Part shown: in pieces, positions 1 to 64,000 of the stretch
How positions within the stretch are numbered: the first letter of the stretch is position 1
Layout: the number at the start of each line of letters is the position of its first letter
Origin: a virus
Taxonomy: Duplodnaviria; Heunggongvirae; Uroviricota; Caudoviricetes
Length of the DNA: 64,000 nt
Virus record (IMG/VR): IMGVR_UViG_3300029305_004950
Coordinates: 255,627 to 319,626 of that record
Reading direction: 5' to 3' (one strand)
Made by a program: the position numbers and the translations under genes
The notes under the pieces: generated by a model
Databases searched by the model: none
The model's input: only the letters and a program-made list of their open reading frames with translations
Told to the model about the DNA's origin: nothing

Positions 1-243
1 ATTTTAGATATTCCTGAAATTATTGATTCTTTAAATAAACCTTATTGTGAAGATCTTAAATTTGATTTTTATCAATTTTGTGGATTTATTATAGAAAAAA
101 GAAACGAATTAGATAAGTATTACATTTACATTTCTAATACTATTAAGAATCTAAAAATTCTTAATTCTGATGATCCAATTGTAGATTTTATGCTTAAACC
201 CTACAAGGATCATACAAAAATTTCTGAAGATTGTGAGAGATGA
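1..243 (+). CDS. 3' end of a hypothetical protein (runs off window start)
   Basis: Frame 1 is open from base 1 to TGA at 241-243, overlapping the next ATG (ATGA coupling). Confidence 0.7.
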   Translation: MLDIPEIIDSLNKPYCEDLKFDFYQFCGFIIEKRNELDKYYIYISNTIKNLKILNSDDPIVDFMLKPYKDHTKISEDCER

Positions 244-1037
244 CTATGACTTTTACCTTCTTAAAAAAAGAGGAAGATAAAGTTGTATTTGTTGGAAACA
301 GACTTGATATATACATTCCTAAGTCTTATTTTGACGAAGATATGTTAGCAGAAGAATTAGGAACTGAAGTAAAGACTATAGGATGCTTTGTTATGAAGTA
401 TTATAAAGATCCTGAATCAAATAAGTATGATACCTATCAGTTATCATTACCTGAAGATATAACATTTTCATTCTCAGAATTTCAAGATAATGTAAAAGAA
501 GTTTTGATTGAAAGAGATTTCAATGATGACGATGAAAATGGTGATATAGATAGTGATGATAACACAGAAGATACTTATAGAGTTTTTACTTTATATCAAA
601 ATGATTCTTTTATAAGTAACTTAAATCATGCTAAATCCTATAAAAATACAGAAAAACTAGTAAAGCTACATCAAAAAGGTAAACTACCTAAATCTATTAG
701 ATATAGTGACTTTATTAAGCTTTATATAGAAAATATGGATACTAATAGTACTGACCTACAAGTTCCTTCATTAATTCTAGAACTTACTATTTCTGAGTTA
801 GCTAGATATAAACGAAACCCTGAAATTCCATTCAGACAAGTTATAGGAAAAAGTAATACTAAAGTATCTGAATTAGATTACAAGCAGGTTTCTATAAAAG
901 AATTAGCTATGTTAACTTCAACATTTACAGCTATGACTAGTGAGAATATCAATAAAGCTATTACTTATTCAGTTTCTAAATCTAGAACTGGTGGTAAAGA
1001 ATCTGAAACACCTATAGAACCAACAATAAAGTATTAA
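240..1037 (+). CDS. Probable small RNA polymerase subunit corresponding to the beta-prime C-terminal end
   Basis: C-terminal ELTISEL...VSIKELAMLTSTFTAMTSENINKAIT resembles beta-prime region H ([25 protein letters not shown]); phiKZ-like phages split beta-prime into several polypeptides. Confidence 0.5.
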   Translation: MTMTFTFLKKEEDKVVFVGNRLDIYIPKSYFDEDMLAEELGTEVKTIGCFVMKYYKDPESNKYDTYQLSLPEDITFSFSEFQDNVKEVLIERDFNDDDENGDIDSDDNTEDTYRVFTLYQNDSFISNLNHAKSYKNTEKLVKLHQKGKLPKSIRYSDFIKLYIENMDTNSTDLQVPSLILELTISELARYKRNPEIPFRQVIGKSNTKVSELDYKQVSIKELAMLTSTFTAMTSENINKAITYSVSKSRTGGKESETPIEPTIKY

Positions 1038-1044
1038 AAAGCAT

Positions 1045-1082
1045 ACTTCCATTACCTTATTTTGAGGTAATGGAAGTTTTTA
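1045..1082 (+). terminator. Intrinsic terminator
   Basis: ACTTCCATTACCT/AGGTAATGGAAGT stem followed by a T run. Confidence 0.8.
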
Positions 1083-1094
1083 TTATTTTTTCAG

Positions 1095-1106
1095 AACAAG
1101 ATATTA
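1095..1106 (+). promoter_or_regulatory. Late promoter-like motif AACA-N6-TA upstream of tail sheath
   Basis: AACA AGATAT TA; the same motif recurs upstream of many structural genes and matches the AR9 late consensus. Confidence 0.6.
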
Positions 1107-1298
1107 GATCAAGAAAAATAAAGATACAATTTTATATAATTGCATTATGTGGTATAGGTTTATACCTATATTTTAAAACAAATATATAAAACATCTTTTA
1201 TATTTACAAATCTTAAAAATTTAAAATAAAAGAAAGGAGGATTCTGCTGTAAGAAATTATTAAGATTATACTATATTTTTACACAGCAGAAAAAACTT

Positions 1299-4265
1299 AT
1301 GGCAAATATTAATTATGTACATCCTTCTGTAAGCAGTACCATTACTGACAATTCTACCGTATATATAACCGCTTCAGGTACTACTAAGTTATTTGCTGTC
1401 TTTACCTCTGAAAAAGGTGTAGATAATAAAATCAAAATGATGACTTCTGTCTCTGAATTTGTGTTTAACTACGGTGAGCCTAATATGAAATTATATGGTC
1501 AGACTGGCTATAATATCGTTAATTGGCTTAATGCTGGTGGTGTAGTATATTGCTTACGTGTACTTCCTGGTGATGCAGGTTATGCAAATGCTATTGTAAA
1601 CATTCAAACTAAGGTTTCTACTAAACAAGTTCTAAATGCAAATGGTGAATTTGTAGATGTTGATAATGTAGAATTAAGACCTTGTGTTACTTATACCAAA
1701 GTTAATAATAAAGAAATAACTGATATTAACTTCAATGAATTAAGACGATCTACTGATAAAACTGTTGATCATTATGATAATAATATGATCTTTGCAGTTA
1801 TTCCTAAAGGCAGAGGTTCTGGTTATAATGATTTAGGTTTTAGAATTAATTTAAATGATGCTTATGATTCTACTTATGAGTTCAGACTTTATGATTTTGA
1901 AGTAACTAAAACTTCTGAATCTGGAAGTGTTTCCACTGTCCAAGGTCCTTTCCTTGTTTCATTAGATCCCGATGCAATGTCTTATAGTGGTTCTTCTTTA
2001 TTCATTGTTGATGTTATTGAAAAATATTGTGATTATTTTACTATTATTTTCAATGAAGACAATTATGAAAAACTAGCTAAGATTATTAACTCCGATCCCG
2101 ATGTACATCCTAATAGAATTGATGTCTTCAGTGGTAAAACTCGTTTTGTTGATGGTGAGTATGAAACTTATTATGATGAACGTACCTTAAAAAATGAAGA
2201 TATTCATATGTCTCTTATCTGTTACGTCAATGGTATAGCTACTGATGAAAGAAATATTGTTGACGTAAGAGATGAGGTTGAAGCTGAAATTGCATCAGTC
2301 GATACTTCTTATCGTAATGGTTTATATGAACGCCATAATGATTCCTTTAATAGAATTAAAAAAGCATTAGGTGTAGTTAGAAAGATCCAAAACAATAAGG
2401 GTGATGCTAATAACTTTACTTCTATTAGTTTGGATACTATTAAGGATAAGGATGGTTCTAATCCTGCAACTTTAGGTGCTGGTATTGAGAATTTAGAAAA
2501 AGATACTACTGTTGAAAAAGCTTATTCAGATTTTAATGACTATAAAGATGTATTAGAAACTAAAAATTCTGTTGAAGGTGATATTGGTGAAGAAGATTAT
2601 AATATCGCCAATTCATTAATGTATACTTTATCTAGTAGTATAGATAATTTACTCAATCAAATGTATGAACTTTATGATTATTCTAGAATCGGTCAAGGAT
2701 CAAATCTTTCTCATTCATCAGATGATTATATTAACATTTTAGACGCTTTAAAAAATATTGAAAGTAATATAAAAAATATTATCACTTATGATCTTAACTG
2801 TACTAGATATAAAAATCTAATAACCAATTTATTAGAAAAATATACTGAGCTAGATATTTCTAATAGTAATTCTGAAAAAGAAGAATTTTTCTTTGAATTT
2901 ATTGGTAAATGTGAAAAGATTTTAGGATTTTTAGATAATATTACTGATAGATATAGTGAAGAAGACAGTATCAAATTTGCTAATGGTAAATTAACTGAAG
3001 CTGAATCTTTATTAAATTCTATTAAAAATGATTATGATATCTTAACAGATAAATATACTTTATTCGATGATTACACAGAAACTATGGATGCTGCATGGGA
3101 AACTATTGAACGTTTACTATCATCTACTAGTTTAGTTTTTGCAATTAATCTATCCTTACTAGAGTATAAAACTAAAATTTATAATTCTATTGAGAATAGT
3201 ATAAAAAATACTAAAACTTTAATTATTTCTCTTATTGGTGATATTGCAAGTAATATAGCTTCTATTAAATATGATACTGCTAAAACTGCTGTTGATAATG
3301 TAAAAGCTAAGATGGAACAATTAGAACAAAATACTTATATTACTAGACTTCAGAACTATGATTCTTTTATTAATTTAAGATATGGTACAGATGGTTCTAT
3401 TGAAAATGCTGCATGGGCTAATAATAAAGAAATAGAACAATTAATAGCTAAGGGTTATAGTGGTGAAATTGATCCTAGTTTAGAAGATAAAGATCAGTGG
3501 CCTATTGATATGGTACTTGATGCTAAATATCCTGTATCTATTAAAAATGCTATTGCTAATCTATGTACTGAAATTCGTAATGACTTTATTGGTATTTTAG
3601 ATACTGAAGATCAGCCTGATTGCGATAAAGTAATCGAGTATAGAAAGAATTCTATCAGTGTTAATAACTTCCGTTTAGCTATTTTCACTCAGACCTTTAT
3701 AGTCGATGATGTTAAGTATACTGGTAATAATATTGAAGTTTCTCCTACTTATTTCTTAGCATCCAAAATTCCTGCTAATGATAATAACTATGGTATCCAT
3801 TGGAACTTTGTTGGTCCTCGTCGTGGTACTATTTCTGGCTTTAAGTCTATTAACTTCTTACCTAATTCTTTAGAAAGAGAAGATCTTTATATTAAACAGA
3901 TTAACTATGTACAGCAAGACCAGGTTTCTACCAGATTTGGTTCTCAGTTAACTTCTCAGACTACTGTTTCTGCTCTATCTAACATCAGTTGTGTTCGTAC
4001 TTTATTACGTATTCAGCGTGATGTTGAAGATTTAATGAAGAACTATCAGTTCGAATTTAATGATGACATTACTATTACTAATGCACAGACTGCTCTAAAC
4101 TCCTACTTAAATCAGTGGATTTCTAATAGAGCTTGTGATAATATCACTGGTACTGTTTATGCATCTGATTATGATAGACAACAGAAGCTACTTCGTGTTA
4201 AGATTGAACTTGTCTTCAATTCTATCATTGAAAGAATTGCTATTGACCTAATTGTCAATAACTAA
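1299..4265 (+). CDS. Tail sheath protein with large central insertion
   Basis: N-terminal YVHPSV...SEFVFNYGEP; C-terminal WNFVGPRRG, INYV, SALSNISCVRTL, YQFEFND and IERIAIDLIV are typical of contractile sheath proteins. Confidence 0.9.
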   Translation: MANINYVHPSVSSTITDNSTVYITASGTTKLFAVFTSEKGVDNKIKMMTSVSEFVFNYGEPNMKLYGQTGYNIVNWLNAGGVVYCLRVLPGDAGYANAIVNIQTKVSTKQVLNANGEFVDVDNVELRPCVTYTKVNNKEITDINFNELRRSTDKTVDHYDNNMIFAVIPKGRGSGYNDLGFRINLNDAYDSTYEFRLYDFEVTKTSESGSVSTVQGPFLVSLDPDAMSYSGSSLFIVDVIEKYCDYFTIIFNEDNYEKLAKIINSDPDVHPNRIDVFSGKTRFVDGEYETYYDERTLKNEDIHMSLICYVNGIATDERNIVDVRDEVEAEIASVDTSYRNGLYERHNDSFNRIKKALGVVRKIQNNKGDANNFTSISLDTIKDKDGSNPATLGAGIENLEKDTTVEKAYSDFNDYKDVLETKNSVEGDIGEEDYNIANSLMYTLSSSIDNLLNQMYELYDYSRIGQGSNLSHSSDDYINILDALKNIESNIKNIITYDLNCTRYKNLITNLLEKYTELDISNSNSEKEEFFFEFIGKCEKILGFLDNITDRYSEEDSIKFANGKLTEAESLLNSIKNDYDILTDKYTLFDDYTETMDAAWETIERLLSSTSLVFAINLSLLEYKTKIYNSIENSIKNTKTLIISLIGDIASNIASIKYDTAKTAVDNVKAKMEQLEQNTYITRLQNYDSFINLRYGTDGSIENAAWANNKEIEQLIAKGYSGEIDPSLEDKDQWPIDMVLDAKYPVSIKNAIANLCTEIRNDFIGILDTEDQPDCDKVIEYRKNSISVNNFRLAIFTQTFIVDDVKYTGNNIEVSPTYFLASKIPANDNNYGIHWNFVGPRRGTISGFKSINFLPNSLEREDLYIKQINYVQQDQVSTRFGSQLTSQTTVSALSNISCVRTLLRIQRDVEDLMKNYQFEFNDDITITNAQTALNSYLNQWISNRACDNITGTVYASDYDRQQKLLRVKIELVFNSIIERIAIDLIVNN

Positions 4266-4375
4266 TTTATGAACTAATTATTAGACCAATAATTACGGTT
4301 GAGAGGATAGAAAACAATCTTTTCTATCCTCTCACATTAAAAATCTAACTTCTAAAATTTGAAAGGAGAAAACTT

Positions 4376-5236
4376 ATGTTAAGACATGACTCTAATAACG
4401 TAATTGTCTTTAATGGTAATAATGGTCCTGCAAGTACTAAAAGTTTCTTTAATGGATCTTATAATACTATGATGCTAGACTTTGATCCTCTAGTTTCTGG
4501 CTATTCTTTCTTTAAGTGGATTGTAGTTCCTTCTTGGGTTCTTCAGGCTTTCCCTGATTTCCAAGCAATGACTGAGAAAAATTTCCTTTCTGGTTTCTCT
4601 CTCGGTGATATTGAACTACAGACTACTCAAGTTACTCATGGTTTTGCAGCTAATGAATACAACATTGCTTCTACTATGAATAAAGCTAATACTGAATTCT
4701 CTATTACTCATCGTGAATTCTCTGGATCTCCTATTCGTAATATGTATCAGTATTGGATTACTGGCGTTCGTGATCCTGAAACTGGTATTGCTACTTATCC
4801 TAGAGTTCATGGTACTGACTATGCAGCTAAGAACCATACTGGCGAAATTATCTATATTGTAACTCGTCCTGATGCTAATAACGTTGGACGTAACAATATT
4901 GAATTTGCATGTTATTACACTGCTGTTATGCCTACTCGTATTATGTTATCTCAGTTTGCATTTACTCATGGTACTCATGATGCAGTAGAATATGAACAGA
5001 ATTTCCGTGGTGTTTTCCATATGTCTTCTAAGGTTGATGCTTTTGCTAAACAAGTCTTAGACGAAAAAGTCTATGGCTTTATGGAACTTGGTGAATTCGA
5101 TCCTACTACTCCTGATGCTGGTAAGTTAACTATGGATGAAAGCTTTATTGCTGATACCAGAGTTGGTGAAACTGGTGCTTATGGATATACTGACGTTGAT
5201 CGTGGTTTAGGCGGCTCAGCTCAGAATTATATCTAA
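4376..5236 (+). CDS. Tail tube protein
   Basis: Directly follows sheath; ITHREFSGSPIRNMYQYWITGVRDPETG is the gp19-like W..(D)P.TG pattern. Confidence 0.8.
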   Translation: MLRHDSNNVIVFNGNNGPASTKSFFNGSYNTMMLDFDPLVSGYSFFKWIVVPSWVLQAFPDFQAMTEKNFLSGFSLGDIELQTTQVTHGFAANEYNIASTMNKANTEFSITHREFSGSPIRNMYQYWITGVRDPETGIATYPRVHGTDYAAKNHTGEIIYIVTRPDANNVGRNNIEFACYYTAVMPTRIMLSQFAFTHGTHDAVEYEQNFRGVFHMSSKVDAFAKQVLDEKVYGFMELGEFDPTTPDAGKLTMDESFIADTRVGETGAYGYTDVDRGLGGSAQNYI

Positions 5237-5290
5237 TCTAGTTTAAATAAATATAGACTATATCCTTTATGGATATAGTCTATATTTTTA

Positions 5291-5980
5291 TTAGAATCCT
5301 CCCATTCCTCCGCCCATTGATGATGCGTCATCAGTAGGTTCAATAGAAGAATTTTTAATAGAAGTCTCTGTTTTATTAACTTTTGCGGATTCAAGGATTT
5401 TATCGTATTTACTCCAATCAAAAGTATTAAGAATATCTTTAGTTAATTCTCGTCTAAATTCAGTTTGTAATTCAGCATTATCCTGAGATACCATAGTGTT
5501 AGTTATAAAATCTATTATATCTCTAGAATTATTGATACGTTCAGTTATAGTAGTCATGTTAAGTGCTTGAGGGGGAGGGAATTTAACAGATAGTTGTTCT
5601 AGATTGAAATAAGTATCTTTTAATTCTGCTCTAGTTTTAGCTACATGATCCTTTTCTTCTTCAGTATCAACTAATACGGTATCATCTTTAGGCTTTTGAT
5701 TAAGTTTCTTTAGTTTCTTTTCAGCTTTCTTAAGATCATAATCATTAAGGTATTCATTCTGATATAGTAAACGGAACATCTTAGTGAATTGTTCACCTAA
5801 AATCTTCTGCCAAACAAGAATAGAACGAACAAACTTACCGTTCATCATTCCTAGTGATCTAGCAAATTCTGTTTGTTCAGAATAACTTAAGAATTCAGGG
5901 GGAATACCCATACCAGAAATCATAGACTTTAATAGATATTCTAAGAAATCATTAGTGATCTCTACATTCATGCCAGGGAT
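5291..5980 (-). CDS. Portal protein, exon 3
   Basis: Begins IPGMNVE...FLEYLLKSMISGMGIPPEFL (T4 gp20-like); the ORF-track ATG at 5981-5983 is the intron 3' end. Confidence 0.85.
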   Translation of the reverse strand: MPGMNVEITNDFLEYLLKSMISGMGIPPEFLSYSEQTEFARSLGMMNGKFVRSILVWQKILGEQFTKMFRLLYQNEYLNDYDLKKAEKKLKKLNQKPKDDTVLVDTEEEKDHVAKTRAELKDTYFNLEQLSVKFPPPQALNMTTITERINNSRDIIDFITNTMVSQDNAELQTEFRRELTKDILNTFDWSKYDKILESAKVNKTETSIKNSSIEPTDDASSMGGGMGGF

Positions 5981-6193
5981 CATAGTTGTTAATACAAGTC
6001 TATTAAGCTTGCACCTTTTGAATTATGCTCTAGATTTTAAACTAGAGATCAGACTATATCTTCTATGTTTTCTATATCCAATGTATTTACATCGTACTAT
6101 ATAGTCGTTGAACCTTATTTAAAAGGCTGCTGATTGTACGTTAAGCATTTTCCAGCAATTAAGAAAATTTAGAGACACCTACCCTAAACTTTA
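5981..6193 (-). ncRNA. Minimal group I intron (213 nt, no ORF) in portal gene
   Basis: Minus-strand P AATTGCTGGAAA, Q AATCAGCAG, R GTTCAACGACTA, S AAGATATAGTC; P1 AGACACU/GGUGUCU with U-G; terminal G at 5981. Confidence 0.9.
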
Positions 6194-6241
6194 AGTGTCT
6201 ATTTCAACAGGTTTTTGTCCTTCAACTACAGGAATGTAATA
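6194..6241 (-). CDS. Portal protein, 48-nt exon 2 (YYIPVVEGQKPVEIDT)
   Basis: Joining gives FQD-YYIPVVEGQKPVEIDT-IPG, matching the T4 gp20 motif DYWL...EVDTLPG in frame. Confidence 0.88.
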
Positions 6242-7342
6242 CTTTGCTTATTATTTCAGAGTTTGTTAAACTCTAAACTCATATTTTCATATGAGAATAG
6301 ACTATATCTTCAACTATCTTTATAGTTGTTTCATACAGAGTATACAACTTATATACTACATAGTCTTTGAACCTTTTATAAGGCTGCTGATTGATCTGTC
6401 AAGTATTTCTTCTAGATTTTTATAATCTTTTCTATCAAATCTTAGAAGAGTTATTCCATTATTTTTACAATATTCGTCTTTTATCTGATCTCTAATTTTG
6501 GTGATTTTCAAACTTTCAGGATCTTTATTCCATCCTTTTTTATGTTGCTCACCATCAAATTCAATTGCAATATTATAATCTGGTAAATAAAAATCTAATC
6601 TTAATTTTTCGATATAAACCAAATCGTCAAACTTCTTTTCTGAAACAAAATTAAAATTTTTTGATTCTAAGAATGATTGAATCTTTTCTTCAGCTCTAGA
6701 ACCATGTCTACATCCACATCCATATCCTGCTTTAAAATTGTAATACATTGTTTCATAAAGATGTTTACAATAAGGACATAATAAACGTAGTTTATATCCT
6801 TTTTCAGACATTTGAATTATTGATTTATTTATATCATCATCAAAAAAATCATAATTACTATTATTAACAAATTCTATTATTTCTTTTCTTTTATTAATTT
6901 CTTTACTTTTATTTACACGTTTTAATTTACAATCAAATTCTGGACATCTTGATCCTTTTTTGAATTTATCAAATCTTACTATATAATCACCATGTCCACA
7001 TTTATCATTAGTTTTTATAAAAAGACGATTATGTTTTGATTTAGAATCTTCTTCTAATTTATAAAGACATTCAAAATATCTATCGGACTCATTTATTTCT
7101 AATAAATGATCTTTAATAGCTTTAATGTCTTTTATAATTCGATTTTCAGAACAAACTATATCGGAATCAAATTTTACTATAATTCCATCAATAATTTTAT
7201 TTATCATAAAACTGCCCCCTAGAAACTATTTTTAATAAATTGTTGTTTCTAGTACCCAGTTTTAAATATACTTGTACAGATTTTTCCAGCAATTCTTGAA
7301 ATAATTCTCTATACTATCACTAATATAGACGACTATTATTTA
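6242..7342 (-). mobile_element. Group I intron (1101 nt) with endonuclease ORF, in portal gene
   Basis: P ~7282-7294, Q ~6383-6392, R ~6361-6372, S ~6300-6311; exon 1 ends in U (GAU) and the intron ends in G at 6242. Confidence 0.9.
6356..7207 (-). CDS. Intron-encoded putative homing endonuclease (Zn-binding repeats plus Vsr/DUF559-like PD-(D/E)xK domain)
   Basis: CGH...RCP and CPYCKH...GYGCGC modules; SRAEEKI...LRLDFYLPDYNIAIEFDGEQH...D.IKDEYC..NGITLLR. Confidence 0.85.
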   Translation of the reverse strand: MINKIIDGIIVKFDSDIVCSENRIIKDIKAIKDHLLEINESDRYFECLYKLEEDSKSKHNRLFIKTNDKCGHGDYIVRFDKFKKGSRCPEFDCKLKRVNKSKEINKRKEIIEFVNNSNYDFFDDDINKSIIQMSEKGYKLRLLCPYCKHLYETMYYNFKAGYGCGCRHGSRAEEKIQSFLESKNFNFVSEKKFDDLVYIEKLRLDFYLPDYNIAIEFDGEQHKKGWNKDPESLKITKIRDQIKDEYCKNNGITLLRFDRKDYKNLEEILDRSISSLIKGSKTM

Positions 7343-9133
7343 ATCTTGGAACGTTCCTATAGCATTTAAAAGAGTATTAATATCTTGACCAAAGTTACTC
7401 ATCTTAATATCTTTAGTCTTAATATCTCTCATGAACTGTTGTACTACAGCTTCAGTATCATTATCAAGATCTACCTCAACATAAAAAGCACGTTTCTCAG
7501 GTGATCTTACTAGTCTTAACATAACCTGTGAAGTTAAAACTGCTAAATATAGCTTAGCACTAAATAGAATGGATTTATAAATACTATCATAGTAATCTTC
7601 AGTACCACTACCGAAGTGTACTACTTCACTAGCTTTCAAATAAATCATTCTAACTTGTTTATTAAGTAAGTAATTCTGCTTTAGTAACTGATAGACAGTA
7701 TTTTTAAAATCAGGATTTTTATTGATAAACTTCTTATCAATTTTCTTTGCCATATTCTTAACAAAGACATCAGTTATTAATCTATACTTAGCATTAATGA
7801 TATCTGGTTTTTCATTTGCCTGTGATTTAAAAGAAGTAAAGATGTTAGAAGATACACTGTAACTACCAGTAGTTAGCATATCAGCATTATTTTCTAGATT
7901 CTCAATATAGTAGTAACCATATTCAAAGTCATCTAAAACTAGCTTAATAACTCTCTCAGGTTTTAGTACTTTTAATACAGAACCACCTACTCGAATTTCA
8001 TCAGTAGATTTAGTTTTAGAGAAAGGATTTAGATTCTTTCTATCTTCTTTATTTTGGCTTTGGAAATTATTGAATAAGTTTTTCTTACTACTAATTCCAA
8101 ATTGTTTAGATATCTCTACATTGTCTTCTAATAGACAAGATGAATCCTCTGTAAAAACAAAGTTCTTATTTAGAATCTCAGCTATATCATGTGAGAGCCT
8201 TTGTTTAGCTTCATTAAATACTTTTACTTCCTCGTTATAGATTTTTAAGTCATGTTGATAAGCTTCATTTAGTTTTTTCTTATCAGTATAATTTTTATAA
8301 TCAGATATTGAAGGAGGATTATTCTGAGGGATTTTTACATTAGATAAATCAAACATTTCAGCTAGTTGAACAATTTCATCATCAGTTAAAGTAATATCTG
8401 ATTCTGTTAAAGACTTATTAGTAGCTTCCATACTACTTTTATAATCTTCAGATAACATTACTTTTGAAATTTCATCGTTCATCTTTAAAACTGCAACAAA
8501 TTGATCGCCTAATTTTAAAGTTTCTTTTATAATTCTCTTACATTGAGTGTCTAATTTATACTTTTTAATTAGATCCTTACAATTATCGATTATCTTAACA
8601 TTTTCACCTTTATTTTCTGTAGTAGAAATAATAACATCATCTAGATAGATGTTAAAGATATCTTTAGTAAAATCATCAGGTGACATTATATTATCGACAT
8701 AAGTATCCAAGGCTTGAGCCATCTGGGGTATATTCTCATAGATTAGCTGATAACTACTATAAAGTTGGAAACGTCCTGATTCTTGACTGAATAATTCATT
8801 CATAGAATAGATATCAGTATTATTTACCATACTTTCAATATCTGAAAGTTGTTTTTTAACATGTTCTGTTTTTGCAGAACGACTAGGACGACCAACATTA
8901 GAATTATGTTTCATGTTAACTGCATTAAAAAATTCTATGATATCATCACCAGTAGATTTCTTATATCTAAACATAACACTATCTATAGTATTTCTAATGT
9001 CAGAAAGATCTTTATAGTTATCATCTGCAAATTTTTCAGTAGTTCCATATAATTCAGATGTAGACAATTTAGATACAGCTCTAAATTGATCTAGCTGATC
9101 TTTTAAAGTTAATTCTTTTTTCTTATCCGCCAA
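7343..9133 (-). CDS. Portal protein, exon 1 (spliced product ~842 aa)
   Basis: ALDTYVDNIMSPD and RLVRSPEKRAFYVEV (gp20 RAPERRVFYID); TTG start with RBS and an AACA-N6-TA motif at 9165-9176. Confidence 0.88.
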
Positions 9134-9273
9134 AATATACTCACCTTCCTTTCTTTGAAAGTTTTATTGTATTGTTTTTGTTATATTAGATTGTAAAAGA
9201 TTAAAAATTGTTAGAAATATATATTTTAATGATAGAAAATTAAAAATAACTTTTAATTAAATATTTTATACGA

Positions 9274-9519
9274 ATGAAAAGGAGTTGCTTAATTTTGGCA
9301 AATAGTATTGAAAACAATATCTTTAACGATTTTTCATCTGATCAAACAGTAAGTGAAGTTATGATGAAGAAAAAACCGACTGAAACAGATGAAAAGAATG
9401 TTAAAAAAATCTTATTTGATTTTGGTATTAAAAAAATTGAAATTCCAAAATTTAATACACGTTTAGAACTACAACATTTTATGCGTGAAAAAATTAGAGA
9501 AAAACTAAATGAACCATAA
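9274..9519 (+). CDS. Hypothetical protein
   Basis: Short ORF after a TATATATTTTA motif, overlapping the polymerase ORF; the start may be the TTG at 9295 after an AAGGAG RBS. Confidence 0.55.
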   Translation: MKRSCLILANSIENNIFNDFSSDQTVSEVMMKKKPTETDEKNVKKILFDFGIKKIEIPKFNTRLELQHFMREKIREKLNEP

Positions 9520-11197
9520 AAGGAGGATGAAAGATGTGAGTTTCTATCAATTAGTAAAAACTATAAAATCTCAAGACTATGATGATGAGGGTAATCGTTT
9601 TGATGTAATAATGAAAGTATTAAAAGATGAAGAAACTGGTGAAAAGATAGTTGAAACTATTCCAGATCCAGATTTTACTTATTATGTAACTGATGATGAT
9701 TATGTATTAGATGAACAAGTAAACTATATAGAAAAAGAAAAAGTGCGAGAAATAACCTGTTCATCTAGTAATATAGTAAAATCTGTTGCATATGAAACTG
9801 GTAATGAAGATTTCTTCTGGAAATGTATTAAGAGTAAGAAATTTAGTGCAGCTAAAGCAGTATTTCTAGATCCTAATGTACATGGTTCTGATATTGACTT
9901 AGAAGATTACTATATTGGAAAACACTATAGTAAGTATCCAGTAGAACAATCTAAGAACGAATTTACTAAAGGATTTTTTGATATCGAAGTTGATTCTATG
10001 AAGATTCTAGGATTCCCAAATCCTGCAGATGCTGAATGTCCTGTTAATGCTATTTCTTTCTTTAATGATAGCAACATGACACTATATGGATTATTCTTAA
10101 GAAATTCTGAAAATCCCTTAATTGAAGAATTTGAAACTAATCGACTAAAAGATTTCAAGAAGAGAATGAAGCAAAAGTATAAAGATAAGGGTTTAGATAT
10201 AAAACTAAAACTAATCTGGTATAATGAAGAAGATGAATTATCTCTAATTGCAGATTTCTTTCATTTGATCAATCTTTTGAAACCTGACTTTGCTAGTGGC
10301 TGGAATATATTCGGATTCGATATTGAGTATCTAATCAATCGAATTGCTCAGTTAGGTGCTACCCCTAATGACATCATTTGTGCTGAAGATATTCCATATA
10401 AGTATTGTTATCTCAGTAAAGATACTAAAAATCAGGATCCTGCAGATAAAGGTGACTATTTCTCAGTATCTAGCTACACTAACTATCTAGACCAAATGTT
10501 ACTGTTTGCTAACTTAAGAAAAGGTGCAGGTAAGAGAGAATCTTATTCTTTGGATGCAATTGCATTTGAAGAATTAGGTGAGAACAAACTAGAGTTTAAA
10601 AATCCAGATACTACTACAAAGAATTCAGCATGGATGGATTATGAAGAATTCATTGAATACAACCTTCATGATACAATGCTTCTTCATATGATTGAAGCTA
10701 GAAATAAAGACTTCAACATGATTTATGCTGTAGCTGCAAAGACTGAAACTAGAATTCAGAAAGCACTAAAGAAGACTGTATGTTTGAAAAATCTAGCTAG
10801 AAGATTCTATTTTGACAGAGGTTATATCATGAGTAATAACCATAATACGAATTATGGTGGACTAAATGAAACTGTCAAGGAAAGCTTCCGCGGTGCGTTT
10901 GTGGCTAACCCCTTGTTAAACAAGCCTCTAGGTTTGGTAATTAACGGTAGTAAATCTAAATATATTTTTGAAAATGTCATTGACTTTGACTTAACTTCTC
11001 TATATCCAAGTATTATTCTAGCATTCAATGTAGATGCTACTACTCAGATTGGACGTATTGAATCTGATGAATTTGATAGTCCTAAGTTAGTTGATGACAT
11101 TGTAACTAGAAACTATATCAACATTGGTAAAGACTATTTTGATCTACCTAATGTAACAGATATGCTAGAATTACTAGAAAATAGAAAAATCGCATAA
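9509..11197 (+). CDS. Split family-B DNA polymerase, N-terminal part (3'-5' exonuclease plus motif A)
   Basis: ExoI FFDIEVD, ExoII GWNIFGFDIEY, YSLDAIA, ExoIII YNLHD, motif A DFDLTSLYPSII; motifs B and C are absent. Confidence 0.9.
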   Translation: MNHKRRMKDVSFYQLVKTIKSQDYDDEGNRFDVIMKVLKDEETGEKIVETIPDPDFTYYVTDDDYVLDEQVNYIEKEKVREITCSSSNIVKSVAYETGNEDFFWKCIKSKKFSAAKAVFLDPNVHGSDIDLEDYYIGKHYSKYPVEQSKNEFTKGFFDIEVDSMKILGFPNPADAECPVNAISFFNDSNMTLYGLFLRNSENPLIEEFETNRLKDFKKRMKQKYKDKGLDIKLKLIWYNEEDELSLIADFFHLINLLKPDFASGWNIFGFDIEYLINRIAQLGATPNDIICAEDIPYKYCYLSKDTKNQDPADKGDYFSVSSYTNYLDQMLLFANLRKGAGKRESYSLDAIAFEELGENKLEFKNPDTTTKNSAWMDYEEFIEYNLHDTMLLHMIEARNKDFNMIYAVAAKTETRIQKALKKTVCLKNLARRFYFDRGYIMSNNHNTNYGGLNETVKESFRGAFVANPLLNKPLGLVINGSKSKYIFENVIDFDLTSLYPSIILAFNVDATTQIGRIESDEFDSPKLVDDIVTRNYINIGKDYFDLPNVTDMLELLENRKIA

Positions 11198-11227
11198 TCA
11201 AGATTTATAAGTATATATTTTAAACTA

Positions 11228-11462
11228 GATTTAGAGATAGAATGAATAATCAGTGGAAGTTTTTTGTATCATTGGCACAAAAATCATTCATTCTATCTTT
11301 AAATCATCTTTTAGTTTTTGAATTAAAGAAAATCATTCGCTGTGAAAGTAACATCAAGCTTTAATGAATCAGTATATTGAAATGTATCAAAAACAAGTAA
11401 TGAATCATGCTATACTATATAGTATCAAACAAATAAAATGATCTTATCTTTAATTCAAAAAC
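11228..11462 (+). repeat. Two long hairpins containing a 36-nt dual-repeat (TIGR-like) mini-array
   Basis: AATGAATCA / 9 nt / AAWGTAWCA / 9 nt periodicity at 11331-11443, inside inverted repeat GTTTTTGAATTAAAGA...TCTTTAATTCAAAAAC. Confidence 0.5.
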
Positions 11463-11528
11463 AAATCACACACAGACACCAATAGTAGACTAATCGTACA
11501 TTGACAGGAGGAGAAATGATTATACGTA

Positions 11529-12227
11529 ATGGTTAATAGACTGACAGAATTTATAGCACAAACAAAAGGTATATCTACTAATAGGTATATATACTTTGAC
11601 CAAGGAATCTCTTATACGTATGATGAAGAACAATTAGTACAAGCATTTACAGATTTTAAAGAGGACAAAAAGGGTGGAGAATATTTTAGTGATAAAACAT
11701 TCAAGATTCAAGTAGACGAGTTTAATGATTTTCTAAAAGATTATAAAAAATCAGTTACAGGAATTAAGTTTGATGAAGATAACTCTATAGAAATCATTAC
11801 AAGTATTCCAAATACAAGTCTAAAATTCAAATGGGAAAAAACAGATACAGCAAAACTAAAGAGAATTAAAAACTTTTTTGAAGACTTAAATACAGAAGTC
11901 AAAAATAGAATTTTTGATTACAATTTTACAAAAGATGAATTAACAAAGTTTATAGGGGAAAAATCTAACAGAATGTTTGCTGATCTAGCAAACAATTGTA
12001 TCTCATTTACAGATGAAAATCTAACTAACTTTCTAATGATTTCTATATTTCCTAAGTATCTAGGAAAACTATTAGCTTCAACTAAAGAATTCAATCTAAA
12101 AATTTATAATACAGATAAAGAGTCTATATTTCTAATACACTATACAATTAGAAATATGAACATAACCTCAAACTACTTTGGGTTATGTTCAGATCTCATT
12201 CCATTAGAGGAAGGAGGTCTGGATTAA
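11529..12227 (+). CDS. Hypothetical protein (size and context compatible with a replication accessory such as a sliding clamp; unproven)
   Basis: 232-aa ORF with GGAGGAG RBS; no motif recognised. Confidence 0.6.
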   Translation: MVNRLTEFIAQTKGISTNRYIYFDQGISYTYDEEQLVQAFTDFKEDKKGGEYFSDKTFKIQVDEFNDFLKDYKKSVTGIKFDEDNSIEIITSIPNTSLKFKWEKTDTAKLKRIKNFFEDLNTEVKNRIFDYNFTKDELTKFIGEKSNRMFADLANNCISFTDENLTNFLMISIFPKYLGKLLASTKEFNLKIYNTDKESIFLIHYTIRNMNITSNYFGLCSDLIPLEEGGLD

Positions 12228-12424
12228 TGCCTATCGAAGTTGAACTAGATGTAAGCGATCTAAGCGAAAGCGAAAGAAAAGGTTAATGTTAAGTAAAGTT
12301 ACTAAACTTTAAATATAAAGGGGAAAGTATTTTATAATACTTTCCCTTTCTTTTTTTTTTACTTTATTTTTGAATATATATAATACATTAGATATGAAAT
12401 TAAAAATTCTTAAGGAGAAATTTA

Positions 12425-12613
12425 ATGAAAGGTAATTCTCATAAGAAAATTGGCTGTTGGGAGTGTTATTTCTGTGATTATTTGACCTGTAAAAAATTTC
12501 GAAAGGATTACAAATGTAAGCACTATAAAAAATCTATAAAAACTAAAAATATAAAAAGGAAAATGAGAAGAAAGGATAGAACAAATGAAGATACTTTACT
12601 TAAGATTAGTTAA
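12425..12613 (+). CDS. Small basic Cys-rich (putative Zn-binding) protein
   Basis: CWECYFCDYLTC...CKH; AAGGAG RBS. Confidence 0.6.
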   Translation: MKGNSHKKIGCWECYFCDYLTCKKFRKDYKCKHYKKSIKTKNIKRKMRRKDRTNEDTLLKIS

Positions 12614-15359
12614 TTCAGCTGGTATTTATGCAGGCACTAGTAAGCGAGAAATTGAGATTGATTTCACTAAAGGTAGTAACAATATTGTCATGCTTTTTGG
12701 TGGCAACGGAAGTGGTAAGACTACACTAGTTAGTTCATTACACCCATTTACTGGTACATGTAATGATGAACGAGACAGATTCTTTATTGAAGGTAAAGAT
12801 GGTGAAAAAGAAATCCATTATCTGCTAGATGATATAGTATATATGATTCGTCACTATACATCAGCTAAAAATAAGACTAAGTCCTATATTGCTAAGATGG
12901 AATACCAAAGTTATCTATCAAAACCTCAAGCTAAAGATGAAATAGCCGACTTATATGGTGAAGAACTTAATGAAAATGGTGGTGTTATTACTTTTAAAGA
13001 AGCTGTAGAAACTTACTTAGGTGTAGATGAGGAATTTTTTAAGATTTCTCGTATTGGCTCTAATGTAACTAACTTCATTGACCTATCTACAGCTAATCGT
13101 AAAAAGTATATCTCTACATTTCTACCAGATATCGATGAATACTTAAAGCGTTATAAGATCGTTAATGATAAGTACAAGATTATGACTAAAGAAATCAAGT
13201 ATTTATCAGACGAAATACTTAAACTAGATGATGAAAATACACTAAATCTAGAAAAGAATAGATTGGAAAAACAGTTAGAAACTATAAGAAAATCCATTGA
13301 AAAGTGTAATAACAAGATTGTTACTGCTAAAACTACAGTAAACACATTAGATAAAGATGGATTACTGAAGTCTAATAGATATGAAAATCCATATACTAAG
13401 GAATTAACTAAACTAGAAAAAGAGAAAGTTAAGATTGAAGAAATTACATCTAACTATTCTCTAGAAGAAATTGAAAAAGAAATAACTGAATGTGAAAAGA
13501 GTATAACTGAGTTTAAGAATAGTATCCTACTAGTTAGTGAAGGTTTAGGTAACAGTAAGGAAAATCTAGGTACTGTTTTAGTAAATATTAAAGCTAAACA
13601 GAAACAGTTAGATGGAATGGATAATGATGATCTAGAAAATCTAAGAACTATGGAGACTAAAAATCTTAACCGTCTATACATGCTAAATGAAGAATTGGCT
13701 AAACTAGATTTATCTAATTTCAAAACAGACTCTTTACTAAATGCTAAAGGTATACCTTTACTTGCTGTTACAATGAGACAAGTATACAATGTACTTGATA
13801 GTATCGAAAGTAGAATTAGTATTGAGTATAGAAATATACTAGAAAAGATTTTCATTACAAAGGTAATGACATGGAAAGATTTCTTAAATCAGCTAAATCA
13901 GTATAAGGTCGATATAGAAGATAAAGAAAAAGAAAAAAGAAATCTAGAGAATAAGCTATCAGAAGCTATTTCTAATAAGAAATACCTAGAAATTCTAAAA
14001 CAAAGACCTGCTGATTGTATTACTGATAGTTGTCCTTTCATTTCAACTGCATTAAAGTATCAGAATATTGAGGCTGAAATAGAAGAAATTTTTAAAGATA
14101 TAGCAAAAATAGATAGTGAACTAGAAACTTTAGAAAATAATGTCTATATCTTTGATAGTGTTAAGGAATTAATTCTTGAAATTGAAAAAGTATATAACAA
14201 TTACAAAGATGGATTCCCTCTTGTAAATGATGTATTAGCTAAAGTAAGTTTTACTTCATTCAATGATTTAATGAAGTATTTCTTAACTACATCTAAGATT
14301 GATCGTAAGTCTCTATTACTTGATGGTTCTGAGAACCTAAAGTACTTCGTTTCTCTAAATGATGAAATTTCTGGATTAAAGAAGGAAAATGAAGTAATTC
14401 AAGATAAGATCAAAGCTAATGAAAGTATTGATAAGATTCATAAGGAACTATCTAAGGAATTAAAGGAACTAGAAGACAAGAAAGAAAAACTAACAAAAGA
14501 AATTGCTAGATGCAATCTAACTATTTCTGACTATAATGAAAATAAGGATAAATCAGAGAGTAGATTAGTAGAACTTAATACAATTCTAGAATACTTTAAA
14601 GAAGAAAAAAAATTCTTAGAAAAGTATAATGAAGTAAAATCCAATTTTGATAATACTGAAAAAGTTCTATTAGAAATTTCTGATTTAGCTACAGTTGTAT
14701 CTGAACAAAAGGAAGAGAAAGATTCTTATAGTAAACAGTTACCTCTAATTGAGTCTGCTTTAGATAAGGTAAAGATTAAGATTAGTAAACTAAAGGAATA
14801 TACTGATCGTAAGAAAACACTAGAAGACAACTATGAAAAGACTTCTTGTATTAAAGATGCACTTAATCCTACTAAGGGTATCCCAGTGTATTTCATTGAA
14901 AACTACTTAGATAAGACTAAGTTCATAACTAACAATCTTCTAGATATTTCTCAAAATGGTAAGTTTGCCATAGCATTCGAGGTTACAGATAAAGACTTCT
15001 TCATTAAGGTCTATAAGAATAATGGTGATATTCTATCTGATATCTCTCAAGCATCTCAGGGTGAAACTGCTCTTACTTCTCTTTCTCTATCTCTAGCTTT
15101 AATCGAGCAGTCTATGAAGAAATACAACATTTTCCTATTAGACGAATTAGATGGAGCTTTAGATACAACTAATCGTAGAAGCTTTATCGATATGGTTCAG
15201 ACTCAAATGAAAGTACTAAATTCTGAACAAGTGTTTATCATTTCTCATAACAATGAGTTTGAGAATATCCCAATCGATATGATTCTGTTAAAAGATAATG
15301 GAATTGATGAAAACAATAAAGATTTTATGAGTAATAAAACTGTACTTTTTAAAGTTTAA
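12585..15359 (+). CDS. sbcC: SbcC/Rad50/gp46-like SMC ATPase
   Basis: Walker A GGNGSGKT, long coiled coil, central CITDSCP hook, signature ASQGE, Walker B LLDELDGALD, ISH switch. Confidence 0.92.
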   Translation: MKILYLRLVNSAGIYAGTSKREIEIDFTKGSNNIVMLFGGNGSGKTTLVSSLHPFTGTCNDERDRFFIEGKDGEKEIHYLLDDIVYMIRHYTSAKNKTKSYIAKMEYQSYLSKPQAKDEIADLYGEELNENGGVITFKEAVETYLGVDEEFFKISRIGSNVTNFIDLSTANRKKYISTFLPDIDEYLKRYKIVNDKYKIMTKEIKYLSDEILKLDDENTLNLEKNRLEKQLETIRKSIEKCNNKIVTAKTTVNTLDKDGLLKSNRYENPYTKELTKLEKEKVKIEEITSNYSLEEIEKEITECEKSITEFKNSILLVSEGLGNSKENLGTVLVNIKAKQKQLDGMDNDDLENLRTMETKNLNRLYMLNEELAKLDLSNFKTDSLLNAKGIPLLAVTMRQVYNVLDSIESRISIEYRNILEKIFITKVMTWKDFLNQLNQYKVDIEDKEKEKRNLENKLSEAISNKKYLEILKQRPADCITDSCPFISTALKYQNIEAEIEEIFKDIAKIDSELETLENNVYIFDSVKELILEIEKVYNNYKDGFPLVNDVLAKVSFTSFNDLMKYFLTTSKIDRKSLLLDGSENLKYFVSLNDEISGLKKENEVIQDKIKANESIDKIHKELSKELKELEDKKEKLTKEIARCNLTISDYNENKDKSESRLVELNTILEYFKEEKKFLEKYNEVKSNFDNTEKVLLEISDLATVVSEQKEEKDSYSKQLPLIESALDKVKIKISKLKEYTDRKKTLEDNYEKTSCIKDALNPTKGIPVYFIENYLDKTKFITNNLLDISQNGKFAIAFEVTDKDFFIKVYKNNGDILSDISQASQGETALTSLSLSLALIEQSMKKYNIFLLDELDGALDTTNRRSFIDMVQTQMKVLNSEQVFIISHNNEFENIPIDMILLKDNGIDENNKDFMSNKTVLFKV

Positions 15360-15555
15360 AAACGAACAAATTAATAGATCATCAATAAAATCATATTACA
15401 TTTTCTATTCTTAAAGATGACATTTTTATTTCCTTTCTTTTAACTTATCCACAATTAGAGTATCTAGATTTTCTGTCTAGATACTCTAATTTTCTTTTAA
15501 AAACAATACAATAAAGTATATAGAACTTCTAATACAGAAAGAAGGTTTGTTATAA

Positions 15556-16026
15556 ATGATTTTGAACGAGAATCAACGAGAAATGTATAAAAATTGTATA
15601 TTCCTGTCAGAAACTCCTGTACTAAATAATAGATTTTCTGGTGATGTTTTCAATAGAATGATTGCTAGTTGTGCTAAGTTTGCTAAATCCATTATCACTC
15701 AAGAGAAATTTAAGAAATCTAAAATGACTGGTAATCTAGCAGAAATCAAAGAACTACTAGAACCTGATTGCGTTCAAGCTTTCATTCTAGCTGGTAGTGA
15801 AGCTTGTAGAAGAATTCTTTTACCTTTTATAGCAGAATACTTTAGTAATAAAGCAGTTACTACTAAAGAAAAGGAAGCTAAGTTAAGTCAGTTAAAGAAT
15901 GATTTAAAAGAAGCTGAAAGAATTGCTAAAGAAGAATTTGATAGCAATTTAAAGAAAATCAATGAACAAGGTGTTAAGTTCTTTAAAGAAAACATAAATG
16001 AAGCTATTAAACCATATAAGCTATAA
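15556..16026 (+). CDS. Hypothetical, possibly virion internal protein
   Basis: Late-type motif at 15502-15513; MILNE/FLSE N-terminus like other head-type proteins here. Confidence 0.6.
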   Translation: MILNENQREMYKNCIFLSETPVLNNRFSGDVFNRMIASCAKFAKSIITQEKFKKSKMTGNLAEIKELLEPDCVQAFILAGSEACRRILLPFIAEYFSNKAVTTKEKEAKLSQLKNDLKEAERIAKEEFDSNLKKINEQGVKFFKENINEAIKPYKL

Positions 16027-16132
16027 TCTAGTTTATATAATTTATACTATACTTTTTTATGATAAAAATCTCCTTTTCTAACAGTTCTATAAATGTATTT
16101 TATAGAATTTGTATAGAAAAGGAGAAAATTTT

Positions 16133-16402
16133 ATGGCTAGTAGAGAACTTAAATATACAATCATTGAACATGTTGCTGATCTATGTGAACCTGATAACAA
16201 AGGCTGGGTCAAGCAAGTCAATATCATGACTTGGGGAAACTATAAGCAAGAAGTTATTGACATTAGAAAGTGGCAGTATAAGGATGATGGTAGTGTAGTT
16301 GCTGGTAAGGGTGTAACCTTAAATCTAGATGATCTAATTGCTCTACAAAAGATCAATACTAAGAATCTAGAAAGATACTTCACTAAAGAAGATGAAGAAT
16401 GA
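16133..16402 (+). CDS. PC4/YdbC-family ssDNA-binding protein
   Basis: GWVKQVNIMTW...IDIRKW...GKGVTL; start moved to ATG 16133 after AAGGAG. Confidence 0.85.
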   Translation: MASRELKYTIIEHVADLCEPDNKGWVKQVNIMTWGNYKQEVIDIRKWQYKDDGSVVAGKGVTLNLDDLIALQKINTKNLERYFTKEDEE

Positions 16403-16470
16403 TTGTTTTGAGAGTATAGGTAAATGATATAACCTATACTCTCAAAATTTTATATAAAGGAGAATCCTAT

Positions 16471-16782
16471 ATGATTACATGTGCATTTATTGAAAAGGAT
16501 TTTATTGATATATTAGAGGATGTTTTTAAAAGTGAAATTGAAATCTATAAATTAAAGTTTAAGATTTTAAAACTTAATGATTTAGATGTATTATTAATGG
16601 TTATTAGTGATAATAATAAAAGACGTATGAATAGTACTGTTATGGGAACAAATATCAAATTCAAACAGACATTGAATGATGATGGAAACTATGAGTATAT
16701 TATACAGATATACGATGACGATTTAGAAAGTCTATTTACAAAAATTAAGAAAACTATATTTGACATTTGTCTAATAAAGTAA
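16471..16782 (+). CDS. Hypothetical protein
   Basis: ORF with AAGGAG RBS. Confidence 0.6.
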   Translation: MITCAFIEKDFIDILEDVFKSEIEIYKLKFKILKLNDLDVLLMVISDNNKRRMNSTVMGTNIKFKQTLNDDGNYEYIIQIYDDDLESLFTKIKKTIFDICLIK

Positions 16783-16799
16783 GGTGGTGTGTAAATATA

Positions 16800-17963
16800 A
16801 TGATTAAAGTAAGACGAGATTTTAACAAAACAAAACCAAGAAGTCAAATGACTGAAAAAGAATTAGAGCAAGATGATATCCATAATTCTGATACAACTAT
16901 GGAAAAAATTCTTAATGCTAAGAAAATTCGTTATGAAATTCTAAATTCTTTATTCACTAAGATTCCTAAAAACATTACAACTGTTACCATGTATATTGAT
17001 GTTTTTAGTATCATAAACAATCTATACAATCCAAGTATTCTTGAAAACATTTCTGCATTTAATGATGAAAAATCTTTCATTTTCTCATCAAATCTGATCA
17101 ACCTAGCAGCACATTTTCGTAACTATTTTGCTACACGTAAACAGCTATACACCAATTTTGTATTTTTCTATTCAACTGAAAAGAGTGAAAAGGAACTAGA
17201 AATATATCCAGATTATAGAGAAGAGTTTTACAAGAAACGTTTAGATAACAATTCAGAATTCATTCTTATGAATAAACTGATCAAATCTAACTTAAATCTA
17301 TGTGAAATTCTTACTAACTATCTACCTCATATCTACTTTGTAAATACAAAGGAGATTAATCCTAACTTAGCACCTTATCACTTTATTGGTTGTCAAGAAT
17401 CAGACGAAATGGCTATTATATATTCTAATGATAAAGTACAAATGCTAAACTGTCTACAGAATAAGAATACTTATTTACTTACATCTAGTTATGGTAATGT
17501 AAACCTGTATAGTCAGAATGACTTAATAGAATTATTTTGTAAGAAAGATGAGTTTACTTTAAACCCTCAATTACTACCTTATCTATATTCTTTTAGCGGT
17601 CATAAGAAATATTCTATAGAAGGTTGTAAAGGTTATGCTGAATTAAAGACCTGTAAGCTATTCAAAAAACTATTAGATGAAAATGTAATTTCTAACATTA
17701 ATTATAAAGAACCTTCTATATTTCTTAATGAAATAAAGAGTTCTATAACTCCTGAACAATACCATATACTAGAACGAAATATTTCACTATTCCATGTTCC
17801 TACCATGTATATGTCATTATCTGATAGTGAAATCTTATCTACTTTTACAGTTAAAGATTTACAAGATATGAAATCTTTAGTAGATATAAACGCAGAATAT
17901 TATGAAAAATATCCTTTACATTTAGAAGAATTAATGTTAGGAGAAGAATATGAGTCGGTCTAG
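16800..17963 (+). CDS. FEN/T4 RNase H-like 5' nuclease fold protein, divergent active site
   Basis: YIDVFS, YPDYRE, SND and H3TH-like SGHKKYSIEGCKGYAE; start taken at ATG 16800. Confidence 0.55.
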   Translation: MIKVRRDFNKTKPRSQMTEKELEQDDIHNSDTTMEKILNAKKIRYEILNSLFTKIPKNITTVTMYIDVFSIINNLYNPSILENISAFNDEKSFIFSSNLINLAAHFRNYFATRKQLYTNFVFFYSTEKSEKELEIYPDYREEFYKKRLDNNSEFILMNKLIKSNLNLCEILTNYLPHIYFVNTKEINPNLAPYHFIGCQESDEMAIIYSNDKVQMLNCLQNKNTYLLTSSYGNVNLYSQNDLIELFCKKDEFTLNPQLLPYLYSFSGHKKYSIEGCKGYAELKTCKLFKKLLDENVISNINYKEPSIFLNEIKSSITPEQYHILERNISLFHVPTMYMSLSDSEILSTFTVKDLQDMKSLVDINAEYYEKYPLHLEELMLGEEYESV

Positions 17964-18016
17964 TATTTAAATACTAGACCGTTTTTTTTTTGAAAGGAAG
18001 GTGAATTTTTAGATAT

Positions 18017-19354
18017 ATGTCATTAAGCTCACCAATCTTATTAGGACCTAAATCTTATAATAACCAAATAAAAAATCATCATTATGTTCACAAAATCTCA
18101 TTTGCTGCAATTATTGGTAGCGAAGTAATGTATCTTTCTGATTCTATTTACGAATTTAAGATATTTCAATTTTATAATGATTTCATTTTTCCTATTGTAT
18201 CTGTTTCTATAAATTTGAGTCCAAATGAACACATGAAAATATGTAATAATGTAAATAATGTTAAGTTTAGACTAAATTTATATAAGATACCTATAACTGG
18301 TGATGTAGATTATGTAGTTAATGATATACATTATACTAATGCAGCTGCAGAATCTGTTTATAAGGATTTAATGTTAGAATTATCTGATTATGATAAAGCT
18401 CGTTTCCGTGATGAATCAGAACAATATAAAGGTGGCTTTATTAATGCTAAAAAAATACAAATACATCTAGAACTTTTTAAATCTGAGCATTTGGCTATAA
18501 ATAAAAAACCTATTACTGGAATTTACAATAATGTTAAACTAGATAACATGTTAGTTCATCTATTATCTAAAGCAAAACAAAAAATCTTAATACAAAAGTC
18601 TAATAGAAAAAATGAAATTATGAAACAGATAGTATTGCCTGGAAAGAATCTATCTCAGACAATACAGTATATACAAGATACTTATGGTATTTATAAATCT
18701 GGTTTAAGATTGTTCTTTGACTTTGATAGATCTTACTGTCTAACGCACGATATAAAGGAAAATGAACCAGTCGCAGAAGAACCACCTATAGAATACAAGA
18801 ATGTAATCTGTTATATAGGTAAATCTGCAACAGAAACATCGGGTTGTTATTTTGATAATGCTACTAAGACTTATTATTTGCTAATGCCAAACTCTGATGC
18901 TTTTACATTCAACGATAAGTCAAATAAGGATATTTATGGTAATGAAATGGTTATTCAATCTAATAATCAAGAGAAAAGAGAAGTAAATGTTGATGAATTA
19001 GAGAATAACTATACTGCAGAAAATGTCAATTTAGGTTCTTCTGATAGAGAAAGTAAGAAAAAATACTACTTTAATCAAAATACTAATACTTATGCTGAAG
19101 AAGAAATGTTATCAGCTATAAGTCGTAGTGAATTAAGATATGAAGGAAGATTCAAAGATATTGATACTTGGTTCTTAACTATGAACAAAACCATATACTT
19201 ATCATTTTTAGATGATTCCTATTCAGATTACAATGGTATGTATGAAGCTGAAAATATGTCAACTAACTTTGTAAAAATAGGTAAAGATCTATATGAAACT
19301 GATGTTGTAGTGTCTTTTGCAAGACTAACTAAAGACTATTTATCATTCTCTTAA
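18017..19354 (+). CDS. Probable baseplate hub-like structural protein
   Basis: Size, beta-rich pattern and YNGMYE near the C-terminus recall gp27/gpD hubs; weak. Confidence 0.4.
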   Translation: MSLSSPILLGPKSYNNQIKNHHYVHKISFAAIIGSEVMYLSDSIYEFKIFQFYNDFIFPIVSVSINLSPNEHMKICNNVNNVKFRLNLYKIPITGDVDYVVNDIHYTNAAAESVYKDLMLELSDYDKARFRDESEQYKGGFINAKKIQIHLELFKSEHLAINKKPITGIYNNVKLDNMLVHLLSKAKQKILIQKSNRKNEIMKQIVLPGKNLSQTIQYIQDTYGIYKSGLRLFFDFDRSYCLTHDIKENEPVAEEPPIEYKNVICYIGKSATETSGCYFDNATKTYYLLMPNSDAFTFNDKSNKDIYGNEMVIQSNNQEKREVNVDELENNYTAENVNLGSSDRESKKKYYFNQNTNTYAEEEMLSAISRSELRYEGRFKDIDTWFLTMNKTIYLSFLDDSYSDYNGMYEAENMSTNFVKIGKDLYETDVVVSFARLTKDYLSFS

Positions 19355-19384
19355 AAATGATGAAAGTGTGGTGTAGAATAGAAA

Positions 19385-20065
19385 ATGTTCTTAGATAAGA
19401 TAGATTATGAAGTGTATAACGAACAATACTTGACTGAAGCATATGCTAAAGGAAAGTTAGCATCTGATTATATCTCTAAAATCAGAAATCAATGCCAGCT
19501 AATGACATATATTCCTGGATTTGATAAAGCTAAGATTACGAGACTAGATGGTTTAATCCAAACATACGAAGATAAGCTAGAATTAGCAAAAAAAGAATTA
19601 GCTGATTATCGTTCTAAATCAGAAGATGAGAAATCAAAAATCGAAAGATTAAACAAGATCGATACTATTCTATCAACTAGTATAAAAATAGCTGTAATAG
19701 TATTGAGTATTTACATTAGTATTGCTGGTGCTGCTAAAGCTTTACCATCTTTAGTTACTAATGCTAAAAAAATTACTAAATCAAAAAGAATTATTGCTAA
19801 GTTACTTAACTTTACTAAAATACCTGCAAAGATTGTAGAAAAAGCTGATAAAATCTCTAAAATGAGTAAAGGTTTAAAGATAGCTAATGCTGCTAAAAAC
19901 AGTATAGGTGAAATAGGTAAAGCTAGTGATACAGTAAAGCTTGGTGGCTATGAAGCTGAAATAGTAAAGTGTATTCGTGAGATGGAACAATTACTAGTTG
20001 TATTAAAGAATAAAAGAAATATGTTTGAAAGAGAACTAGAGAAAAAAGAAAGAGGAATAAGGTAA
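19385..20065 (+). CDS. Putative internal head protein with a hydrophobic segment
   Basis: YLTEA propeptide-like site, coiled coil, hydrophobic IAVIVLSIYISIAGAA. Confidence 0.5.
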   Translation: MFLDKIDYEVYNEQYLTEAYAKGKLASDYISKIRNQCQLMTYIPGFDKAKITRLDGLIQTYEDKLELAKKELADYRSKSEDEKSKIERLNKIDTILSTSIKIAVIVLSIYISIAGAAKALPSLVTNAKKITKSKRIIAKLLNFTKIPAKIVEKADKISKMSKGLKIANAAKNSIGEIGKASDTVKLGGYEAEIVKCIREMEQLLVVLKNKRNMFERELEKKERGIR

Positions 20066-20093
20066 ATCCTTATTCCTCTTTAAAAAAAATCAA

Positions 20094-20882
20094 TTATTTA
20101 ACATAACCTTTTCGTTTAGCCGTTTTATAAACTTCTTTTATATTTTTAACTCCCTCTTTATTGGTAGTTTTATGATAGCAAGCTCTACAAATCTTTATAG
20201 CGGTAATAGATGCTTTATTAATACGAATAATTAATTTATTAATAAGATGAATATATTTAGAAGTTACTAAATTATTTGAATTACTTTCATTTTTAATATC
20301 ATTTGCAGCTAATTCTTTAACTTTTGCCTTAATTTTATTTAACTGCCCAATATAGTCAGGTATAGAATGTAAAAATGCATCAGCGTCTTCAATATATTCT
20401 TTAGTGATTCTAACTTTACCAACTTTACTAATTTCTCCATTTTCAATTAAATGAAGTGTTTTATTAAATTTCTCATCATCATTAAGTGATTCAAACCTTA
20501 AACTAACAATATCAAGAAATATGCCACTAATATTATCAAGTTCAGATCTATCAATTTCTAAAGTAATTTCTTCATCTTTAATAACTTCTAACATTACTTC
20601 ATATATGGTTTGATTTAAGAATTTTTTAGCAATATTAGACATAAAAGAAGTCCATTTAATACGAACTTCTTCAATAAATTCTAAGAATTTAGAAACCATA
20701 TTCTTAATAGTAGATTTTACTTTTTCTTTAAAATCATTTTCAGCTTCTAATAATAGATTACTATCTTCATTAACTAGACAATAATGCTCACATTTAATCA
20801 TTTTCATCTCTAATTCATGAATACAATTTTGAGCTTCTAATAAATTCTCATAAGATTTATTAACTAGATTATCTAAAATCAT
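20094..20882 (-). CDS. Paralogous internal head-like protein (CEHYC-VNE family)
   Basis: MKMIKCEHYCLVNEDSNLLLEAE shared with 58139, 59892 and 62254; late motif at 20970-20981. Confidence 0.65.
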   Translation of the reverse strand: MILDNLVNKSYENLLEAQNCIHELEMKMIKCEHYCLVNEDSNLLLEAENDFKEKVKSTIKNMVSKFLEFIEEVRIKWTSFMSNIAKKFLNQTIYEVMLEVIKDEEITLEIDRSELDNISGIFLDIVSLRFESLNDDEKFNKTLHLIENGEISKVGKVRITKEYIEDADAFLHSIPDYIGQLNKIKAKVKELAANDIKNESNSNNLVTSKYIHLINKLIIRINKASITAIKICRACYHKTTNKEGVKNIKEVYKTAKRKGYVK

Positions 20883-21043
20883 ATTTATATTTCACTCACT
20901 TTCTTTTAAATTATCAATCCAAGTCTTACTAATTCTAAACAAAAAAAAAATATTTAAAATTAGATTTATTAATCTATTGTTTTTCATAATTAAAGAATAA
21001 GAAAGAGGAATAAGGTGAGAGCCTTATTCCTCTTGTTTCTTTA

Positions 21044-21742
21044 TTACTTTATATAATCTTCTTTTTTCATTTCTTCTATAAACTCTTCAGATAATTTCTG
21101 ATAGTAAGGAATACAATTCCAATCTAACTTATCTTTAAATTCCCTTATAAATCCCTCAGATAACATCTGTTTACTAGAAATTGTCTTCCAATTAATCTTA
21201 TCACTAAACTCTCTCATAATTTCTTCAGATAGAGTATTATAATAGCACAATGTTTCCCAAACTAAGTTATTCTTAAATTCTCTAGCAAATTCTAAAGAAA
21301 TCTTTTTATTCATAGATACATTAATCCAAGCTATAGAATTCTCCCACCAATTTTCTATTTTTTTACCGCTACCATCTTCAGGAATCATATCTAGATACTT
21401 AAACTTTAAATCAAATATTTGCTTCTTAGATAGAATTTTAGATTTATTTGAATTATCTTCCTTTACATCATCTATAGCTAATGTAATTTTTCCATTGATT
21501 TGAACTGGTTTACCAAAATATATATAACCACTATTAATTGCTTCTAAAAGTGGTATAAATGGAAGATTTTTATATGGATTTATACCATCACCCATTTTAA
21601 ATGAAACTATTGTATTATCTTCATCATCTTTATCTTGTACTATAACTAATTCACCATTTCTAAGAATTGGATTTACATCATTCCAATTTTCTTTAGAATC
21701 TCTTCTTAATTGAATTTTAACATTCTGTTTAATATTTGCCAT
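21044..21742 (-). CDS. Fusion of a hyaluronidase/Mtd-type tail-fibre N-terminal module with tryptophan repeats
   Basis: IQLRRD..ENW..VNPIL..GE...FKMGDG...LPF, then W..(I)S..Q.LSE.FIREF.D.LDW repeats. Confidence 0.65.
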   Translation of the reverse strand: MANIKQNVKIQLRRDSKENWNDVNPILRNGELVIVQDKDDEDNTIVSFKMGDGINPYKNLPFIPLLEAINSGYIYFGKPVQINGKITLAIDDVKEDNSNKSKILSKKQIFDLKFKYLDMIPEDGSGKKIENWWENSIAWINVSMNKKISLEFAREFKNNLVWETLCYYNTLSEEIMREFSDKINWKTISSKQMLSEGFIREFKDKLDWNCIPYYQKLSEEFIEEMKKEDYIK

Positions 21743-21755
21743 ATTTTCAGTTCCC

Positions 21756-21998
21756 TTATTCTACATTAATTCCTTTAGATTTTAGGAAATCTCTAACATT
21801 CATATGTCCTTTTTCTGTAGCTCTAGCTTCATAAGAAGAAAATCCATATTTAGAAATAAATTGACTGGCTTTATAACTAGTATCACATTTATTTCTTTCC
21901 TCTTTTAGATGAGGTAAGTAACGAATAATAGAATCCATTGCTATGATTTGCTTTCTTGATGGAGGATCTGTGTAAAACATAATTTCATATCCTTTCAT
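21756..21998 (-). CDS. Hypothetical protein
   Basis: Short ORF upstream of 21742, with a TTATATATTCT motif upstream on the minus strand. Confidence 0.55.
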   Translation of the reverse strand: MKGYEIMFYTDPPSRKQIIAMDSIIRYLPHLKEERNKCDTSYKASQFISKYGFSSYEARATEKGHMNVRDFLKSKGINVE

Positions 21999-22047
21999 AT
22001 AATAAATTCTATAAAAAGAATATATAAATAAAAGAAAAGTAAAAATT

Positions 22048-22079
22048 CGTAATTTGAAAAATTATAGGTATATATTATA
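22048..22079 (+). promoter_or_regulatory. Early-type promoter motif CGTAATTTGAAA...TATATATTATA
   Basis: Near-identical copy at 24216-24247 and core copy at 26690-26700; TATATT-type cores are the early promoters of phiKZ/AR9-like phages. Confidence 0.65.
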
Positions 22080-22108
22080 CCTATAGAAAAATAAAAGGAG
22101 AAGACTAT

Positions 22109-22738
22109 ATGAACTTTATTCACTTATATACTACTGAACGTCCATATTCAGCAATATCTTTCGACTGTGATACTTATACCTTTATTGTTCATCATTATAA
22201 CCGACGTAAACCATATGGAGGATTTTATTTTAGTTCTTTTGAAAGTCGTATTAGCTTTGAAGGATTTATTAAAGAATTTTTACCTGAGTTTATTGAAAGA
22301 ACAAATCTTAATCATTTAAAAAATTTGATAAAAGAAAATATCAAAGATGGTATGAATATAGATGAATTGAAAAAAATTATTTATAAAATTTCTTTACAAG
22401 ATCCAATATTTTTCATGCATAAAACTAAACTTAATGAAATTGTATCATATCCTATGGTTTATATTGAAAATACAATAGAAAAAATAGAGGATTTTGATTT
22501 CATAAAGGTAAAATTTTTCATGAAAAAGAATAATGATGAAAAACCTGATTTCAATAAGTTTAGAGAAAATATCATCAAAAATAAAAAATTCTTAACTAAA
22601 TGTGCTTTATTAGCTACTATTAGGGAAGTTAATAAAAAAGGTTATGATCTTTCAATAAACTTCTTTAAACTAGATGATATTACTTTATCTAAAAATGAAA
22701 ATAGTCTAATCTATACATTTAGTTTAGTAAATAGTTAG
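22109..22738 (+). CDS. Hypothetical early protein (free-standing cassette gene 1)
   Basis: AAGGAG RBS after early-type promoter. Confidence 0.7.
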   Translation: MNFIHLYTTERPYSAISFDCDTYTFIVHHYNRRKPYGGFYFSSFESRISFEGFIKEFLPEFIERTNLNHLKNLIKENIKDGMNIDELKKIIYKISLQDPIFFMHKTKLNEIVSYPMVYIENTIEKIEDFDFIKVKFFMKKNNDEKPDFNKFRENIIKNKKFLTKCALLATIREVNKKGYDLSINFFKLDDITLSKNENSLIYTFSLVNS

Positions 22739-22783
22739 AAATATACATCCTCACAGGCTTTTAAGCCAGAAAGGAAACATACA

Positions 22784-23071
22784 ATGGCTAATAAACTCAT
22801 CACTATTGAAGACATAGAAACTGCAAAAAATCTTGAATACCAGTTGATACATAATTTTTACCAATATTCTGCTATCAAATTTGATCATAAATTTGATGAC
22901 GATCAGTATTTCTTTACATATGAAGCTGGTAAATGCTATTTTGAGCATATTCAAGATGGACGTCCTTTTATAGAAAAGAAGGAAATTTCTTATCCTATGT
23001 GGACTAATGAAATTCTTCATAGAGTTGCTTTTTGCTATAATGCTGAACTTATTGAATTTAGCGAAGAGTAA
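22784..23071 (+). CDS. Hypothetical early protein (free-standing cassette gene 2)
   Basis: AAAGGA RBS; followed by the conserved 28-nt hairpin. Confidence 0.7.
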   Translation: MANKLITIEDIETAKNLEYQLIHNFYQYSAIKFDHKFDDDQYFFTYEAGKCYFEHIQDGRPFIEKKEISYPMWTNEILHRVAFCYNAELIEFSEE

Positions 23072-23083
23072 TCTTAATAAAAG

Positions 23084-23120
23084 TGTTAAGGGATCACTAT
23101 AAATGTCCCTTCTTTTTTTA
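23084..23120 (+). terminator. Conserved 28-nt hairpin element, copy 1
   Basis: TGTTAAGGGATCACTATAAATGTCCCTT followed by CTTTTTTT. Confidence 0.75.
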
Positions 23121-23171
23121 TAAGTTTTATCCTAATACCATATTTCAGGTATTAGGATAAAAATTGTTAGA

Positions 23172-24079
23172 TTAGGCTTCCCAGATCTCTTTCATTTTAC
23201 GTTTCATCTCAATTATGAGCTTATTCGTATATAGCATGTTATAAGTATCTGTAGTCATACGAGATACAATACTCATAGGTGAATAGATTGCTAGTATATT
23301 TTCATCAGGATATCTTTCAGAGAAAGGTTCTTCTCCTTTAGGTAATACGTCACTAACGATAGTCTTAACTGCAGTACCATAAGTAACCTTGTCGCCAGTC
23401 TTTAATCTATCTCTATGTTTTACATAGAATTCGATTACAATACCTTCAAAATCTATACCTTTAATCTTTTCATCTTTAATCTGTTCAGTTCTGGGGAAGA
23501 AAGTAGATTTGTTATCAGTATGTTCTACTATCTTCTTTCTAGTGTTAACTTCTTTAGCATAATCATTTAGTAATTTCTGTATAGAATCAGAACAGATTTC
23601 TTTAGGTACATTATAGTAAACCTTGATATCTATAATCTCACCTGAATATTTTGCCTTCTTACTATCTTTACCCATTTCTTCTACGAAACTAGCAAAATCA
23701 TCGTTATCTAAACTATCTAGAATCTGATTAGCAGCAGCATCTTCAAAAGTATGCTCAAACGTAATCAGAGATTCACTAGCTTTGATATGCTGATGTTTCT
23801 TTGCCATGTAAAGAATGTTAGTATTAGGCGTTAGATTTACAGTAGATACCATAGTAATGTAACTAGACATACCTTCAGAAATCTCATCAGTAATAACAGA
23901 GGAGTCTTCTAGAGTATAATCGCCCTGTGCAATAGCTACTTTTGCTAGATAGCCTTGAGTGTAAGTAATACTATCAGGTTTATTACCTAAGAAGAAATTA
24001 CTGTTTTTAGCTAAGATATCATCTTTTTTGAATTTTTGACCTTCTTTGAAAAGTAGATCTTTCTTATTGGAAATGTAAA
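23172..24079 (-). CDS. RNA polymerase beta subunit, exon 3
   Basis: Open frame upstream of the ORF-track start gives FYISNKKDLLFKEGQKF...ILA...GDYTLEDSSV (GYNFEDS motif) and later GDKVTYGTAVKT (GDK motif). Confidence 0.88.
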
Positions 24080-24280
24080 CATTTTGTATTTGTATAGAGT
24101 CATTACTTCTATAACTACTAAGTTATTACAACTTAGATTAGACTATATCTTATTGTACTTTCCTATTATACAATCATTTGACTGCAATATAGTCGTTGAA
24201 CTTATCTTAAAAATACGTAATTTGAAATTTTATGAATATATATTATAAATGTGTAATAAAGCTAAAAGGGAGAACTATTT

Positions 24281-24727
24281 ATGACAAGTATATTTTATAA
24301 ATTCTACTATTTTGAAAGAGCAATTTATAAACTCGACAAAGAACGTATCATTTTCTTTGTAATAGATAAATCGATATATCCTAACGTTGTAGAATCATTC
24401 TCTGTAACAAAAATTGATAAAATAAGTTTAGGAGCATACGAAGATAGTATTAAACTTAATCTAGCAGGAGCTATTAGACTACTTAGAAACTTTATCAACT
24501 ATAATCTCTGTAAAGATAAACCTCTTAATGATACTACTCTACGTAGAATTAAGTATGCAAAAAAGTTGAAAGATAAACTAATCAAAGAAAGTATCTATAG
24601 TAATCTTAAAAACGAAATCTTTACAGAATTTTACTATCCAGTAATCTATGATGATGTAATCAGTACATCATCTTTAAACAGAATAGTAGATGCTTATAAT
24701 GATTACATTCAAAGTGAGATTTTTTAA
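24281..24727 (+). CDS. Intron cargo gene 1, hypothetical
   Basis: GGGAG RBS after the promoter at 24216-24247; no nuclease motif seen. Confidence 0.75.
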   Translation: MTSIFYKFYYFERAIYKLDKERIIFFVIDKSIYPNVVESFSVTKIDKISLGAYEDSIKLNLAGAIRLLRNFINYNLCKDKPLNDTTLRRIKYAKKLKDKLIKESIYSNLKNEIFTEFYYPVIYDDVISTSSLNRIVDAYNDYIQSEIF

Positions 24728-24748
24728 TTACAAAGAGGAGACTAGATA

Positions 24749-25105
24749 ATGAACAACACTAAAAATGGTCATATCTTCATGAATCTTATTGGTAATCCGA
24801 CTAAACAAGGTTTCAGTTGCTTAAGCACTGGATATGGTTATCGTGCTTATGTATCCACTACAGACAGATTCATCAATGACCTTTTCAAAGAAATCTGTAT
24901 GTGGGGCGGTGCTACCGATACCTACGAAACTAGAGATGGACGTTTCTACAATCATTATGAACTGGATTGTAGAGATAAGGCTTTCTTTAAATCTGATACT
25001 TTCAAAAGAATCTGTCAGAGACATCACATTGATCTGGAAATCTATGAAGATGGAAATAATAGCCAAGTTTTTAGAGATTTCTTTGATCAGATGAAGCGTA
25101 GATAA
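24749..25105 (+). CDS. Intron cargo gene 2, hypothetical
   Basis: GAGGAG RBS; phage-like codon usage. Confidence 0.8.
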   Translation: MNNTKNGHIFMNLIGNPTKQGFSCLSTGYGYRAYVSTTDRFINDLFKEICMWGGATDTYETRDGRFYNHYELDCRDKAFFKSDTFKRICQRHHIDLEIYEDGNNSQVFRDFFDQMKRR

Positions 25106-25119
25106 CAAATCTAGCAGAG

Positions 25120-25147
25120 TGTTAAGAGATCACTATAAATGTCTCTT
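25120..25147 (+). terminator. Conserved 28-nt hairpin element, copy 2 (compensatory A-U pair)
   Basis: TGTTAAGAGATCACTATAAATGTCTCTT. Confidence 0.7.
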
Positions 25148-25180
25148 TTAGTTTTTATAATAAAGGAGAATTTACATATT

Positions 25181-25720
25181 ATGTCTACTAATAAAACTTT
25201 TAATATCGAACTCACTCCCCAAGAAGTCTATCTTCTTTATGAAGCCATGTGTGCCAGTATCTATTCTAACCAAGACATGATTAAGTTAGCAAATGGCACG
25301 TATGATCCTAATCCCGATCAAAAGACTATAAAATGTTTCGAAGATAATGCAAAACTATTTGTAAGATTTTCTGAAATTCTTTGCCCAGATGAAGATCCTA
25401 TTGAAGACTACATCGATACATTTGGTTTTATGGATTTTGAAAAAGAATTTCCTATGTTCAAAGACGCATTAACCGAAAAACTTTATGATGTAACTCTGAA
25501 ATATCAAGATGCGTGTACTGGAAAAGAATCTATTTTTCATCGTACCGTATCTAGCTGTACAGAATTTGATGCAAAACAAGAAGCCATTGAATTACATACT
25601 GCTAAGTTTGGAAGTCTTAGAGAAATTAGGTTTGAATCCGCTATTATTTATAAAGATTTATTTCATTATAACGTAAAAGGATGTTATGAAGCCATTTCTG
25701 CTGTACCACAAGATACATAA
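25181..25720 (+). CDS. Intron cargo gene 3, hypothetical
   Basis: AAGGAG RBS before ATG 25181. Confidence 0.78.
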   Translation: MSTNKTFNIELTPQEVYLLYEAMCASIYSNQDMIKLANGTYDPNPDQKTIKCFEDNAKLFVRFSEILCPDEDPIEDYIDTFGFMDFEKEFPMFKDALTEKLYDVTLKYQDACTGKESIFHRTVSSCTEFDAKQEAIELHTAKFGSLREIRFESAIIYKDLFHYNVKGCYEAISAVPQDT

Positions 25721-25741
25721 AAAGAAAAGGAGATTTTCACT

Positions 25742-25948
25742 ATGATGAATACAACTATTAGAGATACTACTGAGAATATAAGATTTTTTGATCTAATTGA
25801 AACTGCAATTGATAAATTAGAGCAAGCAGTAAGTAATATCTCATATCCTGCATTTCCTCATATAAACAAAGATGTCGCTGAAAAAATTGGAAAAACTATT
25901 GCTATTCTCTATGATGTTTTAAATTCTGATATCTATAAACCTATTTAA
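25742..25948 (+). CDS. Intron cargo gene 4, hypothetical
   Basis: AAGAAAAGGAGATTTT RBS. Confidence 0.72.
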   Translation: MMNTTIRDTTENIRFFDLIETAIDKLEQAVSNISYPAFPHINKDVAEKIGKTIAILYDVLNSDIYKPI

Positions 25949-25981
25949 TCCAAAAATAAATAAGAAAAGGAGATTTTAATC

Positions 25982-26119
25982 ATGAAAAACAACACCAAGA
26001 AAGTCATTAAGGAAATCGTTTATATTACTTCTCTCTTTGCAACTGCATATGCTGCTGGATTGGCTGTAAGTCAGTTCTTTCAGAAAGTAATTCACCCCTT
26101 TATGTTTAAGGATGAATAA
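25982..26119 (+). CDS. Intron cargo gene 5, 45-aa single-pass membrane peptide (not in ORF track)
   Basis: MKNNTKKVIKEIVYITSLFATAYAAGLAVSQFFQKVIHPFMFKDE; same RBS string as gene 4; followed by a terminator. Confidence 0.75.
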   Translation: MKNNTKKVIKEIVYITSLFATAYAAGLAVSQFFQKVIHPFMFKDE

Positions 26120-26135
26120 TCCTTTTACTACATTC

Positions 26136-26170
26136 AAAGAGAGAGTCTTTTTAGGCTCTCTTTTTTTTTA
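26136..26170 (+). terminator. Intrinsic terminator closing the intron cassette
   Basis: AGAGAGTCT/AGGCTCTCT stem plus T run. Confidence 0.75.
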
Positions 26171-26259
26171 ATACATTTTTAAGATAAGCTGCTGATTATA
26201 CAATTTTTTGTATGTTCCAGCAATTAAGGAAATTTATAAAGGTGATCAATACAAATTTC

Positions 26260-26512
26260 AACCACCATTGGAGTTTTTACTAATACGTTCTGATATATCG
26301 ATTACATCAGAAGTACCATCTTTATAACGAATTATTGCTAATTCATTCTTTTCATCTACTTTTTCTACTACACCATCTTGCTCTGCTACTGATACAAAGT
26401 CAGATGATAGTGTATAAGGTAGTGTACGTTCAATACCAGAACCATATAAGGCTCTAGATTGTTTTTCAGTGGGAACTATATGTTTCGCTTGCTGCGTTTG
26501 CATTCCGATTCT
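26260..26512 (-). CDS. RNA polymerase beta subunit, exon 2
   Basis: Joining gives HADPP-RIGMQTQQAKHIVP, equivalent to beta HDDANRALMGANMQRQAVP, followed by GSGIE. Confidence 0.9.
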
Positions 26513-26745
26513 CAATATCTTCCTTGTAGAACTTAAAACTACAAGCGTTGTCTTAACAACTGCTCTATTATAAAATAGAGAGGAGACTATATCAAGATTC
26601 TATTATGAATCTTCTCTTATTTCCATTCTAGAGTTAGAATGTACTAATTAGTCGTTGAACTATAAAAATGTAAAGTGTAAAATTTTAATTATATATTATA
26701 TTTATAGTATATTTTAATTATAATTTAGAAAGGTTGTAAAGTTTT

Positions 26746-27939
26746 ATGAACAAAGGACGAAAATTTAATTTATGGACAGAGGAGGAAGTAGCTATCCTTA
26801 AGGAAAAATATCCTACACAAGGATCTAATATTCCTGAATTACTTAAGACACATACTAATTGTGCTATTAAAGCTGAAGCTCATAAACTAAATTTAGTTAA
26901 TTTACCTAAAGGTAGTTCTTGGACTGAGGAGGAAGTAGCTATCCTTAAGGAAAAATATCCCACACAAGGATCTAATATTCCTGAATTACTTAAGACTCGT
27001 ACTAAAATGGCTATTAATAGTGCTGCATTTGAATTCGGTTTAACTAGTGAAAAAAATCCTTGGACAGAGGAGGAAGTAGCTATCCTTAAGGAAAAATATC
27101 CTACACAAGGATCTAATATTCCTGAATTACTTAAGAAACGAACTGCTGATAAAATTCGTAGTAAAGCAAGTATACTAAAAATACGGAAAATCGAACCAGT
27201 TAAAATTAATCCAAAACTTAATCCTTGGACAGAGGAGGAAGTAGCTATCCTTAAGGAAAAATATCCTACACAAGGTCCTGATATTCCTGAATTACTTAAG
27301 AAACGAACTAAAACATCTATTCGACATAAAGCAGTTAGATTAAATTTAAGTGAAGAAAAAGGTAATCCTTGGACAGAGGAGGAAGTAGCTATCCTTAAGG
27401 AAAAATATCCTACACAAGGATCTAATATTCCTGAATTACTTAAGACACATACTAGACAGTCAATTGTAACTAAGTCAAATTATCTGTGTTTAATTAATAG
27501 ATTAATTAATCCTTGGACAGAGGAGGAAGTAGCTATCCTTAAGGAAAAATATCCTACACAAGGATCTAATATTCCTGAATTACTTAAGACACATACTAAT
27601 CAGGCAATTCAGATTAAGGCTACTGAATATAATGTAACTAATAAAGTAAATCCTTGGACAGAGGAGGAAGTAGCTATCCTTAAGGAAAAATATCCTACAC
27701 AAGGATCTAATATTCCTGAATTACTTAAGGCTCGTACTATTAATAGTATTAGGGATAAAGCAATAGTACTGAATTTAGATAAGGTAAAAATTCATTGTTC
27801 GTGGACCGATGAGGAAGTAGCTATCCTTAAGGAAAAATATCCTACACAAGGTCCTGATATTCCTGAATTACTTAAAACACATAAGTCCACTAAGAATATT
27901 AGAGCCAAAGCAAATTCATTAAAAATTTATAAACTTTAA
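26746..27939 (+). CDS. Eight-repeat Myb/SANT-like helix-turn-helix protein (intron cargo)
   Basis: 8x WTEEEVAILKEKYPTQG(SN/PD)IPELLK followed by a variable x(R/H)TxxxIxxKAxxL helix. Confidence 0.8.
   Translation: MNKGRKFNLWTEEEVAILKEKYPTQGSNIPELLKTHTNCAIKAEAHKLNLVNLPKGSSWTEEEVAILKEKYPTQGSNIPELLKTRTKMAINSAAFEFGLTSEKNPWTEEEVAILKEKYPTQGSNIPELLKKRTADKIRSKASILKIRKIEPVKINPKLNPWTEEEVAILKEKYPTQGPDIPELLKKRTKTSIRHKAVRLNLSEEKGNPWTEEEVAILKEKYPTQGSNIPELLKTHTRQSIVTKSNYLCLINRLINPWTEEEVAILKEKYPTQGSNIPELLKTHTNQAIQIKATEYNVTNKVNPWTEEEVAILKEKYPTQGSNIPELLKARTINSIRDKAIVLNLDKVKIHCSWTDEEVAILKEKYPTQGPDIPELLKTHKSTKNIRAKANSLKIYKL
26773..27880 (+). repeat. Coding tandem array: ~75-nt near-identical blocks alternating with unique segments
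   Basis: Unit starts at 26773, 26920, 27061, 27226, 27370, 27514, 27655, 27802 (periods 147,141,165,144,144,141,147, all multiples of 3). Confidence 0.95.
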
Positions 27940-27950
27940 TTTTAATATAC

Positions 27951-27985
27951 TGTTAAGGGATCAGTATAAATGTCCCTTCTTTTTT
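27951..27985 (+). terminator. Conserved 28-nt hairpin element, copy 3
   Basis: TGTTAAGGGATCAGTATAAATGTCCCTT followed by CTTTTTT. Confidence 0.75.
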
Positions 27986-28075
27986 ACATTTTTATAGCTG
28001 CTGATTATACTTTCTTAATATTTTCCAGCAATTAAAGAGATTTCCTCAAACAAAATTGAGGCCCAGATTTATTTT

Positions 28076-31000
28076 AGGTGGATCGGCATGTAAACTAGTA
28101 TAACATGATAATAGTTCACCAGCTGTCAACATGTTAGTTGCAGCTAAATCATTTACATCAGTATTATTATCAATAAAACCTAAGTTATTAGTAATCTTAG
28201 GACTATAGGAAAGCTGACGAGTAACACCAACTTTATTACTATCGGGGGAACTGATACCCAATAATCCAACCATAGATTGATCATAAGATCTCATCTGAGG
28301 GGTAAAGGCATCATCTAGGTTCGTACCTCCAATACCCTTATAAGTTGTTGAACCAAGTCTTTCAATTTCTAATACAGGACTTAAAGTTGAGTATGCTTCA
28401 ACGATAGGTGATTCTACTAGTTTCTTTATTACAGCATCTGGACTGTGTAAAGAAATTTTACGATCTTTATAACCAGATTTATAAGCATCTTTATATTCTC
28501 TTACTGCTTCAGACAGTACATCATATAAAGTTGCATTAACAGTTTCAATACTACGTAAACGATAGTTTTCCATACTATTAGCATTAACATAACTGTTATT
28601 GTCTAATAGAGTATTGCAATACAGTAAAACTCCTAGTAAGTCACTAGGTAGCTTCATATACTCTAGAATTTCCTTAGTCTTAGGATCTAGTATGAAATTC
28701 AAAGTATTTTGGAAACCTTTTGCTAGATTTCGTTTACCATAACGTAAATCGAAATACTCAATATAGATTTCCTTAGAATTCATTTGAGAGAATTCTACTT
28801 CTCTTAAGAATGGAATATCGTTTATACCATTCATAAAGAGACTATTTCTTAGAGGTGTAGACTTATAGTTCAGATAACCATCTTTGAATCTTATAGATGA
28901 CCATAGAGATTGTTCACTTTCATCTACTTGCTTCTTTTTTTCTGAAAGTTCATACTCTATACCATATCTTATCATAACGTTCTCTAAACCAAAATAGAAA
29001 CCTGTTAAAATAGCCAAAGGTATCATAGTACCAGCTACTTTAGTTCTAACATACATGAACTTAGTAGAAGTTTTTTGAGTTAGAAGTTTCTTATAAAGGT
29101 CATCATATCCATGAATCTTAAAGATATCTAAGAATAGGTCAAAGATAGAATTACGAGTAGTTAAAGTTTCAACAATACTAGTTGCTTCATTTAAAACTAC
29201 TTTATAAGAGTTAACTAATCCAGTTTCAGTATTGATAGTAAAAATCATTGAATTTCCTTTAAGAGCACCTAATAAGTACTCATTTTCAGGTATACTATCA
29301 TCTACTGCATAATCTAAGAATTCTGCTACTTCTGCATTAACTGTCTCTCTATTAAAGGAAAAGAAAACATTGTCGTTAAAAGTAAAGTTAAGCATATACT
29401 TAGAAATCTCATCGTATTCCATTATCGTCTGATACTTGGAATTGATAGTAACACAATTACCTAGCTTTACTTTAATACTTCCTTTATGATTAGGAGCATC
29501 TTTTAGAATAAAGTTCTTTAGCTTATCAGAGTTAGAAGATAGCTTCTGATTAAATCTCCAAAAGAACATCTTGTTCTTATCAGTAGAAATAGAAACTTCG
29601 TTTGGCTTATTCTTAGTTATAGGAAGTTTCATTAACTGCTTACCTATAGAAATCTTATGGTCATTTAGATACATGAATGAGTTATCATAAATGATAGGCA
29701 TTTGGATGTTAACTAAATGCTTATTACCCCAACCATCTTCATAGGTAACCTTTATTAGTTCTTTTTTATCTAACTCAGTAGAAATATCTTCTCTAGATAG
29801 GTTAGTAACATAGATAGGACATTCAGGGTCATCATTAAAAGCAGATAGAACCTTTATCAAGTCTCTATCCTTTTGATTTTTAACATAGTTTCTATCTAAA
29901 TCTTTTAGAGTACATTTCTTGACTTCATCATTCAATGTATCTATCTTGATATTTTTAGATTCTATGTTATGAACTGAATGTTCTTTTATAATACTATCTA
30001 TAGAAACAGGTTTTTCATCTTTCTTAAGAGAAACGTCTACTTTTTTCTGTTTTTCCTTAAGTTGTTCTACTTTTTTCTCAGAAACAGTAGTTTGATTATC
30101 ACCTAAGTCTATTAGATACTGTAAGAATTTTTTATCATTGTTCAAGCTATCCTCTAAGTCATTTTCATTATCATAAAGACTAGATTTAACGTTTATAGTT
30201 TTTTCTATCTTATCCATTAAATCTAAATCCTTACTACTATGAGAAAGTTTAGTGTTTAGACTTAATCCATTAACTATCTTTTCTTTAACAAGATTAGCTA
30301 TTTCAACATGAGGATCAGTATTAGAAATCTGCTTTAAAGAACTAGCTTTTATTTCATTACCAAAATCAATGTTTAGTTCTTTATTGATTCTATTAGTTAT
30401 TTCCTGATTAACGTCTCTTTCAATTAATTCAGTTTCTTCATCCTTATCTAGAGTAATACCATTAGAAATCTTATATAGAATGTTACAAAGTTTCTTAAAT
30501 CTTACTAAAGAGAATTTAGGATCATTAAAATCAACCTTAAACATTCTACTATTTCTAGAATCAGAAAAAACAAAATTGAACTTACTAAAGAATTCTTTAT
30601 CTAATGAATCATGTAATAGTAAATAGTATAACATGTTTTCAAAAGTGAATTCTCTACCAGTAGTAATCATCTTTTCTGGTATTACATGAATAAATACTTC
30701 AGGATAAACAAGAGTTTTTTGTAAGATTTCCTTTAAAAAAGGTTGGAAAAACTTAAGTTTACTTTCAAATGTTTTATAAGATTTGAAAGTATCATCAAAT
30801 AGTTTCCAATAAGGATAGGAATCAAAATAGGTATTATAGTTACCGTATAAATCTAGTTTAACTCGTTTAAATGTAACTGAAGGTAGTTTATTAGATATCT
30901 CTTTATATCTAATTTCTTGTAAATTTTCTATACGTTTACTTTTACATGATACTAGTCTATCAATCTTTGGGTAATAGTAACCTTTAATAAATTGCTTTAA

Positions 31001-31165
31001 GAAAAGATTAGAATTAACTTCTCTATAAATATTATCAGAACTAGTACTTGGAAAGAAAATCAATCTTCCTTTTTGTTTATTTGGATTCTCGTCATTACTA
31101 AAAAATAGATTATAATTTTTATATAGATAAAGGTTCTTATCTAATAAGTAGTAATTATATCTCAA
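28076..31165 (-). CDS. RNA polymerase beta subunit, exon 1 (spliced product ~1416 aa; probably virion RNAP type)
   Basis: MYLNDHKISIGKQL, RLRSIE, SPVLEIE, MRSYDQSMVGLL..SSPDSNKVGVTRQL (beta TPEGPNIGL region). Confidence 0.88.
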
Positions 31166-31655
31166 AAACTTTTTCCTCCTTTCAGAGATTTTTATTAATT
31201 ATTTGGTTATAAATCTTTTAATTCTTATAATTTTTAAAATTTTTAAATTCTATTAGATTTAAATCTAATAGAATTATTTTTTTTTTATTTATTATTAATA
31301 AATACTAATATATATTAATAATAGATTTAATACTCTTCCTAACTTCACCGCTTCCGCTTGTTAGTAATTTTATGTTTTTCAAAAATCTTTTTTTATTAGA
31401 AAAAACTAATTAAAAAATAAATCATTACTAATTCAAATGTATATATGAAATCTTTAGATTAAAAAAGATAGGATTAACTAAATTTTAATCTAATTTTTAA
31501 GTATATATTTTTATTTTAGAAAAATAGTATTTATTGGATTAGAAATAGTCATCTTCTTCCTATTTCAAAATTCAATGAATTATTATTTTGTACAAACTAA
31601 TAATTCCAAAAATCAAAAACCAAAAACACACAAAAATTTAAGGAGGACAACTAAT

Positions 31656-32435
31656 ATGGCAGTTGTTAAGAAGCCCAAGAAGGTAGAAAACACTACACCC
31701 ACTACTAAGGTAGTAAAGAAGACTACCACTGTTACCCCTGTTAAGAAGGCTGTAGAAAAGGCAACTGAAGCTCCTGTAGCAGAGAAGAAGACTGCTGCAA
31801 AGGGTGGTAAGAAGCTTTCTCTAACTGGTAATACTAAGACTCCTAAGTCCTTTGAAATTAGAGAAGGTACTCAGGCAACTCAGGAAGCTTTCATTGATAA
31901 GTTCTATAAGAAGATGCAGGATCTTGGTTATGATGTAACTAAGGAGCAGGTAAAGAAGATTAAGACTGCTTATAGTGAAACTCTAAAGGAAGTAACTGAT
32001 ATTGCTTCTTATCAGGACGTTGATGCAAGTATTTTCTATGCTCGTCGTTACATTAAGCCTCGTGTTACTGAACCTCCCAAGGCAAAGGATGGTCTAAAGA
32101 CTCTAATGAATGGTCATTATGAGCTAAAGGTTCGTAAGACTCTAGGTGATGAATCCAACTATAAGTTCTTCGGTGATACTAACGAAGATGGTACTGTTTT
32201 CATTACTACTGAAGGTGTTGAGATTCCTCTAAATGAAGAAGAGGAAGTTGAAGTTAAGCCTATTAAGAAGAAGACTCTAGTTGCTAAGAAGAAGGCAGCA
32301 CCTGTAGTCGAGGAAGAAGAAGTTGAAGAAGTCGTAGAGGATGAAGAAGAAATCGAAGAAGATGTTGTCGATGAAGAAGAAGATGACGATGATGAATTCG
32401 ATGATTTCCTCGATGATGAAGATGAAGACGAATAA
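31656..32435 (+). CDS. HU/IHF-like DNA-binding protein with Lys-rich N-tail and acidic C-tail
   Basis: Core TQEAFIDKF...VTKEQVKKI...ETLKE...RYIKPRVTEP; start at ATG 31656 after AAGGAGG. Confidence 0.55.
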   Translation: MAVVKKPKKVENTTPTTKVVKKTTTVTPVKKAVEKATEAPVAEKKTAAKGGKKLSLTGNTKTPKSFEIREGTQATQEAFIDKFYKKMQDLGYDVTKEQVKKIKTAYSETLKEVTDIASYQDVDASIFYARRYIKPRVTEPPKAKDGLKTLMNGHYELKVRKTLGDESNYKFFGDTNEDGTVFITTEGVEIPLNEEEEVEVKPIKKKTLVAKKKAAPVVEEEEVEEVVEDEEEIEEDVVDEEEDDDDEFDDFLDDEDEDE

Positions 32436-32565
32436 TTCTTAATCACTACTTACAATTGAATAACGTATAATTTACACTAGGGATAAGTATTTTTACTTAT
32501 CCCTAGTTTTTTTGTTTAAAAATACATAAAACTGTATAATTGTAAATAGAAAGGAAATAAAAACT

Positions 32566-33303
32566 ATGAACAATTATAATGAAGGTAAATTAGTATATCC
32601 AGAATATAGTCATATAACAAATAGAAACTATATAGTGGATATTGCAGAAATTGTAAAACAAAAGCATAAAATACCAATGCAATATGAAACTATTAATGTT
32701 GGTGGTAATCCAGACGATCTACATCAATTATCTAAGAAACTAGATAGATATTTCTTGCACATCATAGAAGAAATAGCAGAATTCTTAGAAGAAATTGATA
32801 AGATGAAACTAACAAAATCTGACTATCTTATTCTAAAAGAAGATAGTAATAAAGATTGTTTAATGGAACTAATTGATGTAGCTGCTTACATTAGCAGTGT
32901 TATTTCTATTCTATATATTGATATGTATGGACTAGAAAATGTAGCTAAAGGTGAATACTATGATACAATTGAAAAACATTTTATAATCGATATGTGTGAT
33001 TATGAAGCTATTCACTTTAAAGAACCAATGGTTGATACTATAAATAAAGAACTAATGAATGTGGAAAAGATTCTTATGCTAGATGTAAGAAGACTATTTC
33101 CAGAAAGAAAATGGCATAAAGATGTTAATAGAACATTATCAATATTTGAATTAGATACATTATATGAAAAATGTATTAATTCTTGCAGTAAAGCTTTAGT
33201 TGGAATTATTTCTATGTTTCTGTACTTGACAGATAACAACTATGAGCTATTTAATAAGTTATTTTTGGAAAAGAATGAGATTGTATATTCTTTAAAGAAA
33301 TAA
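32566..33303 (+). CDS. All-alpha (MazG/dimeric dUTPase-like) NTP pyrophosphatase
   Basis: EEIAEFLEE...ELIDVAAY (EExxE...ExxD) plus RKWHK. Confidence 0.65.
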   Translation: MNNYNEGKLVYPEYSHITNRNYIVDIAEIVKQKHKIPMQYETINVGGNPDDLHQLSKKLDRYFLHIIEEIAEFLEEIDKMKLTKSDYLILKEDSNKDCLMELIDVAAYISSVISILYIDMYGLENVAKGEYYDTIEKHFIIDMCDYEAIHFKEPMVDTINKELMNVEKILMLDVRRLFPERKWHKDVNRTLSIFELDTLYEKCINSCSKALVGIISMFLYLTDNNYELFNKLFLEKNEIVYSLKK

Positions 33304-33416
33304 AAAGAAATAACAATAAAATACTTCCATGATTAATAAAGTTTATCCCAATCCAATATTTTTAAAAATACGATAGGAAGATTTTGATAGAATTTTTCTA
33401 TCGTATTTTTACATAT

Positions 33417-33491
33417 AGGGGTATCGCCAAGCGGTTAAGGCAATAGACTTTGACTCTATCATCGATGTTTCGAATACATCTACCCCTGCCA
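33417..33491 (+). tRNA. tRNA-Gln(UUG)
   Basis: Cloverleaf; anticodon arm ATAGA-CTTTGAC-TCTAT; encoded CCA. Confidence 0.92.
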
Positions 33492-33522
33492 ATAGAATTC
33501 TTGATAATTCTAAAATTTTTAT

Positions 33523-33614
33523 GGCAATGTACTCAAGTGGTCGAAGAGATCTGTCTTGAAAACAGAGAGTCGGTTAATAGCCGAGCGGAGATTCGAATTC
33601 TTCCATTGCCGCCA
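33523..33614 (+). tRNA. tRNA-Ser(UGA)
   Basis: TCTGT-CTTGAAA-ACAGA; long variable arm; G73; CCA. Confidence 0.92.
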
Positions 33615-33757
33615 AAAGTCTTGATAGTTTTTATACTATCAAGACTTTAATTTTTATAAAAATCAAGAAGGTAGCCTAGGAGTCATGAACCAAGGAGATA
33701 ATAAGCCTCTATCTTAAGCTTCTTGATTTTTAAATCTTACTGTAGAGGAGTAAAAAT

Positions 33758-34612
33758 ATGATAGATAAACAGAAAAGTTATAATCATTCCAAAGAATCTA
33801 ATAAAAGAAAAGCTGAACAGTTGGGAATGTCTTCTTATGGTAAAGCTAGAAATATTCTTAATAATTCTATTTTATTTAAATTAGTTAAAGATTCAGGAGA
33901 AAATATTTGTTATAGATGCAAACAACCTATAACTGATACTAAAAATTTAACAGTTGATCACAAAGAACCTTATTTATATTCTGAAAATGCTACTGAATTA
34001 TTTTTTGATTTAGATAATGTAGCATTTAGTCATAAAAGTTGTAATTGTAAAAATACTAGAAGTAATGATAAATCATTACGTCCTAATAATGAACTAAATC
34101 TTGATACTAATAAAATAAAAGAAAAATATTTAGGTATGTCTTATGGTAAAGCTAGAAATATTCTTAATAATGATTTACTATTTACATATGTAAAGAAAAC
34201 TGGTAATGATATCTGTTTTCAATGTGGTGAAAAAATTTTAAATAAAGATGAATTATCTGTAGAACATAAAGAACCTTTTATGTATTCTGATGATCCTAAA
34301 AAACTATTCTTTGATTTGAATAATGTAGCATTTAGTCATAAAAGTTGTAACTATAAAGCTAGTAGAAAGAACGAAGGACCTTGTATAAAGAAAATATCTA
34401 GAGATTCTATGATAAGCCAATCAGGTTATAAGGGAGTTCAGTATAGAACAAATAGACCTACTAAGTATTATTCCAAACTTGTTATAAATGGTAAATCGAT
34501 TTATATTGGTTCTAGTAATGATCCTAAAGAATTAGCTGAACTATATGATAAAAAGGCTATTGAATTATTAGGTGAAGAAGCAATTACTAATAAGAAACTA
34601 GGTTTATTATAA
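33758..34612 (+). CDS. Free-standing HNH-HNH-AP2 homing-type endonuclease in the tRNA cluster
   Basis: Two copies of C..C...VDH/VEH...NVAFSHKSCN and a C-terminal SGYKGVQY...YIG...AELYD AP2 domain. Confidence 0.85.
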   Translation: MIDKQKSYNHSKESNKRKAEQLGMSSYGKARNILNNSILFKLVKDSGENICYRCKQPITDTKNLTVDHKEPYLYSENATELFFDLDNVAFSHKSCNCKNTRSNDKSLRPNNELNLDTNKIKEKYLGMSYGKARNILNNDLLFTYVKKTGNDICFQCGEKILNKDELSVEHKEPFMYSDDPKKLFFDLNNVAFSHKSCNYKASRKNEGPCIKKISRDSMISQSGYKGVQYRTNRPTKYYSKLVINGKSIYIGSSNDPKELAELYDKKAIELLGEEAITNKKLGLL

Positions 34613-34775
34613 TTTACAATAAAAGTCTTGATATTTCATGAAAATTCAATTTTTATTATAAAAAAGATATAAATAAAAATTTATTACTACGAAAATTAAA
34701 TCAATTTTTAAGTATATATTTTTATAGTATAATGAAGAATTGGTATATGAACTATCAAGACTTTTCTTTACATAT

Positions 34776-34862
34776 GGGGGTATGGCGGAATAGGTAGACG
34801 CAACAGACTTAAAATCTGTCGATAGTGATATCGTGGGAATTCGAGTTTCCCTACCCCCACCA
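34776..34862 (+). tRNA. tRNA-Leu(UAA)
   Basis: ACAGA-CTTAAAA-TCTGT; variable arm; A73; CCA. Confidence 0.93.
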
Positions 34863-34910
34863 TAAAAGTTTAGTAAGTTTCGATTATATTGGAACTGACT
34901 AAACTAATAT

Positions 34911-34988
34911 CCTCCAGTAGGCTCAGCAGGTTAGAGCTTTCGACTTATAATCGAAGGGTCGGTGGTTCGATCCCACCCTGGAGGACCA
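34911..34988 (+). tRNA. tRNA-Ile(UAU)
   Basis: TTCGA-CTTATAA-TCGAA; acceptor CCTCCAG/CTGGAGG; A73; CCA. Confidence 0.88.
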
Positions 34989-35025
34989 TTACATATAATC
35001 TAGATTTTAATCTAGTATTTATAAA

Positions 35026-35321
35026 GCGAGGTTCGATTTACTTTAAAGTAATGGTACGGTAAGATTCCGTAGGAGTATTATACTCTAACGCTTATACTGA
35101 AATATAGTTTTTGCATCTGTATGAGTAGCTACATATAGATACATACTTCAACTATAGAGTAAGCGTCATAGGGTACTACGAAAGTGTACAAGTTAGGTAA
35201 ATGCTGACCTAGCGAAGGGGTAATTAATAAAAAAGTGCATCCTTGTAAGTTGGAGAATATAGAACTATAATATATGGCTGAAACGGACTATTATATTCTA
35301 TAGGTAAACTTTCACCCCTTT
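35026..35321 (+). ncRNA. Unassigned structured RNA(s) in the tRNA cluster
   Basis: Consecutive hairpins including a GAAA tetraloop and long closing stems; no ORF; GC higher than background. Confidence 0.55.
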
Positions 35322-35325
35322 AAAT

Positions 35326-35399
35326 GCAGGTGTAATTTAATGGTAAAATGACAGCCTTCCAAGCTGTATTTGGGGTTTCGATTACCCTCACCTGCTCCA
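35326..35399 (+). tRNA. tRNA-Gly(UCC)
   Basis: ACAGC-CTTCCAA-GCTGT; U73; CCA. Confidence 0.92.
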
Positions 35400-35402
35400 T
35401 AT

Positions 35403-35486
35403 GTTGTTATAGAGTTATAAAGCTGGATATGAGAGTTTTGATGGTATCTCAGTCATATAGCGTGTAAACCATTCTCTATAACAACC
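35403..35486 (+). ncRNA. Unassigned rod-like RNA between tRNA-Gly and tRNA-Ser
   Basis: GTTGTTATAGAG/CTCTATAACAAC closing stem with inner stems. Confidence 0.4.
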
Positions 35487-35494
35487 TTATATAA

Positions 35495-35585
35495 GGAGAG
35501 TTACCCAAGTGGTTGAAGGGGGCGGTCTACTAAACCGCTAGGACGTGAAAGCGTCGCAAGGTTTCGAATACCTTACTCTCCGCCA
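35495..35585 (+). tRNA. tRNA-Ser(ACU)
   Basis: GCGGT-CTACTAA-ACCGC; long variable arm; GGAGAGT acceptor; G73; CCA. Confidence 0.88.
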
Positions 35586-35627
35586 GAATTATTATAACTA
35601 GCATAAACTAGTTATTTTAATATAAAT

Positions 35628-35703
35628 GCTTCATTAGCTCAGTAGGTAGAGCATCTGACTGTTAATCAGAGGGTCGCAGGATCGAGGCCTGCATGAAGCG
35701 CCA
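35628..35703 (+). tRNA. tRNA-Asn(GUU)
   Basis: TCTGA-CTGTTAA-TCAGA; T-loop ATCGAGG; G73; CCA. Confidence 0.9.
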
Positions 35704-35706
35704 TAT

Positions 35707-35782
35707 GATCTGCTAGCTCAGTAGGTAGAGCACTGCCCTTTTAAGGCAGGTGTCCAGAGTTCGAGCCTCTGGCAGATCACCA
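35707..35782 (+). tRNA. tRNA-Lys(UUU)
   Basis: CTGCC-CTTTTAA-GGCAG; CCA. Confidence 0.92.
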
Positions 35783-36018
35783 TATACAATATTCATCATT
35801 CCTGGTTTTGATGAATGATTGTTGGTAACGAAAATACTATAAGTGATTTATTTCACTTATAGTATTTTTTTTTTCACATTCTCACCATAATCCTATAAAA
35901 ATAGGATTATGGTCATATTTTCTAATCCAATCCTTCATTTTTTTATTCCTTTACATCTAATCTACCTTTAAACAAAGTATTAATACAAAATATACAAAAT
36001 CACATAGAAAGGAGGAAT

Positions 36019-39000
36019 TTGTTAATGCCTAAAGATTTTGGTAAGAATTTAGCTAAATCCTTTAAATATGGAGTAGTAGATACTTTTTTACAGAATACTG
36101 CTCCTGATATTGCTGAAACTTTAAAGTCTAATAAAGAAGATTTACAATCATTATTAGATAGTGGTGCAGTTAAGGGTTTAACTAAAAAAGATGTAGAAAC
36201 TATGCTTAAGAAGCAATCTACTGAAATTAAAAAAGGATTTACTGATGTAAGAAAGAATCTGATTTCTGATTTAAAATCTGGTAAATGGTTTGGTAATCAG
36301 GAACGTAGTAGTAAATCTATGCAGGATTCTATGTTTGGTGACATGGGTGATCTATTTGGTGATGATGATTTCTTAAATGGACTAGATTTTGAAGAAGGAA
36401 CTTTTACTAGTAGTAAAAATTCTAAATCTGGTGATATAGATTTCAATTTCGAAACTAAAAATGAAACTAATGTTACTGATAATAGAACTAATGTCAATAA
36501 TATAACTCAAATCCAAAATAAAGTAGATGGAAAACTATTAGCTAGTGTTACTGGACAGATGGTTAATAGTATGAGTACAATTTCTACACAAATAAAACAA
36601 ATTTCTCAATTCCATTTAGATGAAACTAGACGTTATTATAACGATAGTTTATCTCTATTAACTGAAATAAATTCTACATTAAAGAATGTTTATACATTAC
36701 AGACTCCAGCTGGTAAAAAAAGTGTATTAGATAGTATCTTTATTGGAAATACTATAAATTTAAAAGAGTATGGTAAGGCTTTATCTGGTAGTATGATGAG
36801 CGGTATGTTAGATAAGGACAATATGGAGATGTTGAAAATGATGGGTCAAACCATGATTGCAGATCCTATTAAAACTGCTCTTGATTTTGGTATGGATAGT
36901 ATTATACCTAAAGCTATTAAGAAAGGTATGAGTGAGCTAAATAATGCTTTTGTAGATACTACTAAAACTCTAATAATGCAATTAGCTGAAGGTAAAAAAG
37001 GCAAAGGTACTGGTTTACAAAAATTACTAGGTGGTTTACTTGGTTTAGATTTAGGTTCATCTGCTAAAGTAAAGTTTGAAAATAAAGCTGTTCCTTTTGA
37101 TAGTGAAACTAAACGAGCTATTGTCACTACTATACCTGAGTTATTACTTAGAACAAATAACACATTGGCTAACATGGGTGGTACTGGTGGAGGAGGAAAA
37201 AGTCTTAGAATTGATCCTGAAACTGGTTTACCTACTTATGAAAAACTTAAAAAAGTTAGAAGATTTGATAACAATTTTGCCAATAAGTTAGTCGGCGATA
37301 AGTATGATTATAGTAATGCTGGTTTATCTGATAAGGAATTAGCTGCACAAAAAGAAATAGATAGACTAACTAAAAAGATTAAAGAACTAGAAGATAAAAA
37401 ACAAGGTTTTTGGGATGTTAGTCAAGATAAAAATATAGCATTAGCTAAAAAATTACTAAGTAAACGAGAAGATAGCTTATCTAAAGAAGCTAAGAAGAAA
37501 ATTAGTGCCGCTAAAACTACTAGAGGTGAAGATTACGAAGAGTATTCTGAACTACTTTACAAGTTTGCTACTAGTCTTGGTAAAGATAGAAAATATGGTA
37601 TAAGTAGTAATGCTATAAAAACTATAACTGCTAAAGAGTTTGATAGACGTAAAGCTGGTGGAACTGTATCTGATGATAGTTTTGATGAAGCATTAAGTAA
37701 ACTATCTGACGATCAAAAGAAAGTTTTTGCTAACATACTAAAAGATGTAGGTGCTAATAACAAACGAAATTATACTCCAAACAAAAATAAAGGCATTGGA
37801 GAAATTTGGTCTGATAGTAAATTAGCAACTATTGGTGATGGAAAAGTTGGTATTAAAAACTTTATAAAAGTTTTTAATCAATTTAGCGATACATTAGCTA
37901 AACAAGTATTTGGAAATATCAACAGAGGTCTTTCCAATTTCATGTTTGGTAATGAAAAAGGTTTTAAATCAAATATAGGTCAGAAAATTGGCGACTGGGC
38001 AAAGAAAAACGAAAATGGAGAAGGTTTTAAAGGTTGGGTTGCCAAAAAAACTAGTGGATTTATAAAATCTAGAGAAGACGCTAGAGAAAAAAGAGAAAGA
38101 GAAATGGCTAGAGATCAGCAAAGATCTCGTATTGCTGTCGAAGAATTACTGAAAGAAGCTACTAGTGAGAATTGTATTTCCGTTGATTTAAAACGTATAA
38201 GTACTAAAGCTAAAGAAGCTTTTACAGATGCTCAGACTGCAGCTGCTGAAAAATTAGGTGTAGATACTGAAGGTAAATCTGGCAAAGATGTTAGAAAAAG
38301 TATTAAAGATGTACTTACTGGAAAACTTAAATCTAAGATCATTGGTAATAGAGATTATGATGCTAATGATCCAATAATGAAACTTTTAGGTTTACGTATT
38401 AGAGATGGTATTAAAGAAGCCTTTGAAAGTAGTAAAACTAAAAAGGGTGGAGTAATCAATACTATTTCTAATGACTTTGTAGGTTACTTAAAAGACAATA
38501 AGTTTGTAGAAAAATGGCAAGAAATTGGAACGACTATGATTGATGAAGTTCGTCATATGGTTCGTTCAACTATTACATTAACTGCAAAGTTAGTTAAAGC
38601 ATATTATAAAACTATCTTTAGTTTTGCTAAAGGTATCTTTGGATTCATTGGTAAGTTAATTCCTAAAGGTAAAACTAAATCTTTTGCTCGTGAAATGGGC
38701 GAAAGATTTATGGGTGTCACTAATTTCTTTGAAAGACGTAAAGAAGAAGTACAAACCCTTCAATTTAGACGTTTAGGTGGTAAACTAAAAGATGATGGTA
38801 CTATGGATTTTGATAGTTTGAATGATGATCAAATCGCTCAAATGAAGAGTCAGTACAAAGGTCTTTATAATACTGCTAGAAAACAAGGTGCTTCTTTCAT
38901 TTCTGAAGACGCTAAAGCAACTACATCTGCTATGGGTGCTGTTAAAGACCAAGTAGTAGGTATTAGAGACGATATTTCATCAACTGTTATTCCTGCTATG

Positions 39001-42000
39001 TCTGATGTAGCTAATACTATTGTTAATGGTTTTAGAGATATCATTAATGGTAAGAAAAAACCCAGTAAAGTTAAAGCTAAGTCAACTAGTAAGGGAAAAG
39101 TAAAAACTACTATTCAAGGAAAACCTGAAGGTGCTTATGATGCTGATGAAGCTAAACAGGAAAGAGAAGAAAATGAAGCTAAAACTGCAGAACAAAAAAC
39201 TGCTGAAGCTACTGGAGAACTAGTAGAACAAAATAAAAAATCAGAAGGATTAAGAAGTAGTAGATTTAAAAAAATCATTAGTTTTGTAACAATGGGTATG
39301 TTACTCATGCAGGGTGGAACTAAGACTGTTACTACTATTCTTAAAGGTGTTTTTGGTGTTGTTAAAATAGCAGCTAAAGCTATTAAGACTACAGTTAAGC
39401 TTTTAACCGTACCTATGAAAATTCTTGGTGGAATTTTAAAAGCACCTGTAATTGGTAAACTAATTACTTCTGGTTTATTACTTACTACATTATATACTTA
39501 TTTAGCTACTAAAATACAAAAAGGTGTAAGAGCTGTTAAATCTGGTGTAAAGTCTACTATTAGTGGGATTAAGACTGGTATTGGTAATGCTAAACGAGTA
39601 GGATCTGGTATTAAAGGTGCTATTTCTGGTGTTAAATCTGGTAAAGGTATATTAGGTAAAGTAGTTGGTGGTTTCTCAGGATTTAAATCTGGATTTGGTA
39701 GTAAAACTACAGCTACTGCAACTTCTACTGGTGGTCTATCTCTAGATCCTGAAAAAATGACTGATGATCCTGTTTATCAAGCTAAAGCATTAATAGCTCA
39801 AGATATGTTAAAACAACATGGTCTTATTAGTGATATGGAAATGCAGAACGCACAAGCTAACATGGCTAGTGAAACTGCAACCAAACAACAATTAAACAAG
39901 CTAGATTTAAAACAAAAAATGGATGAACTAAAGCAAAGAGCTTTAGGATTTTTAGAAAATCTTAAGAAAACAAAGCTTTATGAAAAAGCTAAATTATTAA
40001 AAGATAAAGCTTTTGATGGTATTAAGCGTGTAATTGAAACTACTGGTTCTGGTATTAAAGGTATTGGAACTGCAGTTCAAGCAATACCAATTGCAGGTAA
40101 AGTAGCGGCAGCCGCCATTGGTGCAGCTGGTTTAGGAGCTATGATTGCTTTAGTTTCTAAGAAGCTAAAAGATGCAAATAGTGATAAAGAAATATCAGTT
40201 AGTGGTGATGATGGTAGTGGTATCTTAGCTAAACTAAAGAAAATGGGTAGTAATAGAAAAGCTAAGAAAGAAGCTAAAAAGGCTGAAAAAGAAGCTAAAA
40301 AAGCCGCTAAATTACAAGAGAAAAAAGAAAAGATTGAAGCTGTTATAAATAGTGAAGAATTTTCTAAATTTGGTTTAGTTAAGAAAGCTTATTGGAAATA
40401 TCAAGCTAAGAAATATGGTGTTTCTATTAATGCTGATCAAACTAATCAAACAGCAGGTGCCATAGCTAAATTAAAAGCTATGAATGGTATTCCTGTTAAT
40501 GATAATTCCGATCAAGAAAAATCTAAAAATTCTTTTGGTAGTAACATAGCTAAATTAGGTAAAGCAGCATTATTTATGACTAATCCTTTATTAGCAGGTG
40601 CTATAACTGCTGGTAAAGCTATTTCTAATGTAGTCTCAAAAGAAAAACATCAATTAGGTGAAGAAAAAGATGGCCTAATTTGGAATGGTGGTAAATGGGT
40701 AAGCAGAGCTTTATTACCTATTGGTACTAGAATTGGTAATTTAATATGGAATGGTATTGCTTTAGTAACTGCTCTTAAAAATACTGAAGAAGAAGACAAA
40801 CAACTTTGGTGGCAAAAGTTAATGTCTATTGGTTTAACTGGTAATGATTTAGATTTCAAAACTACTAAACCTAATAGTTTAAGATCCAGATTAGCTGATT
40901 TTATAAAAGACTTCTGGGGTGGAATTAAAGGTGCTATAGCCAAAATTTTTGGAAAAGATGAATCTTCTAATAATGGAGCTAATGGTACAAATAATAATGG
41001 TAATGTTGTTGATTATGGTACAAATGGAGGAGGTTCTGGTAGAACTGGTAAGATTCCTGATGGTTCTACTGATATAAGGGATTTAATATACGATCCTATT
41101 AAAGTTAAAGCTGCCATGTATGGCAATGTAAATAGTAATAATCCATTACTTCAAAGTCAATATTCAAATTTCCTCCCCAATAATAATGTAAATCCTTTAA
41201 TGTTAGCATCCACTTATGATTCATATAATAGTAATCCATTTAGTGCCAATATAGGTGGTACAGCGGCTGATGGAAGTTCTATGAATTATAATAATGTAAG
41301 TAATGATATTGGCGCTACAGTTTGGAAATTCTTTAAAGATAAAGGATATTCTGATGAAGGTATTGCTGGTATTATGGCTAACTTACAAGCTGAATCTGGA
41401 TTTAAAACTACTAACTTACAAGATACTTATGAAGGTAGTTTAGGTTATAGTGATGATAGTTATACAGCAGCAGTTGATAGTGGAAACTATAATAACTTTA
41501 TACATGATAGTGCAGGTTATGGTTTAGCACAATGGACTTATCATAGTCTAAAGAAAGATTTATTAGATTATGCTAAATCTAAAGGTACATCTGTTGGTGA
41601 TTTAACCACTCAGTTAGAATTCTTAGATAAGAGTTTAAAAGATGAAGGCGTACAAAATGATCTTAAGAATGCTACCTCTGCTGAAGCAGCTGCTAGATTA
41701 ATGATGACAAGATATGAACGACCTGCAGATCAATCTGAAGCAGCTCAAGCTAAAAGAGCTAGTTATGCCACTCAACATTTTAGTAATTATAGTGGAGATA
41801 AGTATTTAGCAAATGTAACTGCAGAACCAAGTGTTGCAGCTCAAGATGGTGCTAAAGATAGTCAGCAAAATAGTCTTTTAAAAGATGCAGCAGGCAAACT
41901 GACAATACCTCCTGGTGCTACAATATATTGTAATAATTCTTGTCAATGGGGTCATGTTGGTATTTCTGATGGACAAGGAAATGTTATCCATAATTCTGGT

Positions 42001-42978
42001 GGTAAAGTTCAAACTCAAACATTAGAAGAATTTTCTAGATATTTTAGCGGTGTTAGTGGATGGGGTTGGAATGGTGGTACTGAACCTCCTGATTCAACAA
42101 AAGCTATTATTGTAGATGTTGCTAAAAATTATCAAAATTACGGTGTTGTACGTGAAGATGGAATGTGTCAAGGTTGGGTTGCTAATGTTCATACTAAAGC
42201 TAATGAATTAGCAGGTACACCTACTGGACATATATCAGCAGCTTCTGCATTACTTGCCTGTAATGAATGGGGTGTAAATAAAGTATTCCCAACTGGAACT
42301 ACATTAGCATATGGTTATCCAGTATCAACGACAGATAAAGCTGGAAATACTGGTTTAATGGATAGTGCTAAGGCAACAATAGCCAAACCTAATCAGATAA
42401 ATAATCTAGGATATACAGATACTGCAACTGGTGGTAATACTAATAAAAATAATACACCAGCAACTTTAGCTAATCCTAAATCTGATATATATGGTACTTT
42501 AAATACTAATAATAATAATAATCTACTAACAGATCAATATTCTAATAATACTAATCCTATAGCTTTAGCTAATCAAAATACTAATAACTACACTCCTTCT
42601 GCAGTCTCTACTGGTTATACAAATACAACTAACGCAGTTAGTGATTATGCAACTACTGCTGGTACAACTACAGCTGCAGTTTCTTCTGGTAATAACTATT
42701 CAGAGATAATAGTAAAACTATCTGCTATTAGTGAAATTCTATCCAATATTGCTAACTATGATAGTAAAACTGCAAGTAGTATTGAGCAGTTCCTCAATGA
42801 ATCTAATAATGATACTAAAACCAATAATAATGGCAATATGGATTTTAGTAAAAGTATAAAAGCCAATTACAATGATACTATTGTAAACAACAATAATGAA
42901 GCAGTATTTACTGGTCGTGTTGGTAATGCTAAAGAAATACTAAGTAACAATTCTAGGTTGATTGCTATGGGTATGTAA
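36019..42978 (+). CDS. Tape measure-like protein with tail lysozyme and amidase/CHAP-like domains
   Basis: 2319 aa, helical and G/A/K-rich; GIAGIMANLQAESG...GYGLAQWT...QLEFL...YERP (phage tail lysozyme); GHVGI...GMCQGWV; late motif at 35971-35982. Confidence 0.85.
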   Translation: MLMPKDFGKNLAKSFKYGVVDTFLQNTAPDIAETLKSNKEDLQSLLDSGAVKGLTKKDVETMLKKQSTEIKKGFTDVRKNLISDLKSGKWFGNQERSSKSMQDSMFGDMGDLFGDDDFLNGLDFEEGTFTSSKNSKSGDIDFNFETKNETNVTDNRTNVNNITQIQNKVDGKLLASVTGQMVNSMSTISTQIKQISQFHLDETRRYYNDSLSLLTEINSTLKNVYTLQTPAGKKSVLDSIFIGNTINLKEYGKALSGSMMSGMLDKDNMEMLKMMGQTMIADPIKTALDFGMDSIIPKAIKKGMSELNNAFVDTTKTLIMQLAEGKKGKGTGLQKLLGGLLGLDLGSSAKVKFENKAVPFDSETKRAIVTTIPELLLRTNNTLANMGGTGGGGKSLRIDPETGLPTYEKLKKVRRFDNNFANKLVGDKYDYSNAGLSDKELAAQKEIDRLTKKIKELEDKKQGFWDVSQDKNIALAKKLLSKREDSLSKEAKKKISAAKTTRGEDYEEYSELLYKFATSLGKDRKYGISSNAIKTITAKEFDRRKAGGTVSDDSFDEALSKLSDDQKKVFANILKDVGANNKRNYTPNKNKGIGEIWSDSKLATIGDGKVGIKNFIKVFNQFSDTLAKQVFGNINRGLSNFMFGNEKGFKSNIGQKIGDWAKKNENGEGFKGWVAKKTSGFIKSREDAREKREREMARDQQRSRIAVEELLKEATSENCISVDLKRISTKAKEAFTDAQTAAAEKLGVDTEGKSGKDVRKSIKDVLTGKLKSKIIGNRDYDANDPIMKLLGLRIRDGIKEAFESSKTKKGGVINTISNDFVGYLKDNKFVEKWQEIGTTMIDEVRHMVRSTITLTAKLVKAYYKTIFSFAKGIFGFIGKLIPKGKTKSFAREMGERFMGVTNFFERRKEEVQTLQFRRLGGKLKDDGTMDFDSLNDDQIAQMKSQYKGLYNTARKQGASFISEDAKATTSAMGAVKDQVVGIRDDISSTVIPAMSDVANTIVNGFRDIINGKKKPSKVKAKSTSKGKVKTTIQGKPEGAYDADEAKQEREENEAKTAEQKTAEATGELVEQNKKSEGLRSSRFKKIISFVTMGMLLMQGGTKTVTTILKGVFGVVKIAAKAIKTTVKLLTVPMKILGGILKAPVIGKLITSGLLLTTLYTYLATKIQKGVRAVKSGVKSTISGIKTGIGNAKRVGSGIKGAISGVKSGKGILGKVVGGFSGFKSGFGSKTTATATSTGGLSLDPEKMTDDPVYQAKALIAQDMLKQHGLISDMEMQNAQANMASETATKQQLNKLDLKQKMDELKQRALGFLENLKKTKLYEKAKLLKDKAFDGIKRVIETTGSGIKGIGTAVQAIPIAGKVAAAAIGAAGLGAMIALVSKKLKDANSDKEISVSGDDGSGILAKLKKMGSNRKAKKEAKKAEKEAKKAAKLQEKKEKIEAVINSEEFSKFGLVKKAYWKYQAKKYGVSINADQTNQTAGAIAKLKAMNGIPVNDNSDQEKSKNSFGSNIAKLGKAALFMTNPLLAGAITAGKAISNVVSKEKHQLGEEKDGLIWNGGKWVSRALLPIGTRIGNLIWNGIALVTALKNTEEEDKQLWWQKLMSIGLTGNDLDFKTTKPNSLRSRLADFIKDFWGGIKGAIAKIFGKDESSNNGANGTNNNGNVVDYGTNGGGSGRTGKIPDGSTDIRDLIYDPIKVKAAMYGNVNSNNPLLQSQYSNFLPNNNVNPLMLASTYDSYNSNPFSANIGGTAADGSSMNYNNVSNDIGATVWKFFKDKGYSDEGIAGIMANLQAESGFKTTNLQDTYEGSLGYSDDSYTAAVDSGNYNNFIHDSAGYGLAQWTYHSLKKDLLDYAKSKGTSVGDLTTQLEFLDKSLKDEGVQNDLKNATSAEAAARLMMTRYERPADQSEAAQAKRASYATQHFSNYSGDKYLANVTAEPSVAAQDGAKDSQQNSLLKDAAGKLTIPPGATIYCNNSCQWGHVGISDGQGNVIHNSGGKVQTQTLEEFSRYFSGVSGWGWNGGTEPPDSTKAIIVDVAKNYQNYGVVREDGMCQGWVANVHTKANELAGTPTGHISAASALLACNEWGVNKVFPTGTTLAYGYPVSTTDKAGNTGLMDSAKATIAKPNQINNLGYTDTATGGNTNKNNTPATLANPKSDIYGTLNTNNNNNLLTDQYSNNTNPIALANQNTNNYTPSAVSTGYTNTTNAVSDYATTAGTTTAAVSSGNNYSEIIVKLSAISEILSNIANYDSKTASSIEQFLNESNNDTKTNNNGNMDFSKSIKANYNDTIVNNNNEAVFTGRVGNAKEILSNNSRLIAMGM

Positions 42979-43093
42979 TTAAAAATATAAGTAGTATTGT
43001 AGATTAAAATACTAAATCTACAATACTACTTTTTATAAAGTAAATAATCTCTCACATAGATTAAAAGAAAGTGTAGGTGAGAATTTAAGATAT

Positions 43094-44974
43094 ATGGCTT
43101 ATAATGTTAATAAAAATACTGAGTATATAATATATGAAGTACAAGATGGTGATACTTATGCGTCAATAGCAGAAAAAAACAATATTACCATGTCTGAATT
43201 AGTTTTATTAAATGACTTTAATGCATTAGATTTAAATACACTATATGTAGGTTCTGTTTTAAAAGTTGGTTTGCGTGATGCAACTACTGGTGAAGTTATA
43301 CGAACTAATACTAAGACAGATAATGATATAGAAGAAATTTTCTATCAAGCTTCTCTACAAGCAATTAGTGTTGATACTGTAACACAAAATACACTAAATG
43401 AGATTAAAGAGATTTATAGAAAAGAAGGTTTAAGTGGAATCACCAATCAGTTATCTTTTTTAGTAGGTAGAGGTTATACCACAGATGAAATTAAGTTACT
43501 TTTAAACGAAGCTAATTTAGATCTTTCTAGAAAAAATAATAATAGTCTAGATAATACTTTAGACATTATTGCTAATAATAAAATTGATAATACGATTTAT
43601 AAAGATTCTGACTATTCTAAAGATTCTATTTTAGGTTTACCTTTTAGATATACTACTTATGCTGATCCTAGAAGAAGAGTTTTTAATAGTACATTCATGG
43701 CTGATGCACCTATAGTTTCTATAATTCCTGGCAAGCCTTTATTCAGAAGTTCAGATGATGATAATAGTGGATTAGGTAGTACTATAAGAAGTTTATTTTC
43801 AGATGATGATGATGCACGTATTTTAAATAATACACTTCCTATGTTTGATATAACTGGAGAAAATGATTATGATGGTATTTTAAAATGGTTAAAAAACAGT
43901 CAACAAAGTGCTGAAGCAAAGGGAGATTTACGATACTATAGATTTCAGGAAGACTATGATACATTTGAACAATATTTAGATATAAATGTTACAACTTTGG
44001 CTGCAAAAATGGGTGTTGGTAGTTTAACAGCAGCTAGATATAAGAGTTTTATGTCTAGTGGACAAAATAGTAATGCTTTTTTAGGTATAGGAAGATGTTT
44101 TAAATTCTTCTGTACTAAAAGTGGTACATCTACATCTGAATCTATTAGTAATGAATTTGCTGATTCTGTATTAGCAAGTACTGCTAATAGTATATCTGAA
44201 GCAGTTCAAGAATTCCATTTCTTAACAGGTAATTCACTTCAAAATCTAGCTTCAACGGCAGGTACTAAAATAGGTGACGCTATACAAAGTGGTGTAGATA
44301 GTGTTGCTGAAATATTTGGTGCTGATAAAGGTGCCAGTGTAGGTGGAGGCTATTTAGGTGGTGCTATTAGTACTGCAGCTGCAGGTAATAAGCTTATTTG
44401 GCCTCAAATTTGGAAAAATTCTACTTTTAATAGATCTTATAATCTATCTTTTGAATTCGTAAGTCCTTATGGAACACCTGAAGCTATTTTCAGATATGTA
44501 TATCTACCTTTTATAACATTACTAACATTAGCTACTCCCAAACAATATGGTACAAATGGTTATTGTAATCCATTTTTAATTAGATTAGAAATGCCAGGTG
44601 CATTTACTTCTGATTTAGCTGTCATTCAAAATATGACTTGGCGTAAAGGAGGTAATGACAATCTTTTCACAGCTGAAGGTCTACCTCTATCTATAACTGT
44701 TGATATAACTGTACAAGATCTATATCCTAATATGATGATGTCTGGAAAATGGTCAGAATTAAGACATAATACTGGAATGCACAGCTTCTTGGATAATATG
44801 GCAGGTCTTTCAGTTGAAAGATTTGATCCTTGGCAAAATATTCAAAATTCTATTTTAGTTAAAGCTGTTAACGTATTGGGTAATGTAGAACGTGATACAA
44901 TTGGAGCTATTAAAACGAAAATCTATGCTCTTACTACAGCGAATAGTATTTTTGGAAATGTGTTAAATCAATAA
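43094..44974 (+). CDS. LysM-domain baseplate/tail-tube-initiator-like protein
   Basis: YEVQDGDTYASIAEKNNIT..EL..LN LysM; C-terminal W.NSTFNRSY.L.F...GLPLSITVDIT (gp48-like). Confidence 0.7.
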   Translation: MAYNVNKNTEYIIYEVQDGDTYASIAEKNNITMSELVLLNDFNALDLNTLYVGSVLKVGLRDATTGEVIRTNTKTDNDIEEIFYQASLQAISVDTVTQNTLNEIKEIYRKEGLSGITNQLSFLVGRGYTTDEIKLLLNEANLDLSRKNNNSLDNTLDIIANNKIDNTIYKDSDYSKDSILGLPFRYTTYADPRRRVFNSTFMADAPIVSIIPGKPLFRSSDDDNSGLGSTIRSLFSDDDDARILNNTLPMFDITGENDYDGILKWLKNSQQSAEAKGDLRYYRFQEDYDTFEQYLDINVTTLAAKMGVGSLTAARYKSFMSSGQNSNAFLGIGRCFKFFCTKSGTSTSESISNEFADSVLASTANSISEAVQEFHFLTGNSLQNLASTAGTKIGDAIQSGVDSVAEIFGADKGASVGGGYLGGAISTAAAGNKLIWPQIWKNSTFNRSYNLSFEFVSPYGTPEAIFRYVYLPFITLLTLATPKQYGTNGYCNPFLIRLEMPGAFTSDLAVIQNMTWRKGGNDNLFTAEGLPLSITVDITVQDLYPNMMMSGKWSELRHNTGMHSFLDNMAGLSVERFDPWQNIQNSILVKAVNVLGNVERDTIGAIKTKIYALTTANSIFGNVLNQ

Positions 44975-45076
44975 AGTTTGTGATACAACTTTTAATTTTT
45001 TAGAAAAAACTCAACGTTATCAATTCATTAAAAATCTAATTACGAATAAGAAATTAGAAGGGGTGAATTAATAACG

Positions 45077-45634
45077 TTGAGTTCTAAAAGTGATATAAAA
45101 AAAGAAGATAAGGAACTATTTAAGTATAAAAAACTTCTTGAAAAAATAGAAAAAGAAAATCCTTGGAAAGAAGCGGAATTTGTTATAGACATTCAGCCAG
45201 AACCATATGCTAGACCTAGAAAGTCAAGAAAACTAGAAATAGCTGGAAAAGCAAATGCTTTTTATAATCCAAGAAGTAATTATAAACGAAAGTTAGCAAA
45301 AGAGATTAAAGATCGAATTAATGAAACTGTAAAAGATTTCAATATCATAGATGGAGAAGTCCATTTAAAGGCTGAATTTGGTTTAATGCCGCCTAAAAAG
45401 TATACTGAAAGTAAGACTAAGTGGCAATTAGTAGTTGATGGAGTTATTACACCTACTGTTAGACCAGATGTTGATAACTGGATAAAACCTGTAATGGACG
45501 TATTGAATAAACTAGCCTATGAAGATGATGGTCAAATTACTGACTTACATACTATTAAGGTTTATTCTATTTTAGATCATCCATATATCCATATTTGGAT
45601 TAGATATAGGCAAAATCCTATAAAATTAAGATAA
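45077..45634 (+). CDS. rusA: RusA-family Holliday junction resolvase
   Basis: PEPYARPR and RPDVDNWIKPVMDVLNKLAYEDDGQI. Confidence 0.9.
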   Translation: MSSKSDIKKEDKELFKYKKLLEKIEKENPWKEAEFVIDIQPEPYARPRKSRKLEIAGKANAFYNPRSNYKRKLAKEIKDRINETVKDFNIIDGEVHLKAEFGLMPPKKYTESKTKWQLVVDGVITPTVRPDVDNWIKPVMDVLNKLAYEDDGQITDLHTIKVYSILDHPYIHIWIRYRQNPIKLR

Positions 45635-45652
45635 AGGAGGTTTGTATTTACC

Positions 45653-46192
45653 TTGGCTAATATAGAAAATTTAGATACTTCAGAAATTCTGACAGAACAG
45701 GATTATAAAGATATGAGAGATATACAAGATATAAAGAAACGTGTAATGTCTTATGTAGATATTCCTATTTTAATTGATTACATTACATCTTTAATAGATA
45801 AATCTCCTTATCTTACTTTTAAGAATGATAGATCAAGAAAATACATTGATAAACGTAGACCTATTTTCTACATAAAAGTAGAAAAAGATAGAGCAATGGA
45901 ATCTAATGAATATAGTACTAGAAATAGATTTACCAGTCAAAATGAAGAAATTAAGTATCTTTCCAATATTGTATTTATGGAAGTAATTACACATGTAACT
46001 AGATACATTACTGAAAGTTTAAAAAATAATCCAGATTTAGAAGATTATGTAGCTAGTAAAGATATTTTTAAAGATGTAAGAAAAGAAAATAGAAAAATTA
46101 TAGCAGATCATACTGCAGTATTATCTACTATGTTTGGAATTAGATTTTCTCAGGAAGATAGTACTATTATTACACTAGAAATGCTAATTTAA
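45653..46192 (+). CDS. Hypothetical protein
   Basis: TTG start with AGGAGG RBS. Confidence 0.7.
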   Translation: MANIENLDTSEILTEQDYKDMRDIQDIKKRVMSYVDIPILIDYITSLIDKSPYLTFKNDRSRKYIDKRRPIFYIKVEKDRAMESNEYSTRNRFTSQNEEIKYLSNIVFMEVITHVTRYITESLKNNPDLEDYVASKDIFKDVRKENRKIIADHTAVLSTMFGIRFSQEDSTIITLEMLI

Positions 46193-46238
46193 AAAAAATC
46201 CCTTAAGGACTATTTTGTCCTTAAGGGATTAAAATTTT
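46192..46238. terminator. Bidirectional terminator between convergent genes
   Basis: AATCCCTTAAGGAC/GTCCTTAAGGGATT stem flanked by A and T runs. Confidence 0.8.
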
Positions 46239-47587
46239 TACTTACGATTAAAGTTAATAGTCTTCATTATAGACTTTAACTGAGAATTAGAGATATTGAA
46301 AATTTTACTAGTGAATAGAGTTTCTAGTAGAGTATACTCAGTAATAGTTTCAGCTAGAATAAGATCCATCTTAACACCAGTTTCATTATTACTTTCACTT
46401 AGTAAACCAGCATGATAAGCTACATTACCTTCTAGAAGATTTCTAAATAGAGACTTAGAATTTCTTTCGATATAACGAGATTTACCAAAAATGTTTAGGA
46501 ATTCAGTAGATTCACTTTGATTAGCATTGACAGAAACATTCTTACCGTCAGTTTTAATGGTAATTTCCATAGTGTTATTACTAGATTGTTCTGCATCAGC
46601 TTCAATAGAAGGTTCTTCAGCAGAAGTATTATCTAAAGCTTCTTCAGTATTTTCACTATCAGAAGTAGCATCATCTAAAGTACCATCTGCAGTCATATCC
46701 TCAGAACCTTCAGTAGGTTCTTCTAGATTTTCATCTTCACCAGATTCTAGATCGTCTAAACCTTCATCACTATCATCTAGCTCTTCATCTGCAGTTTCTT
46801 TTTCCATTTGATCTAGTTCTTCATCAGAAAGTTCATCCTCTTCAGAATCTACATCTTCGCTATCATCGATATCTTCATCATCGTCTAAAGAATCAGCTGC
46901 ATCAGAAATCTCTTTCTGCATCTCATCTTCATCTTCTTTTTCTTCTTCTTTCTTTTTAGAAATTTTCTTTTCCTGTTTAATTGTATCACTTACCTTACCC
47001 TTAACAGTATCAGCAATTTCATCAGAAAGATCCTTAGATTTCTTAGCTTCAGATAAGATTTCATCAATAACAGATTCACTGAATACATCTACGGAATCTC
47101 TATTTCTAATCTTTTCTTTAACCAGACCAGATAACTCATAGTAAGCATCTTCCATTAAAAGATTACCATTCTTAGTGAAGCTATTTTCATTAATAACACC
47201 TTCATTAATCATGCTTTCAATATAAGTTGCTATTTTAGAAGTTAAACTTTTTTGTTCATTGATGAATTCTTCATCAAAAACTAAACTAGAAACTACCATT
47301 TCAGCAAGATATTTAGCAAGAGTTTTATTAGTTAAATTTTTCTCTAACTTAACGTCTTCTTGTAGTCTCTTTTTTCTCATAAGAGTGCGATTATTAATAA
47401 GATTCTTAGCATTTTGCTCTTTTTGTAGATCAGCCTGAACCTGTTCTTTATAGAGATTGATCTCTTTTTCACTCTTTAAAGATTCATTATAGTTTTTTAA
47501 ATTTTCTTGTATTCTAGCGTCTCTTTTAGCTGCATTTGTTTTACTATATGGTAAAATTTCAGTCTGATTGAAATTAAAAAAACTCAT
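46238..47587 (-). CDS. Acidic virion/head assembly (scaffold-like) protein
   Basis: Long D/E-rich centre, several L-x-E sites, located in a structural operon. Confidence 0.5.
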   Translation of the reverse strand: MSFFNFNQTEILPYSKTNAAKRDARIQENLKNYNESLKSEKEINLYKEQVQADLQKEQNAKNLINNRTLMRKKRLQEDVKLEKNLTNKTLAKYLAEMVVSSLVFDEEFINEQKSLTSKIATYIESMINEGVINENSFTKNGNLLMEDAYYELSGLVKEKIRNRDSVDVFSESVIDEILSEAKKSKDLSDEIADTVKGKVSDTIKQEKKISKKKEEEKEDEDEMQKEISDAADSLDDDEDIDDSEDVDSEEDELSDEELDQMEKETADEELDDSDEGLDDLESGEDENLEEPTEGSEDMTADGTLDDATSDSENTEEALDNTSAEEPSIEADAEQSSNNTMEITIKTDGKNVSVNANQSESTEFLNIFGKSRYIERNSKSLFRNLLEGNVAYHAGLLSESNNETGVKMDLILAETITEYTLLETLFTSKIFNISNSQLKSIMKTINFNRK

Positions 47588-47615
47588 ATTCTTAAAACAC
47601 CTAACCTTTCTTTAC

Positions 47616-50600
47616 TTATTTATAAGTGATGATAATTCCAACTTGGAAGTTATCAGAACCCTGAATATATGCTTCTTTATCTATATGAACATTGAGATAC
47701 TCTGGTACATAATTAATGAGTTGTTCTTTAGTCATATCCCTAATGGAAGGATAATCATAGTAAATAATCTGATTTCCATCAGACTTAATTTCATGTTCAT
47801 TAAGTTCTTCAAACTCAATATAGTGAATGTCTTCAAAATTCTTTTCTAATTCACGAATAAGGTTAGATACAGCAAATATATTCTTGGAAGATTCATTAAC
47901 TTTTTCAACAAAATCTAATATAAAGTTTTTAATCTTAAAGTCAAGATCTTGAGTATAGCTATCAATTAAAGTAATAACTAATTTCATGGTAATGTTAGTA
48001 TTTATATTGCCAACAGTTTTACTATGGAAATACTTAGAAGGACCATAAGTATTATAGAACTTTAAGTTAACAGACGTATTATTCTCAAGTTTAGCAAAGT
48101 TGTCTTCTAATACATCATAGTATACAGTAAATGTGTTAAAGAAGTCTTTAAATACTGTATAGTTATATAGATAATGTTTTCCAATTACAGGAATTTCTTT
48201 TATCATTAACTTATTTTTAGATGTTTCTATATCTAAAATAGGATTTATAACATCATTTAAGATTTTAAAGAAAGAGAAACTAGTATTAGACTCCATAATA
48301 ATTGCACATGAATATTCATATTCATCAGCTTGATCTGCAATTTCTAATGGATGAGACAGATTTAAAGTATCGGAATAGTAAGGTTTACCATTTTCATCTC
48401 TTAATACTCTAACTAAGAAAGCTAATTCTAAAGTTAGATTTTCAGGAATATAGCATTCATTGATTATTTCACCAACACTATAAATACTATTAGTTGGATT
48501 GATATTTCGAATACAATTAATCAACTTTAATCTATTTTTACTATCTAATTCATTATCAGTTAAGAATTCATAAGTATAATCTAGATTTGATAGGTCATTA
48601 CATTCAAAATCAAAATAACCAATATACTTATCTTCAGAATCTTTTAATAAACATCTTACAATTAGTATTTTATTATCTTTACAATATTTATAATAATCTT
48701 TATCTTCATTAAAAGTAAAGTTTCTTATTTTTTCTTTATTAGCTTTAATATCTTCTATAGTAGAACGAATATTTGCAAATAAAGTAGTATTAAGATGGAA
48801 TTTTAAGAAGTATTTATTAATGTCATTTGAAATTCTGTAAGTATACATTGGTTTTGCAACTACATTATTATCAGTATCTTCTTGACTATACTCTTTAGTT
48901 AACTCTTCAGTTTCTGCATCATATTCCATATAGACATCAGTTTCTATAAAACCATTAGTCATTTTAGTAGTACGTTCTTTAATACTTTTGTCTTCATTTA
49001 GATATATACTATCAGAAATAAGTCTATCATAAGTAATAGCACTACGCTGAATATTGATATTATTAAGAATAAACTCAGAAGATATATTACCATTAACTTC
49101 TTTAAAGTTGAAGTATAAATTAGTATCCATATTATTTTGTATAGATAATAATCTAGGATATGGATCTTTCATATAATGTATTGCATAAGGAAGTCTATAT
49201 ACAATATCTGTATCTTTAGATTGAGAATCTATTTCATAATAGTCTTCTGCACGTAATAGACCATCTTTATTATAGAATCTAAATAACTCTCCGTCTAAAG
49301 ATTTATCATACTCATATAAGAAATTGTGCCAATTAAAGGTCCATTTAATACCTTTTATAGTAAAGTAGTCTTTATTTTCCTGATCAAAGTTACTTGAAGT
49401 ATCAGTACTAATTACATAAGCTTGAGTTTCTATATCATATTCGTATAGTCCCTCAATCCATTCTTCTTCATTATACTGAGTAGCTTCTAATTCATAATAA
49501 ACAGTATCTTTATTATACTTTTCGTCTTTAGTTAAAGAGAATGTAGAAGTTTCTTCATCTAATACATACAGTTTGTTACTCCAATTAGAATCCCAAGGAA
49601 TACCATAATCAGTCTCATAATAGACATGGTCTTCATTATACTCAGTATCTAAAGTATAATAATAACCTTTAGCTTCAAGTCTAATATAGACATTTGGATC
49701 ATTTTCTTTACGATATTGATCTTCTAGTCTAACCCAACATTTATATTTATCATTTATGAAACTATATTCACCAGTTTTTTCATCATACTTAATAAAAGAG
49801 TCTATAAAATCTTTATTAATGTTATTAGTATAATTGAAGTAATAGAAGACTTCATAATCAAGTATGTTATCTTCAATTAATAATCTAATGTATGAAGTTT
49901 TATACTCAATAGTAGAAATATCTTCATTATTTATATTAAGATGAATAATATCATCTTCCTGAATATTTACTTCATGATTAATTACTAAACTCTCTTTTAT
50001 AGTATCAGTATATTTTATAAAACGTTTAAAACTACCAAATAAAGCATTAGCTTCACCATTTTTATACTTATAAGCGTCTAAGATATTGAAATTTTTGTTA
50101 TCACCGTAATCAAAACAGCAGAAGATTCTATATTTTATATCTGATAAGATTTCTTTATAGGTATCTTTATATTCGATAACAGTAAAGTAATCATCATCAA
50201 CATAGATTTCTTCAATATCTTTAGGTTTAAGTTTTATATCATTATCCTTTAGGATTCCATCTACATAATCATTATATTCGATATAAGTTTTAACTGTACT
50301 TAATGCAAATAGACCATTTTCAGATACATATCGATAAATTTCGTAATCTTCAGTATAAGGAATATATTCCTTACCATCAGACAATGTATAAATTTGATCA
50401 GAATTAGTAGAAATTTTACCATATTTAATTAAATCTTGTACATAAGGAGTATATAAAAGGTATTTAGTTAATTCTGTAGGAACAAAATATACTAAATCAT
50501 CTTGTTCTACAGTAGCAACCATTCTAGCATCATTAGAATCATAAAGATAATACTTATGTTCTACTTCTCCATCATTATAAGTATAGATAGGATAAGTATT

Positions 50601-53375
50601 TTCATAATTTATCTTTTCATAAGGTACAAAGATTTGATTTTTTTGTAGAATACAATTAGTAGTTTTATCTAAGAAGAAAACATCTTCTCTATCTCTGAAT
50701 TCTACTTCTTTTGTATTATCTGTACGATTTCTATAAATTTCATCATACTCTTCTCTATAACGAATATAAGTTCTAGGAGGATCATAATCATAAGATACAT
50801 ATATTTCGTCTCCAAGATTATTATCTTTATATCCGCCAATAGAATTAATTAATGCTTTAAATTCATGAGTTGGGAACCAAATATACAGTCTTTTAAACAT
50901 GTAAGTTGCATTTAATTTTTCTTCATATTCTTTATAGTATTTTCCATGAATAGGACTTTCAGAAATAATGTAATTTCTTAATTTACCTTTTATATCAGTA
51001 TAACCATCAAAATTGTAAATAGGAATTTCTTCAAATTGGTAATCATATAGGAATTTTTTCAAATCAGAATTATAAACCATTTGTAAATCATAGTTTTCAT
51101 GAAAATAGAAATTCAAAATTTTTTCATTATCTAAGAATCTATGATCATTAGGATCAAATTCTATATAGAAATATCCATCTGATTTTTTAGTTATATATAA
51201 AGAATTTTTTTTAGTAATTCCTAATCCATCTCTCATTCTTTGGCTAATTAGTTTTCTATAATGTACCTTCTCATAATCATCATTTTCATTTTTATTTACA
51301 GATGATAAAAATTCAGGATCAGGAATTTTTGTTTCTTTACTTAAGTTATCTAAAATAGGTTTTAATTCATCATAATATCTGATATATTCTTCTAACATTT
51401 CAGTTTCATCATAGAATGTAACTCTTTTATTAGAGAATGTATAAATGATATATAATGGATCATCACCTTTAAGTCTTATATTTCTTTCAAATTTTTCAGC
51501 AATTTCATTAGTTAATCTAAAATAAATTTTCTTACCATTATCAACTAAATCAAAATCAGTAATACTAGAAACTCTATCTCTAGGATATATAGAACTAGTA
51601 GATCCATCTTTTGCATATTTTAGATAGTTATTTCTGAATCTTATATAGCTAGGTATCTTATAAGTTTCATTCTCTGGATTTAAATCTTTATAAAGAATAA
51701 ATTCTTTTCTTTTATCTTCATAAAGAATATTTTCCAAATCATCAGCTATTGCCCCTCTTACTTCCATAAAATTAAAACCATCATTACGGAAATATGTAGG
51801 AACACCCTCATAATAATTAAGATTACCTTTTAAAGAAATTTCATCATCTAATAAAGTATAAGAACTATTCTTGATAAAAGATTTTAATTTCTTGTGTAAA
51901 TTTTTATCTGTTACATCATCAGCTTTTACATAGAAATTTTCATCGCCTACGAATTTATACTTATATAAATCTAAATGACCTAAGACATTTTCATCATATA
52001 CAAAGTATTTATCTTCATTATAAGATAATAGAGAACCACTAGGTATATGGAAAACTTCATTAATATTGTAATTTTTACAAGTTAAGTCAACTGTATTAGA
52101 AGGAATGATAAGACCAGTTTGATCTTTTAATAAAGCATAACCAACAAAAGTACGTTTTAAAACATCATCACGTTTCTTAATAAATACCATTTTACTAGAG
52201 TTAATAACTTGCTCATTTACTAAATTATTAAAGAAAGTATTTAAGTCAAATTCCGTAATTAGGTTATTTCTAGTTAAGAATTCACGTATTAGAACCTGTT
52301 TTACCTCTCCCTTTGTTGGCATATTTTTGCCACCACTAGGATTAGATGTTTTAACTATTACACGATCAATGTTTCTATTTAAAGAACTATCAGCAAATTG
52401 ATGACTGATATTACCAGAATAATTAAAGTTACCAGCTGTACCTAGTGTTGTATATACAGAAAGATATAGTTTAGAATTAATACTAGGTTTAAAATTTCCG
52501 GGCAATCCAGAGAAGAAGATTGTTAGATCTGTATTAGAAAAATTATAGTAACAATAATAAGGATCATCTGGAGTAAATGTATCATTAAAGTAAGCATTAA
52601 GATATTCATCTACTATTTGAGTTTTATATCTAACAGTAAAATTAGCTAGATTATCATTAAAAGCTTCTTCGAAATATAAATTATCTGATAAGTCACTAGA
52701 ATAATTTTCAAATACAGTATCTTTTTTTGTAACTTGATAAATTTTATACTGTATAGTAATTATATCAGCATCATTTGTAACAGTAGCTCTATTAACCCAA
52801 ACAGGAATGTAAGGATTAGTAGAATTACTAAATAGGCCTGGAATTATAACTTGTCCATCTTCGTTTTCAAGTAAATTTTTATACTTTCTACGGTCATATT
52901 GAGCTGTGTAAGCATAAGTACCATCAGTTAATCTAGAAGCTTTAATAATAATGTCATTTTCAGTCATAAACTGAATGTTACCTAAATAATACTTATCTTC
53001 AGCACTTAATGTTAATGAATAAGTATTTAATTCTTTTTTACCATGGTTTAGGATATCTCTTTGATTTAATGTAAAAGTAATATCTAGAGAGGCAGGTGTA
53101 GCCATAGGTATTTCATAATTATAACTTTTTGCTTTATTATAAATGCTTTTTGTTAAAGAAGCAGTATTCAAAAAACTTTCATCATATAAAAAATTTCTAT
53201 GAGCAGTAGCATAACGAATATTTGTAGCCATAACTTCATTGATATATCCATATAAACCAACTTTTAAATGACTAAGGTTATCTACATCTAGGTATTTTGG
53301 TGCTATTCTTTCAAACCAATCTTTTTCTAGGTTATATTTGTCTATAGAAATTTCAGATAAAATATTGTCAGCCAA
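47616..53375 (-). CDS. Baseplate wedge protein (T4 gp6-like) with large insertion
   Basis: ESFLNTASL.KSIY..AK..NY, Y.T.GTAGN, SGG...LITEFDL. Confidence 0.75.
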   Translation of the reverse strand: MADNILSEISIDKYNLEKDWFERIAPKYLDVDNLSHLKVGLYGYINEVMATNIRYATAHRNFLYDESFLNTASLTKSIYNKAKSYNYEIPMATPASLDITFTLNQRDILNHGKKELNTYSLTLSAEDKYYLGNIQFMTENDIIIKASRLTDGTYAYTAQYDRRKYKNLLENEDGQVIIPGLFSNSTNPYIPVWVNRATVTNDADIITIQYKIYQVTKKDTVFENYSSDLSDNLYFEEAFNDNLANFTVRYKTQIVDEYLNAYFNDTFTPDDPYYCYYNFSNTDLTIFFSGLPGNFKPSINSKLYLSVYTTLGTAGNFNYSGNISHQFADSSLNRNIDRVIVKTSNPSGGKNMPTKGEVKQVLIREFLTRNNLITEFDLNTFFNNLVNEQVINSSKMVFIKKRDDVLKRTFVGYALLKDQTGLIIPSNTVDLTCKNYNINEVFHIPSGSLLSYNEDKYFVYDENVLGHLDLYKYKFVGDENFYVKADDVTDKNLHKKLKSFIKNSSYTLLDDEISLKGNLNYYEGVPTYFRNDGFNFMEVRGAIADDLENILYEDKRKEFILYKDLNPENETYKIPSYIRFRNNYLKYAKDGSTSSIYPRDRVSSITDFDLVDNGKKIYFRLTNEIAEKFERNIRLKGDDPLYIIYTFSNKRVTFYDETEMLEEYIRYYDELKPILDNLSKETKIPDPEFLSSVNKNENDDYEKVHYRKLISQRMRDGLGITKKNSLYITKKSDGYFYIEFDPNDHRFLDNEKILNFYFHENYDLQMVYNSDLKKFLYDYQFEEIPIYNFDGYTDIKGKLRNYIISESPIHGKYYKEYEEKLNATYMFKRLYIWFPTHEFKALINSIGGYKDNNLGDEIYVSYDYDPPRTYIRYREEYDEIYRNRTDNTKEVEFRDREDVFFLDKTTNCILQKNQIFVPYEKINYENTYPIYTYNDGEVEHKYYLYDSNDARMVATVEQDDLVYFVPTELTKYLLYTPYVQDLIKYGKISTNSDQIYTLSDGKEYIPYTEDYEIYRYVSENGLFALSTVKTYIEYNDYVDGILKDNDIKLKPKDIEEIYVDDDYFTVIEYKDTYKEILSDIKYRIFCCFDYGDNKNFNILDAYKYKNGEANALFGSFKRFIKYTDTIKESLVINHEVNIQEDDIIHLNINNEDISTIEYKTSYIRLLIEDNILDYEVFYYFNYTNNINKDFIDSFIKYDEKTGEYSFINDKYKCWVRLEDQYRKENDPNVYIRLEAKGYYYTLDTEYNEDHVYYETDYGIPWDSNWSNKLYVLDEETSTFSLTKDEKYNKDTVYYELEATQYNEEEWIEGLYEYDIETQAYVISTDTSSNFDQENKDYFTIKGIKWTFNWHNFLYEYDKSLDGELFRFYNKDGLLRAEDYYEIDSQSKDTDIVYRLPYAIHYMKDPYPRLLSIQNNMDTNLYFNFKEVNGNISSEFILNNINIQRSAITYDRLISDSIYLNEDKSIKERTTKMTNGFIETDVYMEYDAETEELTKEYSQEDTDNNVVAKPMYTYRISNDINKYFLKFHLNTTLFANIRSTIEDIKANKEKIRNFTFNEDKDYYKYCKDNKILIVRCLLKDSEDKYIGYFDFECNDLSNLDYTYEFLTDNELDSKNRLKLINCIRNINPTNSIYSVGEIINECYIPENLTLELAFLVRVLRDENGKPYYSDTLNLSHPLEIADQADEYEYSCAIIMESNTSFSFFKILNDVINPILDIETSKNKLMIKEIPVIGKHYLYNYTVFKDFFNTFTVYYDVLEDNFAKLENNTSVNLKFYNTYGPSKYFHSKTVGNINTNITMKLVITLIDSYTQDLDFKIKNFILDFVEKVNESSKNIFAVSNLIRELEKNFEDIHYIEFEELNEHEIKSDGNQIIYYDYPSIRDMTKEQLINYVPEYLNVHIDKEAYIQGSDNFQVGIIITYK

Positions 53376-53398
53376 ATGTATTCACCTCTTCCTCTCTA

Positions 53399-54688
53399 TT
53401 AATTATAGAATAATAGTTTATAATTTTTATCTTTTTTAAAGACACCAACATTTGTAAATGCTCTTTTTTCTAAATTTCCACCTTTACTTTGGTAGATATA
53501 AGCACTTTTTTCATCATACATTTTAGATAGTCCAACACTGTGTAAAGAACCTGGATCATAACTTGAACTACTAGTGATATTAATAAGTCTATTTTGGAAT
53601 TCTTCCATATCATAGATAGATAAAATATCACCTTTATACATACCTTGTGCTTTCATTATATCACTAGAGTTCATAAATGTATCATTAAAATCCACTAATA
53701 TAGAAGGATCTAAAAATTCCTTATGATTGTATACATAAGAAATAGAAACCTGAATTAAGTTTCTAGTACCAATGTCACCACCACTAAAGGAAGAATAAGG
53801 AACGTTCTGAGGGAATAATCCAGTATATTTACCCCAGAATACAATAGTTTCACCATCTGGTGATAGTAAGAAATAGTATAGAGAAGAAGAAAAATCTATT
53901 TCTCTACGATTTATACTATTTAGTGAAGGCATCATTTGATTAAACTTTACTGCCTCCATATATTCAAACCATACTTTGTGTAAGAAAGTAATTAAAGGAG
54001 GATTAGTTTCATCATAAGTGATTGAAAATGTACCACCACCAAAAGAAGGAGCTGCAGTAGTAGGTAATTTTTGATTGAATCCCCTCCAAGTTTCACTATA
54101 ACTACCTTCAGATACACTATGATCTTCTAGTGAGAAAGATTTAAAATGATTAAACAATAATGGAATAAAAGTCTGCTTACCAGAATTATTACATGTAAGA
54201 CTATCTATAACGTCTGGATAGTTTCTGGCTACATATTCTATAAATCCATTTTGTAATGTATTATATAATGCAGATTGTTTAGCTGCACTGATTTCATTTC
54301 TTCTCTCATCTACTGTATAACTCTCAGATTTAAGATTTTTAGTTAGATTTAAATCAGGTTTAGTAATAAAAATATAACAAATACCAGTTTCAGCATAATC
54401 AATACCAGTTTCAACACCAGTTCTAGTTTTTTGATACTGTGATAAAAGATCTATACCACCAGCATCAACATCATTACCATAACCTATTTCAGCTTTTTTA
54501 TAATCTTTACCACTTGCAGCTTTTCTAATATGAGGAACATTATCAAACACTTCAGTATTAGGACTACCATCAGAATCAATATATGATACACCTTCAGTAC
54601 GTTCTACTAAATTTGTATTTTCTATTTTTTGTCTATCTGCAATAACAGATGCTATATTATAAGATTTAGGTGAATTATTAGTCGCCAT
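53399..54688 (-). CDS. Tube-fold baseplate protein
   Basis: FSITYDE...LHKVWFEY...GLFPQNVP tube-like pattern; late motif at 54733-54744. Confidence 0.55.
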   Translation of the reverse strand: MATNNSPKSYNIASVIADRQKIENTNLVERTEGVSYIDSDGSPNTEVFDNVPHIRKAASGKDYKKAEIGYGNDVDAGGIDLLSQYQKTRTGVETGIDYAETGICYIFITKPDLNLTKNLKSESYTVDERRNEISAAKQSALYNTLQNGFIEYVARNYPDVIDSLTCNNSGKQTFIPLLFNHFKSFSLEDHSVSEGSYSETWRGFNQKLPTTAAPSFGGGTFSITYDETNPPLITFLHKVWFEYMEAVKFNQMMPSLNSINRREIDFSSSLYYFLLSPDGETIVFWGKYTGLFPQNVPYSSFSGGDIGTRNLIQVSISYVYNHKEFLDPSILVDFNDTFMNSSDIMKAQGMYKGDILSIYDMEEFQNRLINITSSSSYDPGSLHSVGLSKMYDEKSAYIYQSKGGNLEKRAFTNVGVFKKDKNYKLLFYN

Positions 54689-54874
54689 GTTTGTATAATT
54701 CCTCCTTTCTATAAATTCTTTGAATTTTGTATTATAAAGTTGTTTCTAAACAATTTTTTAATGTTTTTATAAATATATATTGTAAAAGTGATGGATATTG
54801 TATATTCATTAAGATCTGTTTTCTTTTAAGTATAAAAATGTTTAGTCCTCTGTGAACAAGCACATGCTAAACGA

Positions 54875-55261
54875 ATGAATATATCAAATCCTCACTTCTT
54901 TGTAGAATTGGGGGATTGGTATGCTGTGGTTTATATCTCAGATGAAGAACATCAGAAACGTCTAAAATATATAGACTCATTAGGCAAACAAAAAGATAAA
55001 GAAGATAATCAAGAGTACTGGAGAACTATACAAGGACATCCAAATCCTTATGATAAAGAATTTTATGATTATGTAGAAGCACATAAGAATATAAAGTTCA
55101 GTAGTGATCCAAAAGTTGCTATGGAAGAAATGAGACAAATCAAATATAAGATTTACGTTTATTCAAAAGAAGAAGATCGTAAAATGTTTCCATGCGAAAA
55201 ATCTAATGGAAGACTTATACTAGAGTTAGTTTCAAGCATCCTAGAAAACTTCTTTCTATAA
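54875..55261 (+). CDS. Hypothetical protein
   Basis: ORF between an early-type motif (~54774) and a terminator (~55278-55325); weak RBS. Confidence 0.55.
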   Translation: MNISNPHFFVELGDWYAVVYISDEEHQKRLKYIDSLGKQKDKEDNQEYWRTIQGHPNPYDKEFYDYVEAHKNIKFSSDPKVAMEEMRQIKYKIYVYSKEEDRKMFPCEKSNGRLILELVSSILENFFL

Positions 55262-55388
55262 CTTAAAAGAAAACAATCAGGGGTAAGGACAGAAAAATCT
55301 TCCTTACCCCCTTGATCTTTTTTTGCTTATGTTGTAACAATTCATTATAAAAATGAATAATTACACGAAAGGAGTGTAAGAATAGAAA

Positions 55389-56969
55389 ATGGCAGTCTTA
55401 AGTAGTTTTGAAAATCTTATGGGTACTATAGCTTATCTAGTAAAGAATGTAAATAATTCAGGTGATGCTATAAACGCTATATCAAGAGCAAAGGCAACTT
55501 ACAACCAATCTATTGCTGCAAGAGCAAAGCAGAATATTTGTCAATTTCCTTTATTAACTTCTTCTACTATCTCAGTACAAAGTTATCAAAAAAGTAGTGA
55601 AATCTTAGAACAGTTATATGCTCAATACCTTAAGTTATTAATTGTAAATAGTACTGAAGTTATTAATCTTGAAAAAGATAATAAACTAAGTATTGTTGCT
55701 AGAGTCCATCAAAATGATAACGCTTTAAACAATACTGATTTCCAAAAAACCACTGAAAATATTTTAGCGGTTAGTAATCGTTCTGAAAGTGTTGCTTTAG
55801 AACAGTTTAAAGAGTTATTATCTTTTTTAAATATTGAAAACTATACTGAAAGTGAACTAATCGAAGCTAATAAAGCTCTATTAAAAGTTTATAATGAAAA
55901 CTTTAATCTAAAGAACTTAAATGGTTCTTTAAGTGAAGCTTCTAATGGTTATACTAATGAAATTCTTACTAAATATGATCTTTTAAGTCAAAAACGTGAA
56001 AGAGAAGCTACTTTAGTTAAAACTATTTCAAATCTTGAGTATAAGATCATTGAACTAAAAAGACAGAATCCTGTTGATAAGACTAAGGTTTCTGAATTAG
56101 AGAATGAAAAAGATAAAAAAGAACGTGATCTTAAGATTATAAAAGCAGATATTCAAAGTTTACTAGAAATCATTAAGTCACTTTCTAACAAGCAAACTTT
56201 ATGGGATGCCGAACAAAAAGCATCAGCTGCTGCTGAAAAAGAGGCTAGAGAAGCAACAAAAGATGCTGAAAAGAGAAAGTCTAATGAAGAAAAAAGAAAG
56301 TTCAGAAAACAATTTGGTTCTGTAAGTGATTTTGATAATACAACTATTAAAAAGAATAATTCATTAGAACCTTCTATTCTTTCTTTTGAATTAAAGTATA
56401 CTACCACTGGTGGTGACTTTGAAACTACAAAAATGGCTTTAGCTGTAAAAACTGTAACTCATCTAGTTCAATCTGATGAGTTAGTATTCTACATGAATGA
56501 AACTTTAGATAACAATAAGAAGATTTTTAAAGCAATTCAGTTATTAACTGGTGAGAAGAAATTCTCTCTAAATTTCTTATTAGGTCTAGATAAGGCTAAG
56601 CGTGATGCTAAAGCTGACTCTACAACTGCTAAATGGTGGAGACACTTAAAAGATAGACGCATGGATAGTATGTTATTAGCAGCTAGAGGCAATGATCCTT
56701 ATGTTCCTAATGCAACTATTGTTATGTCCTATGAAGACTACGAAACTCTTAAGTTAATGTATAGAAAAGATATTATAAAAGATACTAAGTTAGCATATAA
56801 GTTAACTAATCTTTTATTCTTAATGCATTTAGTAATTATTAATGATGTATCTAATGAATTCTTAATCTATGATAGTTACAATAGAGTTTGGGAAACTTAT
56901 ACTTTAGATAAGTTACAGAGTGAAATCAATACTATGAACAAACAAGTTTCTAGTAAGAGTCTACGTTAA
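55389..56969 (+). CDS. Putative virion structural/head protein
   Basis: Late motif at 55336-55347; strong RBS; coiled coil; LSEA site. Confidence 0.55.
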   Translation: MAVLSSFENLMGTIAYLVKNVNNSGDAINAISRAKATYNQSIAARAKQNICQFPLLTSSTISVQSYQKSSEILEQLYAQYLKLLIVNSTEVINLEKDNKLSIVARVHQNDNALNNTDFQKTTENILAVSNRSESVALEQFKELLSFLNIENYTESELIEANKALLKVYNENFNLKNLNGSLSEASNGYTNEILTKYDLLSQKREREATLVKTISNLEYKIIELKRQNPVDKTKVSELENEKDKKERDLKIIKADIQSLLEIIKSLSNKQTLWDAEQKASAAAEKEAREATKDAEKRKSNEEKRKFRKQFGSVSDFDNTTIKKNNSLEPSILSFELKYTTTGGDFETTKMALAVKTVTHLVQSDELVFYMNETLDNNKKIFKAIQLLTGEKKFSLNFLLGLDKAKRDAKADSTTAKWWRHLKDRRMDSMLLAARGNDPYVPNATIVMSYEDYETLKLMYRKDIIKDTKLAYKLTNLLFLMHLVIINDVSNEFLIYDSYNRVWETYTLDKLQSEINTMNKQVSSKSLR

Positions 56970-56986
56970 AAGGAGGGAAATAGACA

Positions 56987-58036
56987 ATGACTGATATGGA
57001 AATTATGTTAGAATCTTATCTATTTCCTGATGGTAAATCTAAACTCAAGTATGCAGCTTTAACTGAAGCTGAAAAGAAAGTTTTCACTAGAGACATGGTA
57101 ACTAAGCTTTTTAATACCATTAAGAATAAATCTCTTAGAGTTAACTACATGGGTTTAGAGAAAACTAAGGGTGATATTACCAAATATCCTAAGTATGAAG
57201 ATATAGATAATTCTGTTAAGATTCTAAACAACATGTATAAATCTAATCCTTCTGATGCACCTAAAGAAATTCTTAGTTGTGTCAAAGCATTAGAGTTATT
57301 AAAAAAATACAAATCTAGTTTTACTAAAGCTTTTTCTGATAAGAATGAGCCAGCTGCTATTCTTTATGTAAACATTTGTGCTGCTTTAATCGCTGGTACT
57401 AGTAAGGTTGTTGCAGCTACTATTGAGTACATTAAGCAACCTACTGGTGAGTATAAAGCTGCTTTTAAGAAAGAAAGTCAAAATGCTTTAAAAGATGATG
57501 TCTATTTTGAAAGCTTAAATCGCTTTGTTACTATGGAAAAAAATGGACAGCTAAAGAAGATATTTGATATATCTGGTAATCTTACTGAAGATGTTGAACT
57601 ATTAGATGAAGGTATACTTGATACATTTGGTGAAATTAAAGATGTATATAAAGCTATCCGTGATAGTAAGTTTGGCAAAACTACTAAAGGTATTCTAACA
57701 GTTGTTTCTATACTAGCTGGTGTTATTTTTGTCGTTAACTTTTTACCTTATCAGATCTATCGTCTTCGTAAATCCATTTCTGACCATCTACTCAACTTAG
57801 CTTATTTCTTAGAAGAACATGCTTATGAACTTGAAACTGATACCAAACATGGTAAAGAAGTTCAAGAGAAACAGCTACGTATCGTAGAGAAACTAAAATC
57901 TTTAGGTAATAGTATTTCTCTAGAAGAAAAAGAAGCTAAGAAGCAAGCAGAAAAAGATAGTAAGCAAGATGAAGAAGAAGCTAGAAAAGAAAATGATTCT
58001 AGTAATTCTTATGATGACGATGATGTCTTACTATAA
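56987..58036 (+). CDS. Putative internal head protein with hydrophobic segment
   Basis: MLES/LTEA/LDEG sites; ILTVVSILAGVIFVV segment. Confidence 0.55.
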   Translation: MTDMEIMLESYLFPDGKSKLKYAALTEAEKKVFTRDMVTKLFNTIKNKSLRVNYMGLEKTKGDITKYPKYEDIDNSVKILNNMYKSNPSDAPKEILSCVKALELLKKYKSSFTKAFSDKNEPAAILYVNICAALIAGTSKVVAATIEYIKQPTGEYKAAFKKESQNALKDDVYFESLNRFVTMEKNGQLKKIFDISGNLTEDVELLDEGILDTFGEIKDVYKAIRDSKFGKTTKGILTVVSILAGVIFVVNFLPYQIYRLRKSISDHLLNLAYFLEEHAYELETDTKHGKEVQEKQLRIVEKLKSLGNSISLEEKEAKKQAEKDSKQDEEEARKENDSSNSYDDDDVLL

Positions 58037-58138
58037 CAATTTTATAGAGTAAATTTTACTTTATAGACAAAACAAATATATAAGATTTTGATACTTATTT
58101 CAAAATATTCTCAAATTTGAAAGGAGATAAAAAGTAAT

Positions 58139-58984
58139 ATGTTTTTAAATGAAACTAATGTTGCTGCTTATGATGCAGCTAAAGCTGAAGCCGCTTTCTT
58201 ATACGAAGCTATCTTAGAAGCAAATGAAGCTTATCATGATATCTGCATGAAGATGGTTAAGTGTGAGCACTACTGCATCGTTAATGAAAATGCTGAAATG
58301 CTAAATGAAGCTGAAGAAGAAGCTAAGAAGTCTGTTAAACAGGTTGTTATGAATCTTCTAAAGAAGGTTAAGGAAGCTTTAGTTAACTTTAAGAACTTCA
58401 TGATGGAGCAGTTATCTAAGCTAAGCAACCTACTTGGTCGTGCTGTTAAGGCTGCTGTAAGTGGTACTATTAGATTAGTCGATGGTATCAAGGGATTAAA
58501 GAAAGCTAATAGAGATCTTGATAAGATCAATGCAATGAATACTATGGAAGATCTACTAGATACTGACTTTGAAAGTGATGCTTATAATGAAGCTGAAGAA
58601 GCTGCTGGTGAAAATGTTGATGCAAAACAGGCAGTTAATGAGTCCAAGAATATCTTTGGAAAACTAAAGGCTGCTGTTTCTAAGCTAAACTTCTTCAAGG
58701 CTACTGCTGAAAAGGCAGCTAGAGAAGGTGATGAGCATCAGGCTCATAAGAAGCTAAGTGCTGTTTCTTCTGCTATTTCTAAGGGTTTTGCTAAGATCCG
58801 TAATGCATTTAAGGTTGCTGCTAATGCTGTTTGGACTGCATTAAAGGCTGCGGCTCAGGCTATGACCGCTGGCGCTAAGAAGGCTGGCAATGCTGCTAAG
58901 GCTGCTGCTTCTAATGTTAAGGCTAAGATGAGCAAGACTGAAGCTCCTAAGAACGAATCTAAGTCTATTTTAGATCAGTTCTAA
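58139..58984 (+). CDS. Ala/Lys-rich paralogous internal head-like protein
   Basis: MKMVKCEHYCIVNENAEMLNEAEE; high-expression codon usage; late motif at 58071-58082. Confidence 0.65.
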   Translation: MFLNETNVAAYDAAKAEAAFLYEAILEANEAYHDICMKMVKCEHYCIVNENAEMLNEAEEEAKKSVKQVVMNLLKKVKEALVNFKNFMMEQLSKLSNLLGRAVKAAVSGTIRLVDGIKGLKKANRDLDKINAMNTMEDLLDTDFESDAYNEAEEAAGENVDAKQAVNESKNIFGKLKAAVSKLNFFKATAEKAAREGDEHQAHKKLSAVSSAISKGFAKIRNAFKVAANAVWTALKAAAQAMTAGAKKAGNAAKAAASNVKAKMSKTEAPKNESKSILDQF

Positions 58985-59097
58985 TTAAGTACTAATGATA
59001 GGATATGGAAATAATTCCATATCCTATCTTAATTTCAAAAAAAAAAATGTTTGTTTTAAAGAAGATATGGATAAACTGCATCCATATCCTCATTTTT

Positions 59098-59757
59098 TTA
59101 TTTCTCTGGATCAACTTCAGAAAAATACAGTTTTATTACATTATCTTGGTCTTCTTCATTTTCAAGATTTTCTACATTGTTTCTAAGTATAGTTAGTATT
59201 TCTTTTTTACTTTCAATAAGTTTCCTATTCTCATTCAATATGTAAGATTTTTCGTCTTGTAATTTCTTTATAGATTTCTTCATTCTTATCTTTTCTTCTT
59301 CTGATGTCTTTAAAGTTTTTTCAATTTTCTCTAACTTATCTAGTAATTCTAAGATGTAGTTTTCTATACTAGGTTTGTCTTCTTCTGGTGGGTTATCTTT
59401 TTTATATATTTCAGTATCATCAGTATTTGTCTCATTACTAGTTTCTTCTTTTATTGGTTCTTCTTTTGGTTTTTCTTCATTACTACAATTTTCTTCCATT
59501 ACTGTTTCTTCATTAATCTCTACATCAACAACTGGTTCTTCAGTATTACTAGATGTTGTATTTTCTTCCTTAGTTTGTTTGTCTTCAATTGCTTTTGAAG
59601 TTCTATACTTTCGTTTAAAGAATAGGAATTTTGGTTTGTCTTCTTTGATTGTGAATACTACTTCTTTAGGTAGTTGGTACTTGTTAGTAGCCACTATAAA
59701 GTCTAGTATCTCTTTCATCTCATTGTCATTGCATTTGATGTTTACACTTTTAATCAT
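59098..59757 (-). CDS. Hypothetical acidic/coiled-coil protein
   Basis: AGGAGG RBS; early-type motif upstream. Confidence 0.7.
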   Translation of the reverse strand: MIKSVNIKCNDNEMKEILDFIVATNKYQLPKEVVFTIKEDKPKFLFFKRKYRTSKAIEDKQTKEENTTSSNTEEPVVDVEINEETVMEENCSNEEKPKEEPIKEETSNETNTDDTEIYKKDNPPEEDKPSIENYILELLDKLEKIEKTLKTSEEEKIRMKKSIKKLQDEKSYILNENRKLIESKKEILTILRNNVENLENEEDQDNVIKLYFSEVDPEK

Positions 59758-59891
59758 AAAAATCCTCCTTATTTACTTTATTCTATATCATTAGAATATA
59801 TAACTATAAGGATTCATTATACGTTTTTATAAAAATATGAAAAACAATTCTATAATGAACTATTACTTTAAAAAGGAGTTGAAAGTGTATT

Positions 59892-61559
59892 ATGGTTTTA
59901 AATAAAGAAAATGTAGCTTTATTAAAGAGATATCCTATTCTTTATGAAGCTTATAACGATATAAAGAATACTGGTGAATTTGTTTTAACGGAAGCTAGTA
60001 AAGAGAAAGTAAAAGAAGATGTAGATAAGTATCTTGAGGATACTAAGAATCTTATTGAAGAATATAGAAAATCTACTAATAAGTTAAAGTTCAAAACTAA
60101 ACTATTCATTGCAATAGAATATGGTTTTGCTCTTCTTTCTATGGCTACTAGTTGGTTAGGTAAATACTTTAAAACTAGTGAAGTTATTCTAACTGCTATT
60201 ATGACACTTTTGAATGGTGCTATTGCCCTTATTAATAGTAACAAACTAACTAGTGAATATGACAAGTTAAGAAAGATTAGAGCACAACTTACAAAGACTA
60301 AAAAGAGTATTGATAATTCAGAAAAGATTGAACAAATTAACAAGATGATTGCTAAAATCGATAAGATTACTAAGTCTGGATTTAAGAGTGTTAAAGAAGA
60401 ATCTGTCAATTTAGAAGAGCTAGTTAATGAATCTTACGAACAGATGATAGTTTTTGAAGAAAATGTTCATAATCTATTTATGGATCTAGCTAAGAGTGAA
60501 CATAATGCTATTGTAAATGAAGATACTGTTTTGTTAAAAGAAGCAGAAGAAGATTTTAAGACTAAACTAACCAATTTCTTAAAAACAGCTTGGAACGAAT
60601 TTGTTAACTTCATTAATAAAGCAATTGCTACCATTTCTTCCTTACAAGTTAAGATTCAATCAATGTTCTTAAAAAAGGAAAAAGTAGAAAAGATTAAGAA
60701 GTTTGTAGAACATAATAGAGATGCTAGTGCATCAACTTTCTTTACTGCAACACTTAAGAAATTCAGTATTGAAAGTAGACAGCTTGATCGTATTGGTGAT
60801 TGGAAAGAATTAGATGAAGGAATTAATAAGATTGCAAGTCTTACTGATAGAAGTCTAGTTGGACATATTGACGAATTGAACAATGTTATTAACGATCTAA
60901 AGAAATTTAGAGGCGTAACTATGGAAGTTAACAGCAAATATGGTCTAAATTATGATATGTTTGGTCTTGGTAGAGCAACTGGCTTACTCGAAGATTGTTA
61001 TAATGTTTTTGAAAAACGTAAATCTTGGATTGATACTTTAAAGAGACTAAAGAATAATGGTCTAAAACAGTATAAAGAAGATTTAAAGAACATTCAAGAT
61101 GGAAAACTAAAGTCTCAGGATAAACTAAATGTTTCTAACATCAGAAGAGCTGTTAATTCTATTGTATTTTCTATTAACTATATGACTATTGATGCTATAA
61201 AGATAATGAATGCTTTTGATAAGACATATGAACATGAAAGCTATAGCAATAAGAGTAATAACAATAGTTATAGTAATACTGACTACGAATCTGAAAAGAA
61301 ACAAAAGTTCGAAGCTACTAAGGCTAAAGAACCTAGTGAACCTGAAATAGATAAATCTGATAGTTCTAAGTGGACTGATAATGGTGTTAGAATCTATAAG
61401 AATGGTGAATATGTAAATCTATCTCCTGATGAAAAAGAATGGTTAGAGTATATAAGAGAAATGGCTAAGAGCGAATATACTAACAATAGAGAGAAAGCTA
61501 AGATTCGTCAAAAAGCTATTAACAAAGGTTATACTAATGAATCTTATTTAGGATTCTAA
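59892..61559 (+). CDS. Paralogous internal head-like protein (two modules)
   Basis: Internal MDLAKSEHNAIVNEDTVLLKEAEEDFK; N-terminal hydrophobic hairpin; late motif at 59843-59854. Confidence 0.6.
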   Translation: MVLNKENVALLKRYPILYEAYNDIKNTGEFVLTEASKEKVKEDVDKYLEDTKNLIEEYRKSTNKLKFKTKLFIAIEYGFALLSMATSWLGKYFKTSEVILTAIMTLLNGAIALINSNKLTSEYDKLRKIRAQLTKTKKSIDNSEKIEQINKMIAKIDKITKSGFKSVKEESVNLEELVNESYEQMIVFEENVHNLFMDLAKSEHNAIVNEDTVLLKEAEEDFKTKLTNFLKTAWNEFVNFINKAIATISSLQVKIQSMFLKKEKVEKIKKFVEHNRDASASTFFTATLKKFSIESRQLDRIGDWKELDEGINKIASLTDRSLVGHIDELNNVINDLKKFRGVTMEVNSKYGLNYDMFGLGRATGLLEDCYNVFEKRKSWIDTLKRLKNNGLKQYKEDLKNIQDGKLKSQDKLNVSNIRRAVNSIVFSINYMTIDAIKIMNAFDKTYEHESYSNKSNNNSYSNTDYESEKKQKFEATKAKEPSEPEIDKSDSSKWTDNGVRIYKNGEYVNLSPDEKEWLEYIREMAKSEYTNNREKAKIRQKAINKGYTNESYLGF

Positions 61560-61722
61560 TATATGTAAATAAGGAATATCCATTTGGATATTCCTTATTT
61601 TTATCCTTTTATGAAAAACGCATTATCAACACTCCTAGATATATATTATAACTATAGTAGATATAGAATCATTATTCTATCATCTATAAAAAATAATAAA
61701 CATATTTTAGGAGGAAACAGAT

Positions 61723-62109
61723 ATGAAAGTGATTTACACTAAGAAGGAAATGGAACGAATAGAAAGAATGAGTAATAAGGTATCGATAGCTATGAATACA
61801 CCTATGGCTAAGATGGATGTTGCTAGTTTACAAGAAGAAGCTAATCTAACAAAATGTATGAAAGTTACTGAAGATGGTGATGAAGTAACTATTGAACTTG
61901 AAAGTGATTTTGTTATTGATTGTATCGATCTTTATGAAGGTCCTACAATGAAAATTGTTATTCTTATAATGTTGATGAAAGATACACTTACTGGTATCTT
62001 TAATTCTTTCTCTGAAAAACTTGAAGATTTTACTGAAAGATGGTTTAAGACTGACGATGATGAGACAGAAAAAAATGATGAAGAAGCAGAGGATTCTGAA
62101 GAAGAATAA
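61723..62109 (+). CDS. Hypothetical acidic early protein
   Basis: TATATATTATA at ~61640; AGGAGG RBS; terminator after. Confidence 0.7.
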   Translation: MKVIYTKKEMERIERMSNKVSIAMNTPMAKMDVASLQEEANLTKCMKVTEDGDEVTIELESDFVIDCIDLYEGPTMKIVILIMLMKDTLTGIFNSFSEKLEDFTERWFKTDDDETEKNDEEAEDSEEE

Positions 62110-62253
62110 CTACTGTTTCTAAAAATGATAGTTTACTTGATTTATGGAGTAAACTATCATTTTTTTTTTTGAAAGCATGTTGGAACATAGAAAAATTAAG
62201 AAAAACAATTCCATAATGGACATAAACAAATATAAGGATGTGATTCTGTCAAT

Positions 62254-63972
62254 ATGGACTTTAGTTGTTTAATAGAAGATTCTTATGAGAATCTTTTAGA
62301 ATATCAAAATATTCTACATAATTTAGATATGAAGATGATCAAATGCGAACATGTTTGTTTTATAAATGAAGATACCAATACTTTATTACTAGCTGAAGAA
62401 GAATATAATTCTAAGCTAAAAGATACTCTTAGAACTATATGGAATAAGATTATAGAGAAGTTAGAAGAATTCATTATTCTAATGAGAAAGATAATTAACA
62501 GATTTAGAAATACTTTCTTATTAAGTAAAGAATTTAAAGCTAGTATGGATAGTGTTATAAACAATCAAGCCTTTATTAAAAATCTTAATGATATAGTGTT
62601 TAAAGAGAACAAAGCTAGTAAAGTTAATGAAAGAGAAATTGAAATCAATTCCTTAGAAAAATCTAGTATGACATCTAGAGATGCTTTTATAATACTAAGT
62701 GATCCTGAAACTTTTAATAATAAACTAGTGGAGTCACTTAATACAATACTTGAAACTAAGGAATTTAATGAAACTACTGCTAAACAAGCTTTAGAAAATT
62801 TTTCTAAGTTTAAAAATAGTAAGCATACTAGTAAGTATAGTAAACTAACTAAAAATGAGATAGTGAATACTTATAATGTTTTAACTAAATATGCTCCTGA
62901 ATGGATTGGTTTATTTGAAAAGCTACGTAATGAAGCTAAACAGAAATCTAGATTAGTGTTTAATACTAACCCTGATAGAAATGCTGCTTTCCAAGCTAGT
63001 ATTTTCCAGAGAATGATTAATAAAGGTATTATGTATATTCAGTCTATTATGACTGCTTGTTTTAAAGTATGTTATGCTATTAAGAATGTGAATGTAACTA
63101 ACTATGATACAAATATAGTTAATGACCTAAATAGATTTAAAGATACTTTTAATAAAATAAAAAATACTAAAGATATTTTAAAACAGGGAAAATTTTTAAA
63201 AAAATTTATAGAAAAACTCATTCAATATAAAAAGCAGTTAATAGCTCAAAACAATATTAAAAATGAAGATACTGAAATAACATCTATTGAAGGATTAAAA
63301 GATGAATATTCAGATAAAGATATTACACATAAGTCTATACTGGGATATATAAACTTTTTAGATAACTTAATTAAAAAATCTACTATATTATATAAACAGA
63401 AAAAGCAAGCTGTTGATTACGTAGTACGAGAATGTGTAATTAAAGAATTAGTTAAAAGTAATGTAAGTGATGATAAAATATTACAATTACTAAATACTGG
63501 TAAACTAGAAGACAACATATATCTTCATTTACTATATTTTTATAGCAGTGGAAATAACGGAAACAATATAACTAATGGTACTAGATATCATACTGATAAG
63601 TACGGTAATACGATTGATGATTTATCTAGCGAAGATATTGAAATAGGCATTATAGCAGAAAAGTATTATAATTTAACTCATAGAGTTAATTACTGGGAAA
63701 AGAAAAACAAATTTAGTTATGGTCAATTGATCGATAGTTTCTTACAAGATTTTTATATCACTAAGTTTGGAAAAGAAAACTTACATTTTTCAAATTTACA
63801 AGGAAATCTTCCTAAAAATTTAGAAGAAAAACTTATTAAATCTATTAATGAAACAGCTGGTAGAACATTTAGACAAGATTTTAATAAGTTCTTTATTCTA
63901 TTAGCTAAATTAATAAAACGTTATAAGATAAACATCAAAATAACTTCTTCTAGACTTCCAATAGAACCATAA
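62254..63972 (+). CDS. Paralogous internal head-like protein with C-terminal extension
   Basis: MKMIKCEHVCFINEDTNTLLLAEEE; late motif at 62204-62215. Confidence 0.6.
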   Translation: MDFSCLIEDSYENLLEYQNILHNLDMKMIKCEHVCFINEDTNTLLLAEEEYNSKLKDTLRTIWNKIIEKLEEFIILMRKIINRFRNTFLLSKEFKASMDSVINNQAFIKNLNDIVFKENKASKVNEREIEINSLEKSSMTSRDAFIILSDPETFNNKLVESLNTILETKEFNETTAKQALENFSKFKNSKHTSKYSKLTKNEIVNTYNVLTKYAPEWIGLFEKLRNEAKQKSRLVFNTNPDRNAAFQASIFQRMINKGIMYIQSIMTACFKVCYAIKNVNVTNYDTNIVNDLNRFKDTFNKIKNTKDILKQGKFLKKFIEKLIQYKKQLIAQNNIKNEDTEITSIEGLKDEYSDKDITHKSILGYINFLDNLIKKSTILYKQKKQAVDYVVRECVIKELVKSNVSDDKILQLLNTGKLEDNIYLHLLYFYSSGNNGNNITNGTRYHTDKYGNTIDDLSSEDIEIGIIAEKYYNLTHRVNYWEKKNKFSYGQLIDSFLQDFYITKFGKENLHFSNLQGNLPKNLEEKLIKSINETAGRTFRQDFNKFFILLAKLIKRYKINIKITSSRLPIEP

Positions 63973-64000
63973 CAAAAAAAAATGAATTTAGTGAATTTCT

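Follow-up and report, generated by a model that had tools for sequence, protein, structure and literature searches.

We found that a group I intron in the virion RNA polymerase (RNAP) beta gene of a jumbo phage holds, within its peripheral loop L6a, five antisense ORFs with a predicted promoter and terminator of their own. In the reading that we favour, at a probability of about three in four, L6a is a slot in which ordinary accessory genes of the early class can be exchanged, with a cargo that would be expressed early and spliced out late together with the intron. It is likely that the slot can be swapped, because the loop has about 11 mostly different genes in a related phage (G001) and is empty in phage AR9.

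The RNAP beta gene and its introns

The window, i.e. the whole stretch of DNA analysed (64 kb, 64,000 nt), belongs to a 320-kb AR9-like jumbo phage from gut. Its virion RNAP beta gene lies on the minus strand and is split by introns. Exon 1 (28076..31165, start codon approximate) matched PHROG 38251, 3148 and 14872, exon 2 (26260..26512) matched PHROG 14872 at positions 1005-1088, and exon 3 (23172..24079) matched the same family at positions 1090-1392, with 49% identity to AR9/PBS1. The intron of interest (24080..26259, minus strand) is 2180 nt long. Another group I intron (26513..28075, minus strand) is found upstream in the same gene, with an L6a of 1336 nt. The exon 1 boundary can be drawn in three registers that give the same peptide; the one at 28076 gives the 5' splice site its U and puts the terminal G at 26513. 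Splicing at 26260|26259 and 24080|24079 leaves one frame with a single terminal stop, and removal of both introns gives an RNAP beta product of 1416 aa. It aligned without gaps across both junctions in 7/11 homologues, all of them full-length (1354-1413 aa) and intronless; the other four are shorter records in which the match stops at or just past the 26260/24079 junction. The claim of the initial annotation that splicing restores the RNAP beta frame is thus borne out by a single frame colinear with seven full-length homologues. In AR9 the orthologue carries the annotation of a virion RNAP subunit, and by homology the enzyme is predicted to be essential. DNA contigs from several public runs cross the core-cargo junctions with 0-1 differences.

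The intron reads as a compact IA-type group I intron without P2 and P8, ending in terminal G 24080. P1, P3, P4, P5, P6/P6a, P7, P7.1, P9 and P9.1 are present, and the P, Q, R and S elements and the G-binding pair in P7 were found in the P3/P4/P6/P7 core. P1 has 7 pairs (26266-26260 / 26247-26241) with a U.G at the 5' splice site, and is retained in G001. Subgroup IA is marked by an extra helix, P7.1, between P7 and P3; here it was found at 24186-24169 with 7 pairs. No P8 was found, just 7-8 nt separating P3 from J8/7. The core had been called intact, which holds for P, Q, R, S, P1 and the terminal G but not for the missing P2 and P8. The ribozyme 5' half (26190..26266, minus strand; P1, the 5' strand of P3, P4 and P5) together with its clamp arm is identical to G001 at 79 of 86 positions, and the 3' half (24080..24201, minus strand; R, P7, P7.1, the 3' strand of P3, S, P9, P9.1 and the terminal G) at 120 of 135, with paired changes in P9 and P9.1. 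Core identity was 199/221 (90%), against 54/81 (67%) at four-fold synonymous sites in exon 3.

Rfam gave no group I match at the gathering threshold in the 64-kb window, RF00028 producing a 15.7-bit fragment on this intron against a threshold of 50. Nine intron-bearing loci of the genome likewise gave no group I match, in contrast to the introns of AR9 at 51-102 bits; the one at this position in AR9 reached 76 bits, yet it too reads as lacking P8 (and P2). The Rfam miss is a detection gap and no argument against the intron. We file it as a reduced group I variant that is predicted to splice. Efficient self-splicing may need proteins, since the core is without P2 and P8 and unrecognised by Rfam.

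Loop L6a and its cargo

The distance from Q to R, put at about 1.95 kb in the initial annotation, is 1986 nt, and L6a is closed by a 16-pair P6/P6a helix (5' arm 26174..26189, 3' arm 24200..24215, minus strand). This clamp, previously given as a stem of about 17 bp, does exist but has 14 Watson-Crick pairs (26189-26174 / 24200-24215), or 16 counting G.U. It appeared in the full-length MFE fold, whereas among 4809 randomly drawn pairs of insert segments not one attained 14 pairs. An indel is matched on both arms (A5:T5 here, A6:T6 in G001). On the plus strand, the distal 8 nt of the 3' arm (24208-24215) double as the start of a conserved promoter upstream element. Contigs from animal feces runs included variants with different loop edges.

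The predicted early (virion-RNAP) promoter (24208..24253, plus strand) consists of this upstream element, a core at 24235-24246 and a predicted +1 G at 24253. From 24235 the core agrees at 12/12 positions with the shortened early consensus, which is that of AR9 in the available text of PMC5312081. It is one of four exact matches to the AR9 early consensus in the genome and, in the AR9 manner, has its purine start (G at 24253) after a 6-nt spacer. The promoter family recurs both at intron sites and at free-standing sites. Early motifs are found on both strands, which rules out that the cargo simply follows a genome-wide early strand. The unit ends in an intrinsic terminator (26136..26170, plus strand) with a 13-pair hairpin (26136-26165, z -6.4) and a U-run. 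Another copy of the terminator family, between ORF2 and ORF3 (25124..25147, plus strand), has kept its hairpin with a broken U-run and is likely a terminator relic. In both this phage and G001 the U-run is lost in internal copies and kept in terminal ones. The broken internal U-runs suggest stepwise growth: the promoter-to-terminator unit stands, but the cargo is probably an array grown by additions and not the one designed operon envisaged earlier.

Coding sequence with phage-like codon use takes up 1689 of 1958 loop nt. All five ORFs, on the plus strand, have an AGGAG/GGAG-type RBS and a positive codon-usage score in the annotated frame alone. ORF1 (24281..24727, 148 aa) and the acidic ORF3 (25181..25720, 179 aa) retrieved only their own records from the large protein collection, which was searched with ORF1-ORF3; the ORF3 start is most likely 25181, correcting the earlier annotation. 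ORF2 (24749..25105, 118 aa) belongs to a conserved alpha/beta family with 22 homologues at 52-71% identity, and its homologue in phage G002 is a free-standing gene behind an early motif. ORF4 (25742..25948, 68 aa) is homologous to one of the cargo genes of G001 (38% over 55 aa). ORF5 (25982..26119, 45 aa) is basic with one moderately hydrophobic stretch and is a possible membrane peptide.

Pfam, PHROGs and NCBIfam detected the true intron nucleases of this genome and gave no nuclease match for any of the five cargo ORFs, in which no GIY-YIG, HNH or LAGLIDADG motif was seen. The intron-encoded homing endonuclease (HNH, GIY-YIG, LAGLIDADG or PD-(D/E)xK/EDxHD) that defines a mobile intron had no match in these databases in 5/5 ORFs. 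The opposite-strand promoter, the five RBS-led ORFs without nuclease match and the terminator that had been noted initially were all confirmed. A LAGLIDADG-like nature of ORF2 was unsupported (0.4% hhalign probability against the LAGLIDADG ORF of this genome). Only the ORF2 model (pLDDT 85) gave informative fold searches: the best VIA Z was 4.9, Foldseek gave no match at E<=0.001, and no nuclease family was among the matches listed, though ORF2 may still belong to one. A low-confidence ORF1 model gave weak structure matches that included LAGLIDADG clusters (TM 0.35-0.40, below the bar). ORF1 also had Atlas matches at 0.92, LIC12162-like, which we take as a lead only. The ORF3 model was unusable (pLDDT 33), with an Atlas match at 0.78. 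No function for the cargo was obtained from Pfam, PHROGs, NCBIfam or PADLOC (0/5 ORFs matched a defence-system protein in PADLOC), so that the suggested host-takeover or anti-defence role found no support in any search.

The same site and layout elsewhere

The site was observed in four states: without intron (L053), with an empty loop (AR9), with five genes (here) and with about 11 antisense genes (G001). L053 carries the intronless allele at the DNA level. The orthologous virion RNAP beta gene of AR9 (g189; RefSeq BI022_gp188), whose annotated CDS joins 6 pieces, is interrupted at exactly this codon by an intron of 301 nt that shares the core lacking P2 and P8 and has an L6 of 26 nt; for splicing in AR9 we rely on the GenBank join and the available part of the Korn preprint. 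In G001 this intron contains 5291 nt (5.3 kb) of cargo and 11 antisense ORFs (minus strand), with the loop-edge promoter as the sole early motif; G001 does not have the upstream intron 26513-28075. The two phages have one of our five cargo genes in common, and 2/11 G001 cargo genes have free-standing homologues in the present genome. Relatives with cargo at this site amount to one independent case, G001 (L002 and L003 are identical); a metagenome pattern scan returned 12 loci, none matching either intron half, and a scan of genome contigs found no relative. The same intron with an empty or a different L6a, which the initial annotation had proposed looking for, was therefore found in AR9 and G001. 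Together with the free-standing cargo homologues and four further introns in the genome that share the antisense layout, these alleles support the proposed landing pad for accessory genes.

In L6a of the upstream intron a 397-aa Myb-like repeat gene (26746-27939, plus strand) is antisense, with its own promoter and terminator. The Myb-repeat ORFs of neighbouring introns match an HNH PHROG over the N-terminal part only. Among 14 strict-pattern introns, L6 exceeded 100 nt in eight (five antisense cassettes, two sense endonucleases and one sense non-coding cassette). Beyond P6, antisense-cassette introns have 10-15 pairs, compared with 3-6 in six empty loops. Two cassettes of the same layout have no ORF (at 240325 in the genome, and L056), and a tRNA search of five intron loci, non-coding cassettes included, gave none. 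The genes hosting antisense-cassette introns (polymerase, head protease, terminase) are predicted to be late. In one further intron, found both here and in G001, a complete terminator on the sense strand directly precedes R. Outside the introns, a neighbouring free-standing two-gene unit (22040..23120, plus strand) has the promoter family (36/45 nt) and terminator family of the intron cassettes.

Proposed mechanism, alternatives and known systems

Early in infection, the injected virion polymerase would start from the plus-strand promoter, which lies at the loop's 3' edge, and the transcript would stop at the terminator on the 5' edge. Late, transcription by the non-virion polymerase would cover the entire gene from the minus strand. 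Read-through of the loop is an assumption, since the intron just mentioned has a sense-strand terminator before R. The 16-pair P6/P6a helix would bring the ribozyme halves together across about 2 kb and the intron would splice in cis, so the cargo would leave as non-coding antisense RNA. With cargo and gene on opposite strands and read at different times, early and late, the pre-mRNA would be spared both the cargo terminator and ribosomes. Cassettes would be gained or swapped by recombination between promoter and terminator repeats inside and outside introns, a route that shared end sequences alone suggest and that would resemble T4 PeSL shuffling; new modules would be placed beyond existing terminators, which would afterwards decay. 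An endonuclease unit driven by an early promoter of its own may have been the origin of the slot.

The long clamp helix would also suit a split intron, in which late transcription would terminate inside the loop and start anew, with P6a bringing the two ribozyme halves together in trans. This we consider unlikely. An intron-strand hairpin at 26117-26090 points to it, as do two stronger candidate terminators on that strand of the 5.3-kb loop in G001 and the full sense terminator within L6a of the sibling intron, and the back-spliced giant coral intron is a precedent for removal other than in cis (PMC6545197, available in part). However, the U-run of that hairpin is weak and the insert in the window has no intron-strand hairpin with >=6 U in 8. 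AR9-type late motifs on the intron strand were at chance level (2 against a shuffle mean of 1.8), none of them near R, and the sibling terminator abuts R, leaving no space for a restart. Gene order has stayed colinear, and a transcript of 2 kb is nothing unusual. It is quite unlikely that the unit is regulatory, early antisense transcription across the loop repressing premature late-polymerase expression or splicing, with the proteins secondary. Such a role would fit the two ORF-less cassettes, the overlap of the promoter upstream element with the P6a arm and the predicted late timing of the host genes, but the predicted antisense RNA ends at 26165, outside the catalytic core. Moreover, the intron is empty in AR9 and missing in other relatives, most of the loop is coding, and the cargo ranges from none to 11 genes.

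That the ORFs are pieces of a decayed homing endonuclease in a degenerating mobile intron seems hardly credible. The weak LAGLIDADG matches of ORF1 and the partial HNH similarity of the Myb-repeat ORFs lean that way, but each ORF has a separate RBS, ORF2 is an intact conserved family that is free-standing elsewhere, and neither the family and motif searches nor hhalign gave a nuclease. For ORF2 and ORF4 this reading is largely refuted. An assembly artefact, or a dead gene with a splicing-deficient intron and a disrupted polymerase, is very unlikely: the reduced, Rfam-silent core could be so explained, but the junctions are spanned by contigs from several runs, the layout recurs in an independent phage, the core is conserved above synonymous sites, and three exons of a presumably essential enzyme are intact.

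To our knowledge, phage group I introns have been described as selfish, carrying at most a homing endonuclease; T4 td carries I-TevI in L6a. Phage introns with such an endonuclease in a peripheral loop (PMC3984707 and PMC12908238, in their available parts) share with ours the IA-type core, the essential gene, the conserved motif and a large L6a insert. In contrast, our loop has no endonuclease and several genes, on the opposite strand, and its cargo would be exchanged with free-standing accessory genes. In AR9 the orthologue is a late gene, and g190, borne by one of its introns, has its own early promoter (PMC5312081, available text). Unlike the present unit of five opposite-strand non-nuclease genes plus terminator, which varies between relatives, g190 is a single same-strand HNH endonuclease and sits in a different intron, the cognate loop being empty. 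Ordinary genes within a group I intron loop are also described for the hexacoral mitochondrial ND5-717, which harbours ND1 and ND3 in anemones and 16 genes in corallimorphs. There, in the accessible portion of PMC6545197, the insert is in P8 and consists of essential core genes, on one strand except an antisense ORF, vertically inherited and back-spliced in the giant form, whereas here L6a holds an antisense insert of accessory genes that is probably exchanged rapidly. T4-type PeSL cassettes similarly have a repeated early promoter and terminator around variable non-essential genes, with shuffling by recombination proposed. PeSLs are composite, intergenic promoter-plus-stem-loop elements with sigma70-like promoters (PMC2839356, available text), whereas here promoter and terminator are separate repeats of phage-polymerase type within a ribozyme loop; the cassettes are thus not PeSLs, though PeSL-like shuffling may occur. 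IStrons (PMC3984707) and antisense HEGs in myxomycete nuclear introns (PMC9548176) also shelter non-standard or antisense coding cargo, but in the parts of these sources available that cargo serves mobility (transposase, TnpB, His-Cys endonuclease), and neither is a multi-gene accessory unit. The freely accessible literature, main texts only, yielded no phage group I intron that holds an antisense unit of several genes other than nucleases. The initial remark that no described case was known stands to that extent, but AR9 g190 and ND5-717 are partial precedents.

One site in four states suggests that intron loops are nested variable accessory-gene islands in essential genes. We can only tentatively extend this to the lineage, where the loops of group I introns might now form the genome's hyperplastic regions. 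Early, self-clamping cassettes, with the promoter upstream element supplying part of P6a, would move between introns and intergenic sites and reach operons of at least 10 genes. The minimal ribozyme without P2 and P8 would remove 2-5 kb from essential late mRNAs, and the cargo would let an endonuclease-free intron persist, which offers a testable answer to the persistence of such introns. If splicing is true, a very small ribozyme core tolerates inserts of 2-5 kb. For annotation, intron-split genes of this kind look broken and Rfam misses their introns.

Intron core, clamp and antisense cargo

Joining position 26260 to 24079 across the group I intron (24080-26259, minus strand) gave one frame with a lone terminal stop, and removal of the upstream intron (26513-28075) as well gave a predicted product of 1416 aa. 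Seven of the 11 homologues compared were full-length and gapless across both junctions; the other four were shorter records terminating at or near the 24080-26259 junction. These alignments agree with the proposal in the initial annotation that splicing would restore the RNA polymerase (RNAP) beta frame. An intronless allele was found at the DNA level (L053). The split gene matched three RNAP beta families in a PHROG search, its closest named relatives being in Bacillus jumbo phages PBS1 and AR9 (49% over exon 3, 23172-24079). For the AR9 orthologue, the annotation gives a virion RNAP subunit with a CDS of six joined pieces.

The ribozyme core, initially described as intact, was recovered with P1 (U.G at the splice site), P3, P4, P5, P6/P6a, P7, P7.1, P9, P9.1 and the terminal G. 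That description lacked two points: there is no space for P2 or P8, and Rfam RF00028 returned only a 15.7-bit fragment. In each of nine other scanned loci of this phage (G000) the introns went undetected by Rfam too, while five AR9 introns scored above threshold. The whole compact intron family of G000 escapes this model, and several of its introns lack both P2 and P8 (as does AR9 L004 6698-6998); a minimal group IA core of this kind deserves a separate model.

The 1986-nt loop between Q and R is closed by a helix (26189-26174 with 24200-24215) of 14 Watson-Crick pairs, or 16 counting G.U, which was present in the full-length fold. None of 4809 random segment pairs drawn from the insert reached 14 pairs. 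The initial annotation had put the clamping stem at about 17 bp.

All elements of the opposite-strand unit that had been described were found, the promoter and terminator as predictions. ORF1-ORF5 (148, 118, 179, 68 and 45 aa), on the plus strand, occupy 1689 of 1958 nt; each follows an RBS, and each has a positive phage codon-use score solely in its own frame. The shortened AR9 early consensus (PMC5312081) was matched exactly at 24235-24246, followed by six bases and then G, one of four exact matches in the whole genome. A strong predicted terminator (26136-26165) ends the unit. None of the five ORFs matched a defence family, a result that speaks neither for nor against the anti-defence role suggested in the initial annotation. 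For ORF1 and ORF3, protein searches found nothing beyond the records of these ORFs themselves. ORF2 had 22 homologues and a confidently predicted alpha/beta model, for which no clear structural relative was found. The intron-with-antisense-cargo structure is well supported as real.

The site in related phages and cassette turnover

A comparison with related phages, suggested in the initial annotation, revealed both an empty and a differently filled loop. The AR9 intron at this very codon is 301 nt long, has an L6 of 26 nt and, as we read it, also lacks P8 in its core. The intron is shared by the relative G001 (L003; L002 is identical, L001 a partial copy), where its loop measures 5291 nt; 11 ORFs in it were treated as cargo, every one on the opposite strand, and the sole early motif lies at the same loop edge. 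Core identity between the window and G001 was 199/221, versus 54/81 at four-fold synonymous sites of exon 3. The clamp has five A:T pairs in the window versus six in G001, a difference present in each arm, and paired changes occur in P9 and P9.1 too. ORF4 is the only one of the five ORFs with a homologous counterpart among the G001 cargo genes (38% over 55 aa). Homologues of two G001 cargo genes sit in G000 small-gene clusters without introns, and in the more distant phage G002 an ORF2 homologue stands free, immediately after an early motif. Next to it is a gene interrupted by five or more group I introns at short intervals (L035 2088-5269). Single low-depth contigs in public runs X2, X3 and X4 carried intron halves with different loop edges, one of them G001-like. 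The value of the finding lies in the comparison of four states at one site (no intron, empty loop, five ORFs, 11 ORFs), together with signs of cassette turnover.

A 45-nt segment at the cargo promoter belongs to a repeated family, with best matches at two free-standing sites (37/45 and 36/45), one only 2 kb off at 22040, and in other intron cassettes; the segment begins with eight bases that double as the distal portion of the P6a arm. A single terminator family ends the nearby free-standing unit (23107), the upstream-intron cassette and the G001 cassette, and also occurs inside the window and G001 arrays, where the hairpin is kept and the U-run broken. Arrays may grow by module addition past an old terminator, and cassettes may be exchanged by recombination between common end sequences, as was likewise proposed for T4 PeSLs (PMC2839356).

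Expression and splicing of the intron

According to PMC5312081, the AR9 orthologue of the split gene is a late gene, and early transcription requires only the injected virion polymerase. We consider it probable (roughly 75%) that the cargo would be expressed early from the plus strand, that late minus-strand transcription would then pass through the whole loop, and that the intron would be spliced in cis, helped by the clamp. Counted against this model, and in favour of splicing in trans, are the reduced core, a weak intron-strand hairpin (26117-26090), two stronger intron-strand terminator candidates in the G001 loop and the full sense terminator before R in a sibling intron. Trans-splicing would be unlikely; no late-type motif was found near R.

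The remaining readings all rank below cis-splicing. A regulatory role for antisense transcription is improbable. That the locus is dead or mis-assembled is very improbable; core-cargo junctions were crossed by contigs from public runs X2 (24221-26192), X3 (24407-26299 and 24184-24295), X7 (25120-26435) and X1 (24184-25151), none of these bridging contigs spanning the whole intron. The runs with this DNA are animal feces metagenomes from 2018 that could stem from a single campaign and could contain the source sample. Least probable of all is a decayed endonuclease: in family-database searches ORF1-ORF5 matched no nuclease families, whereas true intron endonucleases of G000 were readily detected, consistent with the reported lack of endonuclease motifs.

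Known precedents each match single aspects only. The AR9 orthologue has an intron-borne early promoter, but for a same-strand endonuclease, whereas the window cargo is antisense and non-nuclease. The coral ND5-717 intron likewise holds ordinary genes (PMC6545197), IStrons offer a precedent for one aspect (PMC3984707), and nuclear introns share antisense genes, there encoding endonucleases (PMC9548176). The terms 'antisense' and 'opposite' were not found in recent phage-intron papers (PMC11878797, PMC12350094), and consulted passages of the Korn preprint and of jumbo-phage reviews speak of nothing beyond introns and endonucleases. Searches of open-access article texts brought up no account of a phage intron that carries several antisense non-nuclease genes as one unit.

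Other introns of the genome

The virus record is 319,626 bp long, the window being its final 64 kb; a cluster of at least seven tRNA genes lies at 33417-35779. G000 has 14 introns by strict pattern plus two of other layout. Eight have an L6 above 100 nt: two hold sense endonucleases, one a sense non-coding cassette and five antisense promoter-terminator cassettes (intron 24080-26259, two Myb-repeat genes, one gene of ~90 aa in terL and one without an ORF). Contiguous pairs beyond P6 numbered 10-15 in the five antisense loops versus 3-6 in six empty loops. Inspected introns of G002, G003 (another distant phage) and Staphylococcus phages had loops that were empty or held sense ORFs.

The Myb-like-repeat-only genes (397 aa at window 26746-27939, plus strand, in the upstream intron; 348 aa at G000:C1 238387-239603, L026) encode proteins that share 49% identity, and a nuclease domain was detected in neither; they may be DNA-binding endonuclease remnants or, alternatively, early regulators. 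The antisense terL-intron genes (~90 aa at G000:C1 2591-3045, L028; 94 aa at G001 L048 829-1113) encode proteins that are hydrophobic at the N-terminus and have acidic tails. ORF-less antisense cassettes in L6a of head-protease and terminase introns (G000:C1 240048-240292, L026; L056 2812-3125) may represent small RNAs, or slots that have been emptied.

The small RNAP subunit gene intron (L022, G000:C1 173811-174019; G001 L037) has a same-strand early-like promoter, ~150-230 nt holding neither ORF nor tRNA, and a full U-run terminator abutting R. This cassette, kept in both G000 and G001, is possibly a small RNA gene, and its sense terminator right before R would imply read-through by the late polymerase. 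Finally, a virion structural gene at window 6060-7340 (L025) contains two introns; in one of them an endonuclease ORF occupies L5, between P and Q, instead of L6a.

Follow-up and report, generated by a model that had tools for sequence, protein, structure and literature searches.

Antisense gene cassettes in the L6a loop of group I introns of an AR9-like jumbo phage

Why should two neighbouring introns in one phage RNA polymerase (RNAP) gene each hold a promoter, genes, and a terminator on the opposite strand, at the same place in the ribozyme fold? From two unrelated cargos at one site and in one orientation, the initial annotation had inferred a reproducible acquisition mechanism or selection. 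Here we describe intron A, the upstream of the two, compare it with introns of this genome and its relatives, and weigh explanations for its cargo.

Intron A and its antisense cassette

The stretch of DNA analysed (the window) is the final 64 kb of a phage record 319,626 nt long, with a GC content of 28.6%. Among AR9-like phages, the interrupted gene has matches to RNAP beta subunits at 33–39% identity, and its AR9 counterpart is g189, annotated as a virion RNAP subunit (record KU878088); the accessible part of the AR9 paper classes g189 as a late gene (PMC5312081). The features of the gene, of intron A, and of its cassette are as follows.

28076..31165, minus: exon 1 of virion RNAP beta (AR9 g189 homologue), ending ...HADPP at the splice-site U
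26260..26512, minus: exon 2, 253 nt, from frame joining
23172..24079, minus: exon 3, from frame joining
26513..28075, minus: intron A, group I (IA2-like, with P7.1), 1563 nt, from its terminal G and the empty site in relatives
28062..28067, minus: predicted internal guide, read from the sequence
27997..28061, minus: 5' core (P2, P3, P, P5, Q), from sequence and pairing
26513..26660, minus: 3' core (R, P7.1, P3, P8, S, P9, P9.1, P9.2), from pairing
27983..27997, minus: 5' arm of P6/P6a, on the plus strand directly 3' of the terminator U-run
26660..26674, minus: 3' arm of P6/P6a, on the plus strand containing the promoter's upstream YGTA element
26669..26700, plus: predicted early (virion-RNAP) promoter, YGTA-N17-TATATATTATA, from the motif and the AR9 consensus
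26727..26733, plus: purine-rich ribosome-binding site, from sequence
26746..27939, plus: 397-aa protein of eight Myb-like three-helix repeats, from Pfam, predicted structure, and repeat analysis
27955..27985, plus: predicted intrinsic terminator (hairpin and U-run), of a sequence family shared with 23084 and 25120

Excising introns A and B joins exons 31165-28076, 26512-26260, and 24079-23172 into 4251 nt encoding an unbroken 1416-aa homologue of AR9 virion RNAP beta with a single terminal stop. Within exon 1 the predicted guide of intron A pairs with the last three bases (U.G at the splice site), and within exon 2 with the first three; the exon-side P1 is 3 bp only, and the exon-terminal U and intron-terminal G are both present. 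On the minus strand, the 5' strand of P3 lies at 28040-28035, P at 28033-28022, Q at 28006-27997, R at 26660-26649, and S at 26594-26585, with the 3' strand of P3 between R and S. The intron thus combines P/Q/R/S, helices P3–P9 with P7.1, frame restoration, and empty alleles. A comparison limited to intron A and its sister, intron C, scored 59 cells across 30 core pairs; every cell is paired and there are 3 double changes, a score reached by 53 of 500 shuffles.

Five relatives have the site empty and read straight through as HADPP|R (L001, L003, AR9, Goe21, and LPJP1); by genome, the uninserted relatives are G001/G002 (exon 2 93% identical), G003, AR9, Goe21, and LPJP1. The cultured phage BpSp has a cargo-free intron at exactly the same base. 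The Rfam model RF00028 gives no match at intron A, and its sub-threshold matches fall solely at two compact portal introns; the 1.3-kb insert probably defeats the model. Judged from sequence, intron A is a genuine group I intron, as the initial annotation had held, and its splicing is predicted.

The assembly was checked with contigs from 8 of 10 listed DNA runs, which are possibly from one campaign and possibly include the source. Contigs bridge both cargo borders with zero differences (X9, 26279-26802; X8, 27853-28295). None spans the interior of the Myb repeats, whose number rests on the assembled record, and the exon 1–exon 2 joint occurs in none. One contig (X5, window 26260-26802) is a strain variant in which an exon 2 with 32 differences adjoins a near-identical intron A. 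Elsewhere in the window, a tRNA cluster (33417-35779; seven Rfam tRNA matches and one more tRNA-like match) has in its region a free-standing HNH gene (33758-34612) and a sub-threshold RAGATH-36 RNA match (35052-35192).

Q and R of intron A are separated by a 1336-nt L6, in keeping with the ~1.3 kb first estimated. The perfect 15-bp stem reported there is real; it closes the antisense unit, and the longest stem obtained in 20,000 shuffles of its arms was 13 bp. When the full 1.6-kb intron is folded, 14 of the 15 P6a pairs have probabilities of 0.94–1.0. The antisense unit itself, at 26669-27985(+), contains what had been described: a single non-nuclease ORF between a promoter and a terminator, both predicted. 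In the sense direction its hairpin has no U-run.

The promoter box TATATATTATA lies at 26690-26700(+). The accessible text on AR9 gives the early promoter consensus as AAATATATATTAT-6N-G (PMC5312081), with which the intron A motif agrees, and early activity is predicted on this basis. As in AR9, an AT-rich TATATATTAT box repeats genome-wide upstream of genes. Intergenic scoring found 27 sites in the genome, 15 on the plus and 12 on the minus strand, which rules out a genome-wide strand bias as the reason for cassette orientation. Free-standing promoters also bear the YGTA element 17 nt upstream of the box. The arm letters noted initially as shared by both cargo introns are present but are not fixed element ends: they recur because the YGTA promoter element sits inside a P6a arm, facing its complement, and the arms differ between cassettes.

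The 397-aa cargo matches Pfam PF00249 (Myb; E 1e-18) and is built of tandem three-helix repeats with conserved Trp, as expected of Myb-like HTH proteins. Residues 1-25 of the repeats are 96% identical between repeats, and the next 16, including helix 3, 30%. In Myb domains, helix 3 is the DNA-reading helix. The predicted model is all-helical (pLDDT 88.5) and has no extra domain; a single-sequence model was poor (pLDDT 46.5). The best PDB matches are to c-Myb, weakly (E 0.005 and E 0.027), and Foldseek with the model returned no match at E 0.001. With eight three-helix repeats only, the protein lacks the nuclease domain of a mobile-intron endonuclease, and a weak HNH PHROG match covers only the N-terminal 4-94 region of that PHROG family. 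LAGLIDADG or HNH domains occur in 28 of 116 homologues, and intron C, in a prohead protease gene, encodes a 49%-identical paralogue; the family was found in none of five related records and in no viral contigs. The cargo is likely a sequence-specific DNA-binding protein and kin of homing endonucleases. Its constant scaffold and variable recognition helices make it a candidate modular DNA-binding system.

Recurrence and turnover of intronic cassettes

The second intron of the gene and a nearby intergenic unit share this layout.

24080..26259, minus: intron B, group I, with a 1986-nt L6 insert, from core elements
24216..26170, plus: antisense cassette of intron B, from promoter, ORFs, and internal and final terminators
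22048..23118, plus: free-standing cassette of two ORFs, from promoter and terminator families as in the intronic cassettes

The intron B promoter (24216-24247(+)) precedes five ORFs (24281-26119) with no assigned function. A homologue of the second free-standing gene lies inside intron B of the relative G001. One 24-nt terminator motif occurs at the free-standing cassette, inside intron B, at the end of intron A, and twice in G001 intron B.

A search of this genome (G000) that used only R and S located 15 introns, of which five have antisense promoter cassettes, two have sense L6 ORFs, one has a sense promoter-like insert without an ORF, and seven have loops of 10–15 nt; a sixteenth core, of another type, lies outside this count. 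Judged from exon translations, the five cassette introns interrupt genes for RNAP beta (two), prohead protease (two), and terminase (one). The portal introns, initially considered cargo-free, do have a portal host and L6 loops of 10–12 nt, but one has a sense 283-aa endonuclease ORF. The two are closely spaced (window 6029-7340), and the ORF, in the first, lies between P and Q and continues through Q and R.

Pattern scans returned 23 viral and 14 metagenome loci, duplicates included, and we tabulated 27 cassettes in AR9-like phages, some orthologous, three of them in the cultured Bacillus phage BpSp. Cases outside G000 and G001 were mostly picked by a pattern requiring an antisense promoter, so the counts reflect breadth and not the true orientation ratio. 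A sense-orientation control scan gave 3 loci and 0 cassettes, an unequal test since the pattern misses some Q variants. A loose viral scan (63 loci) yielded mostly chance AT-rich matches and was set aside. The cassette pattern had no matches in AR9, Internexus, Goe21, or LPJP1.

Stems of at least 9 bp, of differing sequence, close 24 of the 27 cassettes, and a hairpin with a U-run stands beside the arm in 26. Long P6a stems (8–15 bp) also close sense endonuclease inserts, and many cassette terminators appear bidirectional. The interrupted genes are for the most part structural or virion ones (virion RNAP subunits, terminase, prohead protease), with one cassette in a DNA polymerase gene, and in L106 four successive introns of one gene bear cassettes. 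All seven sense L6 ORFs scanned belong to endonuclease families, and a scan of 29 antisense ORFs in introns at other loci gave no nuclease match.

In BpSp, gp249 and gp247 lie antisense in L6 of RNAP beta introns and gp190 in a prohead protease intron. The 306-aa BpSp gp246 (L145:9136-10056), also antisense, is placed between R and S of an intron with two inserts, a position suggesting a second loop able to accept cargo. A family of antisense proteins of ~115–125 aa (L108:3617-3973, L105:3618-3962, L104:2827-3192, L111, and BpSp gp190), with no assigned function, occurs in RNAP beta, DNA polymerase, and prohead protease introns of different phages. Its recurrence fits an intron-linked role better than random cargo, and is left unexplained by the model favoured below.

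Four antisense cassettes of 200–370 nt (G000:C1:240049-240282, here G000 D; L012; L016; L110) have a promoter and terminator and no ORF of at least 40 aa; they probably specify small RNAs or very small peptides, and no Rfam family exceeded the cut-off on these inserts. Two orthologous RNAP beta-C introns (L078, G000:C1:173822-174018; L081, G001, R at 1078, minus) have a sense promoter-like box, an ORF-less stretch of 200–290 nt, and then a U-rich sense terminator. Their common hairpin, with an identical 9-nt loop and altered stem pairs, is a candidate structured RNA of no Rfam family. The orientation noted at the outset is recurrent, but not absolute. In the introns of L010, L033, and L035, a 66-nt L6 hairpin contains a sense sigma-70-like TTGACA/TATAAT pair.

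Orthologous introns differ in their cargo. Intron B has five genes here and eleven in G001 (2.0 versus 5.3 kb), only one being common to both; site B has an empty intron in AR9 and a loaded one in BpSp; and a beta-prime intron that is minimal in G000 and G001 bears a cassette in G004. Three intronic genes of G001 have non-intronic homologues in G000 (52%, 48%, and 30% identity), one followed by an identical terminator. At the level of sequence, these comparisons show turnover of cargo at orthologous introns, by gain, loss, or replacement.

The initial annotation had called for a phylogeny of four intron cores, which we widened to 66 of 70 rows; four were dropped because P/Q were not located, and de-duplication removed G001 intron B. 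Two labels were hand-corrected, the alignment includes 8 nt of each P6a arm, and the bootstrap is not settled. On this tree cassette introns are scattered: the cassette label needs 16 changes, at least nine of them forced by starred branches, and shuffled labels average 18.7, with 55 of 500 shuffles as low as 16. A single origin of cassette introns is unsupported by the tree. Introns A and C are sisters (support 99/99) and both carry Myb paralogues, and therefore this intron and its cargo probably moved together once. Intron C (G000:C1:239651-238226) looks mosaic, with a P5 region like that of intron B and a 3' half 79% identical to intron A.

How cassettes may be acquired and kept

The account that we consider probable, with some reserve, is that the L6a loop tolerates inserts: early-gene modules enter it by recombination, and those that do not disturb splicing are retained. 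By extension from AR9, the virion RNAP would fire the cassette promoter early in infection, yielding mRNA for the Myb-repeat protein and halting just before Q, so that the antisense RNA would overlap the loop only and not the core. Late in infection, the non-virion RNAP would transcribe the host gene, P6a would close the 1.3-kb loop, and intron A would splice, the two transcriptions being kept apart in time. One P6a arm may double as the promoter's upstream element, and the other, after the terminator U-run, may be kept complementary by selection for splicing. Cargo would come from the phage's pool of early-gene modules, recombining via promoter, terminator, or core sequences in the manner of T4-type PeSLs, and the backward orientation would be favoured in that ribosomes and cassette signals stay off the sense RNA.

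Certain observations run against this model. Two beta-C introns hold sense promoter-like and terminator inserts, and many terminators look bidirectional. Hence the polymerase transcribing the host gene must pass hairpins of this kind, and terminators are a weaker reason for the backward orientation. One cassette lies in a DNA polymerase gene of uncertain timing, and the comparisons yielded no recombination junction. The best reading nonetheless is that selection maintains the backward orientation and the stem. Of the alternatives first offered, reproducible acquisition or selection, recurrence stands (5 of 15 introns here, 27 tabulated cassettes, a scattered tree), the shared arm sequence is no mark of a dedicated insertion machine, and the evidence favours module shuffling with selection over a special acquisition mechanism. 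Cassette introns are likely swappable accessory-gene slots inside essential genes.

Foremost among the other explanations, and in our judgement unlikely, is that the cargo serves the spread of the intron as a selfish unit, with the Myb array binding the intronless allele and either blocking it or guiding a separate nuclease. The nuclease domains in 28 of 116 homologues would fit, as would the contrast between the repeat scaffold (96%) and the third-helix segment (30%), the 49%-identical paralogue in sister intron C, and the free-standing HNH gene 2.6 kb from the RNAP start. Introns A and C themselves, however, have no nuclease domain, the cargo of other cassettes is unrelated or has no ORF, and the Myb family was not found in the five related records or in viral contigs. 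The single X5 contig points both ways: it has 32 differences in the 253-nt exon against at most four in 290 nt of intron A, as a spreading intron might leave, but intron cores are more constrained than synonymous sites, and the exon differences reach to 6 nt from the junction, so that no co-conversion is visible on that side.

It is distinctly improbable that the cassette is mainly regulatory, with early antisense transcription curbing premature late-gene expression or splicing and the cargo secondary. Such a role would suit the preponderance of structural and virion hosts, the ORF-less cassettes (G000 D, L012, L016, and L110), and the four successive cassette introns of the L106 gene. Yet terminators are predicted to end the antisense RNA short of the core, and orthologous genes manage with no cassette (0 pattern matches in AR9 and three relatives; beta-prime in G000 and G001). 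The cargo ORFs are uninterrupted, follow ribosome-binding sites, and show conservation at the protein level.

We regard a transposon- or integron-like element, whose recombinase-recognised terminal inverted repeats form P6a incidentally, as very improbable. Inverted repeats do surround nearly all intronic cassettes, with similar arm letters within one clade, but arms vary from cassette to cassette and agree with P6a of sister introns that lack a cassette, no such repeat follows the terminator of the free-standing cassette, and we found no recombinase among the cargo and neither the conserved ends or att sites nor the cognate enzyme of IS, MITE, or integron elements. Equally hard to credit is a long P6a serving as a trans-splicing clamp that reassembles halves of a host transcript stopped in the loop: many terminators look bidirectional and one intron has a sense U9 terminator just before R, but the intron A hairpin has no sense-direction U-run, no sense promoter for a 3' half was found, and sense endonuclease inserts are also closed by long stems.

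Relation to known nested genes and significance

The closest known case is AR9 g190, which sits in L6a of a g189 intron and whose early promoter, according to the accessible part of the paper, was shown to be active inside this intron of a late gene (PMC5312081). The host gene family, the L6a loop, and the early promoter class inside a late gene are all shared, but g190 is a sense HNH endonuclease ending just before R, whereas the intron A unit is antisense, terminated, and non-nuclease. In the T4 td intron, the consulted sections of a review place the I-TevI ORF in the P6/P6a loop (PMC3073962), and from them td is alike in being a phage group I intron with an L6a ORF whose cargo sequence contributes to P6a. 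I-TevI, as described there, is a homing endonuclease encoded in sense, and the 3' end of its gene forms P6a, whereas the intron A arm is a promoter element of the other strand; in place of the one nuclease of td, the cassettes here hold from one to eleven non-nuclease genes, or lack an ORF altogether.

Didymium I-DirII, in the same sections, is an antisense homing endonuclease gene in a group I intron (PMC3073962), alike in having its own promoter, but it belongs to eukaryotic rDNA and, as far as those sections go, is a single homing endonuclease with no exchangeable multi-gene cargo. The PeSL cassettes of RB49 and phi1 are described, in the portion available, as repeated early promoter and terminator sequences with recombination shuffling (PMC2839356). 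As in our cassettes, repeated promoter and terminator sequences flank genes that differ between relatives. PeSLs are, from that portion, intergenic and consist of fused sigma-70-type promoter-terminator units, whereas here the two are separate, phage-type, and flank cargo inside a ribozyme. Recombination is reported there for PeSLs, whereas for the intronic cassettes we infer it; DNA contigs of 8 runs contained no PeSL-type recombination products or mini-circles.

Non-homing genes are nested likewise in other group I introns. These include the hexacoral ND5 intron (ND1/ND3), fungal rnl rps3, and IStrons, which differ in holding fixed housekeeping or transposon genes, mostly in sense, rather than early phage operons of variable content. 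Trans and collaborative homing are also described, in the part of the source consulted (PMC2988022). Our literature search, confined to open-access papers without their supplements (and so not covering the AR9 and BpSp genome papers), found no report of antisense, non-nuclease cassettes within group I introns of phages, and such cassettes do not appear in the accessible portions of PMC11878797, PMC11835236, PMC12880540, PMC10914365, PMC12386605, PMC7824862, PMC5312081, and bioRxiv 10.1101/2020.12.14.422802. Group I introns with nested genes are already known; the novelty is exchangeable antisense early cassettes in L6a.

On a bolder view, which we think rather unlikely, group I introns of AR9-like jumbo phages would be gene vehicles: L6a would serve as an exchangeable and insulated slot for early operons, and trans homing would drive whole accessory operons between phages inside essential genes; the cargo here would be a TALE-like Myb array whose individually diversified recognition helices silence or mark the alleles of rival phages without cutting.

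Phage group I introns are usually viewed as empty or as holding one homing nuclease. Through those described here, essential genes harbour accessory operons that vary in content, reach 5.3 kb and 11 genes, and are predicted to be transcribed from the other strand. This adds a hiding place for phage accessory genes and accounts for fragmented annotations of AR9-like phages. It also raises the question of whether introns spread useful cargo, an idea that the cultured phage BpSp makes testable.
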